Program-made: the position numbers and the translations under genes
Notes under the pieces: generated by a model
Seen by the model: only the letters and a program-made list of their open reading frames with translations
Database searches by the model: none
What the model was told of the DNA's origin: nothing
Part shown: positions 1 through 64,000 of the stretch, one piece after another
How the letters are laid out: each line of letters opens with the position of its first letter
Position numbering within the stretch: the first letter of the stretch is position 1
Origin: Felis catus
Lineage: Eukaryota
Reading direction: 5' to 3'
DNA: 64,000 nt
NCBI RefSeq assembly: GCF_018350175.1
Contig: NC_058368.1
Coordinates: 558,001 to 622,000, forward strand

Positions 1-547
1 AGGGAGGTCTGCTGGAAAGCAATTATAGAAACTCAGTAGAGACAGGAGTTTGGACTAAGGTGGTACCAAGTATAAATGAAAAATGATCAGCCTATCAGCT
101 ACGTACATGTTCAGTACCTAATAGTGCTAAGCGGACTTAAGAGTTTAAGCCATTATCCTAACTCCTCCTTCTAGACAGTCATTGATGTCTTCTGATTCTG
201 TCATTCTTGGATTTTTAACAAAACTTCATTTCTTTACCTCTGAACATACCTTTCTTTCTCCTTCTACTTAGTGTAAATTATTAGTATTATTTAAAGATGA
301 TGTAATTTTCTAGTAAATAACTAGCAAACTATCTTACATGTAAATATATTTTACAGAAACTATAATAGTAGAATTACTGTTTTATAACCTGCCAAAAGAC
401 CAGGAAGAAAATTTTATGAAATGAGCCACTAGTCAAACTGGTAAAACTGTGATTGTCAGAACTCTAATATCATATTTGCCTGCTATAAAATTTGAATCTT
501 CAAACAGACTTTATTTTATAATAATAATCTTCATTGAAATTAAACAG

Positions 548-673
548 GAATTACCTGAAAACCCATGGGGGAAATTATCGATTCATCTCTATTTTGATGG
601 AATGTCACTTTCTTATTTTATGGCATACCATAAATACTGTACTTTTGAGCATTCTGAAGAGATATTGAAAGAA
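548..673 (+). CDS. RNF17: RNF17 coding exon ([42 protein letters not shown])
   Basis: aaacAG acceptor, GTAAGT donor at 674; 126 nt, phase 0-0; peptide matches recalled RNF17 C-terminal region. Confidence 0.93.
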
Positions 674-1611
674 GTAAGTGAGCTGTTTTTCTATAAGAAC
701 CTAAATTATTGAAAAACTGATTCTGGATAAAATGTCATATTTTGCCTTACACTTTAAGTCTTCAATATGGTTGTGTTTGATACGTTAAGAGAATATAGAG
801 AATTTTTAAATTATCTGTTGAGGAAACAATACACTACGTCATGCTTTATGTCCTAAATGTCCTAAAAAAAGACTTTAATTGTTAAGATTCATTTAATGTT
901 TCTGTATCTTCAAACCTAGTGAAAAGACCACCCAGTATCTAATGTTGTTTTATATATATGCTGTTTGAACATATACATACAAATCTTAATAGAATTCACT
1001 GCCAGAAAAGGATTCTCTCCCCAGATAATTTTTTTTTTTCCATTTATTTGACATTTTAACATTGTCCCCATTTTGCTTCTGGATTTTAAGCTTAGCTTCA
1101 AGAAATAGCTCCTTTCAGTTTTCCAGTGTTTCTGTTTTTTATATTTTAAAAAACATAATTAGCCTGTCATAGATATGTTTTCACATTGCAAGATGCCACA
1201 AATACTTAGTGGCAATAGGGAATCCATCATAAATAATAACATTAACATTTTATATAGCAAGATATTTTTTATTTCTAGACTTACAGTTCACTTGTTACAT
1301 TTTTAAATACTCATTTTCATGACAGGACACAACCAAATACTGAATGTGCAGTTCAATATAGAAAACTCTTTCTCACACTTAGAAATGTGATATTACTTTG
1401 TACATGTAATTCTCACTGCCAGCTTTTTCTTTTGAGCAGAGGGATGTGTGTGGTGTGTGTATGTGTGCTCATGTGTATTTGTACTCATGTGTTTGTATGA
1501 AAGGTGTTCCATCTGTTAAACTGGTTTTGTAAAGATTACTAAGTCCCTCCCCTCCCGTTGTACTCTTCAGTGTGAACATTTAAAAGAAGAGGTAAGAACT
1601 CCTACTCTTTG

Positions 1612-2160
1612 CAGTTGGCCCTTGAACAACACAGGTTTGAACTGTGTGGGTCCACTTATGTGTGGACTTTTTTACAGTACTGTAAATGTATCTTCTCTTC
1701 CTTATGACTTTCTTAACATTTTCTCTAGCTTACTTTATAATAAGAATACAATAGGGGCGCCTGGGTGGCGCAGTCGGTTAAGCGTCCGACTTCAGCCAGG
1801 TCACGATCTCGCGGTCCGTGAGTTCGAGCCCCACGTCGGGCTCTGGGCTGATGGCTCAGAGCCTGGAGCCTGTTTCCCATTCTGTGTCTCCCTCTCTCTC
1901 TGCCCCTCCCCTGTTCATGCTCTGTCTCTCTCTGTCCCAAAAAAAAAAAATTGAAAAATAGTTGAAAAAAAAAAAAGAATACAATATATAATACATATAA
2001 CATATAAAATATGTGTTAATCAACTGTTTTTTTTTTTTTTATTGGTAAGCCTTCTGGTCAATAGTTACGTTTTTAGGGAGTAAAAAGTTATATGTGGATT
2101 TTCCACTGTGTGTGGTGGGGGGTCGATGCCCCTAACCCTCATGTTGTTCAAGGGTAGCTA
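1612..2160 (+). mobile_element. Tigger2a-like DNA transposon with nested SINE
   Basis: TIR cagttggcccttgaacaacac ... atgttgttcaaggg; homologous to 53619-53939. Confidence 0.8.
1754..1974 (+). mobile_element. Young feline Can-SINE
   Basis: ggggcgcctgggtggcgcagtcgg head, CT run, A-tail, TSD aagaatacaata. Confidence 0.95.
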
Positions 2161-2382
2161 TAATTACCATTGACATGTGTTTAACATGATTTCGAAGATT
2201 CTTCTTGTTGCACTATGAAGATTACTCAGAACATTAGATTTTTGTATAGTTAACCCAAAATAACTGCATGAATGCCAACAAGGACATGCACCCAGTTTTT
2301 GTGGGGACAAAATATGAAAGTGCCTTAAAAATATTATATAGTTGAATTTGGTTTATTAGTTAACAATACTTTATTATTTCAG

Positions 2383-2439
2383 AAACTAACAGATTATGAT
2401 AAAAAGTATGAGGATGAAAGATGGGAAATAAGATTTGAG
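2383..2439 (+). CDS. RNF17: RNF17 coding exon (KLTDYDKKYEDERWEIRFE)
   Basis: tttcAG acceptor, GTAAGT donor; 57 nt, phase 0-0; in frame with neighbours. Confidence 0.9.
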
Positions 2440-2524
2440 GTAAGTTACAATCCAAACATTTTGGAAACTTGGATACTTCATCAATACAGGGGATCTAATA
2501 TAAGATCAGGAAGCAATAAGCATT

Positions 2525-3362
2525 TTCTTTTATAACAGCTTTATTGAGATATAATTTACATACTATAAAATTCACCATCTTAAAATGTACAATGCAGTGG
2601 GTGTTCAGTATATCCAGAGTTGTGCAATCATCACAGCTACTTAATTCCACAACATTTCATCATTCCAGAAAGAAACCCCATACCAACAGGAGTCACTTTC
2701 CTTTCCCAGTTTCCTGGAGACCAGTAATCTGTCTCTCTGGATTTTCCTATTTTGGACATTTTATATAAAGAGAATCACATAATATGTAGCCCTTTGTAAC
2801 ACAGTTTCTTTTACTAGAATAACATTTTTAAGCTTCATTCACGTGGCAGTATGTATCCTTATTAATGATGAATAACTTTCCATTACATGGATATACTACA
2901 TTTTGTTTATCCATTCATCGGTTGATGGACAGTTGGGTTTCCACCTTTTTGCAATTGTGAATAAAGCTGTGAACATTTGCATACAAGTTTTTATGTGGAC
3001 ATCTGTTTTCATTTCTCTTGGATATGGACCTGATTCCTACCAGTGGAATTGCTGAGTCATATAGTGACTTTTTACCATTTTAAGGAACTTTGAGACTGTT
3101 TTCCAAAGGGGATGCACCATTTTACTCTTATACTAGGAGTCTCCAAGGTTCCATTTTTTTTTTCCATATCCTTATCAACACTTGTTATCTGACTCCCACC
3201 CATCCACCCCCGCCCTGCCATCCTAGGATAGGTGTGAAGTGGTATTTCATTGTAGTTTTGATTTGCTTTTCTCTGGTGACTGATGATGGTGAGCATCTTT
3301 TCATATGCTCTTTTTTTGGCCATTTGTATATTTTCTTTGAAGAAATTTCTGTTCAAATACTC
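2525..3362 (-). mobile_element. Old L1M 3' fragment (continues at ~4600-4812)
   Basis: L1 3'UTR/ORF2-end motifs on minus strand. Confidence 0.8.
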
Positions 3363-4598
3363 TTCCCAGGATTTGACACCAAAAGCAAAGCCAACAAACA
3401 CAAAATTAAACAAGTAGGACTATATCAAACCAAGAAGCTCGGCACAGCAAAAGAAACCATCAACAAAGTAAAAAGGCAGCCTACAGAATGGGAAGAAGTG
3501 TTCGAAAATCAAATATCTGATAAGTCATAATATCCAAAATATATAAAAACTTACACAAATCAATAGTAAATAATAAACAATCTGATTAAAAAGTAGACAC
3601 AGGAACTAAACAGACATTTTTTCAAAGAAGATGTACAAATAACCAACAGACACATGAAAAGGTACTCAACATCACTAATCATCAGGGAAATGCAAATCAA
3701 AACCACAATGAGGTGTCACCTCACACATGTTAGAATGGCCATCATCAAAAAGACAAAAAGAAGTGCTGGTGAGGATGTAGAGAAAAAGGAAACCCTTGTG
3801 CACCATGGTGGGTATGTACATTGGTACAACCACTATGGAAAATAGTATGAAGTTTCCTCAAAAAATAAAAATAGAACTGTCATTCTCAATTTCACTTCTA
3901 GGCATGTATTCAGAGGAAACAAAAGCACTGTCTTGAAGAAATGTGTGCTGTACCCCATGCCCATTGCAGAATTATTTACAATAGCCACAACCTGGAAACA
4001 GCCTAAGTGGCCATCAGCGGATGAATGGATAAAGATGTGGGGTGTGTGGTGTGAGGCTGTATGTTTGTACACACTGGAATAGTATTCTATTTGGCCATAA
4101 AAAGGAACTCGTGCCATTTTTGACAACATAGATGGATCTTGAAGGCATTATGTTAAGTGAAATAAGTCAAAAATACGGTATGATCTAATACATGGAATCT
4201 AAAAAAAAAAAAAAAAAACTGAACTCAGATACAACAGATTGGTGGTCGCCAGGAGTAAGGGATGAGGAGAGGGGGAAATGCATGAAGGCATCAAAAGATA
4301 CAAACTTCCAGATGTAAGTCCTGGGGATGTAATGTACAACATGGTGATTATAGTTAACAACACTGTATTGTATACTTGAAAGTTGCTAAGAGAGTTGATA
4401 GTAAATGTTTTTATCAGAAAAAAAATTTATAACTATTATGAGGTTATTGGTGTGAACCTTTTGTGGTAGTCATTTCAAAGTATATACATGTATTAAATAA
4501 TTACGTTGTATACCTTGCACTAATACAATGTTATATGTCAATTATATTTCAATAAATCCAGAAAAAAATAGAAAATAAAGGTAAAAAAGAATGAAAAA
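3363..4598 (+). mobile_element. L1 3' fragment inserted into the older L1M
   Basis: ORF2 C-terminal peptides ([11 protein letters not shown]), 3'UTR, AATAAA and A-rich tail. Confidence 0.85.
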
Positions 4599-5118
4599 AT
4601 CTCCTACCCATTTTTAGTTGGGTTGTTTTTGTTGAATTGTAAGAGTTCTTCATATTCTGTATGTAAGTCCTTTATCAGAAATACGATTGGCAGGTATTTC
4701 CTCCCATTTTGTGGGTTGTCTTTTCACTTTCTTAATGGTGTCCTTTAAAGCACCAAAATTTTTTATCTTAACGAAGTTTTTTTTTTTTCTTTTGTCACTT
4801 GTGCTTTTTGATGCAGGAAGAGTTTTAATGAAAGTTTCATTATTAATAAGTAGAATTTTATTCCTATGATTATAAAAATAGCAAACTTATTGTCAAGTGC
4901 TTTGTAACAAATCAGTAAAATTTAGCAGTCATAGTCACTTTTTGCTGAACTCTACTAAGTGGTTCAGATAGATTTTGTTCTGTTTTGCCACCAGTTTGGA
5001 AATGTTAAATATTAATAAATTAATCTACAAATTTAAATGTGATTATTTTACTTTTTATGCTAATTACCACATTTAAGAATCTTTTAAAGCTTTCTTTAAA
5101 AAAAAAAAAAAACACCCA

Positions 5119-5336
5119 GGGGAACCTGGGTGGCTCAGTCAGTTGAGCATCCAACTTCAGAACAGGTCATGATCTCCTGGTTTGTGAGTTCAAGCCCCGC
5201 ATCAGACTCTGTGCTGACAGCTCAGAGCCTGGAGCCTGCTTCAGATTCTGTGTTTCCCTTTCTGTCTACCCCACCCCCGCTCGCATTCTGTCTCTCTCTT
5301 GTCTCTCTCTCTCTCAAAAATAAATAAACATTAAAA
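5119..5336 (+). mobile_element. Can-SINE
   Basis: tRNA-like head, CT run, AATAAA tail. Confidence 0.92.
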
Positions 5337-5944
5337 GATTTTTTTTTTAAACATCCAAATTTTTATAATACTTTTGCGTTTAATAACTGCTGACTGCCAG
5401 GATCCTCTTGGGAATCACATAAGTTTTAGTTTTTGGTTATGCTTTTTTAGAGTTTAAAGACAGCACACTTTTTTTTTTTTTTTTTTTTGACGATTTTAAC
5501 TTGAATCTTCCTTTGGCATTTCATATATTATTTTAGTTTTTATTATAAGGTATATACTTATTCTAAAAATAAATACTGTAGAAATGTGAATAGAAAAAAA
5601 GTCCCCTTTCTACACATCAGATGCCCCAGTCCCACTAAGCAGTGACAATTACCATTAACTGTTAGCCAGTCTTCCAGAGTTTTGTGTGTATATGTAAATA
5701 TGTATACATAAAAAAAAAAATTCATCTGAGTTTTTAAACACACACAAAAATTTTTTAACTGGAGGAACAAAAGAGTGCTGAAGATCTTTACTCACATTTT
5801 GGTCCTAAAACAAAATTATTTTGTGGTATTCATTATCTAAGAGAGCTTGCTTTCTGCTAATTGAAAATTAATTGGCACTGTAATGAATGTATTGGATTTC
5901 TGTAATAGCTATTCTGAAATCTGAATTTGTTTTTGGTGCTTTAG

Positions 5945-6061
5945 GAATTGCTTTTGTCTGAAACAGAAACTCCTATTTTACCACCATACTTGCCTTCATC
6001 TCTGCCTCCCCCAGAAGAACTCTATGCTGTTCAAGTTAAACATGTGGTCTCACCTAATGAG
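5945..6061 (+). CDS. RNF17: RNF17 coding exon ([39 protein letters not shown])
   Basis: ctttAG acceptor, GTATGT donor; 117 nt; start of the last extended Tudor module. Confidence 0.94.
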
Positions 6062-6339
6062 GTATGTGGTCTAAATGATCGGTTGTTGGTTAAAAATACA
6101 ACAGGCAGGAATACAAATACAACTCGAGGATCAACTCTTCACACTTCTGTCTTCCTGATCTTAAATAATTGAAAATCAGTGACCTTCAGTTTGCCCACTG
6201 TGTCATTTCCTCTTCAGACATTTGTTAATAAAGCAAGTTTTTCAGGCAGTTGCTGTGTTTCCAGTATTGTGTTGCTTTAGTCATGTTTATATCAATATTT
6301 AGGTTTTTAGGGCAGAACTGTTTCTATCTATGAAATCTT

Positions 6340-6592
6340 AAACATCTCATTTCCGTGGCTTCTTCCCACATTGAACTCTAGCTGCTCTTTACCCTGCTCT
6401 GTTTTCCATGCCACTTATCGTCTTCTAACACACAGTGTCCCTTTCTTACTATGACTGTCTGCTTCACCCTACTAGAATGTAGCTCCATGAAGACTAGGAC
6501 TTTTGCCTGATTTGGTCACAGATGTGTTCCCAGAACTAGAATGCTGCCTGTTATATAATGGGCACTCAACAAATATTGACTGAATAAATAAG
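6340..6592 (+). mobile_element. L2 3' end
   Basis: ctagaatgtagctccatgaag...gcactcaacaaatattgactgaataaat. Confidence 0.7.
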
Positions 6593-6781
6593 TTCACTAA
6601 AGAAAATTCAATTACATGACCTTGCCTAACAAGAAAGAAGTGACAAATTAAGTAGCTCAGGCCGTTCCTTCAGCTCTTTTCCATAGTAAACCGTTTTTCA
6701 CAGGCGGAAGAATTTGCTATATAATTCCATCAGAGAAAATAGTATACAGCTGTAGTTGGTTTTTGTAATGATTTCTTTTCC

Positions 6782-7226
6782 TATTAGTTATTTATTTCTG
6801 CATCACAAATTACCCCAAACTTAGCTTGGAACAAAACCCACATGAGAGTCAGAAATCCAGGAGCTACTTAATTAGGTACTGGCTCGGGATCTCTCGCTGA
6901 CGGGCTGTGGAGATGCTGGTGGTAGAAATGGCACCCAGGCCCCACTTCCAAAAAGACTCTGCTGGGTGTGGTCTGGAGGCTCAGTGCTTTGCCCTGTGGG
7001 CCTCCCCGCGGGCTTGCTGGGAACATGGCGCATGCTTCCCTGAGGAGAGTTGCAGGGAGAGCATACGGCCAAGACAGGGGCCACGTGTCTTTGATGCTCT
7101 GATCTCAGCAGTAACATATCATCACTCCTGTCACACTCTCTTGTTCACAATGATCAACTCTGGTCTGATGTGGGAGAGGAACTGTACAAGGGATCATCAA
7201 GGCCCTTGTTCAGACTGCCTGCTGCA
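6782..7226 (-). mobile_element. MLT1-family (MaLR) solo LTR
   Basis: tattagtta...acaaattaccccaaacttag terminus and internal MLT1-like motifs. Confidence 0.7.
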
Positions 7227-7301
7227 ATAATTTTGTCCATATAAGTGGATACTAAAAATTACAAAATTCGAAAGTCTTTTCCTTCCCTTCTCCCCACTTA
7301 G

Positions 7302-7470
7302 GTGTATATTTGCCTTGATTCTGTAGAAAGTTGTAATCTGTTTAACCAGCATAGTGACACAGATGACAGTGGAGTTAGCTGGGAATCTGAGTCTGAAAGC
7401 CTTAACGAAGCACTGAGGAGGTTCAATAAGAATGTGGAAACATTTCCTCCGCTGACGGATTTTAGAACAG
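7302..7470 (+). CDS. RNF17: RNF17 coding exon (VYICLDS...PPLTDFRT)
   Basis: strong pyrimidine tract plus AG, GTATGC donor; 169 nt, phase 0-1. Confidence 0.94.
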
Positions 7471-9144
7471 GTATGCTACATTTTCTGAGTATAATAGGAT
7501 CCTTAATAAAACCGTTGTTTTGTTTGAATGGACTTTTGAGGCTGGGCTATTTCTAATGTTAACTGATACTTGTACACTTTATAAGCACCATCTCTTTGAA
7601 TCCACAAGACACTGTAGATGAAGTGTCGTTCTCATTTTCTAGATGAAGGGAAGTAACTGCCTTGGGGCATTTCCATGTTCCAGAACTCGGTCTGCATTGG
7701 AAAATTGACTGCATAAGATGATTTTTCTAAGCCTGAGGTTTTACCATTAGCTCAAATTGTGAAAGTTGTCATTCAGACCTAAATGACATTAATTTTAATT
7801 ACAAACCACCTAAGTTGGTAATTTTGAAGTAGGATATGGGCACTCAGATTGTGTCCTGTCTTGTCAGGATAGGTCAAATAGTGCTGTATATTTTTCTTCT
7901 AATCCATTCCTACCCATCTTTATTGTATATGTGATTCTTTTAAGAAAAAAAATGCATCTCATTACTGGTGTTGACAATTTCTGAAAACCAAGAGTGGTAT
8001 CTATACATTTTTATCACTATGTGATACAGAGATGTATTTTTTCTTAGTATTTTGTGTATCAGAGGATAAGCTAAAGCAAAGCAAAGCATGAGCCTAAAAT
8101 CTTACCTGATTCTACTCAATGAGATTTTAATTAGTTGTGACTCATGTTTGGCTGATAAACAGCACTCGCTTTCCCTCTGTTCTTCCCCCAAACTGTACAT
8201 AGCAGTTTAGATGTCTGCTCAACCGTCCCCACACTGTAGGTGTTCCCTGCCCTCCCCATAGAAGGTAGCATTGCCCGCCACCCTCCCCTGCCCCATTTTT
8301 CCTCATGCGTACTGCTTCTTTTTCAAAAAGCACTGTGAGTTGGGACTCTCTGTACCTAGTTGTGTCATCAGCAATTAGAAGGGCACCTTGTGCAAGTTAG
8401 GTGCTCATAAACATTTGTTGAAGGAGTGACAAATAAATTCATGATTTTTTCTTTTTATAAACTCAGATTTATAGCCTGGATGAGATAATTCCTTCCTCAT
8501 TGTGTTCTTGTCTAAAGGGAAGTCACAGAAACCTACTGTGTGTAATGTGATTATTCATGGAGCTATACATATATTGTGCATTTTCTGTGGGTATTTTATC
8601 CTTCAGTAAAAGTTTTTTTTTAATATGCATATGTACAAGTTGATTTGTAGGCAAATGCCTATTAAAAAGTTATTTCGTAGGTTAAAATAACATGACGACT
8701 AGGTTGGTTGGGTTGTTGTGTTGTTTTGTTTTGTTTTTAATTCTATTTTGAGATGAAACTTCAGCCATGTTTTTAAGGCTGGAAATGGTAAAAGTTGGAA
8801 GGACTGTTAACAGTGATTCAGTCAATTGCTTACTATGCAGACCGCTCTATTAGAGGAGATTCTTTACTGTTTCATTGATAATCTTCTCTATAAACTCAAG
8901 AAATTGTTTACAACTCTTTCATAAAAATCTTTGTACATTAGAGTTGTGTAGTATTTAAATACCATTTGCCCACAACTACACTTTTGTGGAGATTATGTAG
9001 AAGAGAATAGGATAACATACAGAATAAGAGGGGTGGAAGTAGAAGAAGACAGGAGGCTGAAGTATGCTCTGTCTACCCTGAAATCTAAAAGTGTATGAAG
9101 AAAAGGGAAGTAGATACTATACTAATTTTTCCAGTTTTACTCAA

Positions 9145-9910
9145 GCGTAGCATTCATTCATTAGATTTTTTACCAAGCAATATGGTACCAGATACCGTAT
9201 TAGGAATACAAATATAGTTCTGCACATAAGAACTAGTGGGCTTGCTGAGAGGGGCATGAAAACTAAGTTCAGTATGAAAATAACAGCTTGCATTAAAGGT
9301 GTGTTCACAGTGCCGTAGGATCACAGAGAAACCAACGATTAGTAGTAGTCAGGGCTTTGTAAAATTGGAGCTGATCTTTGAAAGAGAGGTTTATCATTAA
9401 AGGGGGCATTGAGGAACATTCTAGATATGGGGAACAGCCAGGAGCTAAAGTAGAAGCTTAAGTGATTCTAGTTAGGTAACACTTGAGGATATGTGGTAGG
9501 AGATGGTTGGGAGTAGATTGTGAAGAACCCTATATATTGCAGTACTAAGGACTTGATACTGGAGATGTTTATAATGCCGTTGAAGAATTATAAACAAGGG
9601 CAATTGAATTTTTTAAATTTAATCCTGGTGGTTTTCTACAGAATGGATTGAAGGAGGAGCAAATTGAAAGCAGGAATAGCAGAAAGCATCTTTTGCAGAA
9701 GATGATGGCTCAAATGAAAAGACATTTGGGAAGTCTAAGATGCAAGGGCAGTGCAAGGATGGTCTAAGCCATGGGCAGAGGAACTAGGAACTGTGAGAAT
9801 GGGAGAAGTACCTTTCTTCAGAGTTTAGTGCTTGGGAATTAGGAGAAACAGGTGCATAGACTGTAAGCAGAAACATGCAGGATCCAGTGTTTGACAAACT
9901 GTTGAGTGTT
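9145..9910 (-). mobile_element. Decayed L2
   Basis: cattcattcatt terminus and purine-rich L2-like body. Confidence 0.6.
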
Positions 9911-10027
9911 TAGTTCTGAATGGTGGGTTTATGGTGTTTACGTTTTCTTTGTACTTTCTGTATTACAAACAATTTTTTAAAGAAAATACAAAGCAATGTG
10001 ATTTTTTCCTTTTTTCTGTCTTTCTAG

Positions 10028-10163
10028 AAATGCCTTGCCTTGCTGAATATGATGATGGCTTATGGTATAGAGCAAAGATTGTGTCTGTTAAAGAGTTTAA
10101 TCCTCTAGTTGTCCTGGTGCAATTTGTTGATTATGGATCAACTGAAAAGCTGACAATAAACAG
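10028..10163 (+). CDS. RNF17: RNF17 coding exon, Tudor core ([19 protein letters not shown]...[16 protein letters not shown])
   Basis: canonical Tudor motifs DGxWYRA and FVDYG; 136 nt, phase 1-2; donor GTTTTT. Confidence 0.95.
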
Positions 10164-10355
10164 GTTTTTTTTTTTCTTTTAAGTCAACTTAGTTGAATTA
10201 GAATTCTTAGAGCTTTTTAAAATAATTATTGGGAAAGTTTTGGTTCTTCTTATAAAAGAAAAACTATTTTAAAGCTATTTATTTATTAGGATTTTTTAAA
10301 TCTATAAGTCTCTTTATTGTAAAATATAACAAACTTTACCATTTTAGCCATTTTT

Positions 10356-10756
10356 TTCTTTTTTTTTATTTTTCTGTTTCTTTTTTGTTAATTTAATTTT
10401 TTATTTTTTAAAATTTACATCCAAATTAGTTAGCATAGAGTGCAACAATGATTTCAGGAGTAGATTCCTTACTGCCCCTTACCCATTTAGCTCTTCCCCC
10501 TCCCACAACCCCTCCAGTAACCCTCAGTTTGTTCTCCATATTTATGAGTCTCTTCTGTTTTGTCCCCCTCCCCGTTTTTATATTATTTTTATTTCCCTTC
10601 CTTATGTTCATCTGTTTTGTCTCTAAAGTCCTCATATGAGTGAAGTTATATGATTTTTGTCTTTCTCTAATTTCACTTAGCATAATACCCTCCAGTTCCA
10701 TCCACGTAGTTGCAAATGGCAAGATTTCATTGTTTTTGATTGCTGAGTAATACTCC

Positions 10757-10811
<55 letters not shown>

Positions 10812-11150
10812 ACCACATTTTCTTTATCCATTCATCCATTGATGGACAGTTGGGCTCTTTCCATACTTTGGCTATTGTTGATAGTGCTGCTATAAACATG
10901 GGGGTGCCTGTGTCCCTTTGAAACAGCACACCTGTACCCCACGGATAAATGCCTAGTAGTGCAATTGCTGGGTCGTAGGGTAGTTCTATTTTTAGTTTTT
11001 TGAAGAACCTCCATACTGTTTTCCAGAGTGGCTGAACCAGCTTGCATTCCCACCAAAAATGCAAAGGCATTTTGGCTTTCTCTGCATCCTTGCCAACATC
11101 TGTTATTGCCTGAGTTGTTAATGTTAGCCATTCTGACAGGTGTAAGATGG
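10356..11150 (-). mobile_element. Young feline L1 3' fragment with 19 bp TSD
   Basis: 214 aa ORF2 C-terminal ORF; poly(T) on +; TSD taccattttagccattttt at 10337-10355 and 11151-11169. Confidence 0.93.
10759..10809. repeat. (TG)n microsatellite, about 25 units
   Basis: perfect TG run inside the L1. Confidence 0.97.
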
Positions 11151-11169
11151 TACCATTTTAGCCATTTTT

Positions 11170-12238
11170 AAGCATACATTTAATTGGTGTTAAGTACATT
11201 CAGGATGTTGTGCAGCTAATGCCACTATCCATTTTCAGGACTTTTTCCTGATCCCACACAGAAATTCTGTACACGTTAAACAATAACGTTCCATTCCTTT
11301 TCCTTAGCTACTGATCACCTTTATTCTACTTTCTGTCTTCATGAATTTGCCCTATTTTAGGTACCTTATATAAGTACTATCATAGAGTGTTTGTCCTTCT
11401 GTGTCTGGTTTATTTTACTTAGGATAACATTTCCAGGGCATATTCAATTATAGCATGTATCAGAATTTCATTATTTTTATGGCTAAATAACACTCCTTTG
11501 TATATACCACATTTGGTTTATTCATATGTTGATGGACACGTGGGCGATTTCCATCCTTTGGCTATTGTGAATAATGCTGCTTGGACATTAATGTACAAGT
11601 AGCTGTTTGAGTCCCTGCTTTATGTTGTTTGGTGTGTATACTTAGAAGTGGAATTGCTGGATCATATAGTAATTTTGTTTAACTTTTTGGGGAACTGCCA
11701 AACTTTTCTGCAGTGTCTATACCATTTTACTTTCCTGCCAGCAATGCATAAGGCTTCCAGTTTCTCCACATCCTTGCCGACACCTGTTTTTTTTTCTAAT
11801 TTTTTTTTGCTTGTAATATTTGATTGTGGTAAAATACATGTATCATAAAATTTACGATTTTAACCACTTTTAAATGTACAGTTAAGTAATGTTAGCTATA
11901 CTTACATTGCTATGTAGCCAACCTCCAGAAATCTTTTCATTTTGCAAAACAGAACCTTTGTACCCTTTAAACAGTATTCCCCCTCTTTCGCCCCTCATCC
12001 AGTCCCTGGCAGCCACCATTCTACTTCTTTCCCTATGAATTTAACTGTTGTAGGTATCCCATATAAGTAGAATCATGCAGCATTTGTCTTTGTATAACTA
12101 GCTTATTTCATTTAGCATAATGTCCTTAAGGTTCATCCATGTGGTAGCATGTATCAGAATTTTCTTCCTTTTTAAGGCTGGATAATATCCCATCATTGTA
12201 TATATTACCTTTTATTTATCCATTCATCCATTGATGGA
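11170..12238 (-). mobile_element. Old L1M 3' fragments (two stacked copies; continuation at ~14160-14745)
   Basis: repeated L1 3'UTR motifs on minus strand. Confidence 0.75.
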
Positions 12239-12239
12239 T

Positions 12240-14157
12240 TTTTTTAAATATAATTTACTGTCAAGTTGGCTAACATACAGTGTATGCAGTGTGCTCTTGG
12301 TTTTGGGGATAGATTCCCATGATTCATCGCTTACATACTAAGCCCAGTGCTCATCCCAACAGGTGCCCTCCTCAATGCCCATCACCCATTTCCCCTCTCC
12401 CCTGCCGCCCTCATCAACCCTCAGTTTGTTCTTTGTATTTAAGAGTCTCCTATAGTTTGCCTCCCTCGCTCTCTGTTTGTAACTATTTTTTTTCTTCTTC
12501 CCCTCCCCCACAGTCTTCTGTTAAGTTTTTCAAGATCCACATATGAGTGAAAACATGATATCTTTCTCTGACTGATGTATTTCACTTAGCATAATACCCT
12601 CCAGTCCCATCCACGTTGCTGCAAATGGCATGATTTCATTCTTTCTCATTGCCAAGTAGTATTCCATTGTATCTATAAACCACATCTTCTTTATCCATTC
12701 ATCCATCATTGGACATTTAGGCTCTTTCCATAATTTGGCTATTGTTGAAAGTGCTACTATAAACATTGGGGTACATGTGCCCCTGTGAATCAGCACTCCT
12801 GTATCCTTTGGATAAATTCCTAGTAGTGCTATTGCTCTGTTGTAGGGTAATTCTATTTTTAATTTTTTGAGGACCCTCCACATTGTTTTCCAGAGCAGCT
12901 GCACCAGTTTGCATTCCCACCAGCAGTGCAAGAGGGTTCCCGTTTCTCCACATCCTTGCCAGCATCTGTTGTTTCCTGAGTGTTTAATTTTAGCCACTCT
13001 GACTGGTGTGAGATGGTATCTCAGTGTGATTTTTATTTGTATTTCGCTGATGATGAGTGACGTTGAGCATTTTTTCATGTCTGTTGGCCATCTGGATGTC
13101 TTCTTTGGAAAAGTGTCTATTCATGTCTTCTGACCACTTCCTCACTGGATTATTGATTTTTTGGGTGTTGAGTTTGGTAAGTTCTTTATAGATTTTGGAT
13201 ACTAACCCTTTATCCAGTATGTCTTTTGCAAATATCTTTTCCCATTCCATCGGTTGCCTTTGTTTTGTTGATTTTTCTTTTTTTCAGTGCAGAAGACTTT
13301 TATCTCAATGAGGTCCCAATAGTTCATTTTTTCTTTTAATTCCCTTGCCTTTAGAGATGTGTCAGGCAAGAAATTGCCACGGCTGAGGTCAAAGAGGTTG
13401 TTGCCTGCTTTCTCCTCTAGGGTTTTGATGGTTTCCTGTCTCACATTTAGGTCTTTCATACATTTTGAATTTATTTTTGTGTGTGGTGTAAGAAAGTGGC
13501 CCAGGTTCATTTTTCTGCATGTTGTGGTCCAGTTCTCCCAGCACCATTTGCTAAGGAGACTTTTTTCCATTGGATACTCTTTCCTGCTTTGTCAAAGATT
13601 AGTTGGGCATACATTTGTGGGTCCAATTCTGGGTTCTCTCTTCTGTTCCATTGGTCTATGTGTCTGTTTTTGTGCCAATACCATTCTGTCTTGATTACAG
13701 ATTTGTAGTAGAGGCTAAAGTCTGGGATTGTGATGCCTCCCACTTTTGTTTCCTTTTCCAACATAACTTTGGCTATTCAGGGTTTTTGTGGTTCCATAAA
13801 AAGTTTAGGATTGTTTGTTCTAGCTTTGAGAAGAATGCCTGTGCAATTTTGATTGGGATTGCACTGAATGTGTAGATTGCTTTGGGTAGTATTGACATTT
13901 TAACAATATTTGTTCTTCCAATCCATGAGCATGGAATATTTTTCTATTTCTTTGTGTCTTCTTCAATTTCCTTCATAAGTTTTCTGTAGTTTTCAGCATA
14001 CAGATCTTTTACATCTTTGGTTAGGTTTATTCCTAGGTATTTTATGGTTCTTGGTGCAATTGTAAATGGGAACGATTTCTTGATTTCTCTTTCTGTTGCT
14101 TCATTATTGGTGTATAGAAATGCAACCAATTTCTGTACACTGATTTTGTATCCTGCA
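12240..14157 (-). mobile_element. Feline-type L1, 5'-truncated (~1.9 kb)
   Basis: several ORF2 C-terminal peptides; 3'UTR of the same type as 49444-53522. Confidence 0.93.
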
Positions 14158-14805
14158 CATTCATAGATATTTTGGTTGATTCCACATTTTAGCTATTGTG
14201 AATAATACTGATATGAATGTGAATGTATAAATATCTCTTCAAGACCCTGCCTTCAATTCTTTGGGGGTATATACTGAGAAGTGGAATTGCTGGATCACAT
14301 ACTCGTTCTATTTTTAATATTTGGAGGAGCTAGCAAACTGTTTTCCATTTTATACCAGGTGTCCCAGGAGTTCCAGTTTCTCTCTACATCCTCACCAACA
14401 CTCATTATTTTCTGGGGTTTTGATATTAGCCACCCTAATGGGTGTGAGGTTACATCTCATTGTGGCTTTGATTTGCATTTCCCTGATGATTAGTGATGTT
14501 GAGTTCTTTTCATGTGCTTGTTGGCCATTTATGTATCTTCTTTGGAGAAATGTCTACTTTTTAATGTATATTTGCTATCATTCTGTAGGTTGTTTTTTCA
14601 CTTCGTTGATTATGTCCTTTGCACAGTTTTTAATTTTGTTGTAGTCCAGTTTATTTTTTCTTCTCTTGTTTGTGCTTTTGGTGTCACAGCTAAGAATTCA
14701 TTGCCAAATCCAATGTCCAAACCTTTATACCTATGTTTTAGTTTTGGCTGTTAGAGAATTTTAATCAGGACATTCTGAACATTTTAAGAATTTCTTTCGT
14801 GACAG

Positions 14806-14995
14806 ACTGCGTCAGATTCCTCTTCATCTTATGCAGTATCCAGCCCGAGCCATAAAGGTTCTCTTGGCAGGGTTTAAACCTCCCTTAAGAGATCCGGGGA
14901 AGACCAGAATACCATATTGTCCCAAATGGAGCATGGAAGCACTGTGGGCTATGATAGACTGTCTTCAAGGGAAACAACTTTATGCTTCTTCCATG
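14806..14995 (+). CDS. RNF17: RNF17 coding exon ([26 protein letters not shown]...QLYASSM)
   Basis: gacAG acceptor, GTAACT donor; 190 nt, phase 2-0. Confidence 0.94.
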
Positions 14996-15067
14996 GTAAC
15001 TATCTATCTTAATTAAATCTACTTGAAGCTATTTCTAGGGTCCCTATTAATTTTCTAAAGTACTTTC

Positions 15068-15268
15068 TTTTTTTTTGTTTGTTTATTTTTGAGACAGAGA
15101 GTTTGAGTGGGGGAGGGGCAGAGAGAGAGAGAGACAGAATCAGAAGCAGGTCCAGGCTCTGAGCTGTCAGCACAGAGCCCGACATGGGGCTGGAACTCAA
15201 GAACCGAGAGATTATAACCTGAGCTGAAGTCAGAGGCTTAACCGACTGAGCCACCCAGATGCTGCCCC
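15068..15268 (-). mobile_element. Can-SINE
   Basis: reverse SINE, TSD ctaaagt(a/g)ctttc. Confidence 0.92.
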
Positions 15269-15599
15269 TAAAGTGCTTTCAATCTATGCAACTCTAGATG
15301 CAAAAAGATTGCTTTTAAGCATATAAAGCTATAAATATACAAGATTAATTTTAAGGTTTGTTAAAATTATGTTTTAGTTTATATTTAGCAAACTTTTATT
15401 ATAAAATATCATTGATGTGATCAATCAATAAGATGACAATGATCAAGATAAGTGTCCTGTAGTCAAAGAATTCATAAGTCAATGAAGGAAATCAAACATT
15501 TGTAAACCATTAATGAGGTAGAATGAAATACAGTCTATCATATCATAAAAGAAGTATAGGTAACTTGGGGAGGTGGTGTATAAGGATTGATTATTTCCA

Positions 15600-15788
15600 G
15601 GGCACCTGGGTGGCACAAACATCTGACTCTTGATTTCTGCCCATGTCATGATCTCATGGTTAGTGAGTTCAAGCTCCACATGGGGCTCCACACTGTCAGC
15701 ATGGAGCCTACTTGGGATTCTCTCTCTCTTCTCTTTCTGCTCCTCCCCTGCTCATGGGCCCTCTCAAAATAAATAAACTTTAAAAAAA
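15600..15788 (+). mobile_element. Can-SINE (older)
   Basis: SINE body, flanking gattatttcca. Confidence 0.9.
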
Positions 15789-16036
15789 GGATTATTTCCA
15801 TCTAAAGAGATTAGGATATATATAGTATTTGAACTCCTCCTTAGGCATTCAAATAAGTAACAATAATAAAAATAATAAAAAAGTAAAAACAATAATAAGG
15901 TAGGTCTGGGAAGTGAATTGAACTGTATCTGAAAAGTAGGAAAGACCAGAATAGGAATTCTGGTAGAAGTCTTGAAAAGGATGGACGTGTACTAGTTTTG
16001 AATTTAATGCCGTAGAACTGATCAAAAAGTCCAAAT

Positions 16037-17765
16037 AAACACATACAGCACTCACGTTCCACACAAAGCACACAGAGAGAAACATACAACACACACTGTA
16101 CTTATAACATGCAAAATAAATGGCAAAGACACACATGCACCACATATCACACAAAATATACACCAAACATATACCACACAAAAAACCATGTCATAGAACA
16201 CACACTTACCAAAAACCTTTTACACAAACTACACATAAACCACAAACTTCCCACACACATCATAAAAAACCACACTCAGAGCACACATATACCACGTACA
16301 TAAAACACATTACATACCCACTTGAAATACAACAAACAAGAATTACACAAAACACACAAGACACACAAATACTGCATATAGCATGCATACCACACACATG
16401 CCACACAACCACAAGAATACCATTCACACACACCATGTATTCACTGAGACACCAAACATAACACATGAACAACTCAAAAAACACACAACACTTAACACAC
16501 ACACATACACCACCAATAACCTACACCACATATACAGCACTCACACCCCACACATAATACAGAGAAACATACAACACACACTACACATACAGAACACACA
16601 CAAAAACCAAATCACCCAAACACCATATACTCATTCAATACATACCAACCACACAAATACATCATTCAACATTCAAACATCACACACCACACCTACATAC
16701 CTACAACACATTTATACTATAAACTGCACACAACCCATTCATCACATATATACCATTCACACTGCACATACACCACACATAAATACCATACACCATATAC
16801 TTACCCAACATATAACACAAACACCACACCAAAAACACAAGATACCACACACATATGCCACACATACCTGTCACACAGTACACATGTACCATGTGCACAC
16901 ACATATCACACATCAAATATACAACACACACCAAACATATAGCACACTGATACACCACAAAAACACCACACACAAATATACAATATGCACTACAGAAATA
17001 TCAGTCACACACCACATGGACACCACATATAACGAACCCAACACTGGAACACCCACACCGCTCACAACAGACACTAGCATAAACCACACACTAAGGCGGG
17101 TAGCACACACACCACACACAAAACACATAGGGAATATAAACACATACTGCGTACCTGACACTAATACACTATTTACACACCACACATACCAAATATCTGC
17201 CACGCAAACATATCACACAACAAACACCATGCACACCACTCATACACCACACATACAACTCTTATACTACACACACAAGTATATGCCACATACACATACA
17301 TGTTTGATACACCATGCACATCTCACACATAATGCACACACATTACACACAACGCATACTACACACACACCATGCCCCAGTCAAAACCACTCACACTGCT
17401 CATATTACCAGACACACACAACACACATACCACACACAGTCCATACACACAGCACACAAGCATCACATACACCAAACATACAGCACACACAAACTACACA
17501 TAACCCACATATAACACACAAAAACCACACCAAAATATAGCACACTACAGAAATATTATTCATACACCACATATACACCACACACACCAACATAACACAT
17601 AAACCACACACACACTAAAACACCACTCAGCACCACACATAACACACACAAAACGCACAACACATACAGAATACACATAACATACTGCACACACATTACC
17701 CACATATCACATACACACTACACGTACAACACACACACCACACCTATATCATGCATATAACACAT
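16037..17765. repeat. CA-rich low-complexity tract (~1.7 kb)
   Basis: degenerate CA/CAC/CATA repeats, very G-poor on +. Confidence 0.95.
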
Positions 17766-17833
17766 TTATGGAAAAAAACAAAGGTTCAAATAAGAAAGTC
17801 CAGATCATATTTAATATAAATATTCTTTCTTTA

Positions 17834-18048
17834 AAAAAATTTTTTTAACGTTTTATTTATTTTTGAGACAGGGAGAGACAGAGCATGAACAGGGGAGGGT
17901 CAGAGAGAGGGAGACACAGAATCCAAAACAGGCTCCAGGCTCTGAGCTGTCAGCACAGAGCCCGATGCGGGGCTCGAACTCACGGACTGCAAGATCATGA
18001 CCTGAGCTGAAGTCGGCCACTTAACCGACTGAGCCACCCAGGCACCCC
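17834..18048 (-). mobile_element. Young feline Can-SINE
   Basis: 17 bp TSD taaatattctttcttta. Confidence 0.95.
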
Positions 18049-18860
18049 TAAATATTCTTTCTTTAGAGGATTAGCATGTCACAAAGGGGTGTCCCATAGG
18101 CAGAATCTAGCCTGAACCTGTTTTATTTAGTGCAGTGTTTAAAATTGGAAAAACTCACCCACCAAAATTCTGTATTTCTAACTTCTGGTTAAATATTAAA
18201 AATTCCAGGAATCCTAGGTCTCCTGTCCAAACTGGCACTCAGCCAGAGTGGTATAGCAACAACCCCTTTGAATGGAAATACACTCTTTAATTCAGCCTGG
18301 TCCTCAACACTATTGTTTCGGCCCAACCTACCCAGGATTTGGGGATTCCTGACGTACTGGCTCTGACAAGAATGAGCTCTTAATGAAACAACTAGAAAGT
18401 ACATTTTGAAAACTTCTAGAGGTACACATCATGCGTCTATGTGTGCAGAGTAAATAGCTTATGTATAGTTTCTCTTAGGAAGCCAGTGGAAACACAGAGT
18501 TGTAAGTATTTTTACAGATAAATGTATTTATTTACCACCATGAATAACATTCAAAATTTGGTCAGTTTATGCATAAAGGTACATGGGCAGAATATAAATG
18601 AATTTTAACAGGGATGGTAGTGTTAAAGCCCATTGGCTCAATCTAGGTAAACTTTTGGGAAGACTTAAATTTTAAATAAAGTGTAAGAATGGAAAGAATG
18701 GGATTTAATAGGAAACCATCACAAAGACCTCTTTAAAGTATAAATTATTAATAAATTTGGAGAATGCCTTTTCCTTCCAGTGTGATACAGGCAAAATGTA
18801 GGAGAGAAAAGCCAGCAAAGACTTTACTGTATTTTCTTGACAACTGTCTTTTAATTTTAG

Positions 18861-18959
18861 GCTCAGGCACCAGAACAAATAGTGACGTTATATGAAGATG
18901 AACAGTATCCAGTTCATATGTCATTAGTAGAAATGGGGCTGGCAGACCGAGACGAATGA
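18861..18959 (+). CDS. RNF17: RNF17 last coding exon ([32 protein letters not shown])
   Basis: ttttAG acceptor; TGA at 18957-18959; GTAAGT donor at 18961; matches recalled RNF17 C-terminus. Confidence 0.94.
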
Positions 18960-19427
18960 TGTAAGTGTCATGACTTCTTGTTCACCCTTATGATCAGCAT
19001 AAAGCATGCAACTAATATAGTGGAGATTAATACTAAATTGCCCATAAAAGCATCTTTGGATTTTCCTTGATTTCTCAAAGAATGATAACAAAGCTCAACA
19101 AGACTCTTCTAGACTTTTTGTAGGCCCTTTTCACCTATTGAATACCAGAACCAGAGAGGATCTGCATCTGTAAGAATGCTTGGAATGGCTATCATGACTA
19201 TTCATAGTACCAGATAGTTGTTGGGGATGGGCACTAGAAGTAATTTAAGCACACAAGGATATGGTATGCACAGAACACTGTTGAACAATCCATGTCCTAA
19301 TAAAGCTATTGAACTGCTTGGGTAACCAGCTGTTTATTCATCCACATAAATGTAACAGGTGATTCAGTAACTAGTTTGAACATTAAATTAAGCAAAGGTT
19401 TTAAATAACATGCATTTTGTTTTTCAG

Positions 19428-19605
19428 GTAAACACTTCAGAGCATCTACAGCAGCCCAGAAGAAGGTTTTCTGTTACATGTAGGCCAGTTCAGGCTTACT
19501 TTTCTTGACTTGTTCTGCAGTTGTGCTGGCGTTTTTTTTCTTACATGTTAAACTACTAGGAATTGTTTGAAAAAAAATAGTTAATAAATATTTGCTTTCA
19601 AGTAT
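19428..19605 (+). other. RNF17: RNF17 terminal non-coding (3'UTR) exon
   Basis: ttttgtttttcAG acceptor at 19426-19427 after the donor at 18961; AATAAA at 19583-19588 followed by T-rich sequence; end approximate. Confidence 0.72.
19583..19588 (+). terminator. Putative RNF17 polyadenylation signal
   Basis: AATAAA with downstream T-rich tract at the end of the terminal exon. Confidence 0.7.
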
Positions 19606-19624
19606 TTTCTGGTTTTATTTTACA

Positions 19625-20490
19625 ATAATTTCAAAAGCAAGTATTTTAGGCATATGAAAAAATGTAGTTCATTTTATAACGAATATATATTCAGTTTAAG
19701 TAAGACCTTCTTAGTACAGTTGGAGGCTCCTATAGTGACCTTCCCCAATCATTCTCTTCCCTGAAGAGGTGAACACTGTTGTGATTCTGGTGTTTATTAT
19801 TCTTACGTTCTTATTTTGCTGCATATGAATGCATCCATAAGCAAGATATAGTACTGCTGTGTATATTTTTTTAATGCGTGCACTATCGCACCTTTAATTT
19901 TCTCACTATTGGCACTGTTTATCCATGTTGGTATGCAGAGCTCTACTTTATTCACTTTCACTCTTCTATCTGTGCACATAATTCTGTTGCTAGATATTTA
20001 GACTATTGCAAGTTTTTTCTCAATTACAAATATGTGTACATGTTATGGGTTTTCTAGTATATGTACTTAGTAGTGGAATTTACTAGGTCACGAGGTGATT
20101 GTTCTCCAAAAGGTGGTTTACTCCATTTACTACCATCAGTAGTCTGAGTCCCTTGGCAACATGTGGTGTGGCCAGTATATGATACTAGTATAAAAAGGGA
20201 TCTTATTATTTCAATATGCATTCACTGGTTTAGTAGTCACTTGTTTGCTTTTTCATATCCTTTGTCCATTTTTGTGTTGAGTTGTTTGTAATTATGTTAA
20301 GTATATATATATATATCTTCTAGTCTGTGGCTTATCTTTTCTTTTTTGTGGTATCTTTAGACACACCATTCATCAAGCTGTTAAGGTTTGCGCTATGCCT
20401 CATTTAAAAATCCTTCTCTATCCTGAGATGATGTATATAACTCTTTATTTGAGAAGTTTGCAACTTTTCTTAAATCATCTGGAATTGATA
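19625..20490 (-). mobile_element. Very old L1M-like remnant between the two gene ends
   Basis: degenerate L1 3' motifs (agtggaatttactaggtca, ttctccaaa). Confidence 0.5.
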
Positions 20491-21157
20491 TATTTAGTTT
20501 TAAAGTTATTGTAGTGACTACAGCAACCTGTAATTATGTAAGTGCCTTGCAGGTGCCTTGTCCTTCCTTCAAGGACATCTTGCTTCTGTCAGCCTACAGT
20601 TTTATAGGTTATAACATCAGGGTACCTGTGGTTGTTCAGTTAACACCAGCTAGTTATTTTTCACACGCCCTCCATCCTCAAGTGTCCTATTCTGACCACT
20701 TACATATCCTCACTGTAACTTTTCTCCTGTGATGCTCTGTACTCACAGAATGAACTCTTCTACCTGTGTTGTTTGACCTATTTATATTTATTCATGGTTT
20801 TAACTTCCCATTCCATTATATTAAAGAACCTCTACAGTAGATAAATGCTTTAATTTTAGTACTAATTGAACACAGTATATTCTGACTGGAGACATTCTCT
20901 TATTCCTTGACTAAACTTTCTGTGCAAGTCTTGTTCTGTGGCTGATGTGCTCATGAAAAATCTGTGCTATTGTATTTCTTGTACTTCTTGGTTTTTATAA
21001 CCATCTTCAACAAGTAAGAGTCTCATTATTTTTACAGTCTACACAGTTCATAAAGTAATATTTCTTTCCTTAGACATGCATTCAACTGTAGAAGACAGGT
21101 GAATTAAAAATGAAAGCTGTTCTTGTACATTTCAAAGAATATAAAAAACTATGATGT

Positions 21158-21163
21158 TTTATT
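21158..21163 (-). terminator. Putative proximal CENPJ polyadenylation signal
   Basis: TTTATT on + (AATAAA on -) about 125 nt past the stop, with a U-rich tract downstream on -. Confidence 0.55.
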
Positions 21164-21288
21164 TTATAATCCAAACATAATCTCTTCCACTTATATATAA
21201 ATGAAACCACAGAATCCACAAGAAGTGTACATTTTTTGAGAAGAAAATCAAGTTAGTGTGATTTCATGATGAGTCACATATAGGATCA

Positions 21289-21481
21289 TTACAATTTTGT
21301 ATCCATTAGGATATTACCATCCTTGTCTTTAACTCTTATTCGACCAGATGTGTACTTTGTTTCTTGATGACCATTTGTATATACGGTTTTAACAGTGCCA
21401 TCTGGATATTCCCGTCTCTTGAACTGGGCAGTGTGTAGTTCTCTTTGGCCATTATTAAACTCTATGATTTTGTTGCCATCT
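21289..21481 (-). CDS. CENPJ: CENPJ exon 17, end of TCP/G-box domain ([28 protein letters not shown]...[10 protein letters not shown])
   Basis: tttacAG acceptor; 193 coding nt; TAA followed by TGA; PDG/NG glycine-turn repeats of the Tcp10-type domain. Confidence 0.96.
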
Positions 21482-21697
21482 CTGTAAATTTAAAATAGAA
21501 TTTATTTAAAAATATTAAATATGTAACAGGAAAATGATCTAAAAGTGGCTTTTGATTCTGACAGTTCTCTCTTTTCTTAAAGCCTCCTGTGGTCCTTTCC
21601 TTATACAATGCCTTCTTTGCAAATTCTTTCCACCCTGTTTCTGCTTCACGCTATTAGTTCCAATGATCAAATTAGCACTTAAATGTGCCCATGAAAA

Positions 21698-21915
21698 GGG
21701 GGACGCCTGGGTGGCTCAGTCAGTTAAGCGTCAGACTTCAGCTCAGGTCATCCCATGGCTCCTGAGTTTGAGCCCTGTGTCAGGCTCTATGCAGTGACAG
21801 CTCAGAGCCTGGAGCCTGCTTCGGATTCTGTCTCTTCTCTCTGCCCCTCTCCTGCTCCCGCTCTGTCCCTGTCTCTCTCTCAAAAATAAACATTAAAAAA
21901 ATAATAAAAAAGGAA
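21698..21915 (+). mobile_element. Can-SINE
   Basis: TSD gtgcccatgaaaag. Confidence 0.92.
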
Positions 21916-22383
21916 AGGTGCCCATGAAAAGTTTTTAATAAATTTATGTTGTGAAACTACAAAATCCTTAGGTTTGTTTTTTAACTTTAGATGTATTATG
22001 CATCTAAGAAAAACTGGGCATTGTATTAAAATACCGCTTTCAGTTTTTACCTTTATTCTTTTCACTAAGTAATGCTTGCTCTTTATCAGGTTGGAAAAGA
22101 AACTTTATATTCCTAGGAAGTGGCATGACTAGACTTAAGACCTGTTCAGAAGCCGTGAAACAAAAGAAGCAGTTAATCCCAAGTGGACTGCTTGATGTGC
22201 ATGCAGGACATTCAAACTGAACCCCCTAAAAATAGGTATGATGTGCTGTTAGAAACAAAGCAAGGTTTATAGATGGTGAATTACCACTTCTCCACACTGT
22301 TTTTTTGGTTATTTCTCAGATTTTATGTAAATGTAGTGGCTTTGCGCCACATTTAAGTGTTAGACTTAAAAGCCATTTTGAGA

Positions 22384-22542
22384 GCCACTGCTTTATCATG
22401 TGCAGCCCTGGGACCAGGGATAACAGCATCACCTGAGACCTCATTAAAAATGCAAATTATTGGCATGGGGCCTAGCATTCTGCAATTGAACAATCCCTTC
22501 AGGTGGTTTTAATGCACAGTGAAGTTGAAGAACCACTGCTAT
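22384..22542 (+). mobile_element. MER5A-like hAT MITE
   Basis: cagcatcacctgaga...aaatgcaaatt...caggtggttttaatgcac...gaaccactg. Confidence 0.7.
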
Positions 22543-22643
22543 AAATCAAAAATGCCAAAATAATCCTGAATGAACTAATATCTGACATTTGCCTGAGTTT
22601 AGATGAAAAAAGACTGGCCATGAGTTAACAACTGTTGGAAAAT

Positions 22644-22857
22644 GGGGGTGCCTGGGTGGCTCAGTCAGTTGAGCGTCCGACTTCAGCTCAGGTCAGGACC
22701 TCACAGTTGATGAGTTCGAGCCCCGCATCGGGCTCTGTGCTGATGGCTCGGGGCCTGGAGCCTGCCTCTGATTCTGTCTCCCTTTCTCTCTGCCCCTCCC
22801 CCACTCGTGCTCTGTCTCTCTCTGTCTCAAAAATAAACATAAAAAAATTTAAAAAAA
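22644..22857 (+). mobile_element. Can-SINE
   Basis: TSD tgttggaaaatg. Confidence 0.92.
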
Positions 22858-23788
22858 TTGTTGGAAAATGAACAGATGAGTACATGGAGGTTTTCATATT
22901 TTCTTTTTATTACAGAAAATTTCAAACATAAGACTTAAAAAGATGGAAGTCTCTGAAATTGTTCAGAGTATAATGTACAGATAAAATTTTTTGCAAATTT
23001 TAGAAGACATTGGTATTTATTTGGTTGAGCAGCAGAGAAAGCTTCGAACCATATTCAGGAAAAACACTGCATAAGAAGTTGCTACATTATTTGAATTAGC
23101 GTTTACTTTTTTTTTTTTTTGCTGTGTCACAGAATTCAAGTTAGTTAAATGCATGCACACTCTAGGAGAGGAGGGTGCAAACTAAAGTAGGACAGTGAAC
23201 TTGACAAACCTTCAGCACAGTGAGTACAAGAAACTCTGTATTGTGGATTGAAGATGTCACTAGGAAGAATTCTCTAACTTCAAGAAATGTAACACTCAGA
23301 AGGATAAAGAGGTTGTTATTTTAAAAAATTGAGTCAGGGAGGCCAGGGAAGTAAAATGCTAATCAGGCTGGGACAGGGAGATCCAGCAAATCAAAATATA
23401 AGCCAGAGAAGAAATAAACAGTCTAATTCAAATACTGCTGCCATTGTTTGGTTATTCTTAAATACTGGGCAGCTTTCCTTCTTTGTGTCTTATTCACTGT
23501 TTTCCAGTTTCACCAAATTTAATTCTGTACAAATACTTGCCATTCCCCTTTTGTCATGTGCTATACAGACCTCCTTTAAGTTTCTGTAGAGTATATATTA
23601 GAACCTATACGTCTCTAACGAGATCTAAACTCCAAAATGCTGAAAACTCTTCACCTGCTCTCAAAGTGTGTATCTATGCTCAGTGCTAAACTCACAAACA
23701 TTCTGAATGACTTATACAAATGTTTTAAGACTTTCAAAATTCACTTGGAAATAGAAGTTGAAAATTGACAAATCTAGAAGCAAATTTA

Positions 23789-23926
<138 letters not shown>

Positions 23927-23949
23927 TTAAAAAAAATTACTATAAATAT

Positions 23950-24551
<602 letters not shown>

Positions 24552-24601
24552 TCTCTGGAAATGTTTAAGCCATGGAGAAAAACACTGCTATGTAAACCTA
24601 C

Positions 24602-24742
24602 CACTCTCTCATCTGGCATGACTTGCTTCACATCACCATTAAAGAAAGTGACGGTGACAGTCTTCCCATCTGCACTCACTTCTTTTCGAGTTCCATTTGG
24701 AAACAATATAACATGGCACCCATTCTTATAAACCTTTTCTAT
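24602..24742 (-). CDS. CENPJ: CENPJ exon 14 ([27 protein letters not shown]...VMPDERV)
   Basis: 141 nt, phase 0-0, AG/GTAGGT. Confidence 0.96.
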
Positions 24743-24964
24743 CTACAAAAAAAGAGAAACAAGATTATCAATATGAGAGATTTCCTCCTGAGACCAGATG
24801 ATAAAAATGTCCCTAACTCTTTTCCAAATTGACTACTTTGATATCTCTCGTAATACAAGCAACATTGTCACAAAAGAAGAAAAGTTAATAAACTCCCAAG
24901 TATCAACACACCACCATTCTTATTATGTCACCTATTCTACCAAAACCAACTCATTTTTTGCTGA

Positions 24965-26450
24965 GTTTTCTTTTTTTAGAGTATAGTTGACTGTACACAA
25001 TATTAGTGTCAGGTGTACAACATAGTGATCTTACAAGTCTATCCATTCTGCTCTGCTCACTTGTGGCTTTCCCATCGGTCTCCAAACTATTACAATATCA
25101 TCAACTATATTCCCTGTGCTGCACCTTTCATCCCCATCCCCATGATTTATTCATTCCCTAACTGGAAGCCTGTTTTTCCCACTCCCCTTGACCCATTTTG
25201 TCCATCCCCCGACCCCTTCCCCTCTGGCAACCATCAGTTTATTCTCTGTATTTATAGGTCTGATTCTGCTTTTGGTTTATTTATTTAATTTTTTAGATTC
25301 CACATGAGTGAAATCATATGATACTCAGTCTGACTTATACCATCCAGGTCCATCCATGTGGTTGCAGATGGCAAGATCACATCCTTTTTATGGCTGTGTG
25401 ATATTCCTCTGTGTGTGTGTGATATTCCTCTGTGTGATATTCCTCTGACACACACACACACACACATCTTCCTTATCCATTTATTAATGTACACTTAGTT
25501 TGCTTCCATAAATTGGCTACTGTAAATAATGCTGCAATAAACATAGGGGCACATACATCTTTTCAAATTCAGGTCTTCGTTTTCTTTGGGTAAATACCCA
25601 GTAGTGGAATTACTGGATCATACAGTATTTCTATTTTAAACTTTTTTAGGAACCTCCGTACTGTTTCCACAGTGACTGCACCACTTTGCATTCCCATCAA
25701 CAGTGTACAAAAGGGTTCCTTCTTCCCCACATCCTCATTAACACTTTTTTGTCTTTTATTTCAGGCATTCTGACAGGTGTAAAGTGATATCTCCTTGTGG
25801 TTTTGATTTGCATTTCCCTGACAGTGATGATGAGCATCTTTTCATGTGTCATCAGTATGTCGTCTTTGGAAAAATGCATTCACATCCTCTGCCCATTTTT
25901 TAACTGGATTATTTGTTGTTTGGGTGTTGAGTCGTATAAGTTCTTCATATATTTTGGATATTAACACCTTATCAGATATATAATTTGCAAATACCTTCTC
26001 CCATTCAGTAAGTTGCCTTTTGTTTTGTTATTGGTTCTCTTTGCTGTGTGCAAATGCTGTGTGCAAAAGCTTTTTATTTTGGTGTAGTCCCAATAGTTTA
26101 TTTTTGCTTTTGTTTCTCTTGTCTTAGGAGACATATCTGGAAAAATGTTGCTATGTCCAATGTCGAAGAAAGTACCGCCTGTGTTCTCTTCAAGTACTTT
26201 TATAGTTTTAGGTCTCACATTTAGGTCTTTAATCCATTTTGAGTTTGTTTTTATGTATGGTATAAATAAGTGGCCCAGTTTCATTCTTTGCTGGTAGCTG
26301 TCCAGTTTTCCTAACGCCATTTATTGAAGAGACTATCTTTTCCCCATTGGATATTCTAGCCTCATTTGTCAAGATTAACTGACCGTATAAGTATGGGTTT
26401 ATTTCTGGGCTGTCTATTTGGTCCCATTGATCTGGGTGTCTATTTTTGTA
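24965..26450 (-). mobile_element. L1 3' fragment, sense to CENPJ
   Basis: ORF2 C-terminal peptides ([16 protein letters not shown]); internal (tgtgatattcctctg)x3 at ~25396-25448. Confidence 0.9.
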
Positions 26451-27737
26451 ACAAACTAATTCCTTCATCATGGTATAACCTCCATGCTGTTTTCTCTGAA
26501 TTCATGAAAAAGACTTTTTATAGTTTATTTGATCAAAACAGGGTCACATACAACACTTGATATATGTCTTAAATCTCAACCTTTAACAGTCCCTGCCCTG
26601 CCCCTTTTTAATGATAATTACTTATTAAAGGACCTGGGTCATTAACCATATAAAATTTCCCACACTCTGGAATTGGTTGACTGCTTTCCCATTATGGTGT
26701 CATCTAACATGTTCTCATATATCCTTATACTTCCTGGAAACAAACTAGTAGTCACATCTAGAGGTGTGATTAAATTCTGGTTGAATTATTCTGACAAGAA
26801 TACTCTCTAGGAACTGATGAGAGCTGCTTATAGCTACACATTCAGAAGGCAATCCCCTGCTGTCCTCATGAACTCAAGACCAACTGAGTCACATTAGTTA
26901 GATCTGCCATGAAGCCCCATCAACCTGTCATCCATGGGTTCATGGTTTTTCATGACTACTGCCCAGAACCTGTATTTCAATTAGAGATTGCAAAGTGATG
27001 ATTCTCAAGTTTTCTCATTCCTTTTCCATTTATTAGCTAGAATTCTTCTTAAAAAAAAAACACCTTTTCCTGTACCAACTCTGCTTTAGTATAACAAATT
27101 ATTTGGTGGGAAAGTCTACTATTGTTATTTTGTCCTTTCTCACTCCTCAAGACTAGCAGTGAATTTTGGCTTTATCATTTCAATTAAAATGGGTCAAATT
27201 AAGGTATTCAGAAAAGTAAATTTTCTATAAACCTGAGGAAAAACTACCTCATTCCCTCCCTGCTAACAAACCCTGTTTATGTCCCCTTCCCTTTTCATTC
27301 TTACTTCTAGCTGGAACACTAAGCCAGGCGATTTCCTGCTCAAAACCTTTCCTAAGCACAAGAATAAAACTGTGCAGCTAGAGATGGACAGAAAGGCTGC
27401 AGGAAGGATAAGGCCTAGAACAGAGGCTTTTAAAAAGTACCAAAGATTACAAAGGCTTTTTAGCTATGTTTAGAGAAAGAACAGAGTTTAAACAAAGAAC
27501 TGTATTCTCTCCTTTGCTGTATCCCTAAACTAGAAAGGGCAACTAAATGCCTGTGTGTGTCTAGCATTTTTAGGAGTACAAAGACTCAAGCTAAGGTCAC
27601 ACCCCAAGGAACTAAAGTTCGTAAGGTCCCTCAGTGGTCTTGAAGATCAATTATTTTAGAATCTGAAGTGTTCCAATTCTACTTTAACCTATACTTATTT
27701 CTTATAATATTCATTATTTAAAAAAAAAAAGTTTAAC

Positions 27738-27857
27738 CTTTCCATCAGGATGACTGATTTCTCCCTGGATTTCTTCTTTTTCCTCTTTTTTGTCATCCTT
27801 TTTATATTCGGGATTTGAAAGGTCCACTGATTCAGGGGGCTCCCTGGGTGAGGCAGT
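27738..27857 (-). CDS. CENPJ: CENPJ exon 13 ([20 protein letters not shown]...[10 protein letters not shown])
   Basis: 120 nt, phase 0-0, cttacAG/GTTAAA. Confidence 0.93.
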
Positions 27858-28006
27858 CTGTAAGGACAAAAGGCTCTCTTTCATCTGTCATAAAGGACAT
27901 GTAATAACATTTCAAGCAGCTAAAATTTACATTTATTTCCAAATGCCAGATTCTCCTATTATAGGATTTGACAGCTAGCATTTGGTGTTTATAAAAAACA
28001 TTTACA

Positions 28007-28220
28007 GGGCGACTGGGTGGCTTAGTCGGTTAAGCGTCTGACTTCGGCTCAGGTCATGATCTCACAGTTCTTGGGTTCAAGCCCCACATCGGGCTCTGTG
28101 CTGACAGCTTAGAGCCTGGAGCCTGCTTCAAATTCTATGCCTCCCTCTCTTTCTGCTCCTCCCCCACTCATGCTCTGTCTCTCTCTCCTTCAAAAATAAA
28201 TAAAAACATTAAAAAATAAA
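28007..28220 (+). mobile_element. Can-SINE
   Basis: TSD aaaaaacatttaca. Confidence 0.92.
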
Positions 28221-28342
28221 AAAAACATTTACAATGTTAGGTAAAAAACCTTTATAAATGGTTTAGAAACTTAAGTCAGTTAACTAAGCAGTTTCAAGCC
28301 TGAGTAATCTATGTTTAAATATATAAAAATATAGAGATTTAC

Positions 28343-28407
28343 TTGTCCCTTATCCAAATTGCCTAAGTCACGAGGAGGCACAGTCTTGGATCTTCGAGAT
28401 GGATTAC
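28343..28407 (-). CDS. CENPJ: CENPJ exon 12 ([22 protein letters not shown])
   Basis: 65 nt, phase 1-0, aacAG/GTAAAT. Confidence 0.93.
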
Positions 28408-29027
28408 CTGTTAGAATATAATTGTCGGAGTTAGTTTTCATATTTAATTGAAAGTTTTAAATTTACTTAATATTATGGTCAAATATTTCCTTAGTTCATA
28501 TCCTTTTGTGAACTACTATCCTTTACCCATTAGCTAAGGAAGTCTTAATATTTTTCTTTACTAATTCATAGGAGTTCATTATAGAACTTCAAATATTTAT
28601 TCAGGCACTTAAGTCCAGTGTGACCCAAGAAAGACAAGGACAATATCCATCTTCTGAGAATTTACAATCTGGAGGAACAGACAGGTGCTCAACTAACCTA
28701 ACAGATGAATCCAAAGGTATTTTGGAGCTAATCACAAGGACTTTAGTTAGAGGTTAGATGTAGGGTAGATATAATAGAGGCATCCAAGAATACATCTCAA
28801 ATTTTGCTTGACAAAATAACTGGGTATTAAAATCCAGACTTAATTGCTGTGGTTTAAACTGTTTAGGTTATGACCAGCACACCAATCATATACTATATTA
28901 GTAATACATACGTTATAGAATAAGTGTATACACATATACACACACTCACCAACAACAAATTAAGGTGAATTTTAAAAAATATACTGACATTCTAATATTT
29001 CTAATATTTTTTTCCTATGATGCCCAA

Positions 29028-29138
29028 GGGGAGGGTGGGTGATGGGCATTGAGGAGGGCACCTGTTGGGATGAGCACTGGGTGTTGTATGGAAAACAATG
29101 TGACAATAAATTTCATATTAAAAAACCCAAAAAAACCA
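29028..29138 (+). mobile_element. ~110 bp extreme 3' end of feline L1
   Basis: near identical to 53405-53487; atgcccaa on both flanks. Confidence 0.85.
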
Positions 29139-29509
29139 TGCCCAAAATTTGCAAGTTTGTTTCAAGTACATGCCACTGGATGCTACACAGAGAGCACACT
29201 AAAGAACAGAAGCAGAGTCCATTCAGGCAGCTGGCGGGCATCTGAGAAGGCTTGTGCAGTACCCAGGGAGACAGAAATGTTCTGACTACACTGTGTTAAA
29301 TCACTGATAGGTTCCAAAGAGCTGGGTTTCATATGGTTCAACCTAATTAATCAATTCAGAAACTATCAACATCAGAAGGATTAGTTTAGAGATCCCTGGG
29401 AGTGCATTTTGGCTTGGGCAAACGGGTAGATGGTAGATGGTTCTGGGGATGAGAGGAATGCTCTGTTTTGATGTGATAAACGAAGAACAATTGCCTGCAG
29501 CTTACTTAC

Positions 29510-29690
29510 ATGTGCAAAGTAAGCTCTGTTGGACCTCACTCCTAAATGTTTTAACCATCCTCCATAGAAAAGACTAATATCCCCATTTTAGAGGTAAGGA
29601 AAACGAGGCTGAGGTTAAATAACGTACCAAAGTTGTCAGCTAATAAAGCAAACCAGGATTCAATCCTATGAAGCTTAATTCTTCTCTCAA
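29510..29690. mobile_element. MIR
   Basis: atccccattttagaggtaaggaaaacgaggctgaggttaaataac core. Confidence 0.7.
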
Positions 29691-31529
29691 GCTGTTCATG
29701 AGCAGGAACTGGAAGCCTCTAAGCAGAGACCCACTGAGAGGACCAGGACACATGAGCAGGAAATGGAGCTCTGACTCCTGAGTCTGTGTTCACTACTTTG
29801 AGTATAAACATACCTTATAAAATTACATATCTTATAAAAGTTGGGACAGATTAAATTATTTAATAAACAGTGCTGGAATAGCTAGATATAGATAATATAG
29901 GAGGATAGGTTTATGACCGCAAGATAGGGAAGACTTAAGAGGCACCACCCGTAAAGTAAAAAAACTGAAATTCAACAACATGAAGTAAGAATCTTGGGAA
30001 TTGTGGGTAACTGTAAGGTACCATCAAGCCTCATGGCAGTATAAGTCATTCCTTTTTTCCTTCCCTTTTTAAACAACTAATTAGACATCTATAACCAAAT
30101 GAAAGTACCTCAGCACCTCATACCAAGGGATCTGGGAGCTTTCCTGCCCACATGGGCATCCAAAAATAGGACCTCAGTAAGGGATGCATATCCAAGGGAG
30201 TTAGTGAACCTGCCCGTCCCCATTCACCATGACTGGAAAAGAAACCCAGAGAGCACAAACCTTGGTGGATATCCACAGACAAAAGAGAATTTTCAGAAGT
30301 CTAGTCCACCCTGAGGGGTGATTCCAACATGCCACAGGAACAGGACAGCGATGAGTTTGGATGCAGAGAGGGAGGAACTTGCCAGAGCTGCTCCCCTCCC
30401 CAGGGAGACGCAGCACGCTAAGTTGTTTGGCAGTGGCAGTAACAACCTCTCCAAAGGAAGTGATAGCAAAGCAAAAGCAACAAGTGACTGCCCAGCTAGG
30501 CCAGTTACATGGGTTGTGGCTAAAGAAACATCTCTCTCCAACAGCACCCAGATCTCTGAGGAGAGACCTCCATGACTTGGAGAAGGAAAGAGAAAGGGAA
30601 GGAAGCATACTAGAATATCAAAGGTCATTACAGGAATGTTGTTCCTGCTGTCTGCTTCAGCACTTCAACATGAAGTCCACCCACAAGCCTCTGGTAGTAC
30701 CCCACTCGAGGATCTTCCCTCAGGCCCACAGGCACCCCCAAAGCCCAAGTGCTAAACCCACACCTCTCCTAACTCTGCTACCAGCTTCTTATGTGCCCTC
30801 CCAACTACAACCAAAGAGCAAGATTCAGTAAACAGGGAGCATGCTCAGAAAATAGGCCACAGTTGGTGAGCAGGGGAATAACTACAAATTTGGGCCATTT
30901 TACCACCTTCTGGAATACAGAAGAATGGTTTCTAACAGCTGGACTGGTGAACTGTAAAAACCAAAGAAATCATAAAAACTAAGAAGGTATCTGCTATTTC
31001 AAATGGGAAAGCAGAAGTCCATAGCTACAAACAGTATAAAAAATTAAGGAAACATGGCATCACAAAAAGAAACTAATAGGTTTCTAGCAACAAAACTCAA
31101 AGGCATGAAATACCGCATCTGATAAAGAATTCAAAATTGCTCTTGTGAAGAAATTCAACAAGTTACAAGAAAACTCAGACAATTCCATGATGTCATGGAA
31201 TAAAATTAATGAACAGGAGTTCTTTACAAAACAGACTGAAATTATAAACAAAAACCAAACAAATTCTGGACCTGAAGAATTCAACAAATGAGATGAAGAT
31301 GCAATAGAAAGCATCTGTAGCAGAGCAGAACACATGGAAGAGAAAATAAGTGACTTGGAGGACAGGAATATAGAAATAACAACAGAAGAGGCATAGGAAC
31401 TAAGATGAAGAAAGAGTGAGGAAAGCCAACAAGAGCTATGAGATTCCACCAGAGAGCCAAATATTGGAAGAATTGGGGTTCCACAAGAAGAGAAGGGACA
31501 GAGAGTTTATTTAAAGAAATCATAGCTGA

Positions 31530-31699
31530 GGAGTGCCTGGGTGGCTCAGTTGGTTAAACATCCAATCTTGGCTCAGGTCATGGTCTCATTGTTTGTGAGT
31601 TCAAGCCCCACATCAGGCTCTGTATTGACAGGTCAGAGCCTGGAGCCTGCTTCAGATTCTGAGTCTCCCTGTCTCTGTGGCCCTCCCCCACTTGTGCTT

Positions 31700-31731
<32 letters not shown>

Positions 31732-31768
31732 AGAAATAATAAATGAATAAACTTTAAAAAATAAAATA
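31530..31768 (+). mobile_element. Can-SINE in L1 ORF1
   Basis: TSD agaaat(c/a)atagctgag. Confidence 0.92.
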
Positions 31769-32319
31769 CAGAAATAATAGCTGAGAACCTGTCAAACATG
31801 GGCAAGGACTGGAACAAACAAGTCCATGAAACTAATAGGACACCCTATTACCTTAATGCAAGACCTTCTCCAAGATACATTATAATGAAACTGTCAAAAA
31901 TTAATCACAAAGAAGAATCTTAAAGGAAGCCAGGAGAAGAAAAAAAAAAAAAAAAGGTAACATACAAACCCTCCCCCCCCCCCCCCAAAAAAAAACCCAA
32001 GACAAACCAAATGAGGCTACCAGTGGATTTCTCAGCAGAAACTCTACAGGCCTGGAGACAGTGGAATGACATATTCAAAGTGATGAAAGATAAAAATTGC
32101 CAGCCAAGAATATTATATCCAGGAAAGTTATCCTTCAGATATGAAGGAGAAATAAAGGCTTTCTCAGATAAACAAAAGCAGAGGGAGTTTAATCACCTGC
32201 TGTGCAAGAAATGCTGAAAACAACTCTTCAAGCTGAAACAAAAAGATGCTAATCAGCATCATGAAAACATGTAAAAGCAAACAAACAACACAATGGTAAA
32301 GATGAAAAATTTATAATCA

Positions 32320-32552
32320 GGGGCGCCTGGGTGGCTCAGTCAGTTGAGCGTCCGACTTCGGCTCAGGTCATGATCTCACAGTTCGTAGGTTCGAGCCCCG
32401 CGTCGGGCTCTGTGCTGACAGCTCAGAGCCTGGAGCCTGCTTCCGATTCTGTGCCTCCCTCTCTCCCTCTGCCCCTCCCCGGCTCGTGCTCTGTCTCTCT
32501 GCCTCTCAAAAATAAAGAAACGTAATAAAAAAATTAAAAAAAAAAAAAGAAA
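32320..32552 (+). mobile_element. Can-SINE
   Basis: TSD gaaaaatttataatca. Confidence 0.93.
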
Positions 32553-34043
32553 GAAAAATTTATAATCAAATACAGAAAACTCCAAAACTACAATAAGATG
32601 GTATATTAACCACTTAACTATAGTATAAAGGTTAAAGGAAAAGAACATTAAATAACTATCACTCAGTGGTGAGAAGCTAAAAGTTTTTCTTTGGAGATTA
32701 GGAAAAAGACAAAGATGCCTACTTTTACCACTTTTATTCAACATAAAATTGGAAGTCCTAGCCACAGCCATTAGGCAAGAAAAATAAAAAGCATCCAAAT
32801 TTATCCAATTTGAATTAGAAGCAAAAGTTTCACTATTTGCAGATGACGTACTAAATATAGAAAACCCTAAAGACTCAACCAAAAAATCTATTAGAACTAA
32901 TAAATGTTGTTGTAAAGTTATAGGATACAAAAATTAACAAAGAAACCAGCTGAATTTCTATGCACTAATAACAAGCTATCAGAAAGAGAAATTTAAGAAA
33001 ACAATTCCATGTTACATCAACAAGAATAAAGTATCTAGGAATAAATTTATCCAAGGAGGTGAAAGACCTATAGTCTGAAAACTGTAAGACTGATAAAAGA
33101 AATTGAAGATGACACAAATAAATGGAAAGATACATTATACTTCCGGGAAGAATTAAAATGTTCATACTACCCAAAGCAATCTACAGATTCAGTGCAATCC
33201 CCATCAAAATACCAAAGACGTTTTTCACAAAACAAAGAATGCTAAAATTTGTATAGAACCACAAAAGACCCCAAATAGCCAAAGCAATCCTAAGAAAAAA
33301 GAACAAAGCTGGAGGCATCACAATTGCTGGTTTCAAACTATACTGCTAAACTAGAGTAATTAAAACAGTATGGTACTGGCATAAAAAAGGACACACAGAC
33401 CCATGGAATAGAACAGAAAGCCCAGAATTAAACCCTCACATATACAATCAGTTAATATTCAACAAAGGAGCCAAGAACACTCAACGAGGAAAGATAGTCT
33501 CTTCAACCAATGATGTGAAAACCGAACACATGCAGAAAAGTAAAATTGGATCTCTTTTTAGACCATTCATAAAATTAATTTGAAATGAATTAAAGACTTA
33601 AACATAAAACCTGATACCATAAAACTTCTAGAGGAGAACACGGAAGTAATCCCTTGACATTGGTCTTGGCAATGATTTCTTGGATATGACACCATAAGCA
33701 CAAGCAACAAAAGCAAAAATCAACAAATCAAAAATCAAAAGCTTCTGCACAACAAAAGAAACAATTGACAAAATGAAAAGGCAACACACAGAATGGGAGA
33801 AAACTTTTGCAGAGTTAATATCCAAAATACAGAAAAACTCATATAACTCAATAACAAAATAATGTAACTTAAAAATGGGCAAAGGAATTAAATAAGCATT
33901 TTTCCAAAGAAGACATACAAATGACCAACAGTACATGAAAAGATGTTCAACTTCACTAATCATCTAGGAACTGCAAATCAAAACCACAAGATATCACTTC
34001 ACACTTGCCAGAAAAGCTATCATCAAGAAGATGAGACCTAACA

Positions 34044-34277
34044 AGGGGCGCCTGGGTGGCGTAGTCGGTTAAGCGTCCGACTTCAGCCAGGTCACGATCT
34101 CGCGGTCTGTGAGTTCAAGCCCCGCGTCAGGCTCTGGGCTGATGGCTCGGAGCCTGGAGCCTGCTTCTGATTCTGTGTCTCCCTCTCTCTCTGCCCCTCC
34201 CCCGTTCATGCTCTCTCTCTCTCTCTCTGTCCCAAAAAATAAAAATAAAAGTTGAAAAAAAAATTAAAAAAAAAAAA
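34044..34277 (+). mobile_element. Young feline Can-SINE
   Basis: TSD aagaagatgagacctaacaag. Confidence 0.95.
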
Positions 34278-34920
34278 AAGAAGATGAGACCTAACAAGTA
34301 TTAGCAAGGATGTGGAGAAAAGGAAATCCTTATGCACTGTTGGTAGGCATATAAACTGGTTCATCCACTATGGAAGTTCCTCAAAAAAATAAAAATAGAT
34401 CTACCATATGATCCAGCAATGCCACTTCTGAGTACATACTCAAAGGAAATAAAAACAGGATATTGAAGCCTATGTTTACTGCAGCATTACTCACAATAGC
34501 CAAGATATGGAAACAACCTAAGTGCCCCTCAATGTATGAATAAAGATGTGATACAGATACACAACAGAGTATTATTTTGCCATGAGAAAGAAAGATATAC
34601 TGCTATTTGCAATAACATGGATGGACCTTGGGGACATTATGCTAAGTGAGGTAAGTCAGACACAGACAAATATTGTATGATATCACTTACAAGTGGAATC
34701 TAAAGAAGCCAAACTTGTAAAACAAGAGTGAAACCATGGTTACCAGGGAGGGGGAGTTTGGTGGATAGGGGAGATGTTGTTTAAAGGTACAAACTTGCAA
34801 CAAGTAGTAAATAAGTGCTAGAACAGTATAGTGAATATAGGTAATACTGTATTATAATGAACAATTTGGCTAAGAAACTAGATCTTAAACTCTTCAACCA
34901 TTAAAAAGATATAATAACTA

Positions 34921-35118
34921 GGTGTGCCTGGGTGGCTCAGTCGGTTAAGCGTCCAACTTCGGCTCAGGTCATGATCTCATGGTTGGTGGGTTCGAGCCCC
35001 ACATCAGGCTCTTTGCTGACAGCTCAGGGCCTAGAGCCTGCTATGGATTCTGTGTCTCCCTCTCTCTCTGCCCCTCCCCTGCTCACGCTCTCTCATAAAT
35101 AAATGAACGTTAAAAAAC
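34921..35118 (+). mobile_element. Can-SINE
   Basis: SINE body, flanking aaagatata. Confidence 0.9.
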
Positions 35119-35269
35119 TTTTTTTAAAGATATAATTATGGGATATGATAGAGGTATTAATTATCACTACACTGGCAATCATAATATATAAATACATATA
35201 TCAACATTATTATGTACCTTAAATTTATACAATGTTGTAGGTCAAATACATTTTCAATTAAAAAAAGGA

Positions 35270-37150
35270 AAACAGTTTTGGTTCACCAAAAGATACCATA
35301 AAGAGTAAAAAGGCAGGCCACAGACTGGAAGAAGATATTTGCAATGTGTGTAACTCTTAAATGATTACAACGGAGGGAGGGGAAATCCCCCCACAAACCA
35401 ATAACGAAAAAGACAACACCACAGAATGAGTAAAAGACCTGATCAATTTTTCTCATAGAGGGAATCTAAATAGGTAATAAACACAGGCAATGGTATTTAA
35501 CATATTTAGTAATCCCAGTAATGCAAATCAAAACTATGATGAGATAGTTTTCATCCATACCAGACTGGCAAAAATTGAAGTCTGACAATACCAAGTATCA
35601 ACAAGGTGTGGAGCAGTGCAAGCACTTACATTACTTTGCTGGTTAGGCAGTAAAATCATTTTGGAAAATATCTTGGCAAAATCTATGAGTGTTAAAGATA
35701 TTCTTACTGATTACCCAGTAATTGCAGTATGTGCCCTAGAGAAATGAATGTAACCAGAGACGTTTACGAATGTTCACAGCATCATTAACATCCCAAACTT
35801 AAAAAAAATTTAACCATCAACAGGTTAATTTTAATATATTCATAAACATTCAAACTGCCTTGCAGGAAAATTAGTGAACTAGAGTTGCAGATCAACATGA
35901 CTCTCAAAAACAATGTACAATAAAAGACAACAGAATACATACAGCATAACTATTCAGAAAGTTCAAAAAGCATTTTTTGTAGGACTGCACTTATAAGAGT
36001 AGAAACTACCCGGATAGGGAATGTAATATGATCATGGAGGTGAGAGCTCTGGGGTGCTGTTACTCTCTTTATCTTGCTGGTATTTATCCAAGTATTTCCT
36101 TTACAACCATCAAGCTGCATATGTTATATCCACTTTTATAAATTCAATTCATGAAAATAATTTCTAAAAATTCCTGGTAAATTAAAAATCTAGTTGTGAA
36201 AACAAAAGTTAATGAGAGAAAATATATATTTGTGACCTAAGGATTGAGAAGGATTTCTTAAAGTCATAAAAAAAGATGGATAAATTCCATATTAAAAGGA
36301 AAAACATATATATAAAAAACACAAACCGAAAGCTAAACCCAGACTGGGAAAAGATCATGGCAGTGTTTGTAACTGAGAAAGGATTGGTATGCAGAATAAC
36401 TTCAATAAAGAGAAGCCACTCCCTAAAAAGTTTTAAATGGGCAAAAGAAATGAACAGGCAATAAACAAAAGAGGAAACCCAAATGCCCATTAAATATACA
36501 AAAAGATGCTCACATGACCTTACCAGGAATCAGAGAAATGCATATTAAAATTACACTAACCCACCATTTCATGCCCATCTGACTGGCCACAGTCTTAAAG
36601 TCCAACCAGGTCAAGGGTTGGTAGGCACAAAAAGCATACTCTGCTGACAGCAAAAAAACTGGCAAAGCCACTTTGCAGAGCAAAGGGAAAATCTCCTCCA
36701 GTAGCACAAACCTGGTATGACCCAGCATCCTACTCTTGATATGTATCCTGGAGAAACTCACATGACAGATATTTTCTTCAGCCTTATTCATTCTATTGAC
36801 ACACTGGGGGAAAACATGAAGTCCATCGACAGGAAAACTCAATTGTGCAAATATACGTGGAATCTGTATAGCTATTAAAATCAACAAACTAGAGTTTTAT
36901 ATGTATTAATGTGGGTATCAAAATATTGAGAGAAAAAAGCAAATTGTAGAGGGATACATAGAAACAATACTATATTGATTTATGGACATAATGTAGTAAA
37001 AGAATGAAAAACAAGCAAAGGAATGTTGTCAGGGTGGAAGTAAGTTGGGGAGAATACATAGGGGCTTCAATGATATTTTACAATGTTTTACTTCTTATAT
37101 TAGGTGTAAATTCTCTATTCTTTAAATTCCTAATATATTTTGTAAAAATA
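35270..37150 (+). mobile_element. Ancient L1ME-like fragments (host of the 29990-35268 L1; left part ~29810-29985)
   Basis: degenerate ORF2-end motifs (gactggaagaagatatttgca, atgcaaatcaaaac). Confidence 0.65.
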
Positions 37151-37166
37151 TCATGCAACTTCTTAC

Positions 37167-37251
37167 CTTGTGTCGGCAAATGGTTTTTCTTGTATTTTTC
37201 TACCTGGGTTCCTGAAGAAATCTGACTCTTTTGTAATCGAACTGATGAATT
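37167..37251 (-). CDS. CENPJ: CENPJ exon 11 ([28 protein letters not shown])
   Basis: 85 nt, phase 0-1, tatAG/GTAAGA. Confidence 0.92.
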
Positions 37252-37462
37252 CTATAGTATGAGATAATTTTGAATATAAAATTAGTGCTTGTCTACATAT
37301 TAGTACAATGAATGAAACTAAAACTCAGCTTGCAAGGAGAATGGCTTAAGTTTGTTTATGTTGTTTTCATTTATCATCACTACAGGTCAGAGTGAACAAG
37401 CTATTATTTATGAATGTACTATACAGACACACACACAGACACACACACCACCTTTGGAAAAA

Positions 37463-38142
37463 CAGATGGCCCTGAACAACGCTGTGGGGGTTAGGGGCAC
37501 TGATCCCCGAAGCAGTTGAAAATCCATGTACAACTTTGGACTACCTCAAAATGTGACTACTAATAGCCTACTGTTGACGAGAAGCCTTACAAACAGTATA
37601 AACAGATTAGCACATATTTTTATGTCATATGTATTATACACCATATTCTTTTTTTTTTTTAAGTAGGCACCATACCCAGTGTGGAGCCCAGTGCAGGGCT
37701 TGAACTCAACCCTGAGATTAAGAGTCAGACGCTTAACTGAGTGAGCCACCCATGTGCCCTATGTATTGTATTCTTACAATAAAGTTAGCTAGAGAAAAGA
37801 AAATGTTAAGAAAGTCATACACTCAGGGGCACCTGAGTGGCTCAGTCGGTTGAGCCTTCGACTTCGGCTCAGGTAATGATCTCCTGGTTCATGAGTTGAA
37901 GCCCCACGTCAGGCTCAAAGTGTCAATGCAGTTGTCCCCCTCTCTCTCTGTCCCACCCCTGCTTGCACTCTCTCAAAAATATATAAAATGTTTAAAATAA
38001 ATAAAACTTTTTTTAAATTTAAAAAATGAAAAAAAATTGTACGGAAGAGAAAATATATTTACAGTGCTGTACCGTATTTATTGAAAAATTGTGTGCAAGT
38101 GGACCCACACAGCTCAAACCCATGTTGCTCAAGGGTCAACTG
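37463..38142 (-). mobile_element. Tigger2a-like DNA transposon (opposite orientation) with two nested SINEs (37649-37760 -, 37826-38030 +)
   Basis: reverse-complement homology to the other two copies; TIR ...gctcaagggtcaactg TA. Confidence 0.8.
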
Positions 38143-38199
38143 TATATTCATTCTTCAAGTGAGGGCATAACAGACAACATAAAATGAAAGTCTTCTGTA

Positions 38200-40930
38200 A
38201 CTGTTGCCAGATTAGCCAGAGAAGAGGGCAGTTAGTTACTCCTCAACATCAGCAAAACCCCCTTATCTCTACCTCTCCTGTGAACACTTCCCAACCATCT
38301 TGCTCCACTTTGAGCCCTAGCTCCTTACTAAGATGGCTCACCACTGCCTCCTTCTAGGGATGGAAATTTCTCACCCTCAGAATTTACACCCCTAGGTTTA
38401 GAGGCAGGGTACAGGTAGGTCTTCCTTGCTCCCCATCACTGATTCCAACCAAATCTCTCTCCTGCCTAACCACCCCTGTCCTAGTTCTGTGTCTCATGTC
38501 CACAACTCACCCAACACGTACTCACCTTGCCAGGAGATAACTCCACTGCCTTAGCTTCAGTTTCCCAACCTACTCTATCCTCCCTCAGCCATGGACACCA
38601 ATGGACAAACTCTACAACTGGTCATTATCAATATGTGCAATTACCAATAACTGCAAACATCTCATTTTCAAAGCCTTTGAATCCAGAATGTGGGGAATTC
38701 TACAAAATAATTACCCTGGTCTACTGAAAAAGCCAATGCCATTTAATAAAATGCTATAGTATTCAGGGGTAAGATGCCATGATTTCTGCAATTAGCTTCA
38801 CATGGTACAGCAAAACATATACACACAAGTGGTTAAATATTAACAGTGATTGAATCTAGGTGCCTCTTCAGGTGGTCATCCTATTGTTCTTTCAAATGTC
38901 TCTATTTGGGGAAGCTGTTATAATAAAAGGTTTGGGGAGGTGGGGAGAACCCCACTTTCTTCAGACTGCTATATCTAGCTCATTCCTCTAACACCCTAAC
39001 TCCACCAACTGTACAGGGTCCTACAATTCATTAATCCATGTAGATTTTCTATGTCCCTCAAAACCTTATGGTCTTAATGCAGCTTAAACCAAGTTTCACC
39101 GCAGTGACTCTGGTTGCATATACTGTTGCCTCCATGCCCTCAGTCACTTTGTGGTATTCACCTGGATGACCACACCTCTTCTAAAATATAACTCTCCACC
39201 ACCTTACAACCAAAATGCTGAACAAGAAAATAATGCAAACAACTCTCATCTGAAATATATGATCTCTAACCTACATAGGCTCCCAAAGCAGTCCAGGAAC
39301 CAGACTACACTTCCCTAGTTCCTTTGCCTTTCACTCTCCTTCTCTCATCTCCCCAAACCTCCTACATCTTCACTCTCAGCTGACGACCAAGCTTTCACTT
39401 CACTGACAATACTAACATTAGGAGGGAGCTTCCTACCAACAGGTACCACACATTGAGCCTGGGTTCCACACCTTCAACCTTCTGCTACCAGGCACATGCT
39501 GTCCATGCTCCTGGCCAAGGCCAGACCCTCCCTTCATTCCCTAAATCCCCCCTTCTCTCATTTATGAACATTGCTCCAACAATTTCTTCCCACCTTCTCC
39601 TGCATCGGCATTTTCCTCTTTACTGAATCAATTCTGTCAATACAGAAACACTTGTTACTTTTCCCATTAAAACAAACAAAACAAAAACAAAAACAAAACA
39701 ACCTTCCCTACAGCCACTACCCCTTCTCTTTCCATTCACTGCAACATCTCTCCAGAAAGTTCTTATTCTCTATCTGAAACTTCTCATTCTCTCTTATCTA
39801 GTCAGGCTTTTACTTTCAACACATTCCTACATGGTAAATCCAATGACCAATTTTCAGCCCTCATCTAACTTAGCAGCAACCTTTGACATCGCTGGCCACT
39901 CTCTCCTCTGGGAAGTACTTTCTTTACTTGGCTCTCAGGACACCACACTGGCTTCCTTAACTCCATCCTCTGGTTGTCAATTTTCCTCCCCCCATCTTCT
40001 CACACTCTGGCTCAGTACGTGGATCTCTTTACTACCCACACTTTTAGCTTTGGTGAACTCTGCCAGCCCAAAGCTTTACCACACATCCTGATGACCCCTA
40101 AACTTTTAGCTCCAATCTGACCTTCTCCTGCTATGTACATAACTTCCCAGACAATATCTCAACCTGAGGGCTAATAGGCATTTCAAATTTACCCACCTAA
40201 ACCTGAGATCCTAATATCCACGCTTCCAAGAAATACATGCTCTTTTCTTGTGGTCTCTTACAATAAATGGAAACTCTATTATGCCAAATCACTACACTAC
40301 ACTTGGAAGCCATTTTTTTTAAAGTTTATTTATTTTTGAGAGAGAAAGAGACCGCATGAGCAGGTGAGGGGCAGAGAGAGAGAAGAGAGAGAGAAAGAGA
40401 ATCCTAAGCAGGCTTTGCATTGTCAGCAGAGAGCCTGATGCAGGGCTAGAAACTGTGAGGTCATGACCTGAGCCAAAACCAAAAGTCGGATGCTGAACCA
40501 ACTGAGCCACCCAGGAACCCTACTGGAAGCCATTCTTGACTCCTTCCTTGCTGTCACATCCAATATCCAGCTTATCAACAAATCCTATACACTTCTCAGC
40601 CCTCCACTGCTGCTTTTCCAGTCTAAAGCCCCTCTCATCTGTGGTGTGAATAACAGTAACAATCTCTTAACTGGCATTCCCAATCATGCCTATAACCTTC
40701 TCCTCCCCATTCAGTCTACAGTCAACAGCAGACAGAGTGACCTTACTAAAATAAAGGATCAGGCCCCCTCTTCAACCATAGCCCTCCATAGCTCCACTTC
40801 TCACTCAGAGGAAACACCCAAGGGCTTACAGGAATCAACTAAAGCCTAATGAACTCTGTCCCACCTCCCTCTATCACATCTCTGATCACATCCCCTACCA
40901 CTCTCCCCACTTCCTCTGCTCCAGCTCTAT
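38200..40930 (+). mobile_element. Long decayed L2 with nested fragments
   Basis: C/T-rich L2 ORF2-like sequence; SINE at 40315-40520 nested. Confidence 0.6.
40315..40521 (-). mobile_element. Can-SINE
   Basis: TSD tggaagccatt. Confidence 0.9.
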
Positions 40931-40991
40931 AAATTTGAGGGCTCAAATATTTAATATCTCCCTGACTTGACGAAACTGGCTCCAAACCTAC

Positions 40992-41234
40992 CATGGATCC
41001 ATCTTTTTTTGTGGCAGTCACACACGGACCCATCCTTACGTTGCTCTCTGTAGCTTCTGCTTTCTTCCAGGCGTCTAATCGGAATCTTTCCATCACTTTT
41101 ATTTCTTCCCTGAGGTCTGTGTTCTCTCTGACCAACATTTCTATTTGGCTTCTAAGACGGCCATGTGTGCTTGACCATTTTGCTTCCTTTCTTTTCAAAT
41201 CTTCCTGTAAATCTGCTATCTGCTGTTTCAAAGC
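40992..41234 (-). CDS. CENPJ: CENPJ exon 10, coiled coil ([20 protein letters not shown]...KKDGSM)
   Basis: 243 nt, phase 0-0; donor GTAGGT; acceptor is an atypical GAG, so the exact 5' edge is slightly uncertain. Confidence 0.9.
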
Positions 41235-41969
41235 CTCTCAAAACAAAACAACAACAACAAAAAATTACTAGAATAACGCACTAGAAGAAAAGAGATACAT
41301 CATCAAAACATAAGTGCTGCCATAGCACAGGCAGCAGAAAAGGGAAGGCTTGGTCAATCACATTTCAAAAACATCAAGTTTTTCATGAAAAGGGAATGGA
41401 GTTCAGGGTAAAGACTCACCTCATACCATCAACAAAACTGATTCCAGAAGAAGGAAGGCACTACTAAGGAGTTCACTGCAATAACACTGCCATGAGGTAA
41501 TAAAGGTCTACACTAAGCTATTAATTGAAATAGAAAGAAAGACAAATGGGAGATTATCTGGTAAAGAAAAAATTAACAGGAATCATGACTAATTGAATGA
41601 AGAGCTGAGGTAAAGGGATGAATAAAACATTCAAAGTCAAAACCACCAGCCCTGAAAGCAGATTCTGTTTCAGATTCATTAGAAGAAATGGGTTTTAAGA
41701 AACTGATCTGTTTCAGATGGACTAAATGACATTTGTGAAGAAACTCCTAGAAATGTCTAGAAGCAATTTGCAACTGTACAAATAAAAATCAAGACCAATG
41801 TCAAAACTAAGGAAAAATTCATCACCTACATGGCTTATGTGGGTGCATGATATGGGGAGTGCCTGAAAGCTGAGGCAAGGAGCATGAGCAGAAGCAAGAT
41901 CTCCTTGCCCACCACCTGAGAACTCACCTGAAGGCAGTGAGGAGCCCTAAGGAGCTCATTAATACGCAT

Positions 41970-43975
41970 GAAATAAAAAAGTACATGGCAGCAAATGAAA
42001 ATGAAAACATGACAGTCCAAAACCTTTGGGATGCAGCAATGGCAGTCCTAAGAGAAAAGTATATTGCAATCCAGGCCTACCTCAAGAAGCAAGAAAAGTC
42101 TCAAATACATGACCTAACCCTACACCTAAAGGATCTAGAAAAGGAGCAGCAAATAAAGTCTAAAGCCAGCAGAAGATGGGAAATAATAAAGAATAGAGCA
42201 GAAATAAATGATATTAAAACAACAAAACCCAGCAGAACAGATCAATGAAACTAAGAGCTGGTTCTTTGAAAGAATTAATAAAATTGATAAACCCCTAGGC
42301 AGACTTATCAAAAGGAAAAGAGAAAGGACCAAAACAAATAAAATCATGAATGAAACAGATCACAAACAACACCACAGAAATACAGACAACTGTAAGAGAA
42401 TATTATGAAAAATTATATGCCAAAAACTGGGCAATCTAGAAGAAACGGACAAATTCCTAGAAACATACAAACTACCAAAGCTGAAACAGGAAGAAATAGA
42501 AAATGTGAGCAGACCTATAACCAGCAAAGAAATTGAAACAGTAATCAAAAATCTCCAAACAAACAAGAGTAGTCCTGGGCCACATGGCTTCCCAAGGGAA
42601 TTCTACCAGACATTTAAAGAAAAGTTAATATATATTCTCGTCAAACTGTTCCACAAAACAGAAATGGAAGGAAAACTTCTAAACTCAATCTATGAGGCCA
42701 GCATTACCTGATTCCAAAACCAGACCAAGACCGCACTAAAAAGGAGAATTACAGGCCAACATCCCTGATGAATCTGGATGTAAAAATTCTCAACTAGATA
42801 TTAGCAAATCTAATCCAACAGTACATTAAAAGAATTATTCACCACGATGAAGTGGGATTTATTCCTGGGCTATAGGGGTGGTTCAGTATTCACAAATCCA
42901 TCACCATGATACACCACATTAATAAAAGAAAAGTACAAGAGCCATATGATCCTCTCAATTGATGCACAAAAAGCATTTGACAGAATAAAGGACCCATTCT
43001 TAACAAAAACACTCAACAAAGTAGGAATAGAGGGAACATACCTCAAAATCATAAAGGCCATATACGAAAGACCCACAGCTAATATCCTCCTCAATGGGGA
43101 AAAACTGAGAGCTTTGCCTCTACAGTCAGGAACAAGACGGGGATGTCCACTCTCACCATTTCTATTTAAACACAGTACTGGAAGTCTTAGTCTCAGCAAT
43201 CAAACAATGAAAAGAAACAAAAGGCATCCAAATCAACAAGGAAGAAGTCAAACAATCATTATTCGCAGACAACATGTTACTCTATGTAGAAAACCCGAAA
43301 TACTCCACCAAAAAACTGCCAGAACTAATACATGAATTCTGCAAAGTAACAGGATATGAAAATCAACATACAGAAATCTGTTGCCTTTTTATACACCAAT
43401 AATGGAGAAGAAAAAGAAATCAAGGAAGCGATCCCATTTGCAATAGCACCAAAAACTGTAAGATACCTAAGAATAAACCTAATCAAAGATTTGAAAATTA
43501 CAGAACACTTATGAAAGAAGTTAAAGACAACACAAAGAAGTGGAAGAACATTCCATGCTCATGGATTGGAATAACAAACATTGTTAAAATGTCTATACTA
43601 CCCAAAGCAACCTACACATTCAATGCAACCCCTATCAAAATACTACCAGAATTTTTCACAGAACTAGAACAAATAATCCTAAAATTTGTATGGAGACACA
43701 AAAGACCCCAAATAGCCAGAGCAATCCTGAAAAAGAAAAGCAAAATTGGAGGCATCACAATTCTGGACTTCAAGCTGTATTACAAAGCTGTAGTCATCAA
43801 GACAGTATGGTACTGGCACAAAAACAGACATATAGATCAATGGAACAGAATAGAGAACCCAGAAATGGACCCACAAACGTATGGCCAACTAATCTTTGAG
43901 AAAGCAGGACAGAATATCCAATGGAAAAAAACAACAAACAGTGCTGGGAAAATTGGACAGTAATATACAGAAGAA
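41970..43975 (+). mobile_element. L1 ORF2 internal fragment, truncated at both ends
   Basis: RT peptides ([22 protein letters not shown]); no 3'UTR or poly(A). Confidence 0.92.
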
Positions 43976-44529
43976 AACTTTTTGGCTTTTCAAAAATAAA
44001 TAAATAGTTAAGAGTTTGCAAGTATTAATAACTGGGGGAAAAGAGGCCCGAAAGCTATGAGAAACATCAAAGACAAGCTAACTAAAACAGATTTTTACTA
44101 CAAGACCAGAAAGTCAAACCAATAAGTGAAAGAGAAAGGTAACTATTAGAGAAAAACATACAAATGTAGTGCTGGGAAAGATTGGTGAGCAAGTGCTCTA
44201 CCCAAAGGAAGAGTGCAGGATTTACAGTTAGTACAGAGGGCTTCAATTCATATAAATGAACAGAATTAACAGCATTTGGTATGTGGGACATTAAACAGGT
44301 CAATGCAACATGACACTGGCTTATTAATTCACCGATGCCGTTATTGTAGTCTTTTTTTTTTTTTTTTGGAAGACTTTGGTAAGAAAACAACTGATATATT
44401 TCACTCTAAAAGCCAAAACTACAAAAAATGTTCTTCATGTAGTATCTCAGATTGTTGAGTCAATGAATGATTAATAAATTGATACCCAATTTCTCTTTGA
44501 CACATCATATAACTCTGAGATCCTTACTA

Positions 44530-44772
<243 letters not shown>

Positions 44773-44909
44773 CTAAAGGGACCATCTTAATGGAGTAATC
44801 CACATGTGGTACAAAACGGAACACCAGGGACAGCCTAGGAATGCAGGAACTGCTGGTCTTAGTGAATCCATCTTCCATCCATCGTACTGAAACAGCTGTC
44901 AATTAATTC

Positions 44910-45500
44910 CATGAAGCATTCCCCCAATAAATATTCACTGAGCATTTGCTATGAATCAAGCACTACCCTAGGTACTGGAGAAACCACAGTGAAAAAAAAC
45001 AAACATCCTTATTCCCATGAAGCTTCTCATTCTAATGGGAGAGACATAATAATAAACGAGATAAAATATATGGTACATTAGTAAAGTGTTAAGGGGAAAA
45101 ATAATGCAAGTAAAGAGTGTAGGAAATAGCAAGGAGACTGAAATTATGGATGGGTCATCTTGCTGAGATAATATTTGAAGTAAAATCTGAAGGGACTGAG
45201 AGAACAGCCACGATGATATATGGACAAAACAGCTCGGGAAGAGGAAACACCACAGGCAAAAACCCCAGAGGTAGGAATATGCCTGATGTGTTCAAAGATC
45301 AGCTAGGAGGCCAGGGTAGCTAAAACAGAGCGAACAAGAGACAGAACAGCAGGAAAAAGTGTCAAAAAACAAACAAAACAGAGGGCCCAGATGAATTCAG
45401 GTCTTATAGACCAGTGTGGGGACTTTGGTGTTTAGCTTAGGAGAATGCTGATCAGAGAAACTGTCATAACCCAAGTTCATTCTGAGGCTCTGTTAAGAAC
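44910..45500 (-). mobile_element. L2 3' portion
   Basis: aaatattcactgagcatttgctatg...ctaggtactggaga. Confidence 0.7.
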
Positions 45501-45504
45501 ATAT

Positions 45505-48005
45505 GGAGAGTGACGCCGGCCAGATAGTGGAATAGGACGTCCCCGGCTCACATCTCCCTACACAAACAACAATCTGACAGCCAACCACAGATAAAACTGC
45601 TTTTGTGAGAGCTCTAGGATCCAGGTAGGAGGTTGAGAAACCCCAGTGAAGCCTAAGGCTGAGGACAGCCACTTTGAGAAGACAGTCTCATGGCCCAGTG
45701 GCAGGCTTACCAAACGTGGTCCTAGCTACAGGCCTAAAACAGCCCAGTCTGTCTGGAGGCTCCGCTCCAGCCCCATCTGCCAAAGGACCCAGGAGGAGCC
45801 ACACCCAACTGTGTCCCTGGTAACAGGCCCACAGACCTCAGTCGTGACTATAAAATCAGAAACAGTCCTGTAACCTGGCTCCAGCCCTGCTCTATTGTGG
45901 TACTGGAGTCAGTCCTGCTCACCCAGGGACCCAGCAGGAGGACTGAGGAGCCTAGGAGGAAGCTGCTCAAAACCTGTAGGAGCCACACCCATTCTCACTC
46001 CTGGTAACAGACCCACTGTCTGCACACTCAACAGTGGACCTGAAAGCAGCCCCATGATGTAGCTTCAGCCCTGCTGGACTCTGGTCCTAGAGCAGTCCTG
46101 TGCAACTGAGGATCTGGTAGGAACCACATCCGTCATGTCCCTGTTCACAGACCTGCCAATTAAGGACACTGTGGACTCAGCAGTAGGCACACTACAACCC
46201 CACTCAATTATGATCCTGGAGGCAGACCATCAGTCCAGGCATCCAGCAAGAGAAGGTCTTTACCTGCCAAAACTGGTCTGTTAAGACAAAAAGAGCTTTT
46301 TGGCCTTTCAAATGCAAAAATGTCAACACAAGAATTAGGCAAATGTGACACCACCAAAGGAAACTAGTAAATTAACAAGGCTCCAGTAACCAATCCAAAG
46401 AAATGCAGATCTAGGAACTGACAAAGAATTCAAAATAATTGTTTTAAAGAGTAAACTACAAGAGAACACAGATAAGGGCACCTGGGTGGCTCAGTCGGTT
46501 GAGCGTCTGACTTCGGGCTCAGGTCAGGATCTCATGGTTCGTGAGTTCAAGCCCCACGTCGGGCTCTGTGCTGACAGCTCAGAACCTGGAGCTTGCTTTG
46601 GATTCTGTGTCTCCCTCTCTCTCTGCCCCTCCCCCCACTCGTGCCATGTCTTTCTTTCAAAAATAAACATTAAAAAATAATTTTTTTGACAAAAAAAAAA
46701 AGAGAACACAGATAAACAACTCCACAAAATCAGGAAAATAATACCTGGGAAAAAAAAAAACAAACAACAAGTTCAACAAAGAGACAGAAATCATTAAAAA
46801 AAAACCCAAAACTATAGTTACTTAAAACTAAATAAATAAATAAAACTTAAGGGGTGCCTGGCTGGCTCAGTCAGAAGACCATGTAACTCTTGATCTCAGG
46901 GTCACGAGTTCAAGCCCCACAGGGGATGTAGAGATTACTTAAAAATAAATAAAATAAATAATACAAAAACAGAAATTCTGGAGCTAAAGAATACATGAAT
47001 AAAGTGTAAAATACAATAGAGAATTTCAACAGCAGACTTAAGCAGAAGAAAGAATCTGTGAACTCAAAAACAGATAATTTGAGGTTAGCCAGTCAGAGGA
47101 GAAAAAAGAAAAATAATGAAAAAGAGTGAAGAAAGCCCATGGGATCTATGGAGCACTACAAAAGAACCAATATGCTCATTATGGAAGTCTCAGAAAGAAA
47201 AAACAAGCAAAATCAACAACCCCCTTAGAAGACTAAGAAAGACAGAAGACTCGAATAAAATCATAAATGAAAGAGGACATGTTGCAATAGATGCCCCAGA
47301 AATAAAAAGGATCATATTATGAACAATTATATCCCCAAATCTGGATAATCTAGAAGAAACAGACAAATTCCTAGAAACATACAACCTACAAAACTGAATC
47401 TAGAAGAAACAGAAAGGCTGAAGAGACCCATAATAAGGAGATTGAATCAGAAATCAAAAACCTCCCAAGAAAGAAAAGTTCAGGACCAGATGGCTTCCCA
47501 GGTAAATTCCAGCAAACATTCAAAAAATAATTAATACCAATCCTTCCTGAACTTCTTCCAAAAAAAGAGAAGAAACACTTCCAAACTCATTTTATTATGA
47601 GGGTAGTATCACTTGGATGCCAAAGTCAGACAGTGACACCACAAGAAAACTACAGGCCAATATCCCTGATGAATATAACATGTAAAAATCCTCAATAAAC
47701 ACTAGCAAACCAAATCCAACAGCACATTAAAAGGATTTACACCATGACGTAGTGGGATTCATCCCTGGAACATAAGGCTGGCTCAACATATCAAATCAAT
47801 TAATGTGATACAAACTGGTGCAGCCACTGTATAAAAGTTTGGAAGTTCTTCAAAAAATTAAGTATAGAATTACCATATGATCTAGCAATTCCAATCCTGG
47901 GTATATACCCCAAAGAACTAAAAACAGAGACCTGAACAGATATTTGTACACCAATGTTAGTAGCATTATTCACAATAATCAAAAGGTAGAAACAACCCAA
48001 ATGTT
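45505..48005 (+). mobile_element. Old L1 with 5'UTR, ORF1 remnant and doubly deleted ORF2
   Basis: GC-richer 5'UTR with tandem units; ORF1 motifs; ORF2 jumps at ~47195 and ~47805; no 3'UTR. Confidence 0.8.
46476..46960 (+). mobile_element. Two Can-SINEs (46476-46700, 46851-46960) in L1 ORF1
   Basis: SINE heads; TSD agagaacacagataa around the first. Confidence 0.9.
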
Positions 48006-48045
48006 TAGCTGTGAGCCAAGAAATGCCAAGGATTGCCAGCAACAC
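48006..48045 (+). mobile_element. MLT1 (MaLR) LTR fragment, left part
   Basis: gagccaagaaatgccaaggattgccagcaac matches recalled MLT1B/C consensus; only 40 nt. Confidence 0.65.
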
Positions 48046-49427
48046 ACTTCTCCTACCCCACCCCTCCCCGTCGGCCCTCACCTTCCCCAAGAAGATACTC
48101 TCCTCCAATACAAAGGAGATACTCTCCTCCACCTCCAAAAAGAAGAACGACTTCTCCCCCTCCCCCTCCTAAACAAAGGGCATTGCCATCTCCACCACCA
48201 AAGTGTGGGTTCTCCCATTCTCCACTTACCAAACAAAGAACCTCCCCAGTCACCAAGAGACATTCACATTCATTAATATCAAAGCACAGGAAAGGGTCTT
48301 CCCCAAGCCGATCTACCCAGGAGCCCCAGTTACCACAACCAAACAGCATTCACCCTCACAATGGCTTCGAGGTCCTCAGACCTCAAGTCCTCCACCTGTT
48401 CGAAGAGGAGCATCATCAATCACCCCAAAGTAGGCAGTCCCGATGTCCAAGTACTAGGCCCATCAGGAGAGTCTCCAGGACTCTGAAACCCAAAAACACA
48501 AAACAGGCTGCCTCACCAAGCCCTCAGTCTGTAAGGAAGGTTTCATCCTCCCAATCTGTCTCAGGATCTCCTGAGCCAACAATTAAAAAGCCCTCACCAA
48601 CTCAGTCTCCTGTCCAGTCTCAGTCACCCTTTACCAACTGGTCACCAGTGGTACCAGTCAAAAAGGCTAAAAGCCCAACACCAAGCCCATCTCTGGCGAG
48701 GAACTCAGACCCAGAAAGAGGTGGGAAGAAAAAGAAAAAGAAGGACAAGAAACACAAGGAGGATAAGAAGCACAAGAAGCACAAAAAACACAAGAAGGAA
48801 AAGGCCGTGGATGCACCTGCTGTGGCTGCTGTACCCCTGCAGCCATTGCTGCTCCCACAACCACATCAGCACAGCCGGAACCAGAGGCAGAGCCTGAGCC
48901 TAAGGAGACCAAAAGCGAGCCTGAAGACAATCTCGACGACTGAGAAAAGCACTTGAGTGAAAAGGCACTGAGGTCGATGTGGAAGGCTCAAGGGTCCCCA
49001 CAGTCTTAGGTGGGAATGTGTGTTATGATGTACATTTTATTTGGTCTGTACACAATTCAATTTCAAAATTGCTAAAATGTGTTTGAGCTTTAGACTATAA
49101 CATTTGTTGTAATAATTGCTAGGTTGAAGTTCACCATGTAAAAAAAAAAAAGGGCACGGATTTGCATTGCAAACCAAAGGTGTCCACAGTGTATTAGTGA
49201 CATTCTTTCATTGACAGCTGACATAAATTCATTTCAAGTGAAATATTTTAAGCCGAAAAAAAATCCCCTTTTAAAAAAAAGGAGGGTTTCAATATTGTGG
49301 GCATTCTTACAGTTTCTTTAAAGGCCTTGGTTATTCCTAGAGATTTTCCTTTCTTTTGGTTTTTTTTTTTTCTTTTTCTTTAATTTTTCTCATTTGAGTC
49401 TTAGCACCCATTTAAGTTATGATGCTT
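48046..49427 (+). pseudogene. SRRM1: Processed pseudogene of SRRM1 (SRm160): C-terminal CDS plus proximal 3'UTR, truncated at both ends
   Basis: PRRYSPPIQRRYSP, SKHRKGSSPSRST, TNWSPVVPVKKAKSP and KKHKKHKKHKKEKAV match SRRM1; uninterrupted; frameshifts; parental stop TAG at 49007-49009 followed by SRRM1-like 3'UTR; no poly(A). Confidence 0.93.
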
Positions 49428-49443
49428 GTAAACGTTGTAAACG

Positions 49444-52400
49444 TTGCAAGGACCACAAAGTACCAGAGACATCACTACAAGCATAAAACCTACAGTTAAC
49501 ACAATGACTCTAAAACCGTATCTTTCAATAATAACACTGAATGTAAATGGACTAAATGATCCAATCAAAAGACACAGGATATCAGAATGGACAAAAAAAC
49601 AAGAACCATCTATTTGCTGTCTACAAAAGACTCATTTTAGACATGAGAACACCTTCAGATTGAAAATGAAGGGATGGAAAACTATCTGTCATGCTATTGG
49701 AAGTAAAAGAAAGCTGGAGTAGCCATACTTATATCAGACAAACTAGACGTTAAATTAAAGGCAGTTAACAAGAGATGAAGAAGGCATTATATAGTAATTA
49801 CAGGGTCGATCCATCAAGAGCTAACAATTATAAATGTCTATGCACCGAATTCACAGGCACCCAAATATATAAAAGAACTAATCACAAACATAAGCAATCT
49901 TATTGGTAGGAATGTGGTAATTGCAGGGGACTTTAATACTCCACTTACAGAAATGGATAGATCATCTAGACAGTGAATCAGTAAAGAAATAAGAGCCCTG
50001 AATGATACACTGGACCGGATGGACTTGACAGATACATTTAGAACTTTTCATCCTGCAGCAGCAGAATATACTTTCTTCTCGAGTGCACATGGAACACTCT
50101 CCAACATAGATCACATACTGGGTCACAAAACAACCCTCAATAAATATAAAAGAATTGAGATCATACCAGGAACACTTTCAGATCACAATGTTATGAAACT
50201 TGAAATCAACTACAGGAAAAAGTTTGGAAAACCTCCAAATGCATGGAGGTTAAAGAACATCCTACTAAAGAACGAATGGGTCAACTAGGCAATTAAAGAA
50301 GAAATTAAAAAATATATGGAAATAAATGAAAATGAAAATACAACAATCCAAACGCTTTGGGATGCAGCAAAGGAATTCCTAAGAGGAAAATACATTGCAA
50401 TACAGGCCTATCTCAAGAAAAAAAAAAAATCCCAAATACAAACTCTAATAGCACACCTCAAGGAACTAGAAGCAGAGCAGCAAAGAAACTCCAAAGCCAG
50501 CAGAAGAAGAGAAATAATAAAGATCAGAGCAGAAATAAACAATATAGACTCTAAGAAACCAGTAGAACAGATCAATGAAACCAAGAATTGGTTTATTGAA
50601 AAAATAAACAAAATTGATAAACCTCTAGCCAGGCTTCTCAAAAAGAAAAGAGAGAGGACCCAAATAGATAAAATCATGAATCAAAGTGGATTTATGACAA
50701 CCAATCCCTCAGAAATACAAGTAATTACCATGAAATACTATGGAAAATCATATGCCAACAAACTGGACAACCTGGAAGAAATGGACAAATTCCTAAACAC
50801 CCACACACTACCAAAACTCAAATGGGAAGAAATAGAAAACTTGAACAGACCCATTACTAGTGAAGGATTAAATCAGTTATCAAAAAATCTCCCAATAAAT
50901 AAGAGTCCTGGACCAGATGGCTTCCCTGCAAAATTCCACTAGACATTTAAAGCAGAGTTAGTACCTATCCTTCTCAAGCTGTTCCAAAAAACAGAAATGG
51001 AAGGAAAACTTCCGGACTCATGCTACGAAGCCAGCATTACTTTGATTCCCAAACCACACAGAGACCCAACAAAATAGGAGAACTACAGCCGAATATCCCT
51101 GATGAACGTGGATGCAAAAATTCTCAACAAGATACTAGCAAATCGAATTCAACAGCATATAAAAAGAATTATTCACCATGATCAAGTGGGATTCGTTCCT
51201 GGGCTGCAAGGCTGGTTCAATATTCACAAATCAATCAATGTGATACATCACAGTAATAAAAGAGAAGATAACAACCATATGATCCTGTCAATAGATAGAG
51301 AAAATGCATTAGACAAAATACAGCATCCTTTCTTAATAAAAACCCTCAAAAGTCGGAATAGAAGAAACATACCTCAGCATCATAAAAGCCATTTATGAAA
51401 AGCCCACAGCTAATATCATCCTCAATGGGGAAAAACTGAGAGATTTCCCCCTGAGATCAGGAACACAACATGGATATCCACTCTCACCACTGTTGTTTAA
51501 CATAGTGTTAGAAGTACTAGCATCAGCAATCAGACAACAAAATAAAATAAAAGGCATCCAAATTGGCAAAGAAGTCAAACTTTCACTTTTCACAGACAAC
51601 ATGATACTCTACATGGAAAACGCAACAGACTGCACCAAAAGTCTGCTAGAACTGATACATGAATTCAACAAAGTCACAGGTTACAAAATCAATGTACAGA
51701 AATTGGTTGCATTTTTATACACCAATAATGAAGCAACAGAAAGACAAATAAAGAAACTGGTCCCATTTACAACTACACCAAGAACCATAAAATACCTAGC
51801 AATAAACCTAACCAAAGATGCAAAAGATCTGTATACTAAAAACTATAGAAACTTTATGAAGGAAATTGAAGAAGACACAAAAAATGGAAAAACATTCCAT
51901 GCTCAGAATATTGTTAAAAGGTCAATACTACCCAAAGCAATCTACACATTCAATGCAATCCCAATCAAAATTGCATAAGCATTCTTCTCAAAGCTAGAAT
52001 AAGCAATCCTAAAATTTGTATGGAACCACAAAAGACCTCAAATAGCCAAAGTAATATTGAAAAAGAAAACCAAAGTGGGAGACATCACAATCCCAGACTT
52101 GCCTCTACAAAGCTGCAATCATCAAGACACAACAGACACATAGACAATGGAATAGAATAGAGAACTCAGAATTGGACCCACAAATGTATGGCCAACTAAT
52201 CTTTGACAAAGCAGGAAAGAGCATCCAATGGAAAAAAGAAAATCTCTTTAGCAAATTGTGCTGGGAGAACCAGATAGCAACATGCAGAAGAATGAAACTA
52301 GACCACTTTCTTATACCATACACAAAAATAAACTCAGAATGGATGAAAGACCTGAATATGAGACAGGAAACCATCAAAACCCTAGAGGAGAAAGCAGGAA

Positions 52401-53522
52401 AAAAACCTGTCTGACCTCAGCCGCAGCAATTTCTTACTCAACACATCTCCAAAGGCAAGGGAATTAAAAGCAAAAATGAACTATTGGGACCTCATCAAGA
52501 TAAAGAGCTTTTGCACTGCAAAGGAAACAATCACAAAACTAAAAGGCAACCAAAGGAATGGGAAAAGTTTTTGCAAATGACATATCGGACAAAGGGCTAG
52601 AATCCAAAATCTGTAAAGAACTCACCAAACTCCACACACGAAAAACAATAATCCAGTGAAGAAATGGGCAGAAGACATGAATAGATACTTTTCCAAAGAC
52701 ATCCAGATGGCCAACAGACACATTAAAAGATGCTCAAGGTCACTCATCACCAGGGAAATACAAATCAGAGCCACACTGAGATACCACCTCACACCAACAG
52801 AGTGGCTAAAATGAACAACTCAGGAGACTATAGATTCTGGCAAGCATGTGGAGAAACAGGAACCCTCTTGCACTGTTGGTGGGAATGCAAACTGGTGCAG
52901 CCACTCTGGAAAACAGTGTGGAAGTTCCTCCAAATATTAAAAATAGAACTACCCTACGACCCAGCAATAGCACTGCTAGGAATCTACCCAATGGATACAG
53001 GAGTGCTGATGCATAGGGGCACACGCACCCCAATGTTTATAGAAACGCTTTCAACAATAGCAAAATTATGAAAAGACCCTAAATGTCCATCAACTGACAA
53101 ATGGATAAAGAAGATGTGGTTTACATATACAATGAAATACTACTTGGCAATGAGAAAGAATGAACTCTGGCCATTTGCAGCAACGTGGATGGAACTGGAA
53201 GGTATTATGCTAAGTGAAATACGTCAGTCAGAGAAAGACAGATACCATATGTTTTCACTCATGTAGAACTTGAGAAATTTAACAGAAGACCCTAGGGGAA
53301 GGGAAGGGGAAAAAATAGTTACAGAGAGGGAAGCAGGCAAACCACAAGAGACTCTTAAATACAGAGAACAAACTGAGGGTGGATGGGGGGTGGGGGAAAG
53401 GGGAAAGTGGGTGATGGGCATTGAGGAGGGCACTTGGGATGAGCACTGGGTGTTGTATGTAAGCCAATTTGACAATAAATTATATTAAATAAATTTTAAA
53501 AAAGAAAAGAAAAGAAAAGAAA
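49444..53522 (+). mobile_element. Feline-type L1, 5'-truncated just upstream of ORF2; decayed EN/RT; 3'UTR and A-rich tail
   Basis: ORF2 start MTLKPYLSIITLNVNGLN at 49504; RT fragments; in-frame stops; AATAAA at 53474 and (GAAAA)n tail. Confidence 0.95.
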
Positions 53523-53973
53523 GCATAGTTCCACTGGATGCCTTGACTTCAGACTTCTGGCCTCCAGAACCATGAAAAAATAAATTCCCGTTGTTTTAAG
53601 CCACCTCATTTGTGTGTACAGTTGATCCTTAAACAACATGGTTTGAACTGCATAGATCCACTCATAAACAATTTTTATAGTACAGTACTATAAATGTATT
53701 TTCTCTTCCTTATGACTTTCTTAACATTTTTTTTTCTGTACCTTACTTTAATCATGAGAATATGTATATAACACATATAACAAACTATGTGTTAATCAAC
53801 TGTTATTGGTTAAGGCTTCCAATCAATCATCAGTAGAATATTCGTAGTTAAGTTTTTAGGGAGTCAAAAGTTTTATGTGGATTTTCGACTGTGCAGGGGT
53901 TTGGAGCCTCTAACTCCTGCATTGTTCAAGGATGAACTGTACTTTATTACATTAGCCCTAGAAAATTAATGCA
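53523..53973 (+). mobile_element. MLT1 LTR 3' part, interrupted by a Tigger2-type element
   Basis: ccttgacttcagacttctggcctccagaac...aataaa...ttgttttaagccac, resuming after 53941 as ctttattacattagccctagaaaattaatgca. Confidence 0.85.
53619..53939 (+). mobile_element. Tigger2a-like non-autonomous DNA transposon
   Basis: TIRs cagttgatccttaaacaacatg / cattgttcaaggatgaactg flanked by TA. Confidence 0.8.
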
Positions 53974-54112
53974 TTGGCCAAGGTAGCACCTGAAATCACA
54001 GCTCCAAAATGCTTGTCAAATTTCAATTTATGAACTCATCACTAAGAGAATTCCCCTTTTAACACATTTCTGATGACAGTGGGTCATTTTAATTAAAAAA
54101 TTCTTATGTGGT

Positions 54113-54350
54113 GGGGCGCCTTGGGTGGCTCAGCCGGTTAAGTGTCCAATTTCAGCTCAGGTCATGATCTCACAGTTCTTGGGTTCTAGCCCCACACTGG
54201 GCTCTATGCTGACAACTCAGAGCTTGGAGCCTGCTTTGGATTCTGTGTCTCCCTCTCTCTCTGCCCCTGACCCACTTGTGCTCTGTCTCTCTTTGCCTTT
54301 CCAAAATAAATAAATGTTAAAAAAAAAAAAAAAATCTTTTTTTTTTTTTT
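54113..54350 (+). mobile_element. Can-SINE
   Basis: TSD aattcttatgtggt; A-run then T-run tail. Confidence 0.92.
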
Positions 54351-54465
54351 TTTTAATTCTTATGTGGTAAAGGTTTCACTTCCTTTTCCTTTTTATTGTT
54401 GGATCGACAAAACTTGTTTCAAATATTCTAGATAAAAATCTTAAAGATAAAAGTGAATCATTGTA

Positions 54466-54695
54466 GGGGCGCCTGGGTGGCACAGTCGGTTAAAGCGTCC
54501 GACTTCAACCAGGTCACGATCTCGCAGTCCGTGAGTTCGAGCCCCGCGTCAGGCTCTGAGCTGATGGCTCAGAGCCTGGAGCCTGTTTCCGATTCTGTGT
54601 CTCCCTCTCTCTCTGCCCCTCCCCCGTTCATGCTCTGTCTCTCTCTGTCCCAAAAATAAATAAACGTTGAAAAAAAAAAATTAAAAAAAAAAAAA
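54466..54695 (+). mobile_element. Young feline Can-SINE
   Basis: TSD aaagtgaatcattgta. Confidence 0.95.
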
Positions 54696-54738
54696 AAAGT
54701 GAATCATTGTATCTTTTCCCAACTTATATGCAAACTTA

Positions 54739-54900
<162 letters not shown>

Positions 54901-55643
54901 TCACAAAAGGTCTTCAGCAGCAGAAACCAGCTAGCTATTAATACTAAGAGCCAAATATATGGTAAATATCTGTACTATTAAAATGCACAAGAAACAACGC
55001 CTCTGAAAAAAAAAAAAACTATATGAACCTGACTTTCCAGATAAAACCAATCTATATTTAAAAAAGATATTATTCAACTGAAGAGTAACAATCTACCAAT
55101 GAATTAACATTACATATAAAAAGAAATCATTCAAATAATTTTTAAAAACCTAATACATATGTTTTTTGTCTTTTTGATAACAGCCAATATTGTAATAACT
55201 GTATGGTGACAGATAGAAACTAGACATATCATGGGATCATTTCATAATGTATAAAAATACTGAATCACTATGATGTATACCTGAAACTAATACTGATGTT
55301 GTACATCAATTGTACTTCAATTTAAATATGTATATATGAACATGAGTAAGTAATTCACAAGACATCTAAAGCAAATAATTAACATCAAAATCAAAGTTTA
55401 CTCCCACTAATCACAGAAATACAAATTAAGATGTTTTTCACATACCAATTTGCTATTTCAAAGAGTAAAAAAGCCAACACTTCTGTTCTTCCACTACCCT
55501 TTTGAAAAATTGATTTCCGCACAAAAATATGCATTGCAACATTATTTCTAATAGTGAAAAATAATTTAAGTATCCAACATTAAGGAAATTACTGAATAAA
55601 ATGATGCTGTACTCACATAGTGTTCTGCAACCATTTTAAACAA

Positions 55644-57732
55644 TTTTTTAATGTTTATTCATTTTTGAGAGAGAGAGACAGCACAAGCAGGGGCAGAGAG
55701 AGAGGGAGACACAGACTGTGAAGCAGGCTCCAGGCTTTGAGCTATAAGCACAGAGTCGACTCAGGGCTTGAACCCACAAACCATGAGATCATGACCTGAG
55801 CTGAAGTCAGATGCTTAACCAACTGAGCCACCCAGGCACCCTATGTTCTGCAACCATTTTTAAAATACACAAAAGTGTTTTAAAGAAATGGCCAGTGCAT
55901 ATTATACACCTGGTCAAAGAAGATGAGGTAATTTGTTTTTTGGTTTTTGTTTTTTTTTTAAGTTTATTTATTTTGAGAGAAAGAGACTGGAGCACGGGGG
56001 CAGAGAAAGAGAGAGAGAGAATCCCAAGCAGACTCCACACTGTCAGCACAAAGCGCAACGTGGGGCTCAAACTCACAAACTGTGAGATATGACCTGAACC
56101 AAAACCAAGAGTCAGACGCTTAACTGACTGTGCCACCCAGGCACCCCAAGAAAGAAAAGCTAAGTTTTTTTACTTTTTTTTTTAAGTTTATTTGAGAGAA
56201 AGAGCAGGGCAGCAGGGGCAGAAAGAGAGGAGAGAATCCCACAAATCCTGAGAAAAGACCTGAGCTGAAACCAAGAGTCAGATGCTTAACTGACTGAGCT
56301 ACCCAGGTGCCCCAAAAAAGATAAAGTCAGTTTATTTTTTTAAGTTTATTTATTTGAGAGACAAAGACAGCACGAGTGGGGAGGAGCAGAATGAGAGGCA
56401 GAGTGAGAATCCCAAGCAGGCTCCATGCCGCCTGCACAGGGCCCAACACAAGGTTCAAACTCACAAAACCGCGAGATCACGACCTGAGCCAAAACAAAGA
56501 GTCCGACGCTTAACCGACTGAGCCACGAGGGCACCCCAACATAAAAGTTTTAACAAATGTCTGTACCATATTAAAAATACACAGGAAAAATGACTGGAAG
56601 GAAAAATTCCAAAATGGTATCACAGCTACCTTTGGATAGTTCAGTTATAAACATTTTTCATTCTATACTTAAGCTTCCAAACTTTCTGCAAAAAGTACTA
56701 CTTTTAAAATCAAAGTATTTTTTTAAATAGTTTAAGTTAGGGGCATCTGGGTGGCTCGGTCAGTTAAGTGTCCAACTCTTTCTCTTTTTTTTTTCAGGTT
56801 TGTTAATTTTGAGAGAGAAAAAAAAAGAGCACACGTGTGGGCAGGGGAAGGGCAAAGAGAAGGTGAGACAGAGAATCCCAAGCAAGCTCTGCCCTGTTAG
56901 GCCAGAGCCCAATGTGGCGCTCAATTCCACAAACCATGAGAACATGACCTCAGCAGAGATCAAGAGTCCAACACTTAAATCAACTGAGCCACCTGGGTGC
57001 CCCAAACGTCCAACTCTTGATCTTGGCTCGGGTCTTGATCTCACGGTCATGGGTTCAAGCCCTCTGTTGGGCTTCACACTGGGCAAGAAGTTACTTACAT
57101 AGCTTAAGTTATAATTTACATTTTTTTCAATGTTTACTTATTTTTGAGAAATAGAAAGATGGAGTGCAAGAAGGAGAGGTGCAGAGAGAGAGGGAGACAC
57201 AGAATGTGAAGCAGGCTCCAGGCTCCCAGCTGTCAGCACAGAGGCAATGCGGGGCTTGAACTCATAGATGGTGAGATCATGATCTGAACCAAAGTCGGAT
57301 ACTCAACCGACTGAGCCACTCAGGCACCCCTACAATTTAAAGCACCTGTGCTTGGTAGGCATTCAGTTTACTACATGATATGATGGAAAGGAGTTTTCCA
57401 TGTAAGTTTTAGAAGTCCATCGCATCAACTATACAGCCATTAAATGGAACGTGGCAGATGTGTAAGCGGGAAAAAACAATCTCCAAAATTTATTATAAGG
57501 TGAAGAATGGCCTATAAAAAACGTGTTTTCAAAGTGCGTGGATTGCTGAGTCAGTTAAGTGTCCAACTTTGGCTCATGTCGTGATCTCACAGCTCCAGGG
57601 TTCCAGCCCCACATCAGGCTCTGTGCTGACAGCTCAAAGCCTGGAGCCTGCTTTGGATTCTGTCTCCAGTCTCTCTGTCCCTCCCCTGCTCACACCCTCT
57701 CTCTCTCAAAAACTGAATAAATATTAAAAAAA
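55644..57732. mobile_element. Dense cluster of about 8 Can-SINEs (mostly minus strand; one nested pair)
   Basis: copies at ~55644, 55935, 56170, 56330, 56785 and 57120 (-), 56740/57004 and 57533 (+). Confidence 0.9.
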
Positions 57733-58354
57733 ATTTTTTAAGTGTTTTCATTTGTGTAGAAAGAAGATTACATACCCACTCCACATATGCTTTCATATGC
57801 ACAGAATCTTTTTAGAATATACAAATGAAATGGGAATATAAGTTCCTCTAGGAAAAGGAATAGGAACCCAAATATAGGGAAGAAAGGAAACTTCAATTTT
57901 ACTGTATTTCTTCTTGGTCCTATCTAGCAAGTTAGCGCATGAGTAGTAAAAAAAAATAAAAATAAAAAAATAAGTAAATACATAGTCATTTTAAAAAGTG
58001 CACACACAAAGGTTCACCTCATAGTGACACAAACCACAAATTGGATACTCTAGTTACAAAAGAAACTTATGTTACCTCAATTCATAATGAAGCAATTAAT
58101 GTTACAGCCTTGAGAATAAGACATAGGCTTAAATTAGAAAATCTGAAATCAGAATGCATCCATATCTTTTGTACTAGCGGCCATTACATTATTTAGACCC
58201 ACAAAACAAATCGAATTTTAACAATCACCTACTTAGACTTCTACTGAGCAACTAGAACGATTAGGATTTTAAGTGTTCTGATAAGATACCCCTACTGATA
58301 AGATAAATGTTAAATTTATAACATTCTGATACCTATTTTATAATGCTGACTTAC

Positions 58355-59984
58355 CAGGTGGTTGGTCTTGACTTGGGTTTAACTTGGGTTCACTTCCCAA
58401 GTGTGAATCTGATTTGGGTTTCAGTTTCAAAGCAGGAAAGAATTTCATCATGAGATCTGACGTAGGAGGAGGGCTTGTGCTCCTACTGGATTTCCTCAAG
58501 TCTTCTCCCTTCTTGACTGGTGCGACCTTCCTTTTTATTGCTTTGTCTGGTACACATATTTCACTCTTATTAGGGTAGGCTGTCTGAGGAGTCCCATTAG
58601 TGACCTCTGTCCCAAGAACAGCATCATGTTTAAATGAATTCTCTTCAAGGTCAGTCCAAGTTCTTTCATCGTCAAAGTCAATTTTACTCATACTTACAGA
58701 TGAGGGTCTTCTTGAGGACTCAGAAACTTTGTTTTTCAAGCTTTCTATTATGATAGACTCATCACTACTGTAATCTTTATCAGACAAATCTAAATCAACA
58801 TCTCTCCTTTGATCTTCTTGCATCCCAGTATCCCTAAAAGGCCCCTTACCATCACAGACCTGTGGACTGTCTTCTCTGCTGCTGAAACCCCTCTCTTTAT
58901 CGTCAGTTGATGGTTTTATGGTAACATCAAGTTGTTCCTCAGAGTCGGTGCTACTGTCACTGTCCATGGCACCTTCGTCATCACCTACATTCCACCGAGT
59001 CTGATTTTCAGAAGTGCTAGTTTGGAATGCTTTCCTACTGACTTTACAAGACTGTTCCCTATGTGCTTCAGGTGAGGACACTGAATCAGTCTGTTTGGGT
59101 GCGACCTCACACTCACACACATTATCAGGTTCAGGACAGTCTGGAGCCTCATTGTGGTTACACTGAAGAATGGGATCCAGTGTCACCATCTTCTCCTGCT
59201 GTACGGCTTTGACAGGGGTGGAAGACAGCCGGTGCCCTTTGCAGATCTGCTGGTCCCTCTCTAAGATTTTCAGTACAAATGAAGAATTACTGGAAAATGA
59301 TATTTCATCAGCAGCTTGCTCCAAAAACAAAAATTCATCTAACTCCAAATTTTCCTTTTCCTTTTCTCGTTCCCACTTTTCTAACTTTTTCTGAAGAGAA
59401 ATGTCAAGAGAAGATTCTGACTTTTTCAAGGTCTCATTTATTGGGCTCTTAGAAGCCATGCAGCTGACCAGCCCTGCTGAAAGAGGAAGTCTGTCTCTAC
59501 CTGGTGTCTTATTCCAGACTTTGCAACCAACATCACAAGGTTTTGCACACTCGGGCATTTCTCTACTATTAGATTCAACTTTTTTTTCTAATTTGATCTG
59601 GTCTCTAAATTGCCCATCACATTTCTTCCCTGCCAGTATTTTCAATCCTGATGGAGAAAGACTTTTCCTGTTGTTACCCTTAAGCACTTTTGGCTTCTGA
59701 CTAAGTGTGACAAAACCACTGCTGGCCCTAGCTTTATTGTTCTTTTTAACAGGAGGGTTCTCTGTACACAGTTCTTTGTTTATTAGAGCAGTTTTCCGCT
59801 GGAATTGCTGTCTATCCATTTTAAACACAGGTTGGTCCTCTGAAATGCTCTGATTAGGCACTAGTTTACTTTCTCTCCCTTTCTGAGACTTAGATTTAGC
59901 ATTAGTAAATCTAGCTAAACCTTCTCCTCGTTTCAAGAATGGTTGTTTTGGCTTTGCTTTGATTGGCAATGATCCTTCTGCTTC
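58355..59984 (-). CDS. CENPJ: CENPJ exon 7, large exon ([26 protein letters not shown]...PSQDQPP)
   Basis: 1630 nt open frame (543 aa ORF in track); [14 protein letters not shown] tubulin-binding motif; ttttAG/GTAAGT; phase 0-1. Confidence 0.97.
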
Positions 59985-60109
59985 CTAAAATAAAGAATAT
60001 TTGAATTAATTCTGGTATATCCAAGTTATCTCAATGTTCTTTTTAAAGCAAATTATAAATAAATCTCTAAAGCCTCATCTAACTTAATCAAGATAGTGGC
60101 GATGCCTAC

Positions 60110-60212
60110 CCTTAGTTGTTTTCGTTTCAGTTCTTGTTCTTCCAGTCGAATTTGTTCTTCCAAGTAGTCTTCAAATGTCTGTTTCCTCTCTCTGATAGCA
60201 ACTTTAATAGGC
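60110..60212 (-). CDS. CENPJ: CENPJ exon 6 ([34 protein letters not shown])
   Basis: 103 nt, phase 2-0; PN2-3 region; AG/GTAGGC. Confidence 0.95.
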
Positions 60213-60495
60213 CTAATCATAAAAATAAAGTTATTTAGCATGCAAGTCAAGATGTGGTGAATATCTGCCTCAGTGTGCCTGACAGAGATACCTCTGATTA
60301 CACTGAGAACTAACCATTTTCAAAGTCACAGACCCCGTATGAGAATCCAAAGAAAGCTATAATCCTACCCCATCTCCCAAAATACAGAAAAATACAACAC
60401 TCTACATGATTGGGGAAAAAAAAAAAAAAAAAAAAAAAAACCTTCTGAAGTTCATTTTTTGCCTATAGATTATATAACTTTAAAATATACTTTGA

Positions 60496-60968
60496 GGAGC
60501 GCCTGGGTGGCTCAGTCATTGAGCATCCAACTTCAGCTCAGGTCATGATCCCATGGTTCGTGAGTTTGAGCCCTGCGTCGGGTTCTATGTTGACAGCTCA
60601 GAGCCTGGAGCCTGCTTTGGATTCTGTATCTCTCTCTGCCCTCCCCCACTCACAGTCTGTCTCTCAAAAATGCATTAAAAATTTCATTAAAAAAATAAAT
60701 AACTAAGAATAAAATATATTTTGAAAATACTTCATCAAATAAGCACTTTAAGAAAGATCCTTGACAGGGGCGCCTGGGTGCCTCAGTTGGTTAAGTGCCA
60801 ACTTCAGCTCAGGTAATGATCTCACAGCTTGTGAGTTCAAGCCCTGCGTCAGGCTCTGTGCTGACAGCTCAGAGCCTGAAGCCTGCTTCGGATTCCGTCT
60901 CCCTCTCTCTGCCCTTCCCCTGTTCACACTCTGTCTCTTAAAAATAAACGTTAAAAAAAAATTTAAAA
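60496..60968 (+). mobile_element. Two Can-SINEs (60496-60700, 60767-60968)
   Basis: SINE bodies; TSD aagatccttgaca around the second. Confidence 0.9.
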
Positions 60969-61429
60969 ACAAGATCCTTGACAATGTAATAGAGCAATAA
61001 TCAGAAGTAATTTGCCCATCCATAACATCTATTAAAATATGTCAAGTATTTAAGAAAATAAGAAACAATCTCAATATTGATAGTTTATATTTGTCATAAG
61101 ATTTTTAAATTCTGTAACTAAGCTTACCCAATTATAATTTATAAGTGACACCAAATGTGAGACTCAATATTAATTTGTTTTTGTCTTTGCCAAAATAGGA
61201 TTTACCTAACTATTTGAGAGAAGATTAATTTTATCCAGATTTCTTCTCTTTGGTGAAAAAAGTTTGCTCAATTCTTCCAAAACAATGCAAAGCTATCTGA
61301 ACTGACAGGTCTCCCCGACCACTGTCTGTTGCTGACAATATGTGGTAAGTTGTAACTTCAACATTATACTTAAAAGCATATTCAAGCAAAAACAAGAAAA
61401 CCATGGGTCTTTTTTAAAAGAAAGTGCTC

Positions 61430-61665
61430 GGGGCGCCTGGGTGGCGCAGTCAGTTAAGCGTCCGACTTCAGCCAAGTCACGATCTCGCGGTCCATGAGTT
61501 CGAGCCCCGCGTCAGGCTCTGGGCTGATGGCTCAGAGCCTGGAGCCTGTTTCCGATTCTGTGTCTCCCTCTCTCTCTGCCCCTCCCCCGTTCATGCTCTG
61601 TCTCTCTCTGTCCCAAAAATAAATAAACGTTGAAAAAAAAAATTTTTTTAAAAATAAAAAAAATA
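61430..61665 (+). mobile_element. Young feline Can-SINE
   Basis: TSD aaaagaaagtgct. Confidence 0.95.
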
Positions 61666-61744
61666 AAAAGAAAGTGCTGTACCATAATAGCTGGCTATTA
61701 CATTAAACTGTCACACTTCTTATTCCTTTCAATATGGATGATAC

Positions 61745-61856
61745 CTTTCTTCAATATTAGCCACTTCTGAAGAATCACCAATTGTTTTTACATTCACATC
61801 TTTCCCTTCCTGAATAGGTTCGGCCACTTTCTCCCAACATGGTGAAACACCTTCTC
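61745..61856 (-). CDS. CENPJ: CENPJ exon 5 ([38 protein letters not shown])
   Basis: 112 nt, phase 1-2, cctAG/GTATCA. Confidence 0.92.
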
Positions 61857-62129
61857 CTAGGATAAAAATTAGGAACAATTTAGTTCCAAAAAATAAAGAA
61901 TAACATCTTAAAACCTGAGAATTTTACAAGTTACTATGCTAAAGTAATATTTATCAAAAGTAATATATGCCAAAGATTTTAGAACCCTCAAGGATTTCTT
62001 TATTATGACTTCTTTATATGACTTTTTAATATGATTTCTTTAATAGGAGATAAACTACAAAACCCTATTTAAAACATGACACTGTTCACAAGGTAAATGT
62101 TATGGGCTTTTCTAAATTAAAAAAGACTA

Positions 62130-62335
62130 GGATCACCTGAGTGGCTCAGTCGGTTAAGCATCAGGCTCTTGATTTCGGCTCAGGTCATGAATTCATGGTT
62201 TGTGGGGATCAAGCCCCACTTCCAGCTCCACACTGACAGCATGGAGCCCGTTTGGGGTTCTCTCTCTCCCTTTCCTGCGCTGGCGCTCACTCTCTCTCTC
62301 AAAATAAATAAATAAATTTTTAAAAAATTGATTCA
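62130..62335 (+). mobile_element. Can-SINE (older)
   Basis: TSD ttaaaaaagacta. Confidence 0.88.
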
Positions 62336-63793
62336 TTAAAAAAGACTAAAAAGAGAGCTGTAACAACTGAATGTAACAGATGAACTTGACTGTTCCTGGT
62401 TTTTTTAAAAAAACACATATTTGGGACAATAGTGGGAATTCTAAAATGAATTTAAATATTAAGGAATAGTAGTAGAGAATAGTATCTATACAGAAGAATA
62501 TCATAATTTTTACTTGATGTGTGCTGAAATATTTGAAGTGATGTAACATAATGCCTGCATATTACTTGCAATGAAATGACTGAGCAAGTTACATTTAAAT
62601 GTAGGCAGAAATACAGATGTATAGATATACATACACACATAGAAAAATATGTAGACAAAGTAAATACAGCAAAATATTAACTGCTGAATCAAGGTCTATT
62701 ATTAATCATTGCAGTAGTCTTTCAACTTTTCTGGATGTTTGAAATTTTCCAAAATAAAAAGGTAAGAGAGTATACTGCTTAAAAAATTTTTAAAAGGCAT
62801 GTGACCTTTCCATATTCTAAATCAGAAATAAAATATTATGCACAAAGGTGCCCAATCCTAACTAGTAAGGATAGACACCTTTTGTCATATTTTCTGCACT
62901 TTTTTAGAACTTTCTCCAAAGAACATATTCATGAAAACACCATCAAAATTGAAAATGAAATTCAAATTAAAAATACTGGAAACAACTCAGCCCTACTGCA
63001 AAGAACATTAAATACTGATATATTATTTGATGACCAGCATGATGACAACCATTAAAATTATGGTTATGAAACTATGAAATTTACCATCACGTCTGAGTAG
63101 GAAAAGAACACATTATTTTCCATCTTGGCTGGGAAAAGAACACAATTATACGATATTTTACAGTTACAAAATGTAAAAAAAAAAAAAGTGGAAGGGGGAA
63201 TGGGGCACAGAAACAGCATTTTAAAAAAGGAAAAAAAAGACCAGAAGAAACTACACCAGAAATGCCACAAGACCTCCATGAGTTTAGACCATCAGATGCT
63301 GCCAGTTCTCTGGCAAAAACATGTTGAGCGCGAGGAATACAGAGGTACAGTGAGGGCAAACCGAGTGTCTGGGAGTGGACGGAATTTCTCTTCTGAATAG
63401 TAACTGCCACCACCAACCTATTTCTCACATTTCACATCTTCGATCATGTGCCCCTCCACTACCACACATACTACATAACCTCAAACTATTTCTAAGCTCT
63501 CAGAGAAAAATAGCACACACAGAACCCACCATCTCCCTTTTTGAAGACCCCATGCTACCTTGAGAGGTTTGAAATCAGCATGAGTATTGCGATTGTTCTC
63601 AGAAAGTCACAAAATTCTGTGTCCAGTTCTGTGTCCAATCCAGGCTCAATGGTTACGCAACATGTAGGGGCTCATAATTAAAGCCACAGGCACGGGGGAC
63701 AGGGGAAAAAATCCAGGAAGGACTTTTCTTGTCTTAGCACAGCTTGGTAACACTGCTAGCTAAGTACAAAAGAGAGAAATAGAAGTAACTCAC

Positions 63794-64000
63794 CTATAGG
63801 ATAGTCATGGTTTTCTTCCTTCAAATCATTGTTTTTCACAAGTGCTTCTTGATATTGTGCCTCACAAAACAAAGTGAGAGGAGCACCAGTTTTTGCAGTT
63901 AAGACAAAATCTGGATGAGTAGTTCTACAGAAGTTGTTTTGTTCATCAGATAAAATGTTGGAAGTGTGTGTTTTTTCTTGGGTTTGATTCTGGTAGACAT
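63794..64000 (-). CDS. CENPJ: CENPJ exon 4, partial ([26 protein letters not shown]...EENHDYPI)
   Basis: open frame to the window edge; GTGAGT donor, phase 1 matching exon 5. Confidence 0.92.

Follow-up and report, generated by a model that had tools for sequence, protein, structure and literature searches.

A spliced, decayed SRRM1 fragment joined directly to a 5'-truncated L1 in the genome of Felis catus, read as a clipped retrocopy or a single chimeric insertion

A copy of part of the SRRM1 mRNA lies immediately upstream of a 5'-truncated L1, on the same strand, in the 64,000-nucleotide stretch of the Felis catus genome analysed here (the window; NCBI RefSeq assembly GCF_018350175.1, contig NC_058368.1, positions 558,001 to 622,000). 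The SRRM1 copy comprises the end of the coding sequence and a presumed piece of the 3'UTR, and the L1 comprises an ORF2 remnant and a 3' end that carries the sole A-rich tail of the combined structure. Short flank pieces border the structure on both sides, with remains of an older L1 upstream and a MITE downstream (Table 1).

Table 1. Features of the SRRM1/L1 locus and its surroundings (positions are those of the window).
Feature	Position	Strand	Basis or remarks
Older, more diverged L1 ORF2 fragments	47238..48005	+	found by blastn with the younger L1 as query
5' flank, ~40 bp	48006..48046		no significant similarity to the rest of the window
SRRM1 coding part	48047..49009	+	residues ~580-904 and native stop; spliced; PDB SEQRES matches, exon fragments, frameshift-aware alignment
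Presumed SRRM1 3'UTR, ~420 nt	49010..49428	+	adjoins the stop codon; unique in the window; no poly(A) signal, no terminal A-run
9-bp tandem duplication, perfect, 2.3 copies	49426..49446	+	by Tandem Repeats Finder, period 9 with 100% matches; coincides exactly with the joint between SRRM1 and L1
5'-truncated felid-type L1	49430..53496	+	related L1 fragments read through upstream of the ATG; closest named relatives from Panthera leo, 78-79%
ORF2 remnant, endonuclease and reverse-transcriptase domains	49504..53263	+	7 stops, 12 frameshifts, 17 codon deletions
L1 poly(A) signals and A-rich tail	53474..53522	+	AATAAA at 53474, ATTAAA at 53484; (AAAAG)4.6 at 53500-53522
3' flank	53523..53615		no significant similarity to the rest of the window
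MITE, small DNA-transposon-like, interrupting the 3' flank	53616..53942		21-nt inverted terminal repeats, 90% complementary

The translation of positions 48015-48956 was aligned to the human SRRM1 sequence in PDB SEQRES (6ff4_Y, 904 aa), where query residues 16-274 matched residues 584-846 (E 3.7e-84). A third frame, at 48767-49006, matched residues 830-904 (E 2.1e-19 against PDB SEQRES) and, because it reaches residue 904, indicates that the SRRM1 copy extends to its native stop codon at 49007-49009. The coding part is disabled by three frameshifts (near 48345, 48415, and 48831) and one premature TGA at 48941. It is cut at both ends, comprising neither the 5' end of the mRNA nor the end of the 3'UTR; 5' truncation is normal among retrocopies. 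The reference for these comparisons was the human PDB SEQRES entry together with fragments: the representative library returned 20 matches that were all fragments, and a word-index search returned three, none of them usable as a reference. Since a full-length mammalian SRRM1 protein was thus lacking as a reference, the divergence of the SRRM1 part was partly counted by hand from the alignments to 6ff4_Y.

At least two exon junctions in the SRRM1 part are spliced. Five independent ORF fragments in the protein library (P0246, P0247, P0248, P0250, and P0251) have a single SRRM1 segment in common, and on both sides of that segment they depart from SRRM1 and from one another, as genomic sequence does where an exon has an intron on either side. 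The next exon is where non-mammalian SRRM1 fragments begin. The window runs uninterrupted across both exon boundaries into the adjoining SRRM1 coding sequence, and the introns are therefore absent, as is characteristic of a retrocopy. These observations agree with the original prediction of an intronless SRRM1 fragment that begins in the middle of the coding sequence; the exon junctions, which had been singled out for confirmation, proved to be spliced at both boundaries when judged from the exon-plus-intron ORF fragments. Retained SRRM1 intron was considered as the source of the 5' flank and rejected, as the ~40 bp before 48047 are purine-rich, lack a polypyrimidine tract, and are, we assume, LTR-like.

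The search matches also included SRRM1 fragments of other genomes that are likewise spliced and decayed (P0001, P0249, P0252, and P0254), suggesting that SRRM1 is a ready source of retrocopies. Processed pseudogenes of human SRRM1 (SRRM1P1-P3) are named in passages of published papers. The fragment described here resembles SRRM1 processed pseudogenes in being a spliced, decayed, 5'-truncated mRNA copy in unrelated surroundings but differs in the absence of the 3'UTR end, the poly(A) tail, and the direct repeats.

The sequence that follows the stop codon is presumed to be SRRM1 3'UTR on the basis of its contiguity with that codon. It ends at ~49428 with neither a poly(A) signal nor an A-tail: no AATAAA or ATTAAA was found in 49010-49450, none of eight variant poly(A) hexamers was found in 49300-49450, and no A-run of six or more was found in the presumed 3'UTR after 49280. 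An end without poly(A) at ~49427, as had been proposed, is thereby substantiated. The SRRM1 and L1 parts are joined directly: all that separates them is a second 9-bp copy of the bases with which the L1 opens. The right-hand copy of the duplication is the start of the L1-homologous sequence. Splicing or trans-splicing at the joint was examined as a candidate and rejected, as the SRRM1 break keeps its sequence rather than losing it and the L1 start is not preceded by an AG. A search of 47000-54500 for Rfam families identified none.

Homology to L1 begins at 49439 or, with the left copy of the duplication included, at 49430; the ORF2 ATG follows 65-74 nt further on. In a frameshift-aware alignment, the ORF2 remnant spans residues 2-1272 of a 1275-aa canid ORF2, with 68% identity over 1242 codons; identity to felid fragments is 82-83%. 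The element branches off the felid L1 lineage at a point later than the separation of that lineage from canid L1, and dog is therefore expected to lack at least the L1. Reverse-transcriptase (RVT_1) domain matches were above the cut-off (E 2.5e-15 and 7.2e-14), and endonuclease domain matches were weak and below it. The ORF2 alignment, the two poly(A) signals, and the A-rich tail bear out the claim that a 5'-truncated L1 in the same orientation supplies the only A-tail.

The 5' flank resembles the middle, and the 3' flank the 3' part, of a MaLR/MLT1 LTR; the two may be pieces of one such element, as had been proposed, with a putative gap between them relative to the family consensus. Neither flank has a significant or collinear match in the window, and the window holds no second LTR copy for comparison. 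The best flank-to-flank match, as a candidate target-site duplication (TSD), scores 6, a score equalled in 250 of 300 shuffles, and the final 19 nt of that 5' flank have no displaced counterpart in the window; the stated absence of a TSD thus holds. Relatives of the MITE are present in the window at 38052-38144 and 1612-1691. The older L1 upstream matches the younger at 72% (47238-47812 against 50647-51247) and 77% (47808-47910 against 52885-52989) by blastn. It stops at ~48005, against the ~40-bp flank piece, without an L1 3' end. This is a second 3'-truncated retroelement joint, 1.4 kb upstream of the SRRM1/L1 joint, and indicates that deletions have happened at the locus.

The two parts of the structure have decayed to a similar extent. 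Disabling mutations number 4 in 963 nt of SRRM1 (4.2 per kb) and 19 in 3760 nt of L1 (5.1 per kb). A ratio of L1 age to SRRM1 age below ~0.45 is disfavoured (P 0.043 at r = 0.45), and ratios of ~0.5 or more are allowed. The L1 has accumulated 0.13-0.15 amino-acid changes per site on its own branch, and raw differences in the SRRM1 part amount to ~0.16-0.19 by hand count from the PDB alignments (12 of 66 in the frameshift-aware alignment). CpG-rich codons would be expected to produce an excess of SRRM1 over L1 divergence of about this size, and by disabling mutations and amino-acid divergence the two parts look equally old. Clearly different ages had been named beforehand as evidence against a single insertion, and with equal decay no such difference is apparent. 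The proposal of a single chimeric insertion therefore survives the comparison, though it is unproven. The testable parts of the earlier observation were all confirmed.

L1 insertion-mediated deletion, the hallmarks of which were reportedly set out by Han et al. in 2005, provides one comparison for this structure. The likeness lies in an L1 that is truncated at its 5' end but keeps its 3' end and tail, in the lack of a TSD, and in an apparent loss of target DNA; the difference is that the target deletion at this locus is inferred and would have to take the 3' end of an older retrocopy. Non-classical, endonuclease-independent L1 insertions (NCLI) provide another. NCLI elements usually lack a tail or are 3'-truncated, whereas the L1 described here has a full 3' end with poly(A) signals and an A-rich tail. 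As presented by Sen et al. (2007; PMC1920257), NCLI elements are like the locus in that they have no TSD, are accompanied by a loss of target DNA (apparent here), and carry additional sequence at the L1 5' end that is not L1 and in some cases derives from cellular RNA. This additional DNA measures 4-312 bp there and ~1.4 kb here. The same text uses the term L1 insertion-mediated deletion and reports that 18 of 21 verified TSD-less human L1 insertions were accompanied by target deletions. Cellular RNA was present at the L1 5' end in two of the 21 (U6 in one and an 18-bp piece of GPD2 mRNA in the other), suggesting, as far as that text goes, that chimeras may be enriched in the TSD-less class.

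Template-switch chimeras, comprising U6/L1 and mRNA/L1 forms (Buzdin and colleagues; Law & Burns, 2025), resemble the locus in having a copy of a cellular RNA 5' of a 5'-truncated L1, in the same orientation, with a direct joint and an A-tail only at the L1 end. Five defining features of such chimeras have been published, in PMC2104539 among other sources. A 5'-truncated, tailed LINE as the 3' part and direct joining in the same orientation are both observed at the locus. A full-length 5' part is not, as only residues ~580-904 of 904 are present and the 5' part is an internal mRNA fragment, and flanking direct repeats are likewise absent. In the available text of Law & Burns (2025), it is a criterion that both parts of a chimera arrive at the same time; 15 of 17 human mRNA/lncRNA-L1 chimeras carry the transcript start, mostly with an L1 that is nearly full-length, and TSDs are present in the examples illustrated. 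The locus differs from most of these human chimeras, which consist of first exons and near full-length L1.

The window alone cannot separate one chimeric insertion, as originally proposed, from two ordinary events and a deletion, a form of which had been named as the alternative, and either reading is a known kind of structure. We assign a probability of roughly 0.5 to an ordinary SRRM1 retrocopy that lost its 3' end to a deletion, either associated with the L1 or later. A 5'-truncated SRRM1 processed pseudogene, running from the middle of the coding sequence to the mRNA end with a tail and TSD, would have inserted into an old LTR, and a felid L1 in the same orientation would then have landed just downstream. 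The DNA between them would have been lost (what remained of the SRRM1 3'UTR, with its tail and 3' direct repeat, together with some tens of bp of LTR), either during L1 integration, in the manner of an L1 insertion-mediated deletion that leaves no TSD, or by a later simple deletion between neighbouring insertions. DNA end joining would have sealed the joint and would also explain the 9-bp templated duplication, which seems to fit end joining better than reverse-transcriptase switching. Here the order of events and the deletion are what we infer, from parts whose identity, extent, orientation, and decay, and whose missing tail, poly(A) signal, and TSD, were observed directly. This sequence of events requires only known kinds of events. 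It is favoured by an L1 whose 3' end and tail are intact yet which has no TSD, in line with the reported hallmarks of L1 insertion-mediated deletion, by the readiness with which SRRM1 appears to spawn retrocopies, and by the other 3'-truncated retroelement joint nearby. Truncation of SRRM1 at both ends, which departs from the full-length 5' part given in the available portion of PMC2104539, and the unlikeness to the human chimeras in the accessible text of Law & Burns point the same way. Conversely, the equal decay of the two parts, including their similar amino-acid divergence and the disfavoured range of young L1 ages, argues against two separate arrivals. Downstream there is no remnant of SRRM1 3'UTR, tail, or second direct repeat, and the breakpoints of two or three events would by chance have to give a clean head-to-tail joint. 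The base rates for both the clipped retrocopy and the chimera are uncertain by an order of magnitude.

A single chimeric insertion is a tentative but serious alternative, which we place short of even odds. In that case ~4.1 kb of L1 RNA would have been reverse-transcribed before a switch into the middle of the SRRM1 3'UTR and the copying of ~1.4 kb more, or else SRRM1 cDNA would have been co-captured at the same break, with a small target deletion and no duplication. The direct joint in a common orientation, with neither a tail nor a poly(A) signal intervening, the one A-tail at the L1 end, and the indistinguishable ages are what such an event would leave, and mRNA-L1 chimeras are documented, as are, in the accessible part of PMC1920257, cellular-RNA pieces at the 5' ends of TSD-less human insertions. 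Against these stand the absent direct repeats, a 5' part that is not a full-length RNA copy, and an acceptor site that is internal rather than at the RNA 3' end (features as given in the available portion of PMC2104539). Two rarities would have to coincide, the enzyme switching into an mRNA and the integration being of the deletion type; the 1.4-kb spliced mRNA piece far exceeds the 18-bp precedent; and a 9-bp templated duplication would be unusual for a template switch. Explanations other than a clipped retrocopy or a single chimeric insertion are, taken together, unlikely. Among them, retrocopying of a chimeric transcript is improbable: a sense L1 in or after the 3'UTR of the SRRM1 gene, with a transcript that ended at the L1 poly(A) signal and was retrocopied with 5' truncation, would account for the direct joint, the common orientation, the single tail, and the equal decay, but a TSD-less insertion would still be required, an essential gene would have to tolerate a 4-kb sense L1 in its 3'UTR, and nothing in the window supports it. 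Mis-joining of the SRRM1/L1 or flank joints during assembly is hardly credible, as 14 DNA-type or untyped runs contain 0.60-0.65 of the words sampled from 47500-54200, these runs coming from six studies with three organism labels, and both parts show the same decay.

If the structure arose at one stroke, it would stand as a large case in which L1 reverse transcriptase, or break repair, fused L1 to a piece from the interior of an mRNA with no TSD. It would represent a TSD-less, internal-acceptor class of mRNA-L1 chimera in the cat lineage, resolved with a target-site deletion and with a 9-bp templated duplication at the joint. Surveys that require TSDs exclude such chimeras. If a retrocopy was instead clipped in connection with a neighbouring L1, the locus would represent routine genome decay. 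Both parts are dead and lie in apparently non-coding DNA, and no function is implied.

Scans of other sequence collections for related DNA were also conducted. In metagenome_contigs, the SRRM1 alignment scan produced 582 pattern matches with none confirmed, and the L1 alignment scan produced one locus at 33% identity that was set aside. Carnivore L1 or SRRM1 DNA was not found in viral_contigs by pattern scan (0) or protein scan (0 loci), and the single bacterial locus from genome_contigs (50% over 32 residues) was set aside. In the run search, part of the sequence was present in 20 of the 24 runs listed; the RNA metatranscriptome runs contain 0.14-0.36 of its words, a figure that has no bearing on expression.

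The window consists of carnivoran nuclear DNA, in which the SRRM1 copy and the L1 stand one after the other in the same orientation, as originally described, and the coding portion of the former corresponds to the C-terminal third of the protein. Translation of 48015-48956 (query residues 16-274) matched residues 584-846 of human SRRM1 (PDB SEQRES 6ff4_Y, 904 aa; E 3.7e-84), and a third frame (48767-49006) matched residues 830-904, up to the last residue (E 2.1e-19), with the native stop codon at 49007-49009. Frameshift-aware alignment to stored SRRM1 fragments placed frameshifts near 48345, 48415, and 48831 and a premature TGA at 48941. Among library proteins, P0245 is a predicted product of 102 aa that matches the pseudogene's out-of-frame tail (48651-48956) at 100% identity, so that a gene caller has evidently annotated an ORF from the dead SRRM1 copy.

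Features at and around the SRRM1/L1 joint (window positions)
Feature	Position	Strand	Basis or remarks
Older L1, ORF1-like then ORF2-like	45600-48005	+	long, internal deletions; stops at ~48005, lacking both the L1 3' end and a tail
SRRM1 CDS part, C-terminal third	48047-49009	+	protein match to human SRRM1
Presumed SRRM1 3'UTR	49010-~49428 (~420 nt)	+	contiguity with stop codon only
5'-truncated felid-type L1	~49430/49439-53522	+	homology from 49439
L1 poly(A) signals	53474, 53484	+	
L1 tail, (AAAAG)4.6	53500-53522	+	
327-bp element breaking up 3' flank	53616-53942		21-nt inverted terminal repeats, 90% complementary

When the SRRM1 part was searched against 1.84 billion representative proteins, 20 matches were returned. 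Five fragments (P0246, P0247, P0248, P0250, and P0251) have one 63-residue SRRM1 segment in common and nothing else, with unrelated, mutually different residues on either side of it in all five; judged from sequence, this is the pattern expected when gene callers run past the ends of a genomic exon into the flanking introns. In five non-mammalian fragments (P0256, P0257, P0260, P0261, and P0264), unrelated residues come first and are followed by the next SRRM1 segment, the start of which marks the same exon boundary. The window sequence is continuous over both exon boundaries, indicating splicing at two or more exon junctions and an intronless SRRM1 fragment, as originally described. The 5' end of the copy (48047-48060) also lies within a few codons of the start of P0253, a non-mammalian SRRM1 exon fragment, a coincidence to which a rough estimate gives a chance of about 1 in 10.

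The presumed 3'UTR had no match elsewhere within the window. Neither AATAAA nor ATTAAA occurs in it, none of eight variant poly(A) hexamers was found in its last 150 nt, and no A-run of at least 6 nt follows 49280. The lack of both a signal and a terminal A-run suggests that the copy ends within the UTR rather than at a poly(A) site, which upholds the claim that the SRRM1 part ends without poly(A). A 12-nt A-run inside the presumed 3'UTR (49140-49151) lies far upstream of the break and is not a tail.

Two ORF pieces of the L1 matched Pfam RVT_1 (E 2.5e-15 and 7.2e-14); endonuclease matches were weak and under the cut-off. Frameshift-aware alignment matched 49504-53263 to a canid ORF2 of 1275 aa (P0148) from residue 2 to residue 1272, with 68.4% identity over 1242 matched codons and damage amounting to 7 stop codons, 12 frameshifts, and 17 codon deletions. 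Identity to four felid-type fragments was 81.6-83.0% over 571-690 codons and, among named relatives, Panthera leo proteins were closest (78-79%), followed by dog (70-71%) and giant panda (69-70%). The L1 start was sought with 49441-49722 as query, which yielded 482 proteins at E ≤0.001 among 487 candidates; 25 of the 120 listed, chosen for high query coverage, were aligned. The alignment extends through residues upstream of the ORF2 start in 23 of the 25, and 14 have at least three residues ahead of a common LQGPQSTRD motif, the last two being Glu or Asp followed by Met or Thr. Ahead of this motif the window has a stop codon one base from Glu, then T, and homology is lost one codon further upstream, which places the start of L1 homology at 49439. 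The L1 is 5'-truncated and supplies the only A-tail, as had been proposed. Its closest relative within the window is an L1 3' fragment on the minus strand (12329-14155), which shares 85.6% identity with 51677-53464 across 1844 aligned positions.

Tandem Repeats Finder reported a perfect 9-bp tandem repeat of 2.3 copies at 49426-49446, and thus the first nine L1 bases are doubled exactly at the joint. No other perfect tandem repeat of 9 bp was reported between 47500 and 54200. The chance of such a repeat landing on the joint is, by a rough estimate, a fraction of a percent, and we therefore infer that the duplication is a by-product of the joining reaction. No Rfam families were detected in 47000-54500. 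Fourteen sequencing runs (DNA-type or untyped, from six studies under three organism labels) contain 0.60-0.65 of the words sampled from 47500-54200, and scans of viral, metagenome, and prokaryote collections returned nothing usable.

Disabling mutations number 3 frameshifts and 1 stop in 963 nt of SRRM1 CDS (4.2 per kb) and 12 frameshifts and 7 stops in 3760 nt of L1 ORF2 (5.1 per kb). Given 23 events, the probability of 4 or fewer in SRRM1 is 0.48 at equal age, 0.043 if the L1 were 0.45 of the age of the SRRM1 copy, and 0.004 at 0.3. Three-point comparison of the window, a felid reference, and dog gave the L1 an own branch of 0.128-0.149 amino-acid changes per site with four long references (564-681 columns; felid branch 0.03-0.05, dog branch 0.19-0.21) and 0.096-0.127 when two short references covering the N terminus were used (116 columns; felid branch 0.115-0.146, dog branch 0.219-0.251). 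A hand count from alignments and the frame-B ORF gave ~61 differences from human SRRM1 in ~322 codons, at least 5 of which occur also in other non-human SRRM1 fragments and probably reflect lineage divergence or CpG changes that arose in parallel; one clean exon had 12 differences in 66 codons by frameshift-aware alignment. In simulation, these values translate into nucleotide divergences of roughly 5.5-6.5% (L1) and 7.5-9% (SRRM1). Codons for Arg, Ser, and Pro abound in the SRRM1 region, and many changes are CpG-type (e.g., Arg to Gln, Cys, His, or Trp); the excess in SRRM1 therefore appears to be of the size that equal age would give. Collectively, the ages of the two parts are indistinguishable and the L1 is not much younger; the clear age difference that would count against the original prediction was not seen.

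We favor, at a probability of about 0.5, an origin in two or three steps, whereby an ordinary SRRM1 retrocopy acquired a neighboring L1 and lost its 3' end through deletion at the DNA level. The templated 9-bp duplication, the truncation of the SRRM1 part at both ends, and the neighboring deletion-type joint at 48005 all favor such loss over a single event, in which template switching or cDNA co-capture joined SRRM1 to the L1. The apparently equal age of the parts, however, favors the single event perhaps 2-3 fold. Base rates for the two, which draw on L1-associated deletion frequencies and retrocopy density, lie within one order of magnitude of each other on a rough reckoning. We hold the single event as a tentative reading, with odds somewhat short of even, and a single template-switch origin as possible. 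The arrangement might also be a retrocopy of a read-through SRRM1-L1 transcript, which is improbable, or an assembly artefact, which is very improbable; a small share of the probability is assigned to none of these. Under either the stepwise or the single-event reading, SRRM1/L1 falls among known kinds of retroelement rearrangement.

Template-switch chimeras, as characterized in PMC2104539, combine a full-length 5' part with a 5'-truncated LINE 3' part through a direct same-orientation joint and are flanked by direct repeats, whereas SRRM1/L1 has neither the full-length 5' part nor the flanking repeats. It likewise differs from the 17 mRNA/lncRNA-L1 chimeras of hg38 found by Law & Burns, 15 of which begin at transcript starts, most with a near full-length L1 partner, and where the examples shown are flanked by TSDs. 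Of the 21 L1 insertions without TSDs that Sen et al. (2007; PMC1920257) verified, target deletions accompanied 18, and in 2 the L1 5' end bore fragments of other cellular RNAs (in one case 18 bp of an mRNA), which suggests by analogy that co-capture may be enriched in the TSD-less class.

Comparison of 76 bp around the 5' joint with 81 bp around the 3' joint gave a best match score of 6, reached by 250 of 300 shuffles, in keeping with the claim that no TSD is visible. With up to 3 mismatches allowed, the 19 nt that end the 5' flank have no second copy within the window. The two outer flanks resemble pieces of a single MaLR/MLT1 LTR from which a few tens of bp would have been lost; no other copy of this sequence was found within the window. 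The 5' flank piece is only ~40 bp and adjoins the older L1 fragment, which lacks its own 3' end, and their contact is thus another joint at a 3'-truncated retroelement, 1.4 kb from the SRRM1/L1 joint. Inside the older L1 are two tRNA-derived SINE copies (46476-46700 and ~46850-46925), presumably of a carnivore-type family, the first of which is bracketed by a repeated, TSD-like stretch of ~15 nt. Relatives of the inverted-repeat element in the 3' flank occur at 38052-38144 and 1612-1691.
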